Assembly (NCBI GenBank): GCA_951406725.2
Contig: OX597827.1
Span: forward strand, 28,582,001-28,646,000
Source: Octopus vulgaris
Taxonomy: Eukaryota
DNA: 64,000 nt
Direction of reading: 5' to 3'
Under the pieces are notes generated by a model. That model was not told the origin of the DNA. It searched no databases and saw nothing but the letters and a program-made list of their open reading frames with translations. How positions within the stretch are numbered: the first letter of the stretch is position 1; each line of letters starts with the position of its first letter. Positions 1 to 64,000 of the stretch are shown piece after piece. The position numbers were made by a program, and so were the translations under genes.

Positions 1-480
1 CCTTGTTTCACTCCTACTCCTCCGCCTTCTCCATTTTCTTCTTTTTCTTCATTTTCTTTCTTTCTTCTCCACTTCCTCCTTTTTCTTCTTCTTCTATTAC
101 TACTGTTGCTGCTGCTGCTACTACTACTACTACTACCACTACTACTCCTTTTTCTTCCGCTCTTTTGCTTCTCGTTCTCCTTTTTCTCCTCCTCCTTTCG
201 TTCTCCTCCTCCCCTCCTTCCCCTTCTTACTTTTGTTTTCTTTCTTTTTCTTTTATTTTTTCTGCCTGTTCATCATCGTCTTGACCATCTTCTGTCTTTT
301 CTTCTTCTTCTTCTTCTTCTTCTTCTTCTTCTTCTTCTTCTTCTTCTTCTTCTTCTTCTTCTTCTTCTTCTTCTTCTTCTTCTTCTTCTTCTTCTTCTCC
401 TTCTTCTTTTTTTCCTCATCCTCCTCCTTCTCCACCTCCTCGTTTCTCTGAGTGTTTTTTGTTGTTGTTTCTCTTTTTTA
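1..480. repeat. Pyrimidine-rich low-complexity tract with (CTA)n and long (TTC)n
   Basis: Pure TTC run at about 299-397; source of the poly-L/F/K ORFs. Confidence 0.95.
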
Positions 481-891
481 TCTCATTGAAAGATTCATCT
501 GTAAAATTATCTTTCAAGGAAGAGGAACTTTGACAAGTGTTGCCGAGAAATATCTCACGTTTCATTTGCCAGTTGGATTAGTGTAAAGAAATGATGATAA
601 ATGGATACGTGTTGTTAGTTTTATGATTAGCAAAGGACATTTCGATCAGTTTTCTTTCCACATTTAACTTGTGATTTTACATTAAAAGCCGCGACTGCGA
701 AATTGAGAAAATGAGGAATTGCGAGTTGGCTGAATGGTGGAAAGGACGAAGGACCGTGCGGTAGGTCGGTCGGTCGGTCGAACTGATAAAGTGTTTGATA
801 TGGTTGGCGCTTGCAATCACTACTCTGAGGCCTTGCGAGTTCTTTCAAGATGTTGAAACGCTTACAGTATCTTTCTTTCTTAGTCCCTGTC

Positions 892-1027
<136 letters not shown>

Positions 1028-2160
1028 TGGCACCGCGAGTGTCGCGTTGCTCTCAAGCAACTATGCCGTCCCGGGTCGATCTTCAGTGACTTCAACACAA
1101 CCCAAGCATTCTATAGGGGATTAGTGGAGGGGAGGTACGACGACGAGCTCGGGGCGAACCTGGACGTCGACGAGGAATACCTGACCCGCCTGTTCAGGAC
1201 GACTTTCGGGCCAGGGCCCATGAACAACTTCCAGAGATCTCTGGCCTGGCAGTGCTACCGAGAAGCGCTACCCGTTCGGGATAAGCTCTACAGACACGGC
1301 TCGAGAAACATGGGGCCGACCTGCCTGAGATGCAGTCAGAGCGACGAAACCGTTCTACACGCACACGTGCAGTGTCCAACGATTTCCGACCTGTGGGCTT
1401 ATGTCGAACAACTGCTGTCACGTGTGGGACGAGTCGGTTTATCAGCCGAGTCTATCGTCAATATTGTCACGTCTCCTTCCTTCAAACGGGAAGGAAGAGC
1501 TATTTTCATCATCCTTGTGGCTATGGCTAAAGAATGTATATGGTGGACGCGTCTGAAAGGATTGGAGACAAACACTTTCCTCTCTGGTCAACCTCACATC
1601 AACTTCTCGAAGTACCACTTGAAAAGGAAAGTGAGAGTAGAGAGGCAAGTTTTGTCTAGCGAACGTTTTAAAAAAAGATGGGTGAATGTAGCAAGGATGG
1701 CACGTATGAATGACGAAGCCACCTTGAGCATAATCCTATGAACCCGGAAATTGAAAACAGAGGGTTACCCACTTGCGAACAAATGTGGTAACATATAACA
1801 ATATTAACCAAGGTTACCGTGGTCTTTTTCGTAGGCTTTTCTTCCCACGGATAAACCTTACTTGCTTTCCCCTTTACACCATGCATCATGACACTGTGAT
1901 ACACGATCCCTATTGATCGTTTTCTTTTTCTCTTCCCCTTTTTTTACCTCTTTTTTCTTCTTTTTCATGTTTCTTTTCCTTTGTTCCTTTTCCTTTTCCC
2001 TTGTTTCTTTTTTTCTTTTCCTTTTTTTTGTTCTTTTTCCCCTTTTAGGATCCCTTTTGATCGAAAACCCACGCCACCCTTTTTTTTCATCCCCCAAAAG
2101 AAAAGCTCTACCTTGTAACTTGTCCCATCTGTGTGCAGCCCTGTGTGGCCAATAAAGAAG
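1028..2160 (+). mobile_element. 5'-truncated Tx1/L1-type LINE, copy A (C-terminal zinc-knuckle region plus 3'UTR)
   Basis: ORF 1124-1741 with CLRCSQSDETVLHAHVQC (zf-RVT-like); colinear with 4081-5177; ends AATAAAGAAG then (TATC)n. Confidence 0.9.
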
Positions 2161-2161
2161 C

Positions 2162-2198
<37 letters not shown>

Positions 2199-4785
2199 CA
2201 CACAGTCAGCTACACGGATCACAAATTCGTGACGTGTACGCTAGACTTAGATAAGGCACATACACAGGGTCCTGGTTACTGGAAACTGAATGCATCATTC
2301 CCGTACAGACAAGTTTTCAGAGACAGAATCAACACGTTAGTAAAAAGGGCTTTAACGGGAGCCATTGTCAACAACAAATGGTGGTTCGCCCTCAAGAGAG
2401 CAGTAAAAGCGGAAGCAATAAGATATAGCAAGGCACTAGCCGTAGATAGAAATAGAGTAGAGGGTGAGTTAGTTAAGAAGTTAGAAGAGGCAATAAGAAG
2501 CGGCATCACACCCGACGTTTTTGGCAGCAAGGTTGGCCCTTGACCAACACTTCAACGCCAAACACGAAGGATGTGCTGTCAGGGCTAGGATGCGGGTTCT
2601 AAGGATGGAAGGTGTTGGAGCCGCAAGGGAGGCCCGGGTGGCGGAGGCGCAGCAGGACAACAAAGCCACCATTCGGTCTCTGGTAGATGAACAAGGGCGC
2701 GAATTGCTCGAGCCCAGCAAGATGTGCGAGACATTTCAGCGGCATTTTGCCCGACTGTACGGCGGCGGATGTGCGGGACGCGATTTGTCGAGAGACAAAT
2801 CGCCGGGTTTGGATGCTCTGCCCTACGAGTTTTACAATTGTATGCCAGACTTGTTTGGAGACGTCTTGGCAGCGATATACTGCAACTAGCAGCAAGACGG
2901 GAGCATACCCGGTTTTGTGAGTCGAGGAGCTGTAACACTGCTGAAGAAAGATCCAAACAAGGGGAACATTATAGATAACTTTAGGCCAATCACTCTGCTC
3001 AATGCAGACCTGAAAATTTTGACAAAGGTGTTAGCCAAGAGGTTGGCGCTTGTCATCGAGAAACTGGTCGACAATGCACAAACGTGCGCCGTGCCGGGCC
3101 GGAGCATCCATGACAACCTCCATCTGATGGGCTACATCATAGACAGGGTAGTTAACGAACCTGGCATGGGTGGGGCCCTGATCAACTTGGATCAATCGAA
3201 AGCCTTCGATAGGGTAGACCATCGATACTTGGAGGTAGTCCTGAGAGCGGCTGGTTTCGGTCCCGTCTTCCGCGGCTGGATAGCTGCCTTGTACAGAGGC
3301 ATCCGTTCGGTAATTCGCGTAAATGGACATCTGTCGAGACCTTTCGACATCGCACGTTCGGTCCGTCAGGGATGCCCCCTCTCGTCGCTTCTATACGTAT
3401 TGACACTTGAGCCACTACTGCGGAAGCTGGCGACTCTGAGGGGCATCCCGCGAGAATTGGGATGCGGGACGAGCGTGTCTGCATACGCGGACGACGTCAC
3501 CGTCATAGTGTCAAGCCACGAGCACATCGAGCGGGTCGGCGAGACACTGAAAGACTACGAAGCGGTGACAGGAGCAAAAATCAACCGGGAAAAGTCAGTG
3601 GGCTTGCGGCTCGGCACCTGGAGAAGAAAGCCCATGCCGTCCACCAGTACCTCCGTCGTGGGACGCTGGACAGACGACCCGGTTGAGTTGCTCGGGGTCT
3701 GGTTCGGTCCGGACCTCCAAATTGAGAAGAACTGGAACGAGATAACGAGTAGGGTGGTCACTCTCGCCCAGCAATGGGCCGAGAGGAAACTGTCCCTAAA
3801 AGGTCGGGCTGAAATGGCGAACACGTACATCGCGTCCATCATCTACTACCGCCTGACCGTCGTACCTTGTCCCGATCCATTTGCTGTCAACACCCGTTAA
3901 AAGGAGGGCTGCGCATGCCGTGGTTGATGATGCGCAGACACGCGCTGAGACTGCGACATCTCCGGCTCTATGTAGACGACGGTGAACAGGTGTGGTCGCC
4001 GTTTGTGAGGCACGCATTCCCGCAACTCGTCTCCATGACCGAACTGCAGTCGTGTCAAAAAGAGGCCGAGGAAGGGCGAATGGCACCGCGAGTGTCGCGT
4101 TGCTCTCAAACAATTCTGCCGTCCCGGGTCGACCTTGAGTGTCTTCAACACAACCAAAGCATTCTATAGGGGATTAGTGGAGGGGAGGTACGACGATGAT
4201 CTCGGGACAAACCGGGGCGTCGACGAGGAATACCTGGCCCGCCTGTTTCAAACGACTTTCGGCCCGGGACCTACGGACAACTTCCAGAGATCCCTGGCCT
4301 GGCGGTGCTACCAAGAAGCGCTACCCGTTCGGGATAAGCTCTATAGGCATGGCTCGAGAAACACGGGGCCTACCAGCCCGAGATGCGGGCAGAGCGACGA
4401 AACCGCTCTGCACGCAACCGTGCAGTGTCCAGCAATTTCCGACCTGTGGGCTTATGTCGAACGACAGCTGTCACGTGTGGGACGTGTCGGTTTATCAGCC
4501 GAGTCTATCGTCACGCCTCCTTCCTTCAAACGGGAAGGAAGAGCTATTTTTATCATACTTGTGGCTATGGCGAAAGAATTTATCTGGTGGACGCGCCTGA
4601 AAGGATTAGAGACAAGCACTTTCCTCTCTGGTCAATCTCTCATCAACTTCTTCAAGTATCACTTGAAGAGGAAAGTGAGAGTAGAGAGGCAAGTTTTGTC
4701 TAGTGAATGTTTTAAAAAAAGATGGGTGAATGTAGCAAGGATGGCACGTATGAATGACGAAGCCACCTTGACTATGATTCTATGA
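2199..4785 (+). pseudogene. Disrupted LINE ORF2 (endonuclease end, reverse transcriptase, zinc knuckle)
   Basis: Motifs KSPGLD, NFRPITLLNADLKI, LDQSKAFDRV, SVRQGCPLS, AYADD; broken by stop 2887-2889, frameshifts and apparent internal deletions near 2770 and 3875. Confidence 0.9.
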
Positions 4786-5177
4786 ACCGTAAAAATTAAT
4801 ACAGAGAGTTGCTTATTTGCAAAAAAATAAAAATAAAAAAGAAATATAACATGTGACTTCATTGGCCGAGGTTACCGTGGTCTTTTCCTTAGGCTTTTCT
4901 TTCAATGGGTAAACCTCACCTGTCCTCCCCTTTACACTTCATATTGACATTTCTGTGATTACGATCCCTATTGATCAACTTTTTCTTTCCTCTCCCCTTT
5001 TCTTTTTTTCCCTCTCCCCCCCTTTTTTTTAAATCCTCCCCTTTTTTTCCTCTTTCTTTCCTTTTACGATCCCTTTTGATCGAAAACCAACCCCCTCATT
5101 TTTTACCCCCAAAAGAAAAGCTCTACCTTGTAATTTGTTCTGTCTGTGTGCAGCCCTGTGTGGCTAATAAAGAAACA
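2199..5177 (+). mobile_element. 5'-truncated Tx1/L1-type LINE, copy B
   Basis: End of APE endonuclease (YTDHKFV..GPGYWKLNAS), RT domain, zinc knuckle, 3'UTR ending AATAAAGAAAC then (TATC)n. Confidence 0.92.
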
Positions 5178-5250
<73 letters not shown>

Positions 5251-5313
5251 CGTCATCTACCTATCTATCTACGTCTCTATCTGTCTATTTGACTGTCTAT
5301 CTATCTATCTATA

Positions 5314-5354
<41 letters not shown>

Positions 5355-5383
5355 ATCTATCCATCTCTCTCTCTCTCTATCTT

Positions 5384-5434
<51 letters not shown>

Positions 5435-5474
5435 ATCTCTCTATCTTTCTATCTATCTATATATCTATCTATCC

Positions 5475-5530
<56 letters not shown>

Positions 5531-5730
5531 GTCTATCTATCTATCCATCTGTCTATCTATCCATCTGTCTATCTATCTATATGTCTGTCTCTCTGTCTGT
5601 CAGTCTGACTATCTTTCTATATATCTTTCTATCTATCTATTTATCTATCTATCTTTTTAACTATCTGTCAGTCTGATTATCTATTTATCTATATATCTGC
5701 TATTCTGACTATCTATCTATCTACTACCCA
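5178..5730. repeat. Long degenerate (TATC)n tract
   Basis: Direct reading. Confidence 0.95.
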
Positions 5731-7090
5731 CCTATCTAACTTTAATTTGTCCAACCGTCTTTGACGGTGACAAAGGGCGGGGAAGAAGGTAGGGTGAAGT
5801 GGATATATCGATAGCCAGAAAAAAGGAAACAGGGTGTTTCTAGAGAAGAGCTTAATATGGTGACAGTAGGAGGAAATATTGATAGAAATAAAAACATCTG
5901 AATGAGCACGACTGAGGAGTGATGAGTAGAAAAGATAGAAAATGCACAAAACTTGGAGGGATGAATATAGATACATAAATAGATAGAGACTAGGGAGTTA
6001 GTAAGTATGAGGGCCATAAAGAAAGAGGGAGAAGATGGGGGGGAGACAGAAAGACAAATGGAAAGGCTGTGAATAGATCGAGCTCAAAATGACAGATAGG
6101 AATGGTGAGATGGGGAGGGAGTGATAATGTGCATATGACAGAAGATGGAGAGTAAACACAGGAAAAGAGCTGGAGGGAGAGAAAGGATGGGAAAAACAAG
6201 AGAAAGAGAGGGAGAGGGAGAATGAGAGAGGCTGAGTAGAAAGATAATGTATTCTAGTAATAGGTAGATTATCTCCCTGAATTACATCACAATGTTTTAA
6301 AATCACACATATGTAATTCTGTATGCAGCATTGCTGAAAGAAAAATCGATGGCATGGTCACGGATGGAATATTTGTTATCATTGATGCCTGCTCGATCAC
6401 GGTTGGCTTAGAGCAAAACAACAACGCGCACTGAAGCTCAAATAATATTTTTTTACTTCTTTTCAGCGGGAAAATAGAAATGAAAATAGATAAAAAATAA
6501 ATAGATATTTTTAAAAAAACAAAAAAAAATCTGAACAATTCTCTGGGATGTAGAAAACGTCAGAAAATAATTAAGGTATTTTTTGACTAGAAGGAAGAAA
6601 CTCCTTTTAAACAATTATGTTTATGGCTGAAGGCAAAATTTTTATAATTGAAGCGCGTCCGGTAAAGAAAGGAAAGTTTTAATTCTGTGATAATAAAGAT
6701 AACGCCGACGGCACCCATTCAGTGGAGTAACAACTTTATCAGGGCTGAATTTTCTCAGAAATCTGTTTTACCTGAGGCAATTTTGCATCGACTGGCATTG
6801 AAAATAAGCTTTATTTTCTCTTGAATTTTATTAGCAGATACATACTCAGTTATCACGTATTTAAGTAACAGTTGATACCGAGAACCAGAGAGGCAGAAAA
6901 AACCAACGTATTTATCATTCTGACTATCACACACACACACACGCATTCCTTTTTTGAAACTCTCTTGCTTTTAAAAACCTTAATTCGACTACCTCTCAAC
7001 GTCTGTTCTTTCAACATGTGATCTCTTGAGCACCACCAGCTCAAATATTTTTTCCTCTGTCTTCCCTTCTTGGGATCTTTCCTTCTCCTT

Positions 7091-7125
7091 GTTTCCGACG
7101 AAGAGCTCCGCTCGAAACGTTAAAC
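7091..7125 (+). ncRNA. Minimal type I hammerhead ribozyme motif (C4 variant) in a PLE-like terminal fragment at about 6985-7228
   Basis: GTTT CCGACGA A GAGC-tcc-GCTC GAAA CG TT/AAAC: stem I GTTT:AAAC, stem II GAGC:GCTC, palindromic ACGT stem III. Confidence 0.75.
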
Positions 7126-7224
7126 CCTCCTTCCCTTCTTTCCTGAGCGTCACTAATACTTTAATTGTTCCACGTCCTGCGTTGCTGTGTTTTTTTCTCT
7201 TTTTTTCTGTTTTCTTGTTTGGAT

Positions 7225-7262
<38 letters not shown>

Positions 7263-7265
<3 letters not shown>

Positions 7266-7382
7266 GCACAGGGGTGAGGCTGTTGTAAGAAGCTTGCTTC
7301 CCAACCACATGGTTCCGTGTTCAGTCCCACTGTGTGGTATCTTCAGCAAGTGTCTTCTACTATAGCCTCAGCCCGACCAAAG

Positions 7383-7385
<3 letters not shown>
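7263..7385 (+). mobile_element. tRNA-derived SINE family B, 5' part
   Basis: Matches the head of the copies at 23184-23588 and 43307-43680. Confidence 0.8.
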
Positions 7386-7439
<54 letters not shown>

Positions 7440-7440
7440 G

Positions 7441-7484
<44 letters not shown>

Positions 7485-7755
7485 TTCCAGGGTAGAAAAA
7501 ATTTATAAAATTTCTTTGCTACCAGTAGTCGAGCGAGAAGAAAAACTAGTCAATAGACTATATATTATCATTCATATAAAAATACAGTAAATTGTTTTAT
7601 TTGCTGAAACCATGGTACAGGAAATAGAAGGTAAATATTTTTATTTTTCATTCCCTGTCGAAACTACCCCTAATAGTGGTTTGGAGTTTAACTACTACTT
7701 CTAGCGAGTCAGATGTCCTGCTGTGTCTATCTCTTACGTGTTTAAATATACACTG

Positions 7756-7792
<37 letters not shown>

Positions 7793-8586
7793 GTGAATTT
7801 CTCCGTAACATCCCGTTTCTGGACCTTCCTTAACAAAATCGACGGAATCCACTTCTCGCGTCACGTTATTGCAATAACTGGTTAATGTTACTTCGTCTTT
7901 GTATTTTGATATATTAGCTGGTTAGATAGTTAAATATCTGACTATCAATAAAGAAGTGATATACAACCAGTGCGTGAATTGATTATTATTGGCATACCGA
8001 CCCACCCCAAATAAAATAAAATGGTTAATGTTACATTTCTGGCAATGCTGTATGTGTATTTATTTTTCAAAACTTTTTTTTTTCATATTCTATCAAATAC
8101 TTTACGTCCATATAGTAACATTTATAATTTGAATTATTCTTCCTCAAACTGCAATCAATGTCGTGTCTATGCTGTTTTCTTAAATGTCTACTTTCGTACA
8201 GTTTTACTAATTTGTAGACCTTGTATAAATATCTGCCCCCATCGTTCATATCGATGAATAATTAAATTTAACTTTTAGCGAAATAGTAAAATTAGATAAT
8301 TTTAATATAATTACAAATGTGTGAAATTTTAGTGAGTGCCAAAGAAGGCAGATTTAATATGGGGTAAGAGCTCAGAAGCAATTACTGCTCGAAGCCGTAT
8401 TATATCACATATTTCTTCAATGCTCTTAGGAGAAAACTAAACATTATTACCGTTCGAATTTCCATCTTTAAAATGTTCTCTTTTAAATGACAAAAAAAAA
8501 AAATCATGAAAAAAATCGAAATTGAAATTTATTTAAATTATATTATTTGATTTCTATGATAACATTATGAAATTGCAAGTGACCAG

Positions 8587-8672
<86 letters not shown>

Positions 8673-8673
8673 G

Positions 8674-8736
<63 letters not shown>

Positions 8737-9169
8737 AATACACACATATATATATACATATATATATATATATACACACACATGTATAGGTCTCTGCGTT
8801 CTCTGTGAATGTTATTGTGACCATTTGACTTTGACCTAGTTCTCCCAACGCTGAATCTGTTCATCAAATAGTAGTAATTGGCATTTAGTTGTGATAATGC
8901 TGTCTTCTACATAAATTCCTTATATGGAGCTATGGTATCTCCTTTACGCCATTTCTATGATTAGAAAATCTTTATTGTCTCTTTTCATTTGTTCTTCTCT
9001 CTCAGAACCTTACAGTAGTCTGGAACAACTGAATCTTAGTCAGTCAGTTGATGGGCTCCACTTCCTCAAATGTTCTTCAAATTTAAATCCACATCTTTGT
9101 CTATGTATCTACCTTCTCTATAATGTTGCCACTTGATATGAAAATTTTTGCATTAATGGAAAACCTCTA

Positions 9170-9262
9170 TAATTGGCTGATGAGTGCTCAGCATTTAAAA
9201 ACTGTTGTAATACTTACAACAATTAATAAAATGGTGTAGTACGAAACGATCGTACCAAATTA
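9170..9262 (+). ncRNA. Type I hammerhead ribozyme motif with canonical core
   Basis: TAATTGG CTGATGA GTGCT...AGTAC GAAA CGATCG TA/CCAAATTA; palindromic stem III ACGATCGT; GUA cleavage triplet. Confidence 0.85.
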
Positions 9263-9392
9263 CCGGAGTCATTCTTGTTGCTTATTTTGATTATAATCAC
9301 CCCACGGATTTTTATGGACAACACCATACAGAATTCTGGTGCATCTAAATTAAGTACCATATTCATTTGAATCTATATATATATATATATAC

Positions 9393-9456
<64 letters not shown>

Positions 9457-9545
9457 GTACACACAAGGGCTGATCAGTTTCATGAGAAACACTACATTCG
9501 GACATACTGAACTGTACTTACTAAAGCCAATTTGCTTATAGATTA

Positions 9546-9614
<69 letters not shown>

Positions 9615-9981
9615 CACACACACTCACACACACAGGCGAGCGCGCGTACTCACACACAGACATAGTCACACACACACAAGTGCACAAGTAGTTTTATATT
9701 TATGTGACTGTATATGCGTCCTGAAATGAAGGTGACCTTTTGCACTTTTATTTTAGGCATTCCTCTATGTGTATGAGAAAGCGTACTTATATCTACGACT
9801 TCCTTTTCTGACAGGCATTGCTTATCTGTTCCTCTGTATGTGTTTATATGTAACATGTTTGCATATCAATTTATTAAATACTGGTAGCTAAACATTCCAG
9901 TCCTTTAAAATTCTGTTCATTAAAAATGAGGAATATTCCATGCAACTAAACTGAAAGAACTCTATTTGTTACTACATTCGT

Positions 9982-10033
<52 letters not shown>

Positions 10034-10532
10034 GCGTGTGCGTGCGTGTGCGTGTGCGTGCGTGTGCGTGCACACACGTATGTTTAGCCTTAGGCAAACG
10101 CTAAATCGTTTTTGATTATCGGCTGCTAAACCGCACTTGTTTTTCTTTGGAATATTCACTGCCTGAATATTTATCAAAAAATAATTCATTAAAGAATGCT
10201 TTGCACTTAGCATTGAGTCTTGTCAGAACAACCGAACTTACTCCCGGCTCCTGTGAAATTCTCCAATTCTATAAAGTAGCAGTTGTCCTGGCATAACCAT
10301 TGTTCAAGTTTGACTACGTAGCTGCATACATAGCCTCTGAGGACATTGACGTGTTCATTATTATTGTTATTGTTTTAACCTCCACCCCACAAGACAACCC
10401 GTCACGAACAGAACTAAAAGTTATGAGTCCAACTGTGGCCATCATGTCACATTTTCAAATAGAATGAACCCCGGATGCATAAAGCAATATATCTTTGCTC
10501 TTTTGAAATGTTTTTTTTTTCAAAATACAGTA

Positions 10533-10897
10533 CAGTCATACCTCGCAGTACGAGTTTAATTTGTTCCATGACCGATCTCGTCTTACGATTTACTCGTTTT
10601 ATAAATCAATTTTTCCCTATTGAAATAAACTAAAATATAATTAATCCGTTCCGGCTCCCAAAAACTACTCCAAAATAATTTTTTATGGGTTTTGAAACAG
10701 GAAGGGTGTAGTTACAAGTAAAATGATAATTATGAAAATGAGGATGCAAAAGAAATATGTAAACCTAAAAGATGGGACGATTTGTTTGCTCGTACTGCGG
10801 ACTTCCGCTCGTACTTCAAAACATAAATTCGCACGTTTCTTGGCTCGTAAAACAAATTACTCGTACAATGGGGCACTCGTACTGCGAAGTTTTACTG
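10533..10897. mobile_element. Tigger/pogo-type MITE
   Basis: TIRs CAGTCATACCTCGCAGTACGAGT and ACTCGTACTGCGAAGTTTTACTG, TA on both flanks, no ORF. Confidence 0.8.
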
Positions 10898-11386
10898 TAT
10901 AGTGTGAATTTATGAAATTTTACCTGTTATTTGTATTAGATGAAATGACCATACAGATGCTCCGCTGTTTTCTTCAAAAGTCAGACGTTGTTGAAAGCAG
11001 AATTGGAGTTAAATAATAGACAAATATTTTCATTTTATTTTGTTTTGTTTTTGGTTCTCTATTTAGTCGGGAGAAAATACAGCATCCTTGACCTTCATAG
11101 GGACTCTGAGTCTACTGGGAAGTAATTCGATATCGTAAATCGATTGACATAACTTGACTGACAGCTTGCAAGTGAGGAGATCCCGCAAAGGGTACATGAA
11201 GTGTCAGATGGTGCTGCTAAACCCTTCACTCACGGATAAAAAAGTAAAACTATTTAAACAATTTTTATTTCAAATTTATACCAAAGTAAGGTAAATACCA
11301 CATATCGAATATACTTTTAAAGAATTCAATATTCAATAGGCTTGATTTTAGGCATGGATAAGTAAAAAAAATTCCAATCTACTTAC

Positions 11387-11417
11387 ATCTGAGAGATTTA
11401 CGAGAAGAAGCAGCCAT
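11387..11417 (-). CDS. Candidate first coding exon (MAASSRKSLR) of an unidentified host gene
   Basis: aagATGGCTGC start context, 31 nt open frame, then donor GTAAGT (11386-11381); promoter-type motifs just upstream; no downstream exon confirmed. Confidence 0.3.
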
Positions 11418-11480
11418 CTTCTATGACTTGTGAGCAATCACTGAGTCAGAGTCACGTGGTTTTGGTTATATACGCGTGTT
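11410..11480 (-). promoter_or_regulatory. Candidate promoter motif cluster
   Basis: YY1-like GCCATCTT, TGAGTCA (AP-1), GTCACGTGG (E-box) and ACGCGT within 70 bp of non-repetitive DNA. Confidence 0.3.
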
Positions 11481-11843
11481 AGAAGTGTCCAATGAATTGG
11501 TAGCTGTGACCCCGCTTAATTATAATTTATATATATTTTTTTTTGTAATTTAAGCTGAAAAATTGTCCATTACATTAGATAAAGTGACAGAAGGTGTTAA
11601 AGTGGGTGACGGAATATGTCTACCAGGTAGGTCATGGTGAGATTTGAACACAAAAGGCAAAAAATCGGAATAAATAATGCAAAGCATCCACTCTGATATT
11701 CTCAAAACCCAGCCGATACTCTGTCCTGGATCGGTGAATTTTTACCGAATGTGAAATGGTGACATTCAGAGTTGAGATCGGTAAGATTTGAACTCAGATC
11801 ACCGAGTGTCAGAATACATAGAGCACACTTTTCTATCCATAGA

Positions 11844-11894
<51 letters not shown>

Positions 11895-11899
11895 ATGCA

Positions 11900-12039
11900 T
11901 GTACTTATTCTTTGTAAGCCTAGTAATTATTCTATCGGTTTTCTTTTGCCGAACCGCTAAGTTATAGGGACATAAACACGGCAACATCGGTTGTGAAGCG
12001 ATGATGAGGAAACAAACATAGATACACAAATATATATAC

Positions 12040-12085
<46 letters not shown>

Positions 12086-12263
12086 GTATATATGTATGTA
12101 TACGGCGGGCTCCTTTCAGTTTCCATCTACCAAATCCACTCACAAGGCTTTGGTCGACGCCCGAAGCTATAGTAGAAGACACTTAACGAAGGTTCCACGC
12201 AAGTGGGACTGAACCTGGAACCATGTGGTTGGGAATCAAGCTTCTTATCACACAGCCACACCT
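11900..12263 (-). mobile_element. SINE family B
   Basis: Minus-strand head GTGGCTGTGTG..GGTTCAGTCCCAC, body GTGAGTGGATTTGGTAGA, internal (TA)n. Confidence 0.85.
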
Positions 12264-12319
12264 CTGTGTTTGTGTGTGCGTGTGTGCGTGTGTGTGTGTG
12301 TGCGTGTGTGTGTGTATGT

Positions 12320-12367
<48 letters not shown>

Positions 12368-12886
12368 AACGTTGAATACAGTAAAGAAACCATTGGATGT
12401 ATTAAATTCAAGGACGGTTATTTTTCTCAAATTTTAGAAAATCTTATTTTATGTTCCTTCGCACTTTTCCCTCCCGAGGTCAATTATTTCCCCCGTTTCC
12501 CCATATTCTTTCCCTAATAATACATCTCTGCAAACAATTTGCCTTTCGTTTTTTCTTATTCTTTTTCTTTTTACGAAAAAGTTCTCAATTTTTCCTTTAA
12601 AACCATCAAGAAATTGGGAAATAACCACACCGCTAATATCTATCTATCTTGCTTGTCTCTGGCATGATTTCATGCCAGCAATCGATATATTGCAGCGATT
12701 GTCTTAGATTTATACCTTTTCGGTTCAGCCAACTGTAAAATTTCTGGCTGGATGTTTGAATAACTAGCAGAAAATTACACCAGACAGTAATTTCTCCTTG
12801 GAATCGCATCCACTTTATCAATCGAAGCAAAATGGACAATATAAAATAAATTCGCGCATAGACTTACACAAACACACCGAAAAGAA

Positions 12887-12930
<44 letters not shown>

Positions 12931-14356
12931 AGTGTATATATATATATATATATATGTGTGTGTATGTATGTATGCATGTATGTATGTATGTATGTATGTA
13001 TGTATGTATGTATGCACGTATGTATGTATATTACCCATGTCAACATGTTGCGGTAATTTATCACCGAGGATCATTTCTTGACTGTTACTTTTTATTAACC
13101 CGAACCAGTAGAGTCTAGACGAAGCGGGTTGGGTACGATGATGAACACAGTCATCATTGTAAGAGGGAGGGTGATATAAAAGTGTTGAAATATCACTTTG
13201 GTTCTGATATAATCATCACATAAATTTTAAACAAACCACTACACACGGTGATGTAAAATAAAGATATACAACTACAAGATAATTTCGATAAACATCTGAT
13301 CACACAAAGTTTTTCGTTGCTCTACGAACACGATAGGTTTAGTTTCAAATCGCACCATCTGAAATTTGTACTTAAATTTTCCAGCTAGAAGTAAAAGGAA
13401 AGTTATTGAGGAGGTGGATTATCTTCAGTGTCAAATATAATCATATCTTAGACGTCACCTGCAAGCGAGCATATACGCGTATCACGCTTCGTATTTTGTT
13501 TTAGATGTCATGTAAGGAGCAAACGTATATAGAAACCTTCCTGAACCACCTACTCTTATTCAAATCCTTATTCAGAGAGGGAAAGAGAGAGAGGGGAGGA
13601 GGAGGAAGGAGAGCAAGTTTCGTACCAGCAGTTGAATGGTACCAGTTTACAGCTGAGTAGACTGGAGCATCATAAAATGATGATCTCGAACTCCTTTCAC
13701 ACTGTCCGGTCCTGGAGTAGAGGCTGCACTCTAACAGTTGTGAGCTTAAATCCATAACAATTTGGCCACGTACCTATAAACGTAAAGAGTGAAGTTTAAT
13801 ATTTCATATCTCAATGGTGGTTGTTGTTTAGGGATTGGTCACGTGCTACTAAAATTGATTATGACCAAAGGAGTTCCTGCATTGTCTATCATGGTCTACT
13901 CTCGGGAATTGTGTCTAATTTCTTTCAAACGATTTGGTGTAAAATTATTTATTTATGTATTCATTTATATATTTATTTCGTGGGACAGGAAGACAGAGTT
14001 TGGCTGCCATTTTTATCAGATAGGTTAAAAGATCAATTTGAGTATTCCTTTTCGGATCATTATTTTTTCTTATTTCAACCAGAGGTAGTGACAATGCTGT
14101 TGTTCTGTCATTCGGGATTCAAAGAGAAACCTCAACCTGACATTTTACTGTTATAAGTTCATAGGGTACCATTAAAGCACAAAAAGTACCTCCTGAATTA
14201 GTGATTCTGTAATCAATACTCTACAGCCGATCACATCGTCTACTCCATACGCCTAGAAGCATTTCATCTCATTACTGCTAGTCAACAAAGTTATTATAAT
14301 TCGGATGGACTGCACATACAGCAGTGAGTCTTCTCAATGTATAATATTTCACAAAG

Positions 14357-14815
14357 GGCCGGCGAGCTGCCAGAATCGTTACAACGCCGGAAAAATTGCT
14401 TAACGGCATTTCTTCCGAGCTGGCGAGCTGGCAGAAGCGTTAGCGCATCGGTCGAAATGCTTAGCGATATTTCGTCTGCCGCTACGTTCTGAGTTCAAAT
14501 TCCGCCGAGGTCGACTTTGCCTTTCATCCTTTAGGGGTCGATTAAATAAGTACCAGTTACGCACTGGGGTCGATGTAATCGACTTAATCCCGTTGTCTGT
14601 CCTTGTTTGTCCACTCTGTGTTTAGCTCCTTGTGGGTAGTAAAGAAATAGCCATTTCTTCCGACTTTACGTTCTGAGTTCAAATACAATTGAGGTCAACT
14701 TTGCTTTTCATCTTTTTCGCGGTCGATAAAAATGTACGAGTTGAACACAGGAGTCGATTTAATTGACTTTCCTCTCTCTCAAACTGCTGGCCTTTTGCCG
14801 AAATTTTAAGCCAAT
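14357..14815 (+). mobile_element. SINE family A (Nin/Deu-like core) nested inside an older family A copy
   Basis: Head GGCGAGCTGGCAGAA, B-box GAGTTCAAAT, core GCCTTTCATCCTTT.GGGGTCGAT; 12-bp TSD CATTTCTTCCGA at 14407-14418 and 14652-14663. Confidence 0.88.
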
Positions 14816-17286
14816 AATATTACTTTGTAGCTAAGTGGACTGATCCAGTACACGGGATCTTTGATAAATCGTAGTTTAAACCTTAGTGAAACCCTAGTTG
14901 TGTACACATATGGAAAATGTATTTTGATGATTATCCTCTCACCGGTTAGCGGTCATGTAAGACAACATTCATATGTCTTTTCCTTCTTTAAAACTGCAGT
15001 GTGTATGACTTGAGCCCTCTCTCAGTTACTCTATCAGTGACTCGTCGATTACCAGTTTGTTGATGCAGCCAACCAAGTCTTGTTGAAGATGAGGATGTAG
15101 CAAATTATTTCTTTTTGACATGACGCAAAGTTCAACATTAACATGGAAAAAAATGTTCCTTATATGTAAATAATGAGAGGAAGGACAGTGATAATAATCT
15201 TTCCAGGCCTATAAGCTAGGCAAGTAAGGCCGAGCGTAAGCTTCTGTAGCTCAATACTAACATGGTCGCCAATGATATCATCAGACAGTAGGACGCATGC
15301 ATTTCTGTGTCGTAAGGCTTCGTCAGGTATAAAAACAGTATCACTCATTCACAACCCTCTAAAAACAGTCGTTGTATATACGAATTGCAAATATCACTTT
15401 TGCGAAAGGGCATAAAACACGGTCAAGCTAGAATTAGGCAACCAGGAGGCGCACGAAGCAGCGTGGAATAAAATTTAGGCGTGTACAATCATATATAACA
15501 AGTTCGTTGGGAAAACGAACTACGATCGTAACTCTCAATCTAAAATGACAAGTTAGATTGTGACAGACTTTCAGTTGTCGCTTTAGCTGAATGTGCAGAT
15601 TTGAGCAAATCTAGACTTCCTAATCCCTATTACTGACGCAGTGGAACATCCAGAATATCACTGGGTCACAATCTTATTTATCGACCTGAAAATATTGAAA
15701 GGTGGGATATAAACTTAGAGTACAGGGAACCAGAACCAATATTAGAACGCATTTCATCCGATGTTATCAACTCTACCAATCGACTATTTTAAAGGAATGA
15801 GCTCCACTATATTTACGGAGTTACTGAGGTATTGAAGCAGCTATGATTATTAGCTTTAGTCCTTAAATCTGAAAGCATTTAAGGACCAGACACTAGTGTC
15901 AAGCTAGACGGCTTGTTAGGCCTGACACTGATGGCTTTAAATAAAAGAACATGATTTCAACAATGGACTGAATTACTTTGCATTTTAAACATTACCTGAA
16001 TTTTAGTTCCTGTTATGCAAAGCTTGACACTTTTGAAGGATTATTATAAGGAATTGATAAAATGTTGGGATGTTTATGCATTTAATACTGTCATTATGAA
16101 GAATATCACTGAAATAAAAATAAAAAGTAGTATATCTTTACGATTTTACTCAACACGTTTTTGTTCATAATTTCTGTTTAAACTTGTAAAAACTGCTGTG
16201 GATCGAACGCTAACCGCTCCACCTCTCTAAAACCACCACAACCAATTTTGATGCTTGACCCTAACCCTAACCGTAACCCTAGCCCTATCTTAACCCATCC
16301 ACGTACGTCACTAATATTTTACGAAAAAAGAAAACAGGAATTCTACAACTTTTCATTAACGTTTCGCTAAAAAATGCTGGTTTCTTTTGGTTTAGTTAAA
16401 TATTATTTTTAGTTTTCTAGTTAGGTTTTAAGACTTTTTAGTTCTCTAGAGAAATAAACAACCTATATCTAATGGGGAATTACACACGTGCACTTCTACA
16501 AATCTCTTCAACTGTTGCTAAGATATCGTTTACCCTTTAAAACTTTTTTTTTCTCTCTCTCTTTCTCCATAAACTCTCGCATTTGTATTTAAGATTATGT
16601 GAAAATACCAGATCTTGCCATTTGGAAACGGAAATCTTCCAACCTTCTATTCAACTTCCGTGCATCAAGGATGGGGAAAAAGCATCGATGAAGCATTCAC
16701 TGAATTAAGCGTATTTTCACCTGGCTTATCCACTTAACGTTTTCGCTAGCAGAAATTCTCATAACTTAATATTAGTTACATGAGTGCTCTCCCACTTACA
16801 ACAATACAGTTTCGATTTTCGCTGGAAGCCGACTGAAATTAACTTATCCCTCCTAATGAACTTGAGAAAATCATATCATTTTCCTCGTTATATCCAAGCT
16901 ATTGTAATGTATCAAAGAGATACCAGTATTCCTCACGAGGAATTCGGATAACACCAGGTTGGGTATTCGGTGAATGATAATTGACTTTAATTACAGCAAA
17001 AGTATCCCTAAGAGTGGCAAAAATATCGCCGTACATCGTTGTATGTAATGGGCTGACCTATCCCTTACTTTAGGGTGATATATGTATTTCAGTAAGACGG
17101 AAACCGATTGTTTCTAGAAAGATCTCTTGATAAACAGTTGTAGTTCCTAGGTAAAGACAAGCTACTCTATCCCAACTGCTGTTGCGACTATAACTGCACC
17201 AATTTATTTCAGCATGTGTCACTATTGCTACGCCACTATTATCAATACACGCCATTAAGGCCACGTCGCTATTGCCAATATTGTTT

Positions 17287-17516
17287 GTTGTTGTTTGTTC
17301 CTTCTCGTGTCATGCCTGGCTCATAGGCTCGGTTTTTCGGTTTCCGTCGCTGGTGAGCTGCAGTGGCGAAAGAGTCAGCAGAAGTTCGCCTTTACCTTCT
17401 GCGGAGCCGCTTGGAGCTTTGTTTATAAACACACACATCGCCCAGTCTGAGATTCGAACCCGCCAACCCGCGACCGCGAGTCCACTGCTCTAACCACTAG
17501 GCCATGTGCCTCCACA
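17287..17516 (-). mobile_element. tRNA-derived SINE (distinct family)
   Basis: Minus strand A-box TGGCCTAGTGG, B-box GGTTCGAATC, (AAC)n tail. Confidence 0.8.
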
Positions 17517-17624
17517 TTGCCAATATAGACTTCTCAATATAGTCATACCACTCTCCTTATTATAGACCCGTCACCATAGCCACGTCGCTATCAGCAAAGA
17601 ATACCTATCATTATAATCACGTCG

Positions 17625-17838
17625 AGGTGGTGTGCAGGCAGAATAGTTACCGCGTCGTACAAATTACTGAGCGGCATTTATTCCGACATTACGTTCTGAG
17701 TTCAAATGCTGCGGGGTCGACTTTGCTTGTCATAATTTCGGGGTTGATAAAATAAGTAACGGTTGAACACAGGGATTAATGGAATCGACTTATCAACTTC
17801 CCAGGAATTGCTTGCCTATTGCCAAAATCTGAGACCAT
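17625..17838 (+). mobile_element. Degenerate SINE family A
   Basis: ACGTTCTGAGTTCAAAT..GTCGACTTTGC core. Confidence 0.7.
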
Positions 17839-18179
17839 TATCGTCACGCCGCTCTCGTAAATATGTACGCTTCACTATAGACACGCTGCTGTTGTGAATA
17901 CAGACCTCTAACTACAATGCACAAAGAAATCCCAGGTCAACGAGCGAGCCGTTATATGGTAACTTGAACTGGTAAAAATGGCAGCTAGGTTTTCTTCAGA
18001 TCACACAACAATTTCTTAAACGAGACACGCCATACGATATAGTCCAGTTCAAGTATATCTCTAAAATGCGGTGGTCATATTTGGAATGACTTCGATCTTG
18101 GGTAGGTTTAATGCTAAACGACAGCAACATCGACAACAGCCACAAAAGTCACCACAGAATATTTCACTAAGCATACAGT

Positions 18180-18218
<39 letters not shown>

Positions 18219-18221
<3 letters not shown>

Positions 18222-18493
18222 CGATTTAAAGTGGGAAATACGAAAGTTGGTGATCAATGAAGAGAGTAGACGTGATACCAATAGTGATTGGTGCACTTGG
18301 AAGTATCAGCATTCACCTACCACCATGGGTGAAAAAGATTGTTGCAAGTGTGAAGGTAGAACACCTACAAAAATTAGAATTGCTTGGGACTGCAAGAATT
18401 CTTCGCAGGATTCTTGAATCATGACCAGTAAACAAGTGTCACCTTAACCTGGTGGCTGTGGACAGCCGACGCTTTCCATCATACCCAGCAAAA
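18219..18493 (+). mobile_element. 3' end of an R4/Dong-type RLE non-LTR element
   Basis: Translates VDVIPIVIGALGSI..LQKLELLGTARILRRIL*; preceded by (TAA)n 18180-18218. Confidence 0.8.
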
Positions 18494-18494
18494 T

Positions 18495-18532
18495 ATCATC
18501 ATCATCATCATCATCATCATCATGATCATCAC

Positions 18533-18602
<70 letters not shown>

Positions 18603-18608
18603 TTCATC
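18495..18608. repeat. (CAT)n microsatellite
   Basis: Direct reading; source of the poly-His ORF. Confidence 0.95.
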
Positions 18609-18669
18609 AAAATCACTTAACTAATGAAGCCAGTCGTTGAGATGCCTCTCTAGGTGCTTTCATAGTAAC

Positions 18670-19180
18670 AACACGATGTTAAACGGCGAGAGACTGAATG
18701 AAGTGGACAGCTTCGAATACCTAAGATCCTCTTTGACCAAGGGCGACAGATCTAAAAAGGAGATAACAACAAGTCTCAGTTTAGCCTCTGCTGCCCTGAC
18801 GAACCTGAACAACAAATGGAAAAGAAATTCCATTTGTTTTTCATCAAGACTCAGAGTGTACAAGAGCCTGGTGACTTCGATCCTTCTGTATACATTCTTA
18901 CAGCTGACACGGAGCAAAGAATCCATTCATTTGAAAACAAATGCTTCAGAAGGTTATTACACATCGCGTACACAGAGCACAAAACGAGCAGCTTTGTCAA
19001 GCAGCAAGTCAACAAATACGCTAGCAGACAGGAACCCCTCCTTGCGCAGGTAAAAAATGGAAAGCTTGTCTGGTACGGTTATGTATCTCACCATAACCTC
19101 CAGTCCAAAACGATTCTTCGGGGTAGAGCTGAGGAAAGGTGAAAGATAGGCAGCCAGGGACAATCCTGATTTGACAACAC
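18670..19180 (+). pseudogene. RTE-clade LINE RT C-terminal fragment
   Basis: LNEVDSFEYLRS..RLRVYKSLVTSILLY / RIHSFENKCFRRLLHI..LVWYGYV; frameshifted. Confidence 0.82.
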
Positions 19181-19386
19181 AGTTTTATACTTTTCTGTAA
19201 TTACGCAACTGTTGACTGAAACATGTAAAAGATAAGAGATAATCGTACTTTCACTATTTTCATTCCAGGTATGCACTTCATCACGTGCTCTCTATTTCTG
19301 TCGTTGTTCGGATAAAAATTTTGGGAGACTAGGTGAAATTACTCTACTTCAATCATGTTGGTGTCACCACTTTAAGGACCTAGGAA

Positions 19387-19975
19387 GGCAGCGAGCTGGC
19401 AGAAACGTTAGTACGCCGGGCGAAATGCTTAGCGGCATTTCATCTGTCTTTGTGTTCTGAGTCCTGAGAGAGGAGCCCCGAAGAAACGCTACAAAGACTG
19501 CCTCAAAAAGTCTCTCACCGCATGTGATGTCGACCACCAATGCTGGACAAACCTGGCTGCGACCGTGATGCCTGGCGTCACACGATCTTCAACGCGGTCA
19601 ACAAGTTTAAAGAACACAGAAAAGACGCGCATAAAGACAAGAGACGCAGGAGGAAGGCCTGAGCCTCCTCTGACACCACACCGGATGTTACCTTCGTCTG
19701 TGGACACTGCTCGCGGACCTTCCTTTCCCGCATCGGACTTGTCAGTCATGTGCGTACCAGCAGACGACGTGGACAACCTTCCTAATCTTCGTTCGCGAAG
19801 CCAAGCCATGATGGTGATGATGACGTTCTGTGTTCAAATTCCGCCGAGGTCGACTTTGCCTTTTATCTTTTCGGGGTCGATAAATTAAGTACCAGTTGCG
19901 TACTGGAGTCGATCTAATCGACTGTCCCCCCCTCTCCAAACATTTCGAACCTTGTATCTAGAGTAGAAAAGAATA
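19387..19975 (+). mobile_element. SINE family A split by an RTE insertion
   Basis: Head 19387-19462, resumes at 19825; tail CTAGAGTAGAAAAGAAT. Confidence 0.85.
19463..19824 (+). mobile_element. 5'-truncated RTE LINE 3' end
   Basis: RGAPKKRYKDCLKKSL..FVCGHCSRTFLSRIGLVSH (C2H2-like), (ATG)n tail, TSD GTTCTG(A/T)GT at 19454-19462 and 19825-19833. Confidence 0.88.
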
Positions 19976-20342
19976 ATAAGGACTTAGGGCCAAATATCTT
20001 CGATCGCAGATTGTATCTGACTCCTGTATATTTTCGACAGCCAGGGTAGACGGAAAAAAATCAATGTCAAACTCCGCGCCATTTTGAATTCAGAAGTACG
20101 AAATTAGCTCAACCAAAATAGTTAGGAAAGAGACCTTTTTTTTCACAACTGCTACACCATTGTTTTATTTCTATCCTAATATTATTATTATTATTTTCCT
20201 TGGAAGTTACATTCAGATAATTTATTCTTATCTCTTCCTAGCTATATTTTAGGATTTCTCTATCAGCACCATCACCAGCATCAGCGTCATTATTATTACT
20301 ATTATTATTATTATGATTATTATGATTATGATTATGATTATG

Positions 20343-20393
<51 letters not shown>

Positions 20394-20725
20394 GTTGTTG
20401 TTGTTGTTGTTGGTATTACGTTTGTGTTGGTGTGTGTGTGGATGTGATATTTACATTTACAATAAATTTCGTAATTACTAAAAATTTCTCTCTAAAGAAT
20501 TGTTTTGTTTCTTAATATAGCTATTAAACGTTACCACCTCTATTCTTCTAATGACCCCCATTTCCAGCAAAAAATCGAAGACATTTGCAATATTTCAAAT
20601 GATAAAGGTCACTTAGCGAGAAAATTCTCACGAGATTAGTTTAAATAAATCACTAGTTTTTCTTTATTGCTTCATTTCATTGGTACAGAACCACTAAATA
20701 ACTTCTCTGCCGATTAATGAACTAT

Positions 20726-20780
20726 AATGGCGGATGGTTTTTATCACAATTACACAAGGTAGTACGTTTGCGCATGCGCA
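20726..20780. promoter_or_regulatory. NRF1/Ewg palindrome with a nearby YY1-like site
   Basis: Perfect TGCGCATGCGCA at 20769-20780; AATGGCGG at 20726-20733. Confidence 0.35.
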
Positions 20781-20930
20781 ACAAAATATGTTGAGAATAA
20801 CGTTGGGAGAAAAAAGAAAACTACAAGTACAAGCCACTATCCGTTCAATCGTAAAACTCTTCTCAAAACTAAAAACTATTCTATTATTGTAGCATCATAT
20901 ATATATATGTGTATATATGCATGTATGTCC

Positions 20931-20974
<44 letters not shown>

Positions 20975-21070
20975 GTGTGTATGTGTGTGTCTCTGTGTGT
21001 GTGTACAAGGGGTTGCTGAAAAGTATCTGGCTTTAAGAGTGTCGCGAAAGGTCCAACTTTCCGAGAAAAA

Positions 21071-21115
<45 letters not shown>

Positions 21116-21389
21116 TGTGTGTGTGTTGGAAACATCATGTAACATCATGCAAAAATCGTTAGTGTTGCATTATTTGTTCCGACTCACAACCGAGGTCAAC
21201 TTTATCTTTCATCCATTCGGGATCGATTTAACAAAGTACCAGTCAAGTACTGGGGTCGATGGTATCTAGTAACCACCTCCTTCAATATTACTAACCTTGA
21301 GTCTAAATCAGAATCCACTATTTAGGGCGATTAATTAACAGAATCCTTCGAACATCGAAGACAATACTTGACATCGAATACAACTATTA

Positions 21390-21662
21390 ACATTATTTAC
21401 ATTTGACGGATATATGTTCTCATCTTGTTTGTTGTTAACACAATACTTCGACTGATATAGCCTCCAGCCTTCATCATGTGTCTTGGGGAAATTTCGAACT
21501 TGGATTCTCATTCCTAAGGTTCGAAATTTCCCCAAAGACACCTGATGAAGTCTGGAGAGTATATCACCCGAAACATTGTGTTAACAACAAACAAGATGAG
21601 GGCTAATATCCGTCATATGTAAATAATGTACATAATTCCTCATCTCTTAAATATAGAACTGT
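21390..21662. mobile_element. Head-to-head inverted pair of an HHR-bearing PLE-type terminal repeat
   Basis: Arms 21390-21499 and 21519-21629; HHR motifs at 21437-21482(-) and 21537-21582(+), both mutated; same family as 34060-34221. Confidence 0.85.
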
Positions 21663-23183
21663 AATACCTGATGGTGTTTTCTATCGACTCTTTGCAGAGT
21701 TCAAATCACTTTGAGGTCAACTTCCCAGATCATCCTTCTGGGGTCGATAAAATAAAGTGTCAACCGAGAATATTCGCAAAATGGAATTTCCAGGAAACTG
21801 ATAAGTTATAAATGTCGAATACAGGAGAATTTGTACAGCGTCGTAATTTATTCTGAGTTCTGATCCCTCCAGTATAAAACTAGCTAAAGATTTACTAGGG
21901 CGTTAATCCAATGGAATTTACTATCGTCGGTTGGCAGATAGGCATTTGTTACTTCGGTGCCAGTTATAATTCAACGCCGCAAATGCTTTCGATGGCGAGA
22001 TAGATAAGAAGGCAGGCAAAACGATAAAATGCCTTCCTGAATTCAGAGTTTCCTAGCTTCCGTTCCATCTTTGATTTTGACTTCAAAGCTGCCTTGGAAG
22101 CAACAACAACGTACTTGGAATTGATAAAATAATTACAAAGTGATATATCGAGGTCAATTCAATCAACTAAACTTGCTCTACCGCCTCAGAATAAATAAAT
22201 AAATATCGTTATTATTATAACCATCACTAATATCACTTATATTTATTATGACTCTCCTACTTAGGCAGCGTGTTCCAACGTATAATAAGATGAAACTTCA
22301 TGTCTTCACTACTGCCAATTACTTTATTATCTTCCTCGTGGCAACACACTTGAATTGAACACTTGACGAGTATTATACTTAATCAAATCTGTTTTTTCAA
22401 GAATATTTCTGTAAGAGATTTACTCTCGCTTCTTTTGGCCTCTCTAGTATTTCATTATTCAACTCCATAATTACATAGAAGGCACTTATTTGGCTCGGCT
22501 CCAGTTTCTTTAATGCAGTAAAAAGGATTTTTTTTTTCATTTTTGTTAACCCTTATCTTAGAAAACACGACGAAGTAAAATATTCATTCAACAAATAAAA
22601 ATAAATAAATACCTATATATAAATAAATAAATAATATTGAAATCTTTCAGGAGCATTATGAACTGGTAAAACAGGAAATCAGTAAGGAAAATCGATCAGA
22701 TAAATATTTAATTCAATCATGTATCAAATACAGCAACGTTGTGCAATATGGATATGATGCGGTACAGACAGTTTTACTGTAGCTTCGTCCTGGGTCATGT
22801 TTAACGAACAAGATCTCTAATTAAAGGTCATGGTTGAAACTATGATCATTCCATATATTCATATCATTTATTGTTTATCCAGGATCACATTTTTTCAATG
22901 TGGTGTTTCGTCATAAGTCGTAAGAATGTGATTTAACCTTTTAACATACACATTTTATTTCCAATTTCCATGCAGAAAAGATATTTCTTATTTTTTATTT
23001 GTTGTATCTGCATACATGAAAAAAAAATAAGTATACAAATTATTTTGAACCACTCAGGAGTTATTATGGAGTTATTGATAGAAATGATAGTTGCTGGTTG
23101 TCAATAAGAGAAAACGGGAATAACATCATGGACGAAGTATTTCGGGTCAGAAATAAGGGTCAAATACCTCGGAGTATAGTGAG

Positions 23184-23588
23184 TACTCTTTTTACTCTTT
23201 TACTTGTTTCAGTCATTTGACTGCGGCCATGCTGGAGCAGCGCCTTTAATCGAGCAACTCGACCCCGGGACTTATTCTTTTGTAAGCCCAGTACTTACTC
23301 TATCGAACTCTTTTGCCGAACCGCTATGTAACGGGGACATAAACACACCAGCATCGGTTGTGAAGCAATGCTAGGGGGACAGACACACAAACACACACAC
23401 ATACATATATATATATACATATATACGACAGGCTTCTTTCAGTTTCCGTCTACCAAATCCACTCACAAGGCATTGGTCGGCCCGGGGCTATAGCAGAAGA
23501 CACTTGCCCAAGATGCCACGCAGTGGGACTGAACCCAGAACCATGTGGTTGGTTAGCAAGCTACTTACCACACAGCCACTCCTGCGCC
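23184..23588 (-). mobile_element. Full-length SINE family B
   Basis: GGCGCAGGAGTGGCTGTGTGGTAAG head to CAAATGACTGAAACAAGTAAAAGAG tail. Confidence 0.9.
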
Positions 23589-23610
23589 TATGTATATTTT
23601 CCTTCAAATA

Positions 23611-24164
23611 TATTGGGTTGTCCGATTTAGAGTAGCTTACCTTTCGACTTATTTTAGAACATGGTTGAGTCTAAAAATAGGATTTGACTATGCCTTCATT
23701 AAGAGCACAGTGTAAGCTATCTTTTTGTGGAAGAAGGTTTATGTTCCTATAACCTGTGTTAATTCTGTAACCCTTTAAAATGGAAGATAAGAAAGTTCAT
23801 TTCGGCATTTGATGCTTTGGGAACCAGACAAAAATTGCTGCAGCTCGGCTGGGATGTGTTACCTCACCCTCCATATTTACTAGATATTGTTCCTTCGGAT
23901 TTCCACTTATTCGGGTCTCTGCAGAATAGTCTTAATGGTAAACATTTCAATTCCTTGGACGATGTAAAAAGATACCGTGATGAATTCTTTACCATGAAAT
24001 CACCTCAATTCTGGGAAGAGGGTGTTTTCAAGTTAAAGGAGAGATGGAGGCGCATTGTGCAACAGAATGGTTCATATTTGGTTGATTAAAAATGTAATGG
24101 CAAGTATTTATTGACCTTTTTCTTTCCTTTAAAAATCGGCACGAACTTTCCGGACAACCCAACA
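23611..24164 (+). mobile_element. Internally deleted mariner transposon
   Basis: TIRs TATTGGGTTGTCCG and CGGACAACCCAACA with TA flanks; N-terminus MEDKKVHF fused to C-terminus LPHPPYLLDIVPSDFHLF..ERWRRIVQQNGSY. Confidence 0.9.
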
Positions 24165-24257
24165 TATATACTAGACATCTCTGAACGAAAATATACGGAA
24201 TAATATGTTAAGAGGTTTAGACAGGTGGTTGCTGCATCATTAATTTTATCATTAATT

Positions 24258-24475
24258 TTTTTGTTTGTTTCAGTCATTAAATTGCGGCCATGCTGGGACA
24301 CAGCCTTGAAGGATTTTGAGGGAACTTACGGAGCCCAGGATGCGTTTTTTTCTTTTAAGCTGGTGTTTATCGTATCGATCATTTTGGCCAAACTGCTAAG
24401 TATCGGGACGTAACCTCATCAACACCGGTCTTCTGGCGGGGGTGGAGAAAAAACACAGACACAAAGACACACACG

Positions 24476-24514
<39 letters not shown>

Positions 24515-24672
24515 ACACACACACACACATGTATATACATGCGACAGGCTTCTTCACAATGCTTTAGTCGAGCCGAGGCTATAGTAGCAGATACTTGACC
24601 AAGGTGCCATACAGCGGGACTGAATCCAGAACCATGGGATTGGGAAGCAAGCTCCTTACCACAAAGCCACAA
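24258..24672 (-). mobile_element. Degenerate SINE family B
   Basis: Homology to 23184-23588. Confidence 0.8.
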
Positions 24673-25389
24673 CTACACCTAACCATAACATCTATACTAT
24701 ACATCTATAAGTTCAAAACATTTAGTAGAGATAATTTCAACGATTAGATTATATATGTGTTGTCGTTACACTTCGGTGCCAATTCAGCGTTTATCCAGCA
24801 GATATTCTATCCATGACCATCTCGACTTTAATCAAACATAATGAATCCAAGACTCATACTATGCAACAAATCTCGCAATTTTTCAAACCACGTCAGTGCG
24901 AGATTTCAAGGAGATTTTGTTTGCTTTATATTTTTCTCGTAGATCTGGTTAACTACCTATAACTCCCTCTAACGGCCTTCTTCATAAGTGACATAAACTC
25001 GCGTGATTAGGAAAATTCTTACACTTGATATGTGAGAAGCCTTTTCTTTTCTTCTTTTTTTTTGTCTTGGGAGTGGTGGTGGGCTTATTTCAAGACAAAC
25101 ATAATTTTCTATCAGCGCCTGCAAATATGGAGGTGTCTCCAGATATATATCTTGTATTGCCGTCATTCTATAATTATGTATTAATCGTTGGTTAGTGTGG
25201 TAGAACGAAGGAGAGCGTAGTATACCTACCAACTACTATTAACATCGTTGTCTTGTCCAACTCTGTGAAAAACAACAGTTCGGAGGAGCATCACACCTCA
25301 GTCTCCTCGTGTTTCTTTCAACACGTTATATTCGCTCAAACAAAACATACAAAGTGCTTTCGACTTGTACAGATCAGGTATGTCGTCAC

Positions 25390-25417
25390 TCCCACCCCCA
25401 CCACCATCACCACCACC

Positions 25418-25515
<98 letters not shown>
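25390..25515. repeat. (CAC)n-(TAC)n compound microsatellite
   Basis: Direct reading. Confidence 0.95.
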
Positions 25516-25809
25516 ATACTTGGACATGGCTTTTCATTTCACACTTCACGAGTCTGTTGAACTGAAAGTGATCGCCTGTTTTGTATCGATACAACTCCTA
25601 TTCTCCTTCCAGCTGTTGCATCCTCTTTATCTTTATTCATGTAAATCAACGGCCGCGGTGGGGGTACAAGAGGTTGTAGGTACGTATATGTGTGTATGTG
25701 TGTGTGTGTGAGTACTTGTGACCATAAAAGGAGCCAAAACTATCAGCGAAAGCATGGGGCGTGCTACCATCCTTGTACTATAGTTCCACTTGTTAGTATT
25801 TCATGGATT

Positions 25810-26118
25810 GAAGGTGCGTAGCTTAGTGTTTAGGGCATTCGGCTCCCGATCGTAAGGTCCAGAGTTCAATTTCCGGCGGCGTGTTGTGTCCTTGAGCAAG
25901 ACACTATATTACCCGTTGCTTCAGTCCACTCAGCTGGCAAAAATGAGTTGTACCTGTATTTCAAAGGGCCAGCCTCGTCATACTCTGTGTCACGCTGAAT
26001 CTCGCTGAGAACTACGTGTCTGTGAAGTGCTCAGCCACCTGTACGTTAATTTAACCAGCAAGCCGTTCCGTTGATCATGTTAGCTGGGCCCCTCGTCGTC
26101 GTAACCGACGGAGTGCTC
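25810..26118 (+). mobile_element. tRNA-derived SINE family C
   Basis: A/B boxes, core TGTGTCCTTGAGCAAGACAC, end GTAACCGACGGAGTGCTC; colinear with 54337-54653. Confidence 0.88.
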
Positions 26119-26574
26119 CTATTTAATGGATTGATCAGAGAAAGGTATTGATCTATGTTATATTATTTTGATTCCATTCCTGCTGTCCGATATGATTTCT
26201 GCGGTAGACAAGGGAGCAGAAATGAATGTTAGACAAAGTCAAAAACAAAGTTTGCGCTGGCATGCGGTTCAGAAATTTGTTTCGCAACCACGTGATCTCG
26301 GGTTTAGTTTCAATGCGTGGAATATAGGAGACGTGAGTCATCACCTATATGCTACGAAGCTGTTTATGTTTTGTTTGATGAATTTGGGGGCCGGATTGTC
26401 AAAAGACTCCATACTGTGGCACCTGTTCTTTCTGCCAATCAGCACAAGTGTGCATTATGCAATAAAATGAGCAAATCTTTGCCGGGGCTCAAGAGTCATA
26501 CAAGGGATTCACATTGCATCAACAGTGACACATTTCAGTGATTCTTTCTAGCAATATATATATATAAAAGAGAA

Positions 26575-27280
26575 AGGCGGTGAGCTGGCAGAATCGTTAA
26601 CACGCCGGGCGAAATGCTTAGCGGTATTTCGTCTGCCGCTACGTTCTGAATTCAAATTCCGCCGAGGTCGACTTTGCCTTTCATCCTTTTCGGGGTCGAT
26701 TAAATAAGTACCTGTTACGAACTGGGGCCGATGTAATCGACTTAATCCCGTTGTCTGTCTTTAATGCAGTAAAAAGGATTTTTTTTTTTTTCATTTTTGT
26801 TAACCTTTATCTTAGAAAACATGTTTAACCCCCTGGGAGCAATAAAGAAATATATATATATTAGAGAGAAAGACAGCTATCTGGCAGAATCCTTAGTACA
26901 CCGGGCTTAGCGGTATTTCGTCTGCCGCTATGTTCTGAGTTCAAATTTCGCCGAGGTCGACTTTGCCTTTCATCCTTTCGGGGTCGATTAAAAAAGTACC
27001 AGTCACGCACTGGGGTCGATGTAATCGACTTAATCCGTTTGTCTGTTCTTGTTTGTCCCCTCTATGTTTAGTCCCTTGTGGGTAATAAAGAAACAGGTAT
27101 TTCATCTGCCGCTACGTACTGAGTTCAAATTCCGCCGAGGTCGACTTTGCCTTTCATCCTTTTCGGGGTCGATTAAATGAGTACCAGTTACTCACTGGGA
27201 TCGATGTATACGACTTAATCCCGTTGCCTGTCCTTGTTTATCCCCTCTCTGTTCAACCCCCTGCGGGCAATAAAGAAATA
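26575..27280 (+). mobile_element. Tandem array of three SINE family A units
   Basis: Repeated cores, each ending AATAAAGAAA. Confidence 0.88.
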
Positions 27281-27306
27281 TATATATATATATATATATA
27301 TTATTA

Positions 27307-27529
27307 TCTCTTATTATAAAAGGCAGATTTTATCTGCCTCCCTTTGTCAGTTATAGAAATCTACAATATAGGATTTCTTCAATTACAATTTACCTAGCAT
27401 TTTTAAGAGTAGAATGCATCGGGTCATGCCAGGTCCAGTTTTTAAAATTTCAACCCCAATTAAGCAAAATTTACAGAAAACTCACATTGTGGTGTATGAG
27501 TCAAATGCTTCTCTTAATGTGAGCTACAG

Positions 27530-27568
<39 letters not shown>

Positions 27569-28940
27569 AACGATCTCATTCACTCACGCTATCACTCATT
27601 TCTACGACTTTCTCTTTGCAAGTAAAGTGAAACTAATTCGATAAAACGAGAGAAGTGTACCTTAAACCACTACTAAAAAAAAAAACAGCAAACAGAAACA
27701 AATAAATACATAACGACTTACTCCTCACACAATTTCTTCAATTAGAGTGTACCCATGATTTTTCAGAGTACTTCCAGTGGATGATGCCATAAAAAATTTC
27801 TTTCAATTTTACCACCAATTAAGACAAAATTCGAGAAAACTCAATATTTTAACATTTCACTCCGAAAGCATTGATGTACATGTGTGCGTGCGTGAGTGTG
27901 TGTGTGTCATTCCTCACACACACGCATACACATACATATATGAGAGTGGCAAACACAAACGTTTCAAACAACTACATACAAACACGTGTGTGTTTGTTAT
28001 TAGTAAAAAAAGGCGCCAAAACACAACTCACTTATCATTCCAACACATTTGCTATAACAATACAGAAAAGGTAAATTGGTTTTTATTTTACTCTGTATAT
28101 ATTTTATTATATAATATTATATATAGATATATGTATATATAATTGCAGTATGAAACAGTGTTTATGTATAAACAGACGACACTTATATATAGTTATTAAT
28201 AAATGTATGCATCCGTTTAACCCTTTCGTTACCAAACCGCCCGAATTTACCTATTCATATTTAAATGAGAATATCAGAGTAAATCTCTTTAGTACATTCG
28301 TGAAAACACGTATTATACTTCGTAAAGAGTTCAACTACAGTTTTGTACAAAAATCGAAGTGTAATTTTAATTCCGTGAATTATGGGAGATTTTTTTCCGA
28401 AATTTGTTCCTATTGTGTTTTCAAAATTTGTAATTCTGACAAAAAATGGATACGAATTTCATTATATCAAGCAGCGAGTCAGAATTCGAAGGATTTTCTA
28501 CTGAAGACCTTCATAAATCTAACTCTATGACTGAAAAAAAAAGCATCTTTATATAAGAGTGAAGTTGTGTGTCTGTCTCCTACGATTTAGATTCCTAACT
28601 ACTCCCACATTTTGCGGTGCAGTTTAACCAAAAGCGTGTATCTTATAGTCGTGATTCATATCGAGCCCTTCTGGGTATTAGCGCGCGTCTACGATGAGTC
28701 TACGATTTAAAAAAAATTTACCATCATATTTTTCCATTTTAATGCATTTTTTTCGCTTTTATATAAGGGAAGTAACTCTCTAAAAATATCTACGATGTGT
28801 CCACGATTTAAAAAAAAAATTTACCTTAATTTTTTTCAATTTTTAATGCATTTTTTTCCTATTTTTTAGCTATAACTCTCTAAAAATGCTTATATAGTTA
28901 TTTCCCTTACAACCCGAGCAACGCCGGGCGATACTGCTAG
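27307..28940 (+). mobile_element. Non-autonomous Helitron-like element (composite; second 5' TC start at 28546)
   Basis: 5' A|TC starts, 3' CCCGAGCAACGCCGGG hairpin then CTAG|T, no TSD, internal tandem duplication of about 100 bp at 28688-28890. Confidence 0.75.
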
Positions 28941-28954
28941 TTATATATAAGAGA

Positions 28955-29190
28955 AAGGCAGCGAGCTGTCAGAATCCTGAGTACGCCGGGCGAAATTCTT
29001 AGCGGTATTTCGTCTGCCGCTACGTACTGAGTTCAAATTTCGGCGACGCTGACTTCGCCTTTCATCCTTTTGGAATCAATTAAATAAGTACCAGTTACGT
29101 ACTGGGCCCCTTATGCAATCGACTGAATCCGCTTGTCTGTCCTTGTTTGTCCCCTCAATGTTTAACCCCTGGTTGGCAATAAAGAAATAA
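28955..29190 (+). mobile_element. SINE family A
   Basis: Head to AATAAAGAAATA tail. Confidence 0.85.
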
Positions 29191-29199
29191 ATATATATA

Positions 29200-30900
29200 A
29201 AACAGAGAGTAAAATTGTATACGAATAAAAGAATAAAACAGCATGGATTTGGGTTTGTTCTTGCTATGCAAAATATATATACATGTATAGAGAAAGAAAG
29301 CAAAGTCTGAAAATTTTCACAGGATGAATATCCATGTGTAAATAAAAGAGATATTTATATACTAGCAGAGTACAAATGACAGAGAAAATGAAAGGAGATA
29401 TGGTGTTACAAATCCGAAAACTGTTTCTGGGGTTTCGGCGATCCATCATAATTGCTGGTAGATTTAGTTCACGAAAGTATGCAGCCAGTAATGGAATCAA
29501 ATAAACATTGGATAAATCGAGCCTCCTTCATCAGGGTAGAAATAAGATCTTACACTTCAGATCATGATGCTGGGAAGTTTAAAGGTGGAATGATTAAATG
29601 TAGAGAGTGAACAGTATCAGAGAGGGGAAGTAGGTGGCTCGGTGGAGGTGTGGGGAGTGTTAAAGCAGGGAAGGGTGAGAGGAAATAAGATAATCAGTTC
29701 AGGAAGATGGGGTGGGGGATTAGCAATCAGAGTATTAAGAGGTAGTAGTAGAGATGACAAGTTGGGAGGTGAGTAGGCGGGTTAAGATGGGTAGTATTTG
29801 AAGGGTGGTCAGATGTTGTTGGGTTTGTAAATAGATGTTAAAATTTAAGGATACTGGCTATAGAATTAGGGGACATTGTGACTGTGATTATTAGAGGGAG
29901 GAAAGGGTTTAACTAATAGATGCTGATAGCGTGGCTAAGAAGGAATTCATAAAAAAGCAATTGGGTTGCCGGCGGAGAGAGATTAATAATGTACGTAGGT
30001 AAGTATGAGAGAAGATACAGGGGGGGGTGAACACAGAGGGGGTAAGTTGGTAGTCAGGGCAGCAGTAGTTAGAGCTAGATGGTTTAGGCCGGAGAAGGAA
30101 TCAAATAATAAATGTGGCGTGGCGACGGATGGAGAGGACTGCGGTATGTAAAAGTGTATGAGTAAATAGAAGGAGGTGGATAGAGAGAGGGAGAAGGATG
30201 AATAGCAGTTGGATAGTTGAAAGTGGTTTTGTTTGAAGAGGAGATAGAAGATTGAGTAATTGTAAGGGGGTTGAGATGTGTTAGGTAGTAGAAATGTGCA
30301 AAATAAAAAATAAAAAAGGAATAATTTAGTAGAAAGGTTGGTTTTATTGGAGGGATAAATTGCTAGTGCAACGCAGTAATTCTTTAAGGTTATCCCACAG
30401 ATTTAACAAAATGGGCAAACGATGAATATAACCTGTGTTTACAAGAGAGTATTACATCTGAGAATCTATTAAGTAACGAGGGGGTTGTGGTTGCGAAGGA
30501 TGGTTAGCAACTCCCTTACACACAATTTACAAATGCCACGGGTAGTATTATATGGGTAGCCCCACATACGATGGACTGAGATAAAGTATAGGAAACGTTT
30601 GGGTATTTGAGGTGGTGTATATAAGTCGCTAAGAAGGTTGATAATTTACAATTTGGATTTCAAATCAGCAGTGCTGCGAAAATAGACCCTTGCTTTGTGG
30701 GAGCGTGGTGTTACTACTCGGCATTTATAGACTACGTTTTTGTCTCTAAAAAGGCAGAGATACGACACCCGATAAACGCAGGATTTCCTGCCTGCTCTAC
30801 AGTTAGAAATGATAGCTTGGAAGATCAGGTTTGTATGATCTGTTACCAGCAAAGAAGAACATGAGTTGTTATCAATAGCAGTGTTGGAATAACAGGAGAT
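29200..30900 (-). mobile_element. Decayed Penelope-like element 3' portion (GIY-YIG remnant plus long 3' region with HHR relic)
   Basis: CLFRDKNVVYKCRV..VYFRST, then STFLATYIHHLK..ICKLCVRELLTIL, typical of the PLE GIY-YIG domain; CTGATGA..GAAACAGTTTTC at 29412-29538. Confidence 0.75.
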
Positions 30901-31244
30901 ATCACCGCTTGAACATGTGGTTATATCGGTATTATAATGGCGCGAATATAGAACTTAGCGTAGATGCAACAATCAAAGTTCAAATCTTAAAACCCAATAT
31001 ATCATACGACTCATCAACAACCATTCGAAAACACGGAATATTTGCATAAATCTCTCAAATTGACTACATATATATTCTCAAAGCGACAAAAGCATTTTGA
31101 CACAAATTAAATTTGAATGTTGAAGTGAATCTAACGGTTTTGTATGCTTTTAAATGGCTTATAAACACCTTCCTCACTGCAATTGTTTTTGTTTCAGCGC
31201 ACGATCTCAGATCAGGTCACTTGCTATGCAACTACATCTCCGTA

Positions 31245-31651
<407 letters not shown>

Positions 31652-32192
31652 TGTGTGTGTGTGTGCGTGCGCGTGCTTAAAATTGCATCGGACGTATTTA
31701 TATGAATGAAAAACGGTTTTCAGATTCAAATTAAAATATCCAACTTGAATTTAATTCTTTCTTTTTCTTTATTTTTGTCTGCTTTTGTTTACCAATTGTT
31801 TAATACCTTTGAAATGGCAGGAATGATTAATTCACAGTTTGAATCCTTATAATTTTAAATACAAGAAAACGGAAAAAAATTCGAAATGAAAGAAGCAACA
31901 AAAAAAACTAAAATAAGGCCAGAAAAAGCGGAGATTAGTTTTTTAGTCAGATGACAAAAACTGTCAAAGACTTTTCACTCTCTGCCCAATTCTCTCACGT
32001 AATGCACAAATGCACGCACGCGCATATCACGAGCAGAGGCCCGCTGACACGTATATATACAACGAGCGTGTGCAAGCACACATGCTCTCATACGCATCTA
32101 ATCATATACACTCGTATATGCATGTGTCCGTGTTCACCTATAATTACATAGTCATATTTTCGTATATCTTATGCATGCACACACACACATAT

Positions 32193-32259
<67 letters not shown>

Positions 32260-32355
32260 ATATTTGTATTATGTATATATATATGTGTGTGAGCATGCAT
32301 CTATCTACCTACCTATCTACCTACCTACCTATCTATCTATCTATCTATCTATCCA

Positions 32356-32401
<46 letters not shown>

Positions 32402-32424
32402 GCGACACCTGCTGGGTCGACTAC

Positions 32425-32467
32425 GCTACATTGACAAAGGGCAAATACCCTGAAACGCGTCTGTAGC
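32425..32467 (+). ncRNA. Type I hammerhead motif with U3-A8 covariant core
   Basis: GCTACA TTGACAA AGGG-caaata-CCCT GAAA CGCG TC/TGTAGC. Confidence 0.85.
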
Positions 32468-32790
32468 TGTCTGACTGGCAGTGTGAAGCGGCTGACCTCC
32501 CTTGTTCGAAGGTTATAATGGACACAGTTTCTGTGTCAAATAGCTATCTTAAGGCGATGGCCTCATGGAGCTAATCAGCGACAGCTTTTAGTCTTATATT
32601 TATAAGACTGCCATATTAATATGGCGATAACAATTAATTTCCAGTAACGCTGCCGTAATCTCTTTTAGAGAGACTTAGTAATTTTAATATTTCTATTATA
32701 TATATATAATATTTATAAATAAGGATAATATCGATATTATCAAGTGGCCAGCATGGGAAAAAATACCGTGCAAAGGTAATAATTTTTTAC

Positions 32791-33061
32791 AACTAAAAAT
32801 AAGGGTGTCTGAGAGACACCACCATGCCGAAATAGCAGTCAAAACCCTGACTTTAAAAACTACGTTAAATGTTCATATCGTACCATGAGATAAGACAGAG
32901 GGACAAAATAGACTAGCAAAAGATAATATTTTTTGTTAGTCTATTTTGTCCCTCTGTCTTATCTCATGGTATGATATGAACATTTAACGTGGTTTTAAAA
33001 GTCAGGGTTTTGACTGGTATTTCGGCATGGTGGTGTCTCTCAGACACCCTTATTTTTAGTT
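32791..33061. repeat. Near-perfect 271-bp palindrome
   Basis: Arms of about 135 bp centred on 32926, 6 mismatches counted by eye, essentially no spacer. Confidence 0.92.
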
Positions 33062-33110
<49 letters not shown>

Positions 33111-33307
33111 ATATAATATATATAATATAATATATATATATATATATATATAATATAATATAATATAATATAATATAATATATATATATATATATACATC
33201 TAAATAAATATACATATATATATGTATATATGTATATATATATATATGCATGTATGTATGTATGTGTGTATATATATAGAGAGAGAGATAGGTAGATATA
33301 TAGATAG

Positions 33308-33340
<33 letters not shown>

Positions 33341-33927
33341 AACTGAAAGATAGACAGACAGACAGAGGCACATTTGGTGCTTTGTTCGGGATTATATCCG
33401 ATTTCTGAAGTATTTTAAGACGAGCGCTACAGCGGGTGGCCATTCAACACTTTGTCTGCAACTGCTGATAAGAAAACAGCTGAAATACTTTATATTCATG
33501 TAAACTTTAATTCAAGACGATATTCACGATATTTGTTTCAAATGAACTAGATTCCAACCATATTCTGTGCCACAGCGAGTAAGTTGCTCACATGCTACAA
33601 GACTACTTTTGGACTCTACAACAGGAAAATTGAAGGTCGTTCTAAAAATTCAAATCTGATAATTCAAAGTAAGAATTATTTTTATTTTATTTCTGCTTCT
33701 TACGTCACTATATTTTGATCGTCTGCCACTTTGAACGATTTGCAGGAAATGAATGGAAAACTGTTTTGGGCCTCATTAATGGTTTCAGATTTCCAACTGT
33801 AAGTTAAAGTATCGAAGACAAGATTTGTTAAAATATGATTTAGATGTCTTGCGAAGTCGCGTGGCATTACTGGTAAAGAGATTCGGCTCAATGACGGCGC
33901 GTTGTGTCCTTAAGCCATATGCCAGTA

Positions 33928-33969
33928 GGCTACTAACCCCAAGATTCCGAGTTTGATTCCAGGTAGTGA

Positions 33970-34037
<68 letters not shown>

Positions 34038-34221
34038 GTAATAACAATATCGAAAAATACCTGAGGAATGAGGAGCCAGGTTCGAAATTTCCCCAAGACA
34101 CCTGATGAAGGCTGCAGGGTATATCAACCGAAACGTTGTATTAACAGCAAATAAGATGAGGACAAAAGTCCGTCAAATGTAAATAATGTACATACTTTCT
34201 CATCTCTTAAATATAGAACTG
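33928..34221 (+). mobile_element. tRNA-like head + (AAT)n + hammerhead-containing tail (SINE-like chimera)
   Basis: Anticodon-arm-like GGCTACTAACCC, B-box-like GAGTTTGATTCC, HHR 34097-34142 GACAC CTGATGA A GGCTG..CAACC GAAA CG TT/GTATT. Confidence 0.7.
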
Positions 34222-34436
34222 CATATCTATCTTCATCTATCTATATATATATATATATATATATATATAACGTAAAGTGTACTAGCCATCTGAATGTGCC
34301 TAGCCACTGGGGGGTGGGTGTTACTGACGCTTTTAGCCCCAGGAGATCGACGTCTCCAGCTGGCCTTAGACACAATTTCAGTGCCTTTGTGTTATTTGCA
34401 AAGGGAGATCATCCTCCCTCGAAAACCTAAGTGATA

Positions 34437-34481
34437 CATACGGACTATAGTTTCAAGGTTTTTGCCTCTCATCAACGTATG
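34437..34481 (-). ncRNA. Type I hammerhead ribozyme motif
   Basis: CATACG TTGATGA GAGG-caaaaa-CCTT GAAA CTATAG TC/CGTATG. Confidence 0.87.
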
Positions 34482-34823
34482 GTAAACACCGGTTTTCGAT
34501 GAAGGAGACCTTTGCAAATAATATTTAACGTTTTTCCCAGCAACCATAGTCACTGATTTAGAAAAACTGTCTGAAAGCATTAATAAATCTCCGAACGAGA
34601 TATAAACAGTAACCGCTCGACAACGTAAAGTGTACTAGCCATCTGAATGTGGCTAGCCACTGGGGTTGGGTGTTACTGACGCTTTTAGCCCCAGGAGATC
34701 GACGTCTCCAGCTGGCCTTAGACACAATTTCAGTGACAATTTCTAAATCAGTGACTGTGGTTACTGGGAAAAACGTTAAATATTATTTGCAAAGGTCTCC
34801 TTCATCGAAAACCGGTGTTTTTC

Positions 34824-34868
34824 CATACGTTGACGAGAGGCAAAAACCTTGAAACTATAGTCCGTATG
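34824..34868 (+). ncRNA. Type I hammerhead ribozyme motif (second copy)
   Basis: CATACG TTGACGA GAGG-caaaaa-CCTT GAAA CTATAG TC/CGTATG; extended stem I spans 34783-34913. Confidence 0.87.
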
Positions 34869-35079
34869 TATCACTTAGGTTTTCGAGGGAGGATGATCTC
34901 CCTTTGCAAATAACACAAGTGCACTGAAATTGTGTCTAAGGCCAGCTGGAGACATCGATCTCCAGGGGCTAAAAGCGTCAGTAACACCCACCCCCAGTGG
35001 CTAGCCACATTCAGATGGCTAGTACACTTTACGTTGTCGAGCGGTTACTGTTTATATCTCGTTCGGAGATTTATTAATG

Positions 35080-35117
<38 letters not shown>

Positions 35118-35627
35118 TCTATCCATCTATCTATCCATGTGTGTGCGTGCTTGTGTGTGTATGTATATGTGTATATATGCATATGTGTATATATGCATTT
35201 GTGTATATTTGCATATGTGTGTATGTATGTGCGTAGGTAGGCATATATGTATATATGCATGTTTTTATATACAAAGACGTGTAGATTTTTGCCATAGATG
35301 TGGTGAATTTTAAATTAGTTATGGAACCTTTTGAAACTTTTTCCTTTTTGTCGTTCAGTTGAGAAAGACAGAAAGATGCGGGTGGCGGGGAAGAAGAGTT
35401 TGGAAATGTCTCACATACGAACAGCAATTCACTCTCTGCCGCGCGCGCTCTCACACGTGTGTGTATGTGTGTGCGCGCGCATGTGTGTGGACATGTTAGT
35501 GCGAGCGCGGACATGTGTGTGCATGGATGTGTGCGTTTTAGAGAATCTGAGTGAGACGTCAGTGATCTGGATGTAAAGAGTTGGTAGTGTAGAAAGAGAG
35601 GGAGAAAAGGAGTAACACAGACCACAG

Positions 35628-35658
<31 letters not shown>

Positions 35659-36099
35659 CCTAAACACACATAGTCACATAGGCAACGCATGACAGAGAGA
35701 GAGAGAGAGAAAGAGTGAGGATGAAAGACAGAGAGACAGAGAGAGAGAGAGAGAGAGGGCTGTCGGAGGGTGAGGTGGAAATCTTAATCGGTTTTATCAC
35801 TTTGTAGACGTTGCACGTTAGTTTTCTGCATGAAATCGTGGAAATAAAAGGAAATGAGATCTATAAACTGCTAAATCTTATCATTTCGCCGTCTCCGCTC
35901 ACCATTACTCACCTTCGTCACTAGTTCACTACCTCGACCTGCCTTTTTTCTCTTTCGTCTCTTTTACTTACTTTCTCATTGTTTTTCTTTCTTTTTTTGT
36001 CCCTTCAAAGAGTCTTTCTGCCGATTTTATATGAATATATCAGCTTATGCTTAACAATGCGTTTCTGCATAAGGAAAGCCACTCACGCACACATATATA

Positions 36100-36207
<108 letters not shown>

Positions 36208-36343
36208 TAGATAGATAGATAGATACATACATACATACATATATATACATATACATATTCATATATAAATACATACATATATATATATATATATATGTAT
36301 ATGTAAAAAATAAATATATGCATATATATGTATATATATGTGT

Positions 36344-36397
<54 letters not shown>

Positions 36398-36466
36398 ATA
36401 TACATATATATATATGTACATATATATAGATATATATGTATATGTATATATATACATATATATATA

Positions 36467-36564
<98 letters not shown>

Positions 36565-36827
36565 GACACACAAAGAAACTGATTCAGAGAATCGGCCAAT
36601 ACAAGAAAAACAAACGCACAGAAAAATCGTGATTAAAACAAACAAAAATATAAATACTCACAAACACCGAACAGATATATAGAATGAAATATACACAAAA
36701 CACACGCAAATTGCTATTGGGTCGTTTTGAAACGAAAGTTGGTCATAGGGCTGGATGATTATATGAAATTTATCTATCTATCTATCTATCTATCTATCTC
36801 TATATATATACACACATATATATATAT

Positions 36828-36884
<57 letters not shown>

Positions 36885-37466
36885 TATATACATATATAGA
36901 TAAGTATATATATATATGTATTATACGTATATATATAAATATATGTATATATATATATACATATATATATATAATATACATAGTATGTATATATGTGTAT
37001 ATATATGTATATATATATATCTGTATGTATATATGTAGCAATTAAGGACAACCACTTAATAAGGAAAACTTAACAAGAAATTGTCAGGTAGATAGCGTAA
37101 AAACCTCATAAGAGAAAAAATTTTTTCTCTTAAGAAATAATTATTTTCGAAATTTTTTCTTGTATGTATATATGTATATATATGCATATGTGTATATATG
37201 CATATATGTGTTTATATATATACTTATATCTGTATATATACTCTTTTACTCTTTTATTTGTTTCAGACATTTGACTGCGGCCATGCTGGGGCACCGCCTT
37301 TAGTCGAGCAAATTGACCCCAGGATTAATCTTTGGAAACCTAGTACTTATTCTATCGATTTCTTTTGCCAAACCGTTAAGCTACGAGAACGTAGACACAC
37401 CAGCACCGGTTGTCAAGCAATGCTGGGAGGACAAACACAGACACACAAACATATATACACAGATAC

Positions 37467-37534
<68 letters not shown>

Positions 37535-37537
<3 letters not shown>

Positions 37538-38521
37538 ATGTCACTTTCGAGTGCTACTGGTTACATGAAACCCAGTACAACCTATTGCATGGTCGGGTCG
37601 TCGGCGACTAAACCGGCAACCCCACCAAGCTTGCTTGGTGAGGAGGGTGTTTATTGGACCCCCTGCGGCATGAGGAACTCTTGGGAGTCAACAGCCATCC
37701 AATAAATGTCTGAAGGATAACTGAAATAAACTCGACTGTTCTCACAAACGATAATACTGAAAGTGAATTGGACCGCTCTCAAAAATTACGTGAAAAAAAA
37801 CCAGGAAAAATAATCCAGAATCCTTGTCCGGGAGCCAATCGATCCCAAAATCTAATCGGTATGTGCCAATCACGAGGCTAAACATCCTTGAAAGTTTCAT
37901 CCAGATCCATTCTGCGGTTCTTTAGATATCATGTCCACAGACAAACAAACAAACAAACACGACTGCATAGTTTCTGTCTGCCAAATTCGCTCACAAGGCA
38001 TTTATTGATCCACGACTATAATAGAAAACACTTCTCCAAGGTACCACTGAGATGGTGTTGAGAGGGTGTGGCATCAATGTGGTCACAAATGGCGAAGAAA
38101 TCACTTCGTCAAATCTAACGGAACGATTGATCAGTTAGACTCATTTTTCATCACCTTCAATGATATTCTTTTCTGCTCTAGGCACAAGGTCCTAAACTTG
38201 GGGAGAGGGAGAGGAAAATAATCGGACTGAATACCCGATCGCGCGATTAAACCATTCCTAGCCTTTGTTAGGGCAACCGCTAGGAGAAGGTAACTCAGGT
38301 AACTGGGATAACTCCGACATAAAACCTGCGGCTCAGTGGTTACCGATGATGTTGACTTGTTCTTCTTTTCGGATTATGGCTGCTGTTGCTTAGTGAGTGG
38401 GATTGACTCAGTGCACAGATTTTCCTCTCTTTAAAAAATCTTCTTGCACAGGCATTGCACGATAACAACATTGATTAAGCTTCGCGCAATGGCCATACTC
38501 GATAACGTGGGGGCAGCCACC
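37535..38521 (+). mobile_element. Non-autonomous RTE-related element interrupted by a local duplication
   Basis: RTE 5'UTR-like motifs GACTAAACCGGCAACCCC..GGTGAGGAGGG and GGGCAACCGCTAGGAGAAGG; (TA)n flanks. Confidence 0.5.
37721..38210 (+). repeat. Direct duplication of 41281-41743
   Basis: Colinear near-identical sequence; this copy has about 27 extra bp. Confidence 0.95.
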
Positions 38522-39189
38522 ATATATATATATATATAGATATGTATGTATATATATACATATATACGACGGGCTTCTTTCAGTTTCCGTCTACTAAATC
38601 CACTCACAAGATTTGGTAAGCCCTAGGTTATAGTAGAAGACACTTGCTTGAGGTGCCACGCAGTGGGAATGAACCCGGAATCATGTGGTTGGTAAGCAAG
38701 CTACTTACCACACAGCCACTCCTAGATCGATTATGTGTATGTATGTGTTTTTTATGGGTGTGTGCGGGTGTGTAGGCGTGTGTGTGTTTGCATTAGGCGC
38801 ACTCACACACAAGCACACAAATTCACAAATTCACATACTTACGGGTCAGGGTGCATATGAAGACGCGTGATCTTGTGGTCAGAAGCACTGCATTCAGAAT
38901 CGTGAGATAATAGTTCGGATCCCCGGGTCGGCTCCCCATTGTGTCCTTGAGCGAAATATTTAATTACACGTGGCTCCAGTCCACTCCTCCGGTAAATGAG
39001 TAAATTTGTGATGTTCTACCCTTCCGATCAGGTAGGAGTGAGCTGTTAGTCTGCTCTGTAGCCAGTGGAGTAGACAACATTGAAAAGCTGAATACATGTG
39101 AAGCGCATCGTAACCAACGATGTATAGCAACATCCGATAGTCTGGTCAATCACATGATCAAATTATATGTATATGTGTATGTATGTAAG

Positions 39190-39224
<35 letters not shown>

Positions 39225-39267
39225 AAACAAGTCAAAATAGAAAATGCTAAAATAATTTTATAAATAA

Positions 39268-39315
39268 CATTTCAGTACCGGTTTCGGTCATTTTGAGACC
39301 TTTTCAACTGTAACG
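39268..39315 (-). ncRNA. Type I hammerhead motif with U3-A8 core, in a PLE-like end at about 39220-39605
   Basis: cgttaCAG TTGAAAA GGTC-tcaaaat-GACC GAAA CCGG TA/CTGaaatg. Confidence 0.8.
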
Positions 39316-39602
39316 ATTAAATAATTAAATTTAGAAAAATTAGAAGAAAAGTTTTTTTAAAGGAATATTTGTATAGTGTTCAGATATAAGTGGCATTCTG
39401 CCTTTCTCTGACTCCCTTGTTTGCACTTGTGTGTTCGAGGTCGTTGTGAATTCTTTGTAGGGTAGAAGAAGAAGAAGGCTGATGAGGAGAGGGGGTGGAA
39501 AAATTTGGGAGTGCCTTGATTGTTGTATTTTGAATGGTCAGTGACGGCTAGCAGTTGCAGTTCAATTCAGGAGAATATTTCTATTGAGAGGTTCCTTTTC
39601 AC

Positions 39603-39660
<58 letters not shown>

Positions 39661-39718
39661 TCAGACATACAAACACACAAACACAGACACACAAACACAC
39701 ACACACACGCGCACACCC

Positions 39719-39760
<42 letters not shown>

Positions 39761-39911
39761 CGGGCTTCTCTCAGTTTCCATCTACCAAATCCATTCACAA
39801 GGCTCTAGTCAGTCCGAGGATATAGAAGAAGTCACTTGCCAAAGGTGCCACACAGTGGAACTGAACCCGGGACCATGTGGTTGGTAAGCAAGCTACTTAC
39901 CACACACCTAC

Positions 39912-39951
<40 letters not shown>

Positions 39952-40125
39952 TATAGATATACATATGGGTGTGTGTGATTGTGTATAGAAGAATATATTA
40001 ATAAAAGGAATTCCAACCTTGTCTGATTTTCACGTTTTATTTACAATCTTATAACGATATATTATAAGATAATATATTATGATAGAATAAAATAAAATAG
40101 TAGAATGTTAAATGTTCATTCTGAT

Positions 40126-40170
40126 TGAACTAGTACTTTCATGCATTAAATTTTGCAATCTTGGGGTTCA
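40126..40170 (-). ncRNA. Degenerate hammerhead motif (G5 lost)
   Basis: TGAAC CCCAAGA TTGCA-aaatttaa-TGCAT GAAA GTAC TA/GTTCA. Confidence 0.6.
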
Positions 40171-40207
40171 TGTAGTAGTGGTGACAGCCATGATTCACAA
40201 TTTTTGA

Positions 40208-40253
<46 letters not shown>

Positions 40254-40331
40254 GCATATATATGTATATGTATATATATATATTTATAATTATTTATATA
40301 TGTGTGTGTATATATATATATATACATATAT

Positions 40332-40407
<76 letters not shown>

Positions 40408-40809
40408 GCATATATGATTGTAAGTGTCACCCTCTCGTGCGGTCACACTCACCAATAAATTTAACTTACCTCACTCTAGGCGCGTCCCAACCGATCCGAA
40501 TTTCATTTTGAACAGAACAACACAACCTCTCACATGCCAACTCAGAATCCATTAACCTGATGGAATAATATTCTACCTCCCTTTCGGTTTTTTAGCCAAG
40601 AAACATCACAATCAATCAGCTCCCATAAATTGATGTTTCTGTTTATGGTCAAGACTCACGCCACATTGGAACCAATCACACCATTTTTTTTATTTGGGGA
40701 TCTGTGCTTTATGTGTTTTCTCTTATCATTCTGCTCAAGCAATCGTATCAAAGATTTGGTTGGTTTTAGAGCCATGTCTCATCATTACTTTCAACCAGCC
40801 ACAACTAAT

Positions 40810-41195
40810 TAAAGAAAATATAGCTCCTAACTTTGGAACTGAAAGCTATATCAACCACCGAACCGATCGGCACTGCATAATAGCAAAGATCTCGTCTTCT
40901 CCATGTAGAATAAGGACCCAAAATTGTAACAGCTTGGGTCTCAGGGGTCCAGTATTATTCAGCATTCAGCTAAACACCCTCAGAGATTTGCGAAGTCTAA
41001 ATGTTGTGGTCTTCAAAGTGCGTCTAGAAAACTTTTTTTTTTATCGGAGATACCAGATGAAACCATATCGCGGCGCGAGGCACAAAGAGGAACAGCTCCG
41101 TCCAACACTCTGCCTAATTAGAAAAGGTACAGAAAAACTCAATCACATTGATAGTCGGCGTTTAGCATGGTCTCAGCCTCTGACTAAAACCAATA
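40810..41195 (+). pseudogene. CR1/L2-type LINE ORF2 C-terminal fragment
   Basis: NSLGLRGPVLFSIQLNTLRDL..VFKVRLE followed by IPDE-like end. Confidence 0.65.
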
Positions 41196-41696
41196 AAAAC
41201 AAAAGCACTCAGAGAGCGCAAACCTCCGCCAAGGTAACACCAACGTCCTCTTAACTATTAGCCAGTTAAAATGGGAATATCTGAAATAAACTCGACTGTT
41301 CTCGCAAACGATAATACTGAAAGGGAATTGGACCGCTCTCAAAAATTACGTGCAAAAAAAACAGGAAAAATAATCCAGAATCCTTGTCCGGGAGCCAATC
41401 GATCCCAAAATCTAATCAGTTTGTGCTAATCACGAGGCTAAACATCCCTGAAAGTTTCATCCAGATCCATTCTGCGGTTCTTCAGATATCATGTCCACAG
41501 ACAAACAAACAAACAAACACGACTGCATAGTTTCTGTCTGCCAAATTCGCCCACAAGGCATTTATTGACCCACGACTATAATAGAAAACACTTCTCCAGG
41601 GTGGCATCAATGTGGTCACAAATGGCGAAGAAATCACTTCGTCAAATCTAACGGAACGATTGATCAGTTAGACTCATTTTTCATCACTTTCAATGA

Positions 41697-42510
41697 TATT
41701 CTTTTCTGCTCTAGGCACAAGGCCCTAAACTTGGGGAGAGGGAAGGCAGTCGATTAGATTGACCCCAGTACGCTACTGGTACATAATCTATCGAACCAGA
41801 AATGATGAAAGGCAAAGTCGACCTCGATAGAATTTGAACTCAGAACGTAAAGCTAGACGAAATACGGCTAAACATTTCGCCCGGCGTGCTAACGTTTCTG
41901 CCAGATTGCCGCCTTTAATATAATTTTCTACTCTAGGTACAAAGCCTGAAATCTTTTGGGAGGGGGCCAGTTAATTATATCAATCCCCAGTACCCAACTG
42001 GTACTCAATGTATCAACTCCGAAAGGATAAAAGACAAAGTTGACCTCGGCGGAATTTGAAGTCAGAATGTAAGGCTGCTAAGTATTTCGCCTGGCGTGCT
42101 AAAGTTTCTTATTTCTTTATTGCCCACAAGGGACTAAACATAGAGGGAACAAACAAGGATAGAGAAAGGAATTAAGTTGATTATATCTATTTCTTCACTG
42201 CCCACAAGGGGCTTAACACAGAGAGGACAAACAAGGACAGACAAACGGATTAAGTCGATTATATCAACCCCAGTACTGGTTAACTGGTACTTAATTTATC
42301 GACCCCGAAAGGATGAAAGGCAAAGTCGACCTCAGCGTAATTTGAACTCAGAACGTAACGGCAGACGAAATACGGCTACGCATTTCGTCCGGCGTGCTAA
42401 CGTTTCTGCCAACTCGCCGCCTTTAAGTTGATTATATCGACGCCAGTGCGTAACTGGTACTTAATTTAACAACCCCAAAAGGATGAAAGGTAAAGTCGAC
42501 TTCGGCGGAT
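41697..42510 (-). mobile_element. Cluster of nested or tandem SINE family A copies
   Basis: Four GAAAGGCAAAGTCGACCTC-type cores; two tail types. Confidence 0.85.
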
Positions 42511-43306
42511 TGAATTGTACTGATTCTCTTAAAGCATCTTGATTGAAATCTGATGGGGATCCTGGTCTGAGTTGAGGTCTCAATGATAAATCTCCGGAAC
42601 GAAACTTTGAAACTTTGAAAATCCAGTTTCTCACTGATCGGTCAGTAATGACACCTTGGCCACAAACACTGCATACATTCTTAGCTGTCTCTGTGGCATT
42701 TTTTAAATTATTCTTAAACTCCTACATCACACGTCGAATATGCACTCTCAATTCACCCATTTTAGGTGAGCGAAGTATATTAAATTATGATGTGCACTCT
42801 TTCACTGCTTCAATATGAATGATACATGAGGCTATTTTAATAAAACGATAGTTTCCATTTCAATTTTAAACTTTTGAAGTTCGAAATTTCCAAAAATCTG
42901 AAATTATTTATGACTCGACCCAATACTAGTAGCCCAATGATCATCCCGAGATCTGTTTAAGGTTTCGTTTATTTAGTTTTTGTTAATATTTTTTTATATA
43001 TATTTATAACCAGTAATTGCTCAATTAGCATATTCGGCCAATAAACGGGTGATACAGAATGACAAGTCGAGTAACACGACCTCAGAATATTTTATCTTTT
43101 AATTGTTGCGGTCATTAGACGGCAGCCATGATGGAGCATCGCCACAACAAATTTTTCATCGAATGAATCAACACCAGCACTTCTTTTTTAAGACGTGGTA
43201 CTTATTTTTTCCGTCTCTTTCACCAGGGTGGGGTGGGGGAAAACAGACACAAAACACACACAGACACACAGTCATACAGACTCACATGTATATCTATATA
43301 TATATA

Positions 43307-43680
43307 GGTGCAGACGTTGGTGTGTGGTAGGTAGCTTGCTTACCAACCACATGGTTCCAGGTTCAATCCCACTGCTTAGCAAATTAGGCAAGTGTCTTCT
43401 TACTATAGTCTTGGACCGACCAAAGACTTGTGAGTGGATTTGGCAGACGGAAACTGAAAGAAGCCCGTCGTATTATGTGTTTGTATGTTTGTGTGTCTGT
43501 GTTTGTCCCCCACTATCGCTTGACAACCGATGTTGTTGTGTTTATGCCCCCGTAACTTAGCCGTTCGCCAAAAGAGACCGATAGAATAAATACTAGGCTT
43601 ATAAAGAATAAGTCCTGGGGTTGATTTGTTCCACTGAAGGCGGTGCTCCAGCATGGCCGCTGTCAAATGACTGAAACAAA
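43307..43680 (+). mobile_element. Full-length SINE family B between minus-strand family B fragments (43090-43260, 43690-43895)
   Basis: Head to CAAATGACTGAAACAA tail. Confidence 0.88.
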
Positions 43681-44532
43681 GACGGAATTGTGACAGTTTC
43701 CGTCTACCAAATGCACTGATAAGGCTGAATTCACGCGCGTGTATGTGTGATTTAATGTTTTTCTTTCAGTTTCTCTCTACCGTTTCTCACAAACCTTTAG
43801 TCTTCCGGAGGCTATAGTAGAAGGCACTTATGCATGGTGCCACATACTGGGACTGAACCAGGAATCACGCTGTTAGGAAGTAAACTTCTTTATCACTGCA
43901 TATTTTCAGCGATCTACCTCTGGTTCTTTATCTATTTATCTGATTTCAGCATTGATAGATTCTTCTATGGCTTTTCTCTTTCGGAACTTTTCCGATTTGC
44001 AAACTGCAATCGATTTTTAATCTCATAATTAATCCACCTTTCACTTCCTTTCGTAAAGCAAAATATGTATATATCTTGATTCTCTTAAAAAAACATTTAA
44101 ACCCGGCACCAAAAATGAAGATATCCAGCTAAGATCGAAATACGTTTATGCAATTGGAGTTTTACGATGTTCGATACCTTCTTTAATGCGAAAGAGATTA
44201 AATGTAATGTTCTACATTGTAATTTTCAACAGAATTATTATTGCTAAAAGTAATAATGTTGTTAAATTAAATAATAATAATAATAATTCAAATAATGAAA
44301 CCACTAAGTAGGGTATAGCGTTCCTTCTCACAAAATACACAAAATATAAAATGACCGGAAGAATGTAACCACGTGCGCATATATGCACAGTTATATACGA
44401 ATGTGTGTGTGTGTATATATATATAGATGTATATATATATATATATATATCCATATATCTATTTACATGTACAACTATCTACAACTCTCTCCTTTCTCAC
44501 TCTCTCTTTCTCTATCTATATATAAATATATT

Positions 44533-44598
<66 letters not shown>

Positions 44599-44994
44599 TG
44601 CATATACATATATATATCCGCGAGTATGTATACATATATATACACACGCACACACACACTCACACACACGCGCACGCACGCACACACACATATATGTATG
44701 TATATACATAGATATATATATTATACTTGATGGACACAAATAAACACTCGTTTGTATATTATAAATCTTTGTTTTTGTCGAAGTCATGAACTAAAATGTT
44801 TGAAATAAATATTAAATAAATGTTATGAAAGACATTTTTTTTAAAAAAAAAGATCAATTGAACTTACGCTTGATGACTGAATCTCAATGCGCCATTTTGT
44901 TCGAGGATCATCTGTGTAACTTTGAAGTTTAATGAGCATCTAGGCAACATATAGGCACAGATAAGCACACGAACTCACAATCACACGTATATAA

Positions 44995-45051
<57 letters not shown>

Positions 45052-45533
45052 CAATAATAAATCTCTGAACGAATATATATTCACAACCATAGATACTTAT
45101 CCAGAAATGGGCAAATGACATGAACAGGTAGGAATGCAATCCTCACCGATAAGCCGGTGAGTTTTCACATTTAACCAGCAGTGGATTTAAAAGAGCTGAA
45201 TGGAATGGAAATGCTTTCAATATTGATTTTTGTTTTTAGCTCCCCTCTTTTTTAAATGTGTATCGTCAGTTTATCTCAAGTGCTAAGTGTTCCTCTCTGC
45301 AGATATACCGAAGAGGGATTCGGTTAATATTTTTCCAACATTTACCCATAATGTTTTGCTACATCAAGTAATATAACACACACACACACACAAACAAACA
45401 AACAAACACACCACACACACAAACACACAAACAAACAAACAAACACACCACACACACAAACACACAAACATATGTGCATAGAAGTATATGTGTATGTATG
45501 TGTATATGTATGCATACATATATATAATATATG

Positions 45534-45576
<43 letters not shown>

Positions 45577-45753
45577 TATATATATAGATATATATATACA
45601 TTTACTTATATATATATATAGAGATATATATATATATATATATACATTTACTTGTATATATAAATATATGTGTGTGTGTGTATGTGTGTGTTTATATGTG
45701 TATATATAAATGTATATATATATGCGTATATATATATGTGTTTATGTATGTAT

Positions 45754-45813
<60 letters not shown>

Positions 45814-46274
45814 ACACACTCACTCACTCACTCATTTGCATCATTTGAAAGTTCCTTTGAAATCATTTCAGTTCTCATTGGTAAAGAGATAAACACCTTA
45901 CCAGAAAAAAAAAGAACAAAAACTCGTAATGCTGCGGCTGGGGACCATTTTCTGGTTTATCGTTGAGGGTTCCCGTTGTTGGAATTTACCGACTTTAGAA
46001 TAGATAAACAACGTTTAATTTCAAGTTTATTGCCACTGTGGGATATTTCTGATTGTTTCAATTGTTTTCTTTCTAACTTTTAATGTAAATTTGATGATAG
46101 GCATTCTTGATTTGGCCATTTCATCTTTTCATCTTTGGGAATACCATTCGCTTTTTTCTTCCTTTCTCTTCGCAATATTATTTTGTTTGAAAAAAAAAGA
46201 AAATACAAAACGGAAAAAGAAAGCAATAAAAAATTATATGTTAGTATTTAACGACTGAAGTGAATAATTATATA

Positions 46275-46277
46275 TAA

Positions 46278-46319
<42 letters not shown>

Positions 46320-46330
46320 TAATCATAAAG

Positions 46331-46409
<79 letters not shown>

Positions 46410-46420
46410 TAATCATAAAG

Positions 46421-46485
<65 letters not shown>

Positions 46486-46497
46486 TATTATTATTAT

Positions 46498-46595
<98 letters not shown>

Positions 46596-46597
46596 TA

Positions 46598-46635
<38 letters not shown>

Positions 46636-46667
46636 AATAATACTACTACTACTACTACTACTACTAC

Positions 46668-46709
<42 letters not shown>
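46275..46709. repeat. Long (TAA)n/(TGA)n/(CTA)n compound microsatellite
   Basis: Direct reading; 90-bp higher-order duplication marked by AATCATAAAG at 46321 and 46411. Confidence 0.95.
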
Positions 46710-46711
<2 letters not shown>

Positions 46712-47255
46712 GCCCTGATGCAGTACCAGGCAGTGGCTCTCATGGCTTCTGATTGGAAGTGTTATCATGTACATTGTTTTGTCTTGGTATAAAAGATGGG
46801 CTACAACAAATATTCTGCTCAATACCACAGATTTGCTTGTCAGTTGTTTGACTTTAACCAGTTGAGCATGTCCCTTAGTGGCTGACGATATGTGCATCTC
46901 TGATCACGAGCAGAATTAGTGGGGGAGCATCATAGCCATGTGTTGAGAGGGATTCTTTGGTGTTTGAATAATTCACCTCTGGAAACATGGGTGTTTCGTT
47001 CAACATCCTTAAACAACCCTTATTCAGGGACCTTTCGAGTGGGATGGGTTACTCGACCTGAAGAAAATTCTAACTGGGCCCCACCTGCAAGGTCATGTGC
47101 TGTTTATTTTGATATGAGATCACCATGTCGCGCACATATGGTTGTGATGCATGTGCCTAGTGTACCTTTATCAGACGGGTAGTCATGATGGGTATACTGG
47201 GCTTCGTATATTTTACCCCAGTGTCACTTTGATGGCATGCACTGCTCTCTCACTC
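46710..47255. mobile_element. Non-coding interspersed repeat bounded by (TAA)n on both sides
   Basis: Sharp compositional boundaries at TAA runs; no protein motif recognised. Confidence 0.45.
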
Positions 47256-47265
47256 AATAATAATA

Positions 47266-48420
47266 ATTGTACTTAGAGACTGCAAGAGGAGCAAAAGTAA
47301 CTTAGTCATGTCATGAATCGACTTTCGTAAGGCGTACGATATGATACCACATTCTTGGATTATGGAATGTAGGAACTTATTTGGTACTGCATCGAATGTT
47401 GAGCGATTGCTACGAAAAAGTTTGGTGAATTGGAAGACTGACCTGACAGCATACGGAAGAAGTTTAGGTTCAGTAGAAATTAGGAGGGGCATCTTTCAAG
47501 GGGACTTCCTGTCCCCACTGATCATTGTACTGTGCTTGATAAAACTAACACGGATTCTGAGGAAGGCAAAAGCTGGGTATGTATTGGAAACCGCCAACAA
47601 AAAATCAACCATTTGTTATTCGTGGATGACCTCAAACTTTATGGCAAAGTTGAAGCCCAAGTCAGTTCCCTCGTTGATACGGTGTATACCTTCAGTGCTG
47701 ATATCAGAATGGAGTTCGGACTGAAAAAGTGTGGTGTGTTAGTATTGAAGAGAGGCAAAATCAAATGTACGAACAGACTAATGATACCGTCGGGGGAGGT
47801 TATAAAGCAGATAGAAGAGACGGGCTATAAGTACTTGGGGATTTGGGAAATTGATAAAATGATGGAGAAACAAAAGACAGAAAAGTGTAAGGTGGGGCAC
47901 TTGTGCAGACTGAGACTGATACTTAAGTCGAAATTAAACGGACGGAATATGATCGAAACTATCGATACCTGGGCGGTTTCACACCTTAGATATGGAGCAG
48001 GGATAATCGCATGGACAGTAGACGAACTAAACAGCTTAGACAGAAAGACAAGGAAGTGGCTAACTAGATACGGGTCACTCCACCCAAAAGTGACACAGAC
48101 AGATTGTATGTACCAAGAAAAAGTAGGGGAAGAGGACTTATTTGATGCGAACACATCATTAGAGCAGCAGAAAACAACATATCATGGTATGTAAAAAATG
48201 CCACAGAACCGTCATTATTAGAAGTAAGAAGGTCAGGCTTGTATAGGATGAAAGATTGCAAAGATAAAGCACTATACAAGAATTTGAAAACGAATGAAAC
48301 TGAAAATAGGTGGGTAAACAAAAGATGCATGGTCAATTTCATAGGGATGTTGAAGATAAGACAGACAGAGAAAAAAGATGGCTGTGGATGACTAAAAGTG
48401 ATTTAAAACCGGAAACTGGC
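47266..48420 (+). pseudogene. R4/Dong-clade reverse transcriptase fragment
   Basis: IDFRKAYDMIPHSWI, RRGIFQGDFLSPL, INHLLFVDDLKLYG, GYKYLGI, MHGQFHR. Confidence 0.9.
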
Positions 48421-48429
48421 ACAAACTCT

Positions 48430-50725
48430 TCTCTGAATACGAATCTGGATGGTCACTTGAACAGGAACCGCTCCATCTCGAAACCTTCAAGTCCACCACC
48501 ACATCCACCACAGAACGAAAAGTGTAAGGGGATAAAATAGACCCGCGAAAAGTATACAGAAGTAATTTATGCCTATTACTATGCATTAAGCAGGCTATCT
48601 GAAGAGAAACACACCGCAAACTCTTACCAAATGTGAACTATACGAAATCAAGACAGCAGACTATATATGGACGAAAACAAGTTAGCAAATATTCGGAGGG
48701 ATATCTTCAGAAATAAAAGACCCACAGATAGTGAAACAACCGCAATCAAGCACGCAATGGAAAATGACCTAAATGTAAGACAGAAAGGAAATGAAGAACC
48801 AAAGAGAACAACTCTCCACAAATCACAATTGAAAGGCTGCCATCTAACCAGAACACTCAAACGTCTGGAGAAATAAATTTTAATGAACCTGATAAAGATA
48901 GCGAGTTAAAGTGATAAAGATATAATATTTGAAAACTACACATTTACTGAAGAACACTGAGAGTCTAAGATAGAACTGAAGCAGAAAAGCCTCACTAGGC
49001 TTGCAGTTGTAAGACACGCCAATAAGCATGGTAGAGAACTACTTCATAAACTCTTAAATACAATCCAAAATAGAAAACAAATTAAAATTGGAAACTCTGT
49101 AACAAAAGAAATCATACAAGAATTAAAACCAGATTTCACTGAATTAAATGAAATTATTTACGCAGTTGCTATGACAATTGAAACCAGTTGCAAGTCTCTG
49201 AAAAAACAAAGACATAAAAGCCTTAGAAGAATTCCAAACTGGAAAAATAAAATTAAAAAATAGATTAAAATAATGGGAAGTGAAATATAAATATTGAATA
49301 ATCTAATCTGTGGAAACGATGTAAAAACCAGAAAAGAAAGAAAGAAGATAAAATATAGATTCTCACCAAGAGAAGAACTGCTTTCAACAAAAGAAACACT
49401 GCAACAAAAAGCTCAAAGAATACAAAGATTTGAGAAGAGAAACAAATTTTATAAGCAAAATAAGCTGTTCGCAGTCAATGCGAAAACATTCTACAAAGAA
49501 ATAGGGAAGCAACCGTTAAAACCCCAGCCCCTGCCATGGAAGAAGTTGAAAATTCTGGAAAAATATCTGGAGTAATGAAAAGACTTACAATGAAAATGCA
49601 GACTGGATTAGAGACACAGAAGGATCGTACCAAAACTTACCAGACCAAACATGGGAAGACATCACAATAGCAGACCTAAGGATGACACTCACGAAGGTTC
49701 ATAATTGGAAATCTCCTTGTAATGATAAGGTGCCAAATTTCTGGCTCGCCTCGTTCCTATGTGTACACAAAAAGTTAGTCCAGCTATTCAATGAAATTAT
49801 GAGAGATCCTACGAAAACACCTGATTGGTTAGCAAGAGGTATCACTTACCTATTCCCGAAGAATAATGAAACCAAATTTCCCCAAAACGATCGGCCCATA
49901 ACATGTCTGTCTACCACGAATAAAATGTTAATATCCATCCTAGTGGAGAAAACATACAAATTTATGGAGCAGAACGATATTTTCCTCACTGAACAAAAAT
50001 GGTGCCGACGAGGCTCATATGGATGCAAAGATCAACTCTTAATCAGTCGTATGATTCTTGAGAAATGCCATTACAAACGCAGAAATCTCATTTCCGCATG
50101 GATTGATTATAAAAAGGCCTTTAACAGCACACTGCATTCATGGATTTTGGCATCACTGGATATCTTCAACATTTCTCCTGTGATTTCAAACTCCCCATCA
50201 TATATTGTTGTGAAAGACAGACCACAATATATCGGCAAAATAAATTGATCAACTCAGAAAATATAAAGATTCACTAATCAAAATCGAAAAGATGTGGCAT
50301 CTCAAGACGGTTCCAATACCAATGATTGTAGGAGCTCTTGGAATGATCAAAAAAAGAACTGAAAATTATTTAAGAATGATCCCTGGTTTACCATCCACGC
50401 AGGAAGTGCTAAAGATTCTCTTAACTGGTAACTGGTCACACGTATTGAGAAGAGCATCGGCGCTGTGAATTTTCTTTTCTTTTCCTCCTTTATTTTATTT
50501 CTATACTTTTCTATTTTTTTTTTCCTTTTTTCTCTGTCTACTTCTTTTTCTCTACCACATGACTTTGTAAATGAACATTCTGGCCTACCAATGTATACAG
50601 TACGTTTCTCTGCCCTAGGTGTCAGGAAAACACTCAACAAGAAATGGAAACAAAACTGAATGAAGATGCTAATGAAAATGATGATGATGATGATGATAAT
50701 AATAGTAATAATAATAATAATAATA
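48430..50725 (+). mobile_element. Second, internally deleted R4/Dong-clade element
   Basis: KLANIRRDIFRNK, QNKLF..KTFYK, NWKSPCNDKVPNFWL, RPITCLST, WIDYKKAF, then jumps to RLE end IPMIVGALGMI; (TGA)n(TAA)n tail. Confidence 0.85.
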
Positions 50726-51042
50726 ACTGTCTTAAATTTTTGGCGCCGTAGAATATATTCGTTATCCAGATAAAATATGGTTACATTAGGGAATATCAAT
50801 AGAGAAATGTCGCTACTTCCTTATCCTACAGTCATTGCCATTAGTATCAACCAATGAACAATCATTTGAGATTGATGAAATAAGTTCTATTTGAAAACTG
50901 GAATCCATATAATCGATTTGCCCCTCCCCACAAATTGTTGGCCTTTAACTAACATTTTAAACCAATATCAGGATGTCGTCTCGAGAAAAGAACTCAATAT
51001 ATGTACATACTAACTTTTCCTTTCCCTGATCGTAATATATTC

Positions 51043-51239
51043 TTTTATTCTTTTACTTGTTTCAGTCATTTGACTCCGGCCCCGAGTCTTATTCTTTGGA
51101 AACCTAGTACTTATTCTATCAGTTTCTTTTGCAGAATCGCTAAGTTACGGGTACGTAAAGACACCAGAATCAGTTTTCAAGCGATGGTATAGCGACAAAC
51201 ACAGATACACAAATACATACACACGCGCGCGCGCACACA

Positions 51240-51306
<67 letters not shown>

Positions 51307-51476
51307 ATACGACGGGCTTCTTTTCAATTTCCGTCTACCAAATCCAATCTCAAGGGTTTGGCCGGCCCGAGGCTGTAGTAGAAGATAACACTTGCCTAAT
51401 GTGCCACGCAGTGGAACTGAACCCGGACCATGTGGGTGGGAAGCAAACTTCTTACCACGCAGCCACTCCTGCGCCT
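51043..51476 (-). mobile_element. SINE family B
   Basis: Homology to 23184-23588. Confidence 0.85.
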
Positions 51477-51504
51477 ATTAAATTCCTCATATTTATATAT
51501 TAAT

Positions 51505-51822
51505 GGGTAAAGACCCCTTTCGGTCAAGAATGGCCATGGGATTGCACATAGAAAATTCCCTCCAAAGCACAAGTCCGTGCAAGGTTGTTTATAGAAGACC
51601 TGCAGTTGCCCATGCCATCGATATTATCCAAAGGAATGGCAAAGGCCGACACACTTTGGCACCAGTAACGTGGCAACTCAATTCTACAGCTGACTGAACT
51701 GAAGTAACGCGAAACAAAGTGTCTTGCTCAAGAACACAACACAGCGCTTGGTCCGGGAATCGAACGCACAACCTCTTGTTTGTGAGCCCGATGCTCCATC
51801 TCAATCACTAAGCTATGCGCCA
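51505..51822 (-). mobile_element. tRNA-derived SINE with family C-like core and a different tail
   Basis: Minus strand GTTCGATTCCC, TGTGTTCTTGAGCAAGACAC. Confidence 0.7.
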
Positions 51823-52046
51823 TTACATTTGTATATTATTTATATATTATTTATATATTTATTCTGATTTCATTTGTCTATTTTCCCCCTTTTTTTATCT
51901 ACGTATTTTGTACTTTGACTGTCAGCCTATCCTGTCTCTCTCTGAATCAATGATTTTAGTCCTGCTGTAATCACTCATTACTATAGGCATACATTATTAA
52001 ACTGAGTGAATGGCGAGAGTATATAACGCAAAACTTGTTTATACAA

Positions 52047-52150
52047 TCACCTGACGAGGCACATTCTACACCAGGGATGTAATATAATGACTGCACGACG
52101 TCTCACCTTTGGACTACACGTCATAGATTTCGTCGAAACAGTTGTAGTGA
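52047..52150 (+). ncRNA. Type I hammerhead motif with long loop II
   Basis: TCAC CTGACGA GGC..(about 70 nt)..GTC GAAA CAGTTG TA/GTGA, followed by AATAAA. Confidence 0.7.
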
Positions 52151-53739
52151 CTTTGAATAAAGTATTTTGTTAATTTCCATTTTCTGTTGTTTACTTATAT
52201 ATGTAAGTATTTATGTATGTATTTGCATATTAATGCCTTTATGCAAGCATGTGTAGTGGGAATATATAAGGTGACGATGTGGCTGCGTGTAGGTTATTAC
52301 AATAGTTCATAAAGAGATGAAGAATGAATTGAAGACATATATTTACTAAATAAAAATATATTTTATTTACTGGTCGATGATGATACATAAAATCAAAATT
52401 TAGAATCTGTTAAATGATGTAATCGATGCAAGAAAGTTCAGAGATAGAAAATGTAGAAATAAGAGTTAAGTGGTGGTTTTCAGTCATATGGCATAGAGAA
52501 ACAGACGGACATAGCAATGTCGTGAATGGCTCTAAGTCTAATCGACTAAGAAACGAAGAGTTGGGTTAGCAAGTTGTTTTTATTAATGGAACACTGGACA
52601 TTCTAGAAACTTCCATGAGAATGCCAAGCTTCTTGAATAATTAAGAATCACGTCTCATAACACAGATGCTTCGAGAAATTAAGAAAAGGGAGGCTACTCT
52701 ATAATCTTTCTTGCTAGGGAGATCATTCAAACTATTTATCTACGTAGACCACTACACATGTACGCCTTTTTCTCCTTTATATTCAGTCGCTTTCCTTCAA
52801 GTAAAAAGAACCGGTTTCTAACAAAGACATAAAGCAACATCACTGGAAATTTGGATTACAACAACGGTAATTGTTACACATAGAACTTTGAGAAAGTCTT
52901 GAATACTTTTATTGTTCCACTTACGGGCTGCATGAACAAAGTCCGTGTTAGGTGGTTTCTTACTTTCTTTGAAACTCCTGGCTTCTGCATACTATGGATT
53001 TCTCTTTTCTCGCCTCTTTGATTCTTTGGTCTCCTCTTTGCCCACTCTCTCACATTTCTCCGCCTCTCTTACTTTGCACTTCACTGAACTTGCCTTTCTT
53101 TTGTCCCGCCAGTCTTGGCACGCTCTATTTCTTCTCCCCCTCCTTAATTCCTTCTTTCTCTCTCTGCTCCACCTCCTTAATATCTTTGTCCCTCTTTTTC
53201 TCTCTCTTCTCCCTCTCTTTAATTCCTTTGCCCCTTTTTTCTCTCTCTTCTCTTCTCATGTGAGTGCCGGTCAACTATAGCCTTTCGGCTTCTGACCAGC
53301 GCCACGAAAACATCGATTATTTCCACCTGCCGTAAGGCATTATTTTTCAAATACGCCAGCTAAGTTGAACTGTCTAAAGTCGAAAGACGACCGTTGTTTT
53401 TGTCCTGTTATTATTATTATTATTATTATTGTTTTTTGTATTTATATTCGTATTACTTTTTGTTTTTTGTATCTATATTCGTGTAACATCGTCCGTTTTT
53501 CTCTCCTTGTTTCGTATACATTCGATCCTTTTTCCAAGAAATCTAATGCTCGTAGCTAAGTTTTTTCCTTGGAGCTGGCCAGATCGGAGCAATCTCAAGA
53601 TTAATCAGCCGAAATTGCGAGGATGATCCGATTCTTGACTGAAGATTAGAGGCTTCGAATGACCCGTCCGTTTTTTGTGTCGTCTATTTGAATATTTTGC
53701 GTTCTTGTCCCATTTTGTATTTTTATATATATTTTTTAT

Positions 53740-53813
<74 letters not shown>

Positions 53814-54145
53814 CAATCCTGATATTGGTTTAAAATATTAGTTCAAGGCCAGCAATTTGTGAGGAGGGGCAAATCGATTATATGGATACCAGTTTTCAAA
53901 GTTCGATGTGTAACAATTACGCGCATGTATTATAGCTTGGCTGCTGTTGCTGGGATGGGACTTGATATGTGGTCGGTGTGGAGTGACTTGTAAATCCCCT
54001 AGCGGGCTTTAGGAAGCAAACGAGACTTCATCAACGATTGTGGGCGGGTTGTTAACTTCAGATGTTTCTTAGAGCGAAATGTATCTTGAACGTGATGTTA
54101 CTCAGTTACGAGTCGGCATCCACCTTGTATGTATGTATGTAAGTA

Positions 54146-54176
<31 letters not shown>

Positions 54177-54336
54177 ATGTATGTATGTATGTATGTATGT
54201 ATGTGTGTGTGTATGTATGTATGTATGTAAGTATGTATGTATGTGTGTGTGTATGTATGTATGTATGTATGTAAGTACGTATGTATGTATGTGTGTGTGT
54301 ATGTATGTATATATGTATGTATGTATGTATGTATCT

Positions 54337-54653
54337 GAAGGCGCGTGGCTAAGTGGTTAGGGCATTCAACTCACGATTATAAGGTCGTGAGTTCGATTCC
54401 CAGCGACGCGTTATGTCCTTGAGCAAGACACTTCACGTTGCTCCAGTCCACTCAGCTGGCAAAAATGAGTAGTACCTGTTTTTCAAAGGGCCAGCTTTGC
54501 CACACTCTGTGTCACGCTGAATTTCCCTGAGAACTACATTAAAGATACTTGTATCTGTGGAATGCTCAGCCACTTGCATGTTAATTTCATGAGCAAGCTG
54601 TTCCTTTGTTCGCATCAGCTGGGATACTGGTCGTCGTAACCGACGGAGTGCTC
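54337..54653 (+). mobile_element. SINE family C
   Basis: A-box TGGCTAAGTGG, B-box GTTCGATTCC; colinear with 25810-26118. Confidence 0.9.
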
Positions 54654-54677
54654 CTGTATATATGTATGTATGTATGC

Positions 54678-54757
<80 letters not shown>

Positions 54758-54844
54758 GTCTGTCTGTCTGTCTGTCTGTCTATGTGTGTATCTATGTATG
54801 TATGTGTTGCGTATGCGAATAGATGTGTATATAGGACTACAGTT

Positions 54845-55003
54845 GTTACGTTCTCAGTTCAAATTTCGCCGTGATCGACTTTATCTTTCATCCTTTCGGG
54901 GTCGATAAATTAAGCACCATTTACGCACTGGAGTAGATGCAATCGACTTAATTCCTTTGTTTGTCTCCTCTATGTTTAGCCCCTTGTGGGTAATAAAGAA
55001 ATA
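54845..55003 (+). mobile_element. 5'-truncated SINE family A
   Basis: Core plus CCCCTTGTGGGTAATAAAGAAAT tail. Confidence 0.8.
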
Positions 55004-56437
55004 TATATTGCATCTAAGCTTGCATCTACAAATGTATATATATATATGTATGTGTGGCAGTGTATGTCATACAGCATAACAGCTCATAACTAGCTTCACA
55101 AATAAACGTAGATATAGTTGCGTAACATATATATTTAACCGCCGGCCTGACAGACAACATGTGAACAAACCAATATAATAGATAAAAGATGTTTCAATAA
55201 ATGTCAACAGTTGAATATGCATGTATGTATGCACACATAAATAAATGTATGTGTATATGTGTGCATGTGTGTGTATATGTGTGCATGTGTGTGCATAATC
55301 TTCTGTATGTGTATTAAGGTAAATAATGTAAATAAATGGAACCGAGAAGCATGTGCAGTATATATATATGTATACACATGGATTGCTAGACAGGTGTATA
55401 GTCGAAAGACAGAGATAAACAGAGACCAGATAAGCAGATATATGCTAGAAAAATGACAGAGGAATGCATACATATAAAACTAGTTAAATCTTTATATTAT
55501 TTCCTGCAGAAGAGATCTACGTAGTGAGATGAATAGTAACTGATGTTAGATAAACAGTATCGTTATAGATAGAGCAAATGGATACATATACACACGCAAA
55601 TATAAATACACACTTGAAAGACACACGTACACGCACATATATATATATACGTATGTAATTTAAATGCATTTACACACACAAAGACAGACACACGCACATA
55701 CGCGCATATATGTATGTGCGTGCTTATATATGCGTACATATATGCATGTGTATGTAGCTATACGCGTATGTTTATATATATAAAGATATGTATATATATA
55801 TATATATATATATACACAGACACACACGATATGTATGTGTGTGTGTATGTGAGCGCAATATATATATATATATATATATTTATAAATATATATATATATA
55901 TATATTTATAAATATATGTATATATATTATATATATACGTGCGTATGTATTATATAGATAACGTATATATAGAAAGAGAAAGTGAGAGAGAGAAGCACAA
56001 AGGGAGACAGAGAGACAGAGAGAAATAAAGATAGAAAGAACGAAACAATGAGTAAGAGCGTCAGATGATGAAAAGAAAATTGTGCAAAGCTGTAAAGAAG
56101 ACCTAGTGACTTTACAACCGAAAAAACTTCACTGAACGACGACATTTCATAGACACATATTGGAACTGAGAGTGGCAATACGAAGGATTCGGCGTATCAC
56201 GACTGTTGCCAGACAATGTTGTTTCATTTAGTGTAGTTTGTTTTATCATCGATTTGTTTTTCATTTTAGTTTTTCGATTTTTAAAGACGAACACGAAACC
56301 AAAAACTGATTTCCTAGCTAACAAATAGTTCCAAACCGCTGTAATGGCTGTGCGAAACAATAGCTGAACTTTACTCCAGCCATCAACACTAACTAGCTAG
56401 TAAAATTTCTCATACATATATCTATATGTGCATATAT

Positions 56438-56483
<46 letters not shown>

Positions 56484-56987
56484 GTGTGTGCGTGTGTGTA
56501 TGTGTGTGTGTGTATGCATATATATGTATGCATATGTATATATGTATATGTAGTATTATATTTTTTCTTTTTTGTAGTTTTTTTTTCTTCTTTTTTTTGC
56601 TTCTTTTGTTAGCCGAAGATCAAAATATATCGAGAAAGAAAGAGCGAGGATGAGATCACGTGAAAAAGAAACAGGAAAATAAAGGAAAGCGTAATGGCTA
56701 CGTTGGACATTTATGTATATTTGCGGTGACATACAGAAATACACACAAACACACACAACAGATACACACACAAACGCATCATATACAACATATACATGCA
56801 AAAAACGTAATATAAAAAAAATAATAAATGGCCGCTTACCTTGTAGCAGATTCATTTCTCACACACACACACATACACACACACAAATCTACATATTTAT
56901 ATGCTGGTCAGTAAATTTGCCCGTGCGCGAATACATACATGCATACATAGATATATACATACATACATACACACAACATATATATAT

Positions 56988-57059
<72 letters not shown>

Positions 57060-57165
57060 TTATGTACATACAGATATATATTGTCTATATCTATATAAGT
57101 ATATGTATGTATGTATCTATCCGTCTATCCATTTATCTATCTATTTATCTTTCTAAATATATGTT

Positions 57166-57209
<44 letters not shown>

Positions 57210-57789
57210 CGTGTGTATGTAAGTATGCATATGTATACATATGTGTTTATATATATATATATGTGTGTGCGTGTGTGCGTATGCGTGTGTATATATATAT
57301 ATGTGTGTGTGTGTGTGTTTGTGTGTGTGTGCGTGTGTGTGTATGCACGCACATACATATGTATGTATATCCTTTATGTATACGAGAATCATAAAGATAA
57401 TTCTGTTGATATTGACGTTGTTGTAGACAGTTCACTCACCATGAATATAATGTTGAATGTGGGTTTCCATTCTGCTTTCAAGTATTTTCATTGTGTTGTC
57501 AGTCTCCTCTTTTGTTGGACAGAGAGATCGTTTGAACATCGATTTGTTTTCTTACCTCTACAAAATATATAAAAATACAAATACACACAAAAATTCACCG
57601 ATTTATTTTCTGGAGGGAGGAAGAACAGAAAGAATGGAATTTCGGTCTGGATGGGAATGGGATTGTGTTGCTTTCATGCCTTTCCTCAATTATATTAAAA
57701 TATTATGATATTCTCTGTCGCATGGCTACAATTATCGAAGTGGTGGGAAATATGGGATAAGTTTGGCACCCGTTTAGTTCACATCATAA

Positions 57790-58676
57790 GACGCAGCATT
57801 TGGTTGGAAAATATGAAAGGTAAAGCTGATCTCGGCAGGATTTGAACTCTGGAGGTTAAAGATCCATAAGATGTAATCTAAGGTATTTTTCTTGTATTCC
57901 GATTATTTCTTCTGGCAGTGTCACAATGCCAACAACTTTGAGGCGAGTGGTTGTTTGATCCCATCGACCCAATTATTTCACTGGTACCTTATTTTGTTAA
58001 ACTCGGAAGGACGAAAAGCGAAGTTGACTTTGCTGGAAATTGAAGTCCCACGCTCTACTAATCGTTTGTTTCTTTAGTATAAGATCAACAATTTTGAGGG
58101 GATGGGAAGTCGATTACCGTAACCCCAGTGCTCAACTAGTATTTATTTTATCGCTGCCGAAAACATGGAAAGCAAAGTTGGACACAGAATTTGAACTGAG
58201 AACGTAGAAATGAACGAAATGACGTTAAGCTTCCAAACGGCTCTCGCAGTTCGCCGTCTTCCGATATTGTACTGGTTTCTAATTTTGGCACATGGCCAGC
58301 AATTCGGGATGGGGAGTAAATCGATTACATCGCTCCTAGTGCTTAACTGGTTCTTATTTCATCGACCCCGAAAATGATGAAAAGAAAAGTCGACCTCGAA
58401 AGAATTTGAACTTAAAATATAAAGACAGACGAAATGCCGCTAAGCATTTCTCCCTAAGTGCTAACGATTCTTTTCTACTCTAGGCACAAGGCCTGAAATT
58501 TTGGGTCAGTGGATTAGATCGACACCAGTACGCCACTTGTACTTAATTTATCGACCCTGAAAGGATGAAGGGCAAAGTCGACATCGGTGGAATTTGAACT
58601 CAGAACGTAGCGTCGGGCGAAATGTCGCTAAGCATTTCTTCCCAAGTGCTAACGATTCTGCCAGCTCGCCACCTTA
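57790..58676 (-). mobile_element. Cluster of about five SINE family A copies of differing decay
   Basis: Repeated AAAGTCGAC..GAATTTGAACT cores. Confidence 0.8.
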
Positions 58677-60071
58677 AGATTAACAACAAATGTTGAAGTA
58701 GATACACTAGTTTTATAGATGTGTAGTGACTGGGACGTTAAAACTAATTAGAGGTACTTAATTTTAGCGTACTTCGAGATTCATTTAACAAAACATGAAG
58801 ATAAAGTTATAGATTTGTTACAGCTTAAACCTCTCCAATCGAAGAGGATTCACAATCGATAATACACCTCTGAATATATTGCATAAATAATATCCATAAC
58901 ATATATTTCTTTTTGTTTTAGTTATTTTATTTTTATTATTCTGGCATTTACTTATAAATCTACACCTTATTGTTTGACTTCTTTGAGAAAATTCTGTCTC
59001 AAGACTTTGTGGAATTTTAAAAATAAAACAAGAGTGCGTAGTTTATATAGGTTTTAAATATTTGACAGGCATGGCTATAATCTCACAAGAAATAAGCAGA
59101 AAAATCCGAGACACAGAGCTAAAAACACGTTTTTCTATCTCTAATTATTGATTTCGATAGATTTGTATTATTTATATTCCTAATGTGTTGCTTTAAAACT
59201 AAATCTTAATGCCGTTGACTAACTCCGGTGTCTTTCTTTCTGGAGACTTGATCGAAGATAATGCTATAGTTATGAAATTCCTAACTGTTCGATGCCAAAC
59301 GGCTTTTGTTGGTATTACTTTTTATTTCGCTAGTGTGCAGACTAACCAGGTTAACCTTTATGTTTGTGACAGAGGACATAGTTGTATCAATTGTGTTGTG
59401 ATATGTAAATGTGACATTACATTCCGCACTGGCTTAGAAAAATAAAATTTTAGATTTGTATGGAAAGATTTTGGCGCTTTTAGTCATTATCTTGTATAAT
59501 TATGAGTTAACTCTTGCATTTAGAGGCGTGCATGGCTATCTGTTTAAGCAGCATGCTTATGAAACCGTGTGATTTGTTTTATACTACTGCGTGTCACTTT
59601 GGGCTAATGTTTTCTGCCTTTGTATTGCGTTGGATAACGCTTTTCGAGCGGAGTTTGATAAATAGAAATGATGCAAAGCACTTCGATAAATGTGTAGTTG
59701 TGTATATATCTTTTATGTTTATTACTTTAAATATCCTATAAAATTCAGAGCCACCACTGAAAGTTACAATGTGTCTTAAATGAATACGTTTTTGTAAACA
59801 ATGCGTTCGACGACAGCAAAAAAAAGGCAATGGTTATATATACTATTTCAAGTGTCATTGCCACATCAGTACCACATCCAACCTAACAAGTATTCACGAA
59901 CACATTACTTAAAATATCTTCCAGGTAAAGTGGTGTAAAACTATTGAATAGAACAATTTACATATTAAACACATCCATAACTGTTACACACATATTAATT
60001 TCTGGTAAGGACACAATATTTCGTTTTGCAACTATTATGTACTACCAAGTATAATATACTATCAAGTATGG

Positions 60072-60172
<101 letters not shown>

Positions 60173-60416
60173 TGTATGTATGTATGTATGTATACATGAA
60201 TATATTTATGTATGTATGTCAGTTGTTATTCAGTTTTATTTCAAGACTTCTTGCCAATAAAGAAGGCTTCTAATCTAGATCCATGGCTTCTTCATTGGAA
60301 TTTCAACATCAACAACAGGGTGTTTTTATGTATTTATGCCAGTCTATCTGTCTGTCTGTATGTATGTATAGATGTATATACGCCTACATGTAGATATATA
60401 TAGATGTGTTTATATC

Positions 60417-60637
60417 TACGAGCGGTTGCTGAAAAGATCCTGCTTTTAAGAATATGGCGAAGGGCCTGGCCGGAGGACCAACCAGCCGTGTTCTTTTACA
60501 GGGCTTAGAAAAACTGAAGTAATGTTGCAATAATCATGTGAATCTGAGAGGGGAATATGTTGAATAAAATCACAATTAACCGATCCTCCTGCATTTTCTT
60601 TTACCCAGTGCTAGATACTTTCCAACACAATTTCGTA
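60417..60637. mobile_element. Mariner-derived MITE (related partial copy at 21003-21070)
   Basis: TACGAGCGGTTGCTGAAAAG left end, degenerate ACTTTCCAACACAATTTCGTA right end. Confidence 0.6.
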
Positions 60638-61069
60638 TGTGCATATTTGTATAGATGTGGTTGAATCTACATGCATATTTGCTTAGATTTGTACGTGGCC
60701 ATATGTTATATGTAGATGTTTATCTTCTTATATGTATAAATGTATCTTTGTGTATGTGTCTATATCTGGAGATTACAGATCCCTTGACAATCCCGTCATT
60801 TTCTTTTACTGTATCTATAAATACATTATCCTAAACATCCCACATTTACTAAAGAAAGCAAAGAATGATTTCAAGGTGAGTTGGCTTCTGTTTATAGGGG
60901 CGTTAGAGAAAATCGTTTCGGTGACTGGAACAAAAGTCTCTTTGCTTTCCGATTTCAAATATTAACGCGGTTACATTTGCTTTTCATTTCATTATTGTAT
61001 AAAACATGCCATGAAGTCAAGTTGTTTCTCTCTCTTTCTTTCTCTCCCTCTTCCTCTCCGTATATATAC

Positions 61070-61171
<102 letters not shown>

Positions 61172-61412
61172 ACGAAAAAAACAAAAGGCGAAGACATGTG
61201 GTGTACAAAACAAACCGATGTATTAGTATAACACTCAGGAATAGAAAAAGAATATATATATAGATATATATATATATGTATGTATATATATATATCTATA
61301 TATATATATACCAATAAAATGAAGAATGCAAAAAATGTTATATATATATATATATATATATATAAATATCTTTCTATCAATTCATTTATATGCCACTCTT
61401 TATGTATATATG

Positions 61413-61470
<58 letters not shown>

Positions 61471-62446
61471 GTTAGTCTTTTTATCTGTGTATCTCTGCCA
61501 CCCGCTTTCTCTCTTTCTGGAAGGAACTGTCTCTGGTAAAATCTGGAGAGGGGAGCGCTCTGTTAGGTCTAACGATGACCAAAATACTCCATACGTCAAG
61601 ACAAAGCCCCTACGACTCCATTAACACACACACACACACACACACATACACACACACACACACACACACTCTGCTAAACACCTCCAACAAGAAAGTCTCT
61701 CCTAGAGAGAGAAATCTGCAAGTCAAACTTCTCTCTTCATTGATATTTATTCGCAGCTAAATACAATGAAGAAGAGAAAATTATGTGCTTTGTTAGAGGA
61801 CACAAAATCATTGATAACTTCCTTCAGGCTGTAAGGCTGCGACACTCGAAATCGCAAAATTACTATGAAAACGAAAATATGTTATATCATTAATTCCGTA
61901 GTTAATCATCTGAAAATGGATTTGGAAGATTAAAGGAATGACACTTAGTAACACATTAATTCCAACTTTACCTCAGTTCTCATTGCTTGAAGTTCGATTT
62001 AGACTATGGAACGAGAAACGATGATCAAGAAACTTAATTAGCGTTTTCCTTCCATGTTACAATTTCCTGTGATCTACCGATTTCCTCTGATCAACATATT
62101 CGCTGTTGGCACCAATTTCCGAAAATCAATATTTTCATGCGGTCCACAATTTCCTTCTATCAACAAGGTTTCGTAGTTGCATATCAGCACGCCTAAGCTT
62201 AAACATCACTTTTCCTGCTTCAGACCCTTCCAGACCCGCGCATCTCCACCAATCAAGCTGAAATCGTTTAAGGTACATTATCAATGATCAATAGCATAAC
62301 TAGAAAAATAAAATCGAATTTTGAAAATAAATTCCTGGATTTATTTTAAATTTTTTCACACTACTATAGCCTCGAGCAGATTGGATTAGGTAGACGCAAA
62401 CTGAAGAGAAGCTATTCGTATATATATATATATATTCTAGCAAAAA

Positions 62447-62484
62447 CTGTCCGACGAACGGGAACGTGAAACTCAGAGTAACAG
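62447..62484 (+). ncRNA. Minimal type I hammerhead motif (C4 variant) in a PLE-like 3' end at about 62050-62590
   Basis: CTGT CCGACGA ACG-ggaa-CGT GAAA CTCAGAG TA/ACAG. Confidence 0.8.
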
Positions 62485-62614
62485 GTTTTGTTGTATTTTC
62501 TGCTGCTTTTAAATAAAACATATTACTCTACCCCTGGTATTAGAGTACTCTTTTTTCCACCTTGTTTCACATTTATGTGTTTACTCATTTATGTATATGT
62601 ATATATATATACAT

Positions 62615-62677
<63 letters not shown>

Positions 62678-63312
62678 TATATGTATGTATGTATATGTAT
62701 GTATATGTACGTATGTATGTATGTATGTATGTATGTATGCATTTTTGTGTCTGTGTTTCCCCCATCACTGCTCGACAATCGATGTTGATGTACTTGCGTC
62801 CCCCGTAACTAAGAAATTGGGCAAAAGAGACCGATAGAACTAGTACCGGGCTTAAAAAGTTAAGTGCTGTGGTCGTTTCGTTCCACTAAAACTCGTCAAG
62901 GCGCTGCTCCACCATGGCCTCAGTCAGATACCTGAAAAAAGTAAAAGAATAAAAGAAAGAATTTCTTATCGTTATTGTGGGATTTCAGTTACCGCTGATG
63001 TTGTTATTATTGTTGTTATTGTTAGTGTTGTTGTCCTTGTTGTTGCTGTCGTTATTTAACCATAATTTAATCTGAATGAGGAGGTACAAATGTCGAAAGA
63101 TCGAACGCTTTTCGATTTCCACCTCACCGTTTTCGTTTTTCTTTCTTTTTTTTTTTTTTGGCTACACACAACATTTTCCAATATATCCACCCACTTCTTT
63201 CTGAGAGAGTGGGAGATGTAATTTTAAGAAAATGTGTCTCATGTAACATTTCGATGCTCGATCTTGCGGGTGTTTCCTTTCGCCAAAGTTGGTAGTGCTA
63301 GGATTTTCTACC

Positions 63313-63800
63313 TTGTTCATTTCGGACGTTAGGATTGCTTGCACGGACCCATACGACAAACCAACAACGTCAGAAACGTCAATGGTTGATCCCTTTCGAT
63401 CCTCATGCACAAGCTGATGAATTTTCTCCACATTTCAGGGGATCACCTCTGCGGCAGGTCTTTCGTCTTCCAGGGATATTCTTCAGCTTCTAAAGCGCCC
63501 GTACCACTCGACACACTGCGTACGACCCATTGTCTCGTTGCTGTAAGCATGATCAATATTTCTGTAGAGATACCTCTCAAGTGTAACGCAAAATTTCACG
63601 TCGGTTCTTTGTTCCTGTCCACGACATAAATTGCAGATTAAGGCATACAAGTGATCACAAAAACAAACTTTTCGCAACTTGCGAAGTAAACACAGCGACG
63701 TCACTCGCACACCGGCTCGTGAAGGAAATCACAAGCCTTCACGACGCACGCGACGCTGAGCTGCCATCGGTTGGTGCGCTACAGAACTATTCCGGGAACT
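63313..63800 (-). mobile_element. Mariner transposase N-terminal (HTH) remnant
   Basis: EQRTDVKFCV..MGRTQCVEWYGRFR..SLEDE..EKIHQLVHEDR..VGLSYGSVQAILT. Confidence 0.85.
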
Positions 63801-64000
63801 AGGCGGCGAGCTGGCAGAAACGTTAGCACGCCTGGCGAAATGCGTAGCCGTATTTCGTCAAGCCGTTACGTTCTGGGTTCAAATTCCGCCGAGGTCGACT
63901 TTGCCTTTCATCCTTTCGGGGTTGATAAATTAAGTACCAGTTACGCACTGAGGTCGATGTAATCGACTTAATCCGTTTGTCTGTCCTTGTTTGTCCTCTC
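63801..64000 (+). mobile_element. SINE family A (runs off the window end)
   Basis: Well-preserved head, B-box and core. Confidence 0.9.

Follow-up and report, generated by a model that had tools for sequence, protein, structure and literature searches.

We describe a block of 814 bases (34269–35082) in a 64-kb stretch of microsatellite-rich animal DNA with repeats suggestive of an octopus genome, the whole of which is hereinafter the window. The block is likely a single insertion of a non-coding repeat with a predicted hammerhead ribozyme, made in trans by the enzyme of a Penelope-like element (PLE) that copied a template RNA probably longer than one repeat unit. It comprises a 353-nt ORF-less unit present in 1.32 tandem copies followed by an inverted, near-complete copy (Table 1). 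Read in the ribozyme sense, the two arms diverge from the centre, where they are joined 5′-to-5′, and direct their 3′ ends toward the (TA)n tracts on either side.

Organization of the block

The features of the block that had been noticed earlier, namely a period of 353, an inverted monomer reading through the unit junction, the absence of an ORF and (TA)n flanks, all hold up. The period is 353 between 34269 and 34622 and becomes 352 further on via a 1-nt indel. The inverted copy C does run through the junction, its length being 343–355 nt depending on the placement of the central join. No ATG-initiated ORF of the closed unit exceeds 62 aa, and both flanks are (TA)16. No target-site duplication is discernible at the block.

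The left arm, formed by copies A and B (34269–34735), spans 467 nt, i.e., 1.32 units. Both arms start 0–11 nt from the tail-to-body junction. The central join is not a palindrome, as the arms meet there at different positions of the unit. Copy B is identical to copy A in 112 of 115 columns. With the central join left out, 10 substitutions and 2 single-base indels separate copy C from copy A; the arms of the insertion are about 3% apart. Over the 114–115 nt common to A, B and C the pairwise differences are 3, 4 and 3, with private changes on each copy (5 differences in all). An assembly artefact was considered and ruled out by the approximately 3% difference between the arms and by the same form of inversion in a contig of the public sequencing run X20 (see below).

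The unit has a GC content of 43%. The three stop-to-stop frames overlapping the block that were compared with Pfam have no match there, a search of the unit for Pol III A and B boxes was negative, no tRNA was found, and the layout of the block gives no hint of an LTR. In size, GC content and coding capacity, the unit falls within the bounds used for retrozymes (150–450 bp, <50% GC and non-coding).

Table 1. Coordinates of the block, its parts and related elements in the window
Feature	Position	Strand	Remark
Second element, two 5′-truncated copies head-to-head	21382–21661		4-nt overlap; 24–32-nt tail on right arm only; relative of 34059–34221
End of second element	34059–34221	+	Minimal PLE-type hammerhead layout at about 34098–34148; read by eye
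Left (TA)n tract	34238–34268	.	Likely target remnant
Copy A, one full 353-nt unit	34269–34621	-	Outer end 34269 is the tail-less 3′ end
Type I hammerhead, copy A	34437–34481	-	Predicted cut between 34443 and 34442
Internal tail copy	34575–34621	-	Unbroken run into unit start (tail-to-body junction)
Copy B, 5′-truncated 114-nt partial tandem copy	34622–34735	-	Without hammerhead
Central 5′-to-5′ join	34723–34743	.	6-nt overlap (TTTCAG); 8-nt local direct repeat
Copy C, inverted, roughly unit-length arm	34736–35082	+	Ends at the tailed 3′ end
Predicted long rod	34786–34912	+	Extends helix I, hammerhead at tip; arm fold z -5.8
Type I hammerhead, copy C	34824–34868	+	Predicted cut after 34862
Tail, 46–47 nt	35036–35082	+	Right outer end only; equals the internal copy
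Right (TA)n tract	35083–35114	.	
Older 30-nt family fragment	45049–45077	-	90% identical; same tailed 3′ end against (TA)n

The family in public contigs

Copy C was compared with the contigs of 4 of 24 public sequencing runs: X1 and X3, which are DNA runs, and X11 and X20, which are presumed RNA runs. X3 and X11 belong to two separate studies. The ends and joints reported below come from the 24 of 248 loose ends and the 32 of 2285 pieces that were listed. In the DNA runs, 1069 and 1108 contigs match copy C, and 300 and 265 of these, respectively, are less than 90% alike. Genome and viral scans returned 0 matches, and a metagenome scan gave 4 matches of 18–22 letters, all attributable to chance. 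Summed contig depth was also considered as a signal of 5′-truncation, being 29, 23, 5 and 38 times higher at 35000–35059 than at 34736–34819 in the four runs, and was rejected since contig depth does not allow the parts of a sequence to be ranked.

The earlier note had spoken of a young family. The insertion does look recent given the small distance between its arms, but the many contigs that are less than 90% alike and the diverged fragment at 45049–45077 do not accord with youth of the family itself. This is likely an abundant hammerhead repeat that is not young, with the insertion under study being recent and single.

The letters of the window's tail-to-body junction recur in the loose ends before 34740, in 9 contigs of X3 (agreement 0.69, median 17 letters) and 3 contigs of X11 (agreement 0.98) among those listed. 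Upstream of the unit start, agreement between the X3 consensus and the tail extends over no more than about 7 letters. In one X11 contig, 35076 and 34740 are connected by a linker of 16 letters, which is the spacing seen in the window, and this linker agrees with the window junction at 10 of 16 letters (counted by hand; 80% likeness). Among those listed, a tail-to-start joint was not found in the two DNA runs. The head-to-tail organization is accordingly seen as 1.32 units here and as junction letters in X3 and X11, with none of the listed pieces spanning the whole unit. As a side observation, the X11 linker is closer to the start of the tail (35031–35046; 13 of 16 letters alike, counted by hand) than to the window junction, and the unit may begin with an ancient, incomplete duplicate of the first part of the tail.

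The predicted hammerhead ribozyme

A hammerhead descriptor applied to both strands of the 64 kb retrieved two places only, one in each of the long copies, A and C. Under a stricter filter, which the real sites pass, 20 locally shuffled versions of the window yielded 0 matches. Rfam at gathering scores had 0 matches in the 64 kb; at up to E = 10 over 33900–35300 there were 29, none to a hammerhead family, with the best being microsatellite matches to miRNA models. Both predicted ribozymes display a helix I of 6 bp, a helix II of 4 bp and a helix III of 2 bp with a palindromic UAUA loop, a geometry that matches the canonical metazoan type I hammerhead (PMC4209133). They lack the minimal form of autonomous metazoan PLEs, which is distinguished by a long helix II, a bulged base after position 9 and no helix III (PMC4209133).

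The cut site GUC/CGUAUG is present in both long copies just as had been claimed. One hammerhead per monomer, as the earlier reading had it, applies to copies A and C but not to the partial copy B, which stops 59 nt before a second cut site. Thus, the two ribozymes lie on opposite strands and not in tandem. Their cores deviate alike in both copies by a U3–G8 pair and a G10.1–U11.1 wobble at the base of helix II. A U3–G8 pair would lower the rate of cleavage; a search for literature on the activity of U3–G8 hammerheads found none. Judging from these two deviations, copies A and C may be weak cutters.

Folding predictions are in keeping with a structured RNA circle: the closed unit has a circular MFE of -107.9 as compared to -82.6 ± 5.3 for 60 shuffles (z -4.8), with the opposite strand having a z of -2.9, and forcing the ribozyme fold upon the closed unit is predicted to cost 3.8 kcal/mol. 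Most of the public-contig depth carries CAAAUA as loop 2, through an A>T change at 34845 (76% in X1 and 89% in X3, among the 40 of 73 variant rows listed). We take CAAAUA to be the loop of schistosome hammerheads. Moreover, one X11 loose end has a U3–A8 core together with a G at a helix I position, the partner of which, 34867, is often C. The U3–A8 pair is a natural covariation in hammerheads (PMC4209133). Thus, the family looks to have kept the ribozyme fold.

A rise in depth near the ribozyme was rejected as a sign of cleavage, as in the DNA runs it lies 20–35 nt upstream of the cut site. Two further contig ends are recorded here in their own right. The hammerhead in an X1 loose end behind 34855 (3 contigs) is related, but its helix III loop differs and the letters downstream show no relationship; it may belong to a second family sharing this ribozyme. 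An X11 contig (depth 31) has a joint from 34772 to 34887 that skips 114 nt with the ribozyme rod (shorter side 22, 80% likeness), faintly hinting at a possible ribozyme-less subfamily.

Two recurring 3′ ends

The left arm ends at the position equal to 35035 (hereinafter the inner end) and the right arm 46–47 nt further on (the outer end). The start points had been expected to be random permutations of the unit. This expectation is not supported, as the two outer limits of the block are recurring 3′ ends separated by the 46–47-nt tail. The outer-end motif is matched 4 times where 0.24 matches would be expected; one of the 4 carries 2 mismatches, and no similarity was found beyond the motif there. 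Both limits of the block, as well as the fragment at 45050, adjoin (TA)n. Among the loose ends listed, the outer end is found in 9 contigs of X3, with TA-rich loose letters (agreement 0.54), and in 1 contig of X11. Outside the window, the inner end is found in one contig among the pieces listed (X20 record 17, depth 7.6). This 682-nt contig has a 5′-to-5′ inversion of its own, with the join at 34826/34921 and the plus arm stopping at 35037. Given that the outer end recurs at 45050 and in public contigs, and the inner end in this one independent inverted copy, we interpret them as recurring sites rather than random permutations. The sequences around the two 3′ ends in the window agree at 9 of 16 letters, a resemblance that was discarded, since it is equalled or beaten at 3 other positions of the unit.

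A PLE-type insertion signature

PLE insertions show partial tandems, an inverted 5′-truncated copy at the 5′ end, a tail of 30–40 bp at one end and (TA)n targets (PMC8557442). The block shares this combination. Copy B is a 5′-truncated partial tandem lying upstream of the body of copy A in the sense direction; the inverted copy is head-to-head, as it is in X20 record 17; the tail is found at one end only; and the target is AT-rich, namely (TA)n. It also resembles PLE insertions in the location of the hammerhead upstream of the 3′ ends and in the overlap at its join, with head-to-head PLE joins likewise having overlapping arms, for which self-priming has been proposed (PMC3846280). In vitro, a PLE protein cuts and extends both strands, prefers AT-rich DNA, uses uncut RNA as its main substrate and starts reverse transcription at two points within the RNA, the sequence between them being the tail (PMC11167929). 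Elsewhere, PLEs have been put forward as likely mobilisers, the PLE layout has been restated, and 235 hammerheads have been reported from a squid genome (PMC7761336, PMC8969392, PMC6962438).

In contrast to PLE insertions, the block has no RT/endonuclease ORF: an ORF with RT and GIY-YIG was not found there, and a scan of 14 ORFs from the window gave no match to a GIY-YIG family. The PLE tail is followed by the start of an ORF (PMC11167929, PMC3846280), whereas no coding sequence follows the tail here. The tail is 46–47 nt long as against 30–40 bp in PLEs, and the hammerhead is not of the minimal type. An in-window control is offered by the element at 21382–21661, which combines the same inversion and one-sided tail with a minimal hammerhead recognised by eye; this second element has no sequence similarity to the 353-nt unit.

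Accordingly, the suggestion in the earlier note that the unit borrows PLE machinery is likely correct in view of the partial tandem, the inversion, the one-sided tail and the (TA)n target. The fold-back template switch that accompanied this suggestion is not needed, as head-to-head inverted copies are the usual form of PLE insertions and are also seen at 21382–21661. The formation of long dsRNA from the locus is possible on paper, and equally so for any inverted PLE insertion.

Proposed formation of the block and its template

We propose that the PLE enzyme would have nicked both strands of the (TA)n tract and primed two cDNAs within the RNA, each from its own internal site. Synthesis from the inner site would have run for 467 nt (1.32 units) and that from the outer site for about one unit (343–355 nt), and the far ends of the two cDNAs would have been joined via a short overlap. 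The ribozyme cut site is situated 173 and 219 nt from the starts of the arms and is crossed by both. If the block arose by reverse transcription, this crossing excludes a cut linear monomer as the template. With one arm also exceeding the unit in length, the circular or multimeric RNA proposed earlier is likely right insofar as the template was longer than one unit. Whether this was a religated circle or an uncut multimer, the data are accommodated equally well, and we hold the two to be evenly balanced: the right arm being one lap long favours the circle, and the weak core together with the in vitro preference for uncut RNA favours the multimer. There is precedence for a circular template in proposals made both for PLE copies exceeding one unit (PMC4209133) and for retrozymes (PMC7229834).

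The two arms have minority letters in common, namely T at 34897 (1% and 6% of the DNA-run depth) and A at 34845 (24% and 11%). Taken with the equidistance of A, B and C over their 5 differences, these letters weakly suggest one event from one template lineage.

A broader proposal is conceivable, which we advance tentatively and regard as doubtful: PLE enzymes might integrate animal retrozymes by priming at two fixed sites on the circle, such that genomic tandems would be circles rolled out in one step. If true, the locus would represent a single lap begun at one of the sites and 1.3 laps begun at the other. In that case, fixed 3′ ends and whole-lap arm lengths would constitute a direct genomic test of retrozyme movement.

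A closed unit versus other origins

The tail-to-start joins in the listed contigs of two studies favour a closed non-coding unit, rather than a coding PLE of which only the end is left. The latter is nevertheless the chief competing explanation, albeit in our estimate an unlikely one: the arms would be the 5′-truncated ends (pLTR and tail) of a coding PLE, and the 353 period would stem from a chance template jump, either here or in a deleted master copy. The hallmarks of the insertion, all of them PLE ones, suit it, as does the interpretation of paired opposite-strand hammerheads 100–700 bp apart as likely truncated PLEs (PMC4209133) and the resemblance of Xenopus retrozymes to pLTRs (Li et al. 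2026, bioRxiv 10.64898/2026.07.22.740005). Further, with the contig joints being known from the 24 of 248 loose ends listed, copies attached to an ORF may be hidden. However, what follows the tail in the block is a non-coding body that leads back to the same end after 353 nt, and both arms start within 11 nt of one point, which in a 353-nt unit has a probability of about 3% by chance. The recurrence of the junction letters in listed contigs from two studies and the canonical rather than minimal hammerhead also count against a coding-PLE stump.

The reading that came with the first observation of the block, i.e., reverse transcription of a circular RNA from random starts with a fold-back switch generating the inverted monomer, now appears quite improbable. 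It would account naturally for an inverted arm of almost exactly one unit that passes through the junction; one X20 loose end is indeed a fold-back palindrome at the hammerhead, and the self-priming proposed for head-to-head PLE joins (PMC3846280) is a comparable process. Nevertheless, both outer ends of the block recur elsewhere, with just two ends accounting for three places in the window, and its centre is no palindrome, with the arms meeting at different unit positions.

A purely DNA-level history, in which a single inserted monomer later underwent local duplication and inversion by slippage, unequal exchange or repair, is very improbable. Local amplification by unequal crossover has been proposed for retrozymes (Li et al. 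2026), and the minority letters common to the arms would fit mutual copying as well as they fit one RNA. However, A, B and C are equidistant with private changes on each (an argument that is weak with only 5 differences), and rearrangement would not set the outer ends on two recurring sites against (TA)n.

Finally, it is extremely improbable that a LINE enzyme made the block by twin priming from a multimeric transcript: although the window has RT remnants of presumed LINE type and twin priming also yields 5′-to-5′ joins, its second site is picked by chance pairing and would give no recurring second end, there is neither poly(A) nor a target duplication, and the unit is without a Pol III A or B box.

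Relationship to retrozymes

The closed unit moved by a PLE enzyme in trans, which we prefer, is likely of the animal non-LTR retrozyme or non-autonomous PLE kind, an assignment from sequence features that we make provisionally. As in metazoan non-LTR retrozymes, the unit is short, has under 50% GC and no ORF, bears a canonical type I hammerhead, forms a self-paired predicted circle, shows a head-to-tail junction and is abundant; mussel retrozyme repeats, for example, are 350–390 bp long (Cervera and de la Pena 2020, PMC7229834). It differs from them in that the block has only 1.32 tandem units with no consecutive ribozymes, a U3–G8 core, an inverted arm and a one-sided tail. Under a published rule, a retrozyme is called 'active' when two or more units follow one another and a complete hammerhead is present in every one of them (Li et al. 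2026). The block has no such pair of units, and its copies would count as monomer-type. The word 'inverted' does not occur in the main text of PMC7229834, nor the word 'tail' in that of Li et al. 2026. We found no account of the 353-nt family or of tailed inverted retrozyme insertions in the main texts of openly accessible papers.

The link between retrozymes and PLEs is drawn from their co-occurrence and the likeness to pLTRs, with the mechanism described as yet to be elucidated (Li et al. 2026). The case for a PLE link has thus been built on co-occurrence, on hammerheads common to both and on resemblance to pLTRs, and what is new here is a closed canonical-hammerhead unit with the PLE insertion signature. 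By analogy, the family might be viewed as a mini-PLE that has about 300 nt of structured RNA in place of a coding body and would work like an animal non-LTR retrozyme. Taken alone, the locus offers a single well-preserved example of an abundant repeat, the kind of which is already known. If its features are family-wide, they would furnish insertion-level evidence for a PLE partner and for a template of more than one unit, and the 353-nt RNA would make a compact substrate for in vitro assays of PLEs.

Other elements in the window

The end of the second element at 34059–34221, preceded by an (AAT)n tract, is located about 16 nt to the left of the block's (TA)n tract. Its hammerhead (about 34098–34148) has a decayed helix II and was missed by the descriptor. 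Pfam RVT_1 remnants are found on the plus strand at 2890–3900 (E 1.8e-33) and 47317–50248 (E 1.1e-07 to 0.009); by their look, we presume them to be of the LINE type and not of PLEs. A 108-aa frame at 23763–24089 (+) has no Pfam match at E 0.01, and by its motifs is presumably the end of a mariner transposase. Lastly, two copies of a 185-nt unit are present at 26912–27278, and we take this unit to resemble an octopus SINE.
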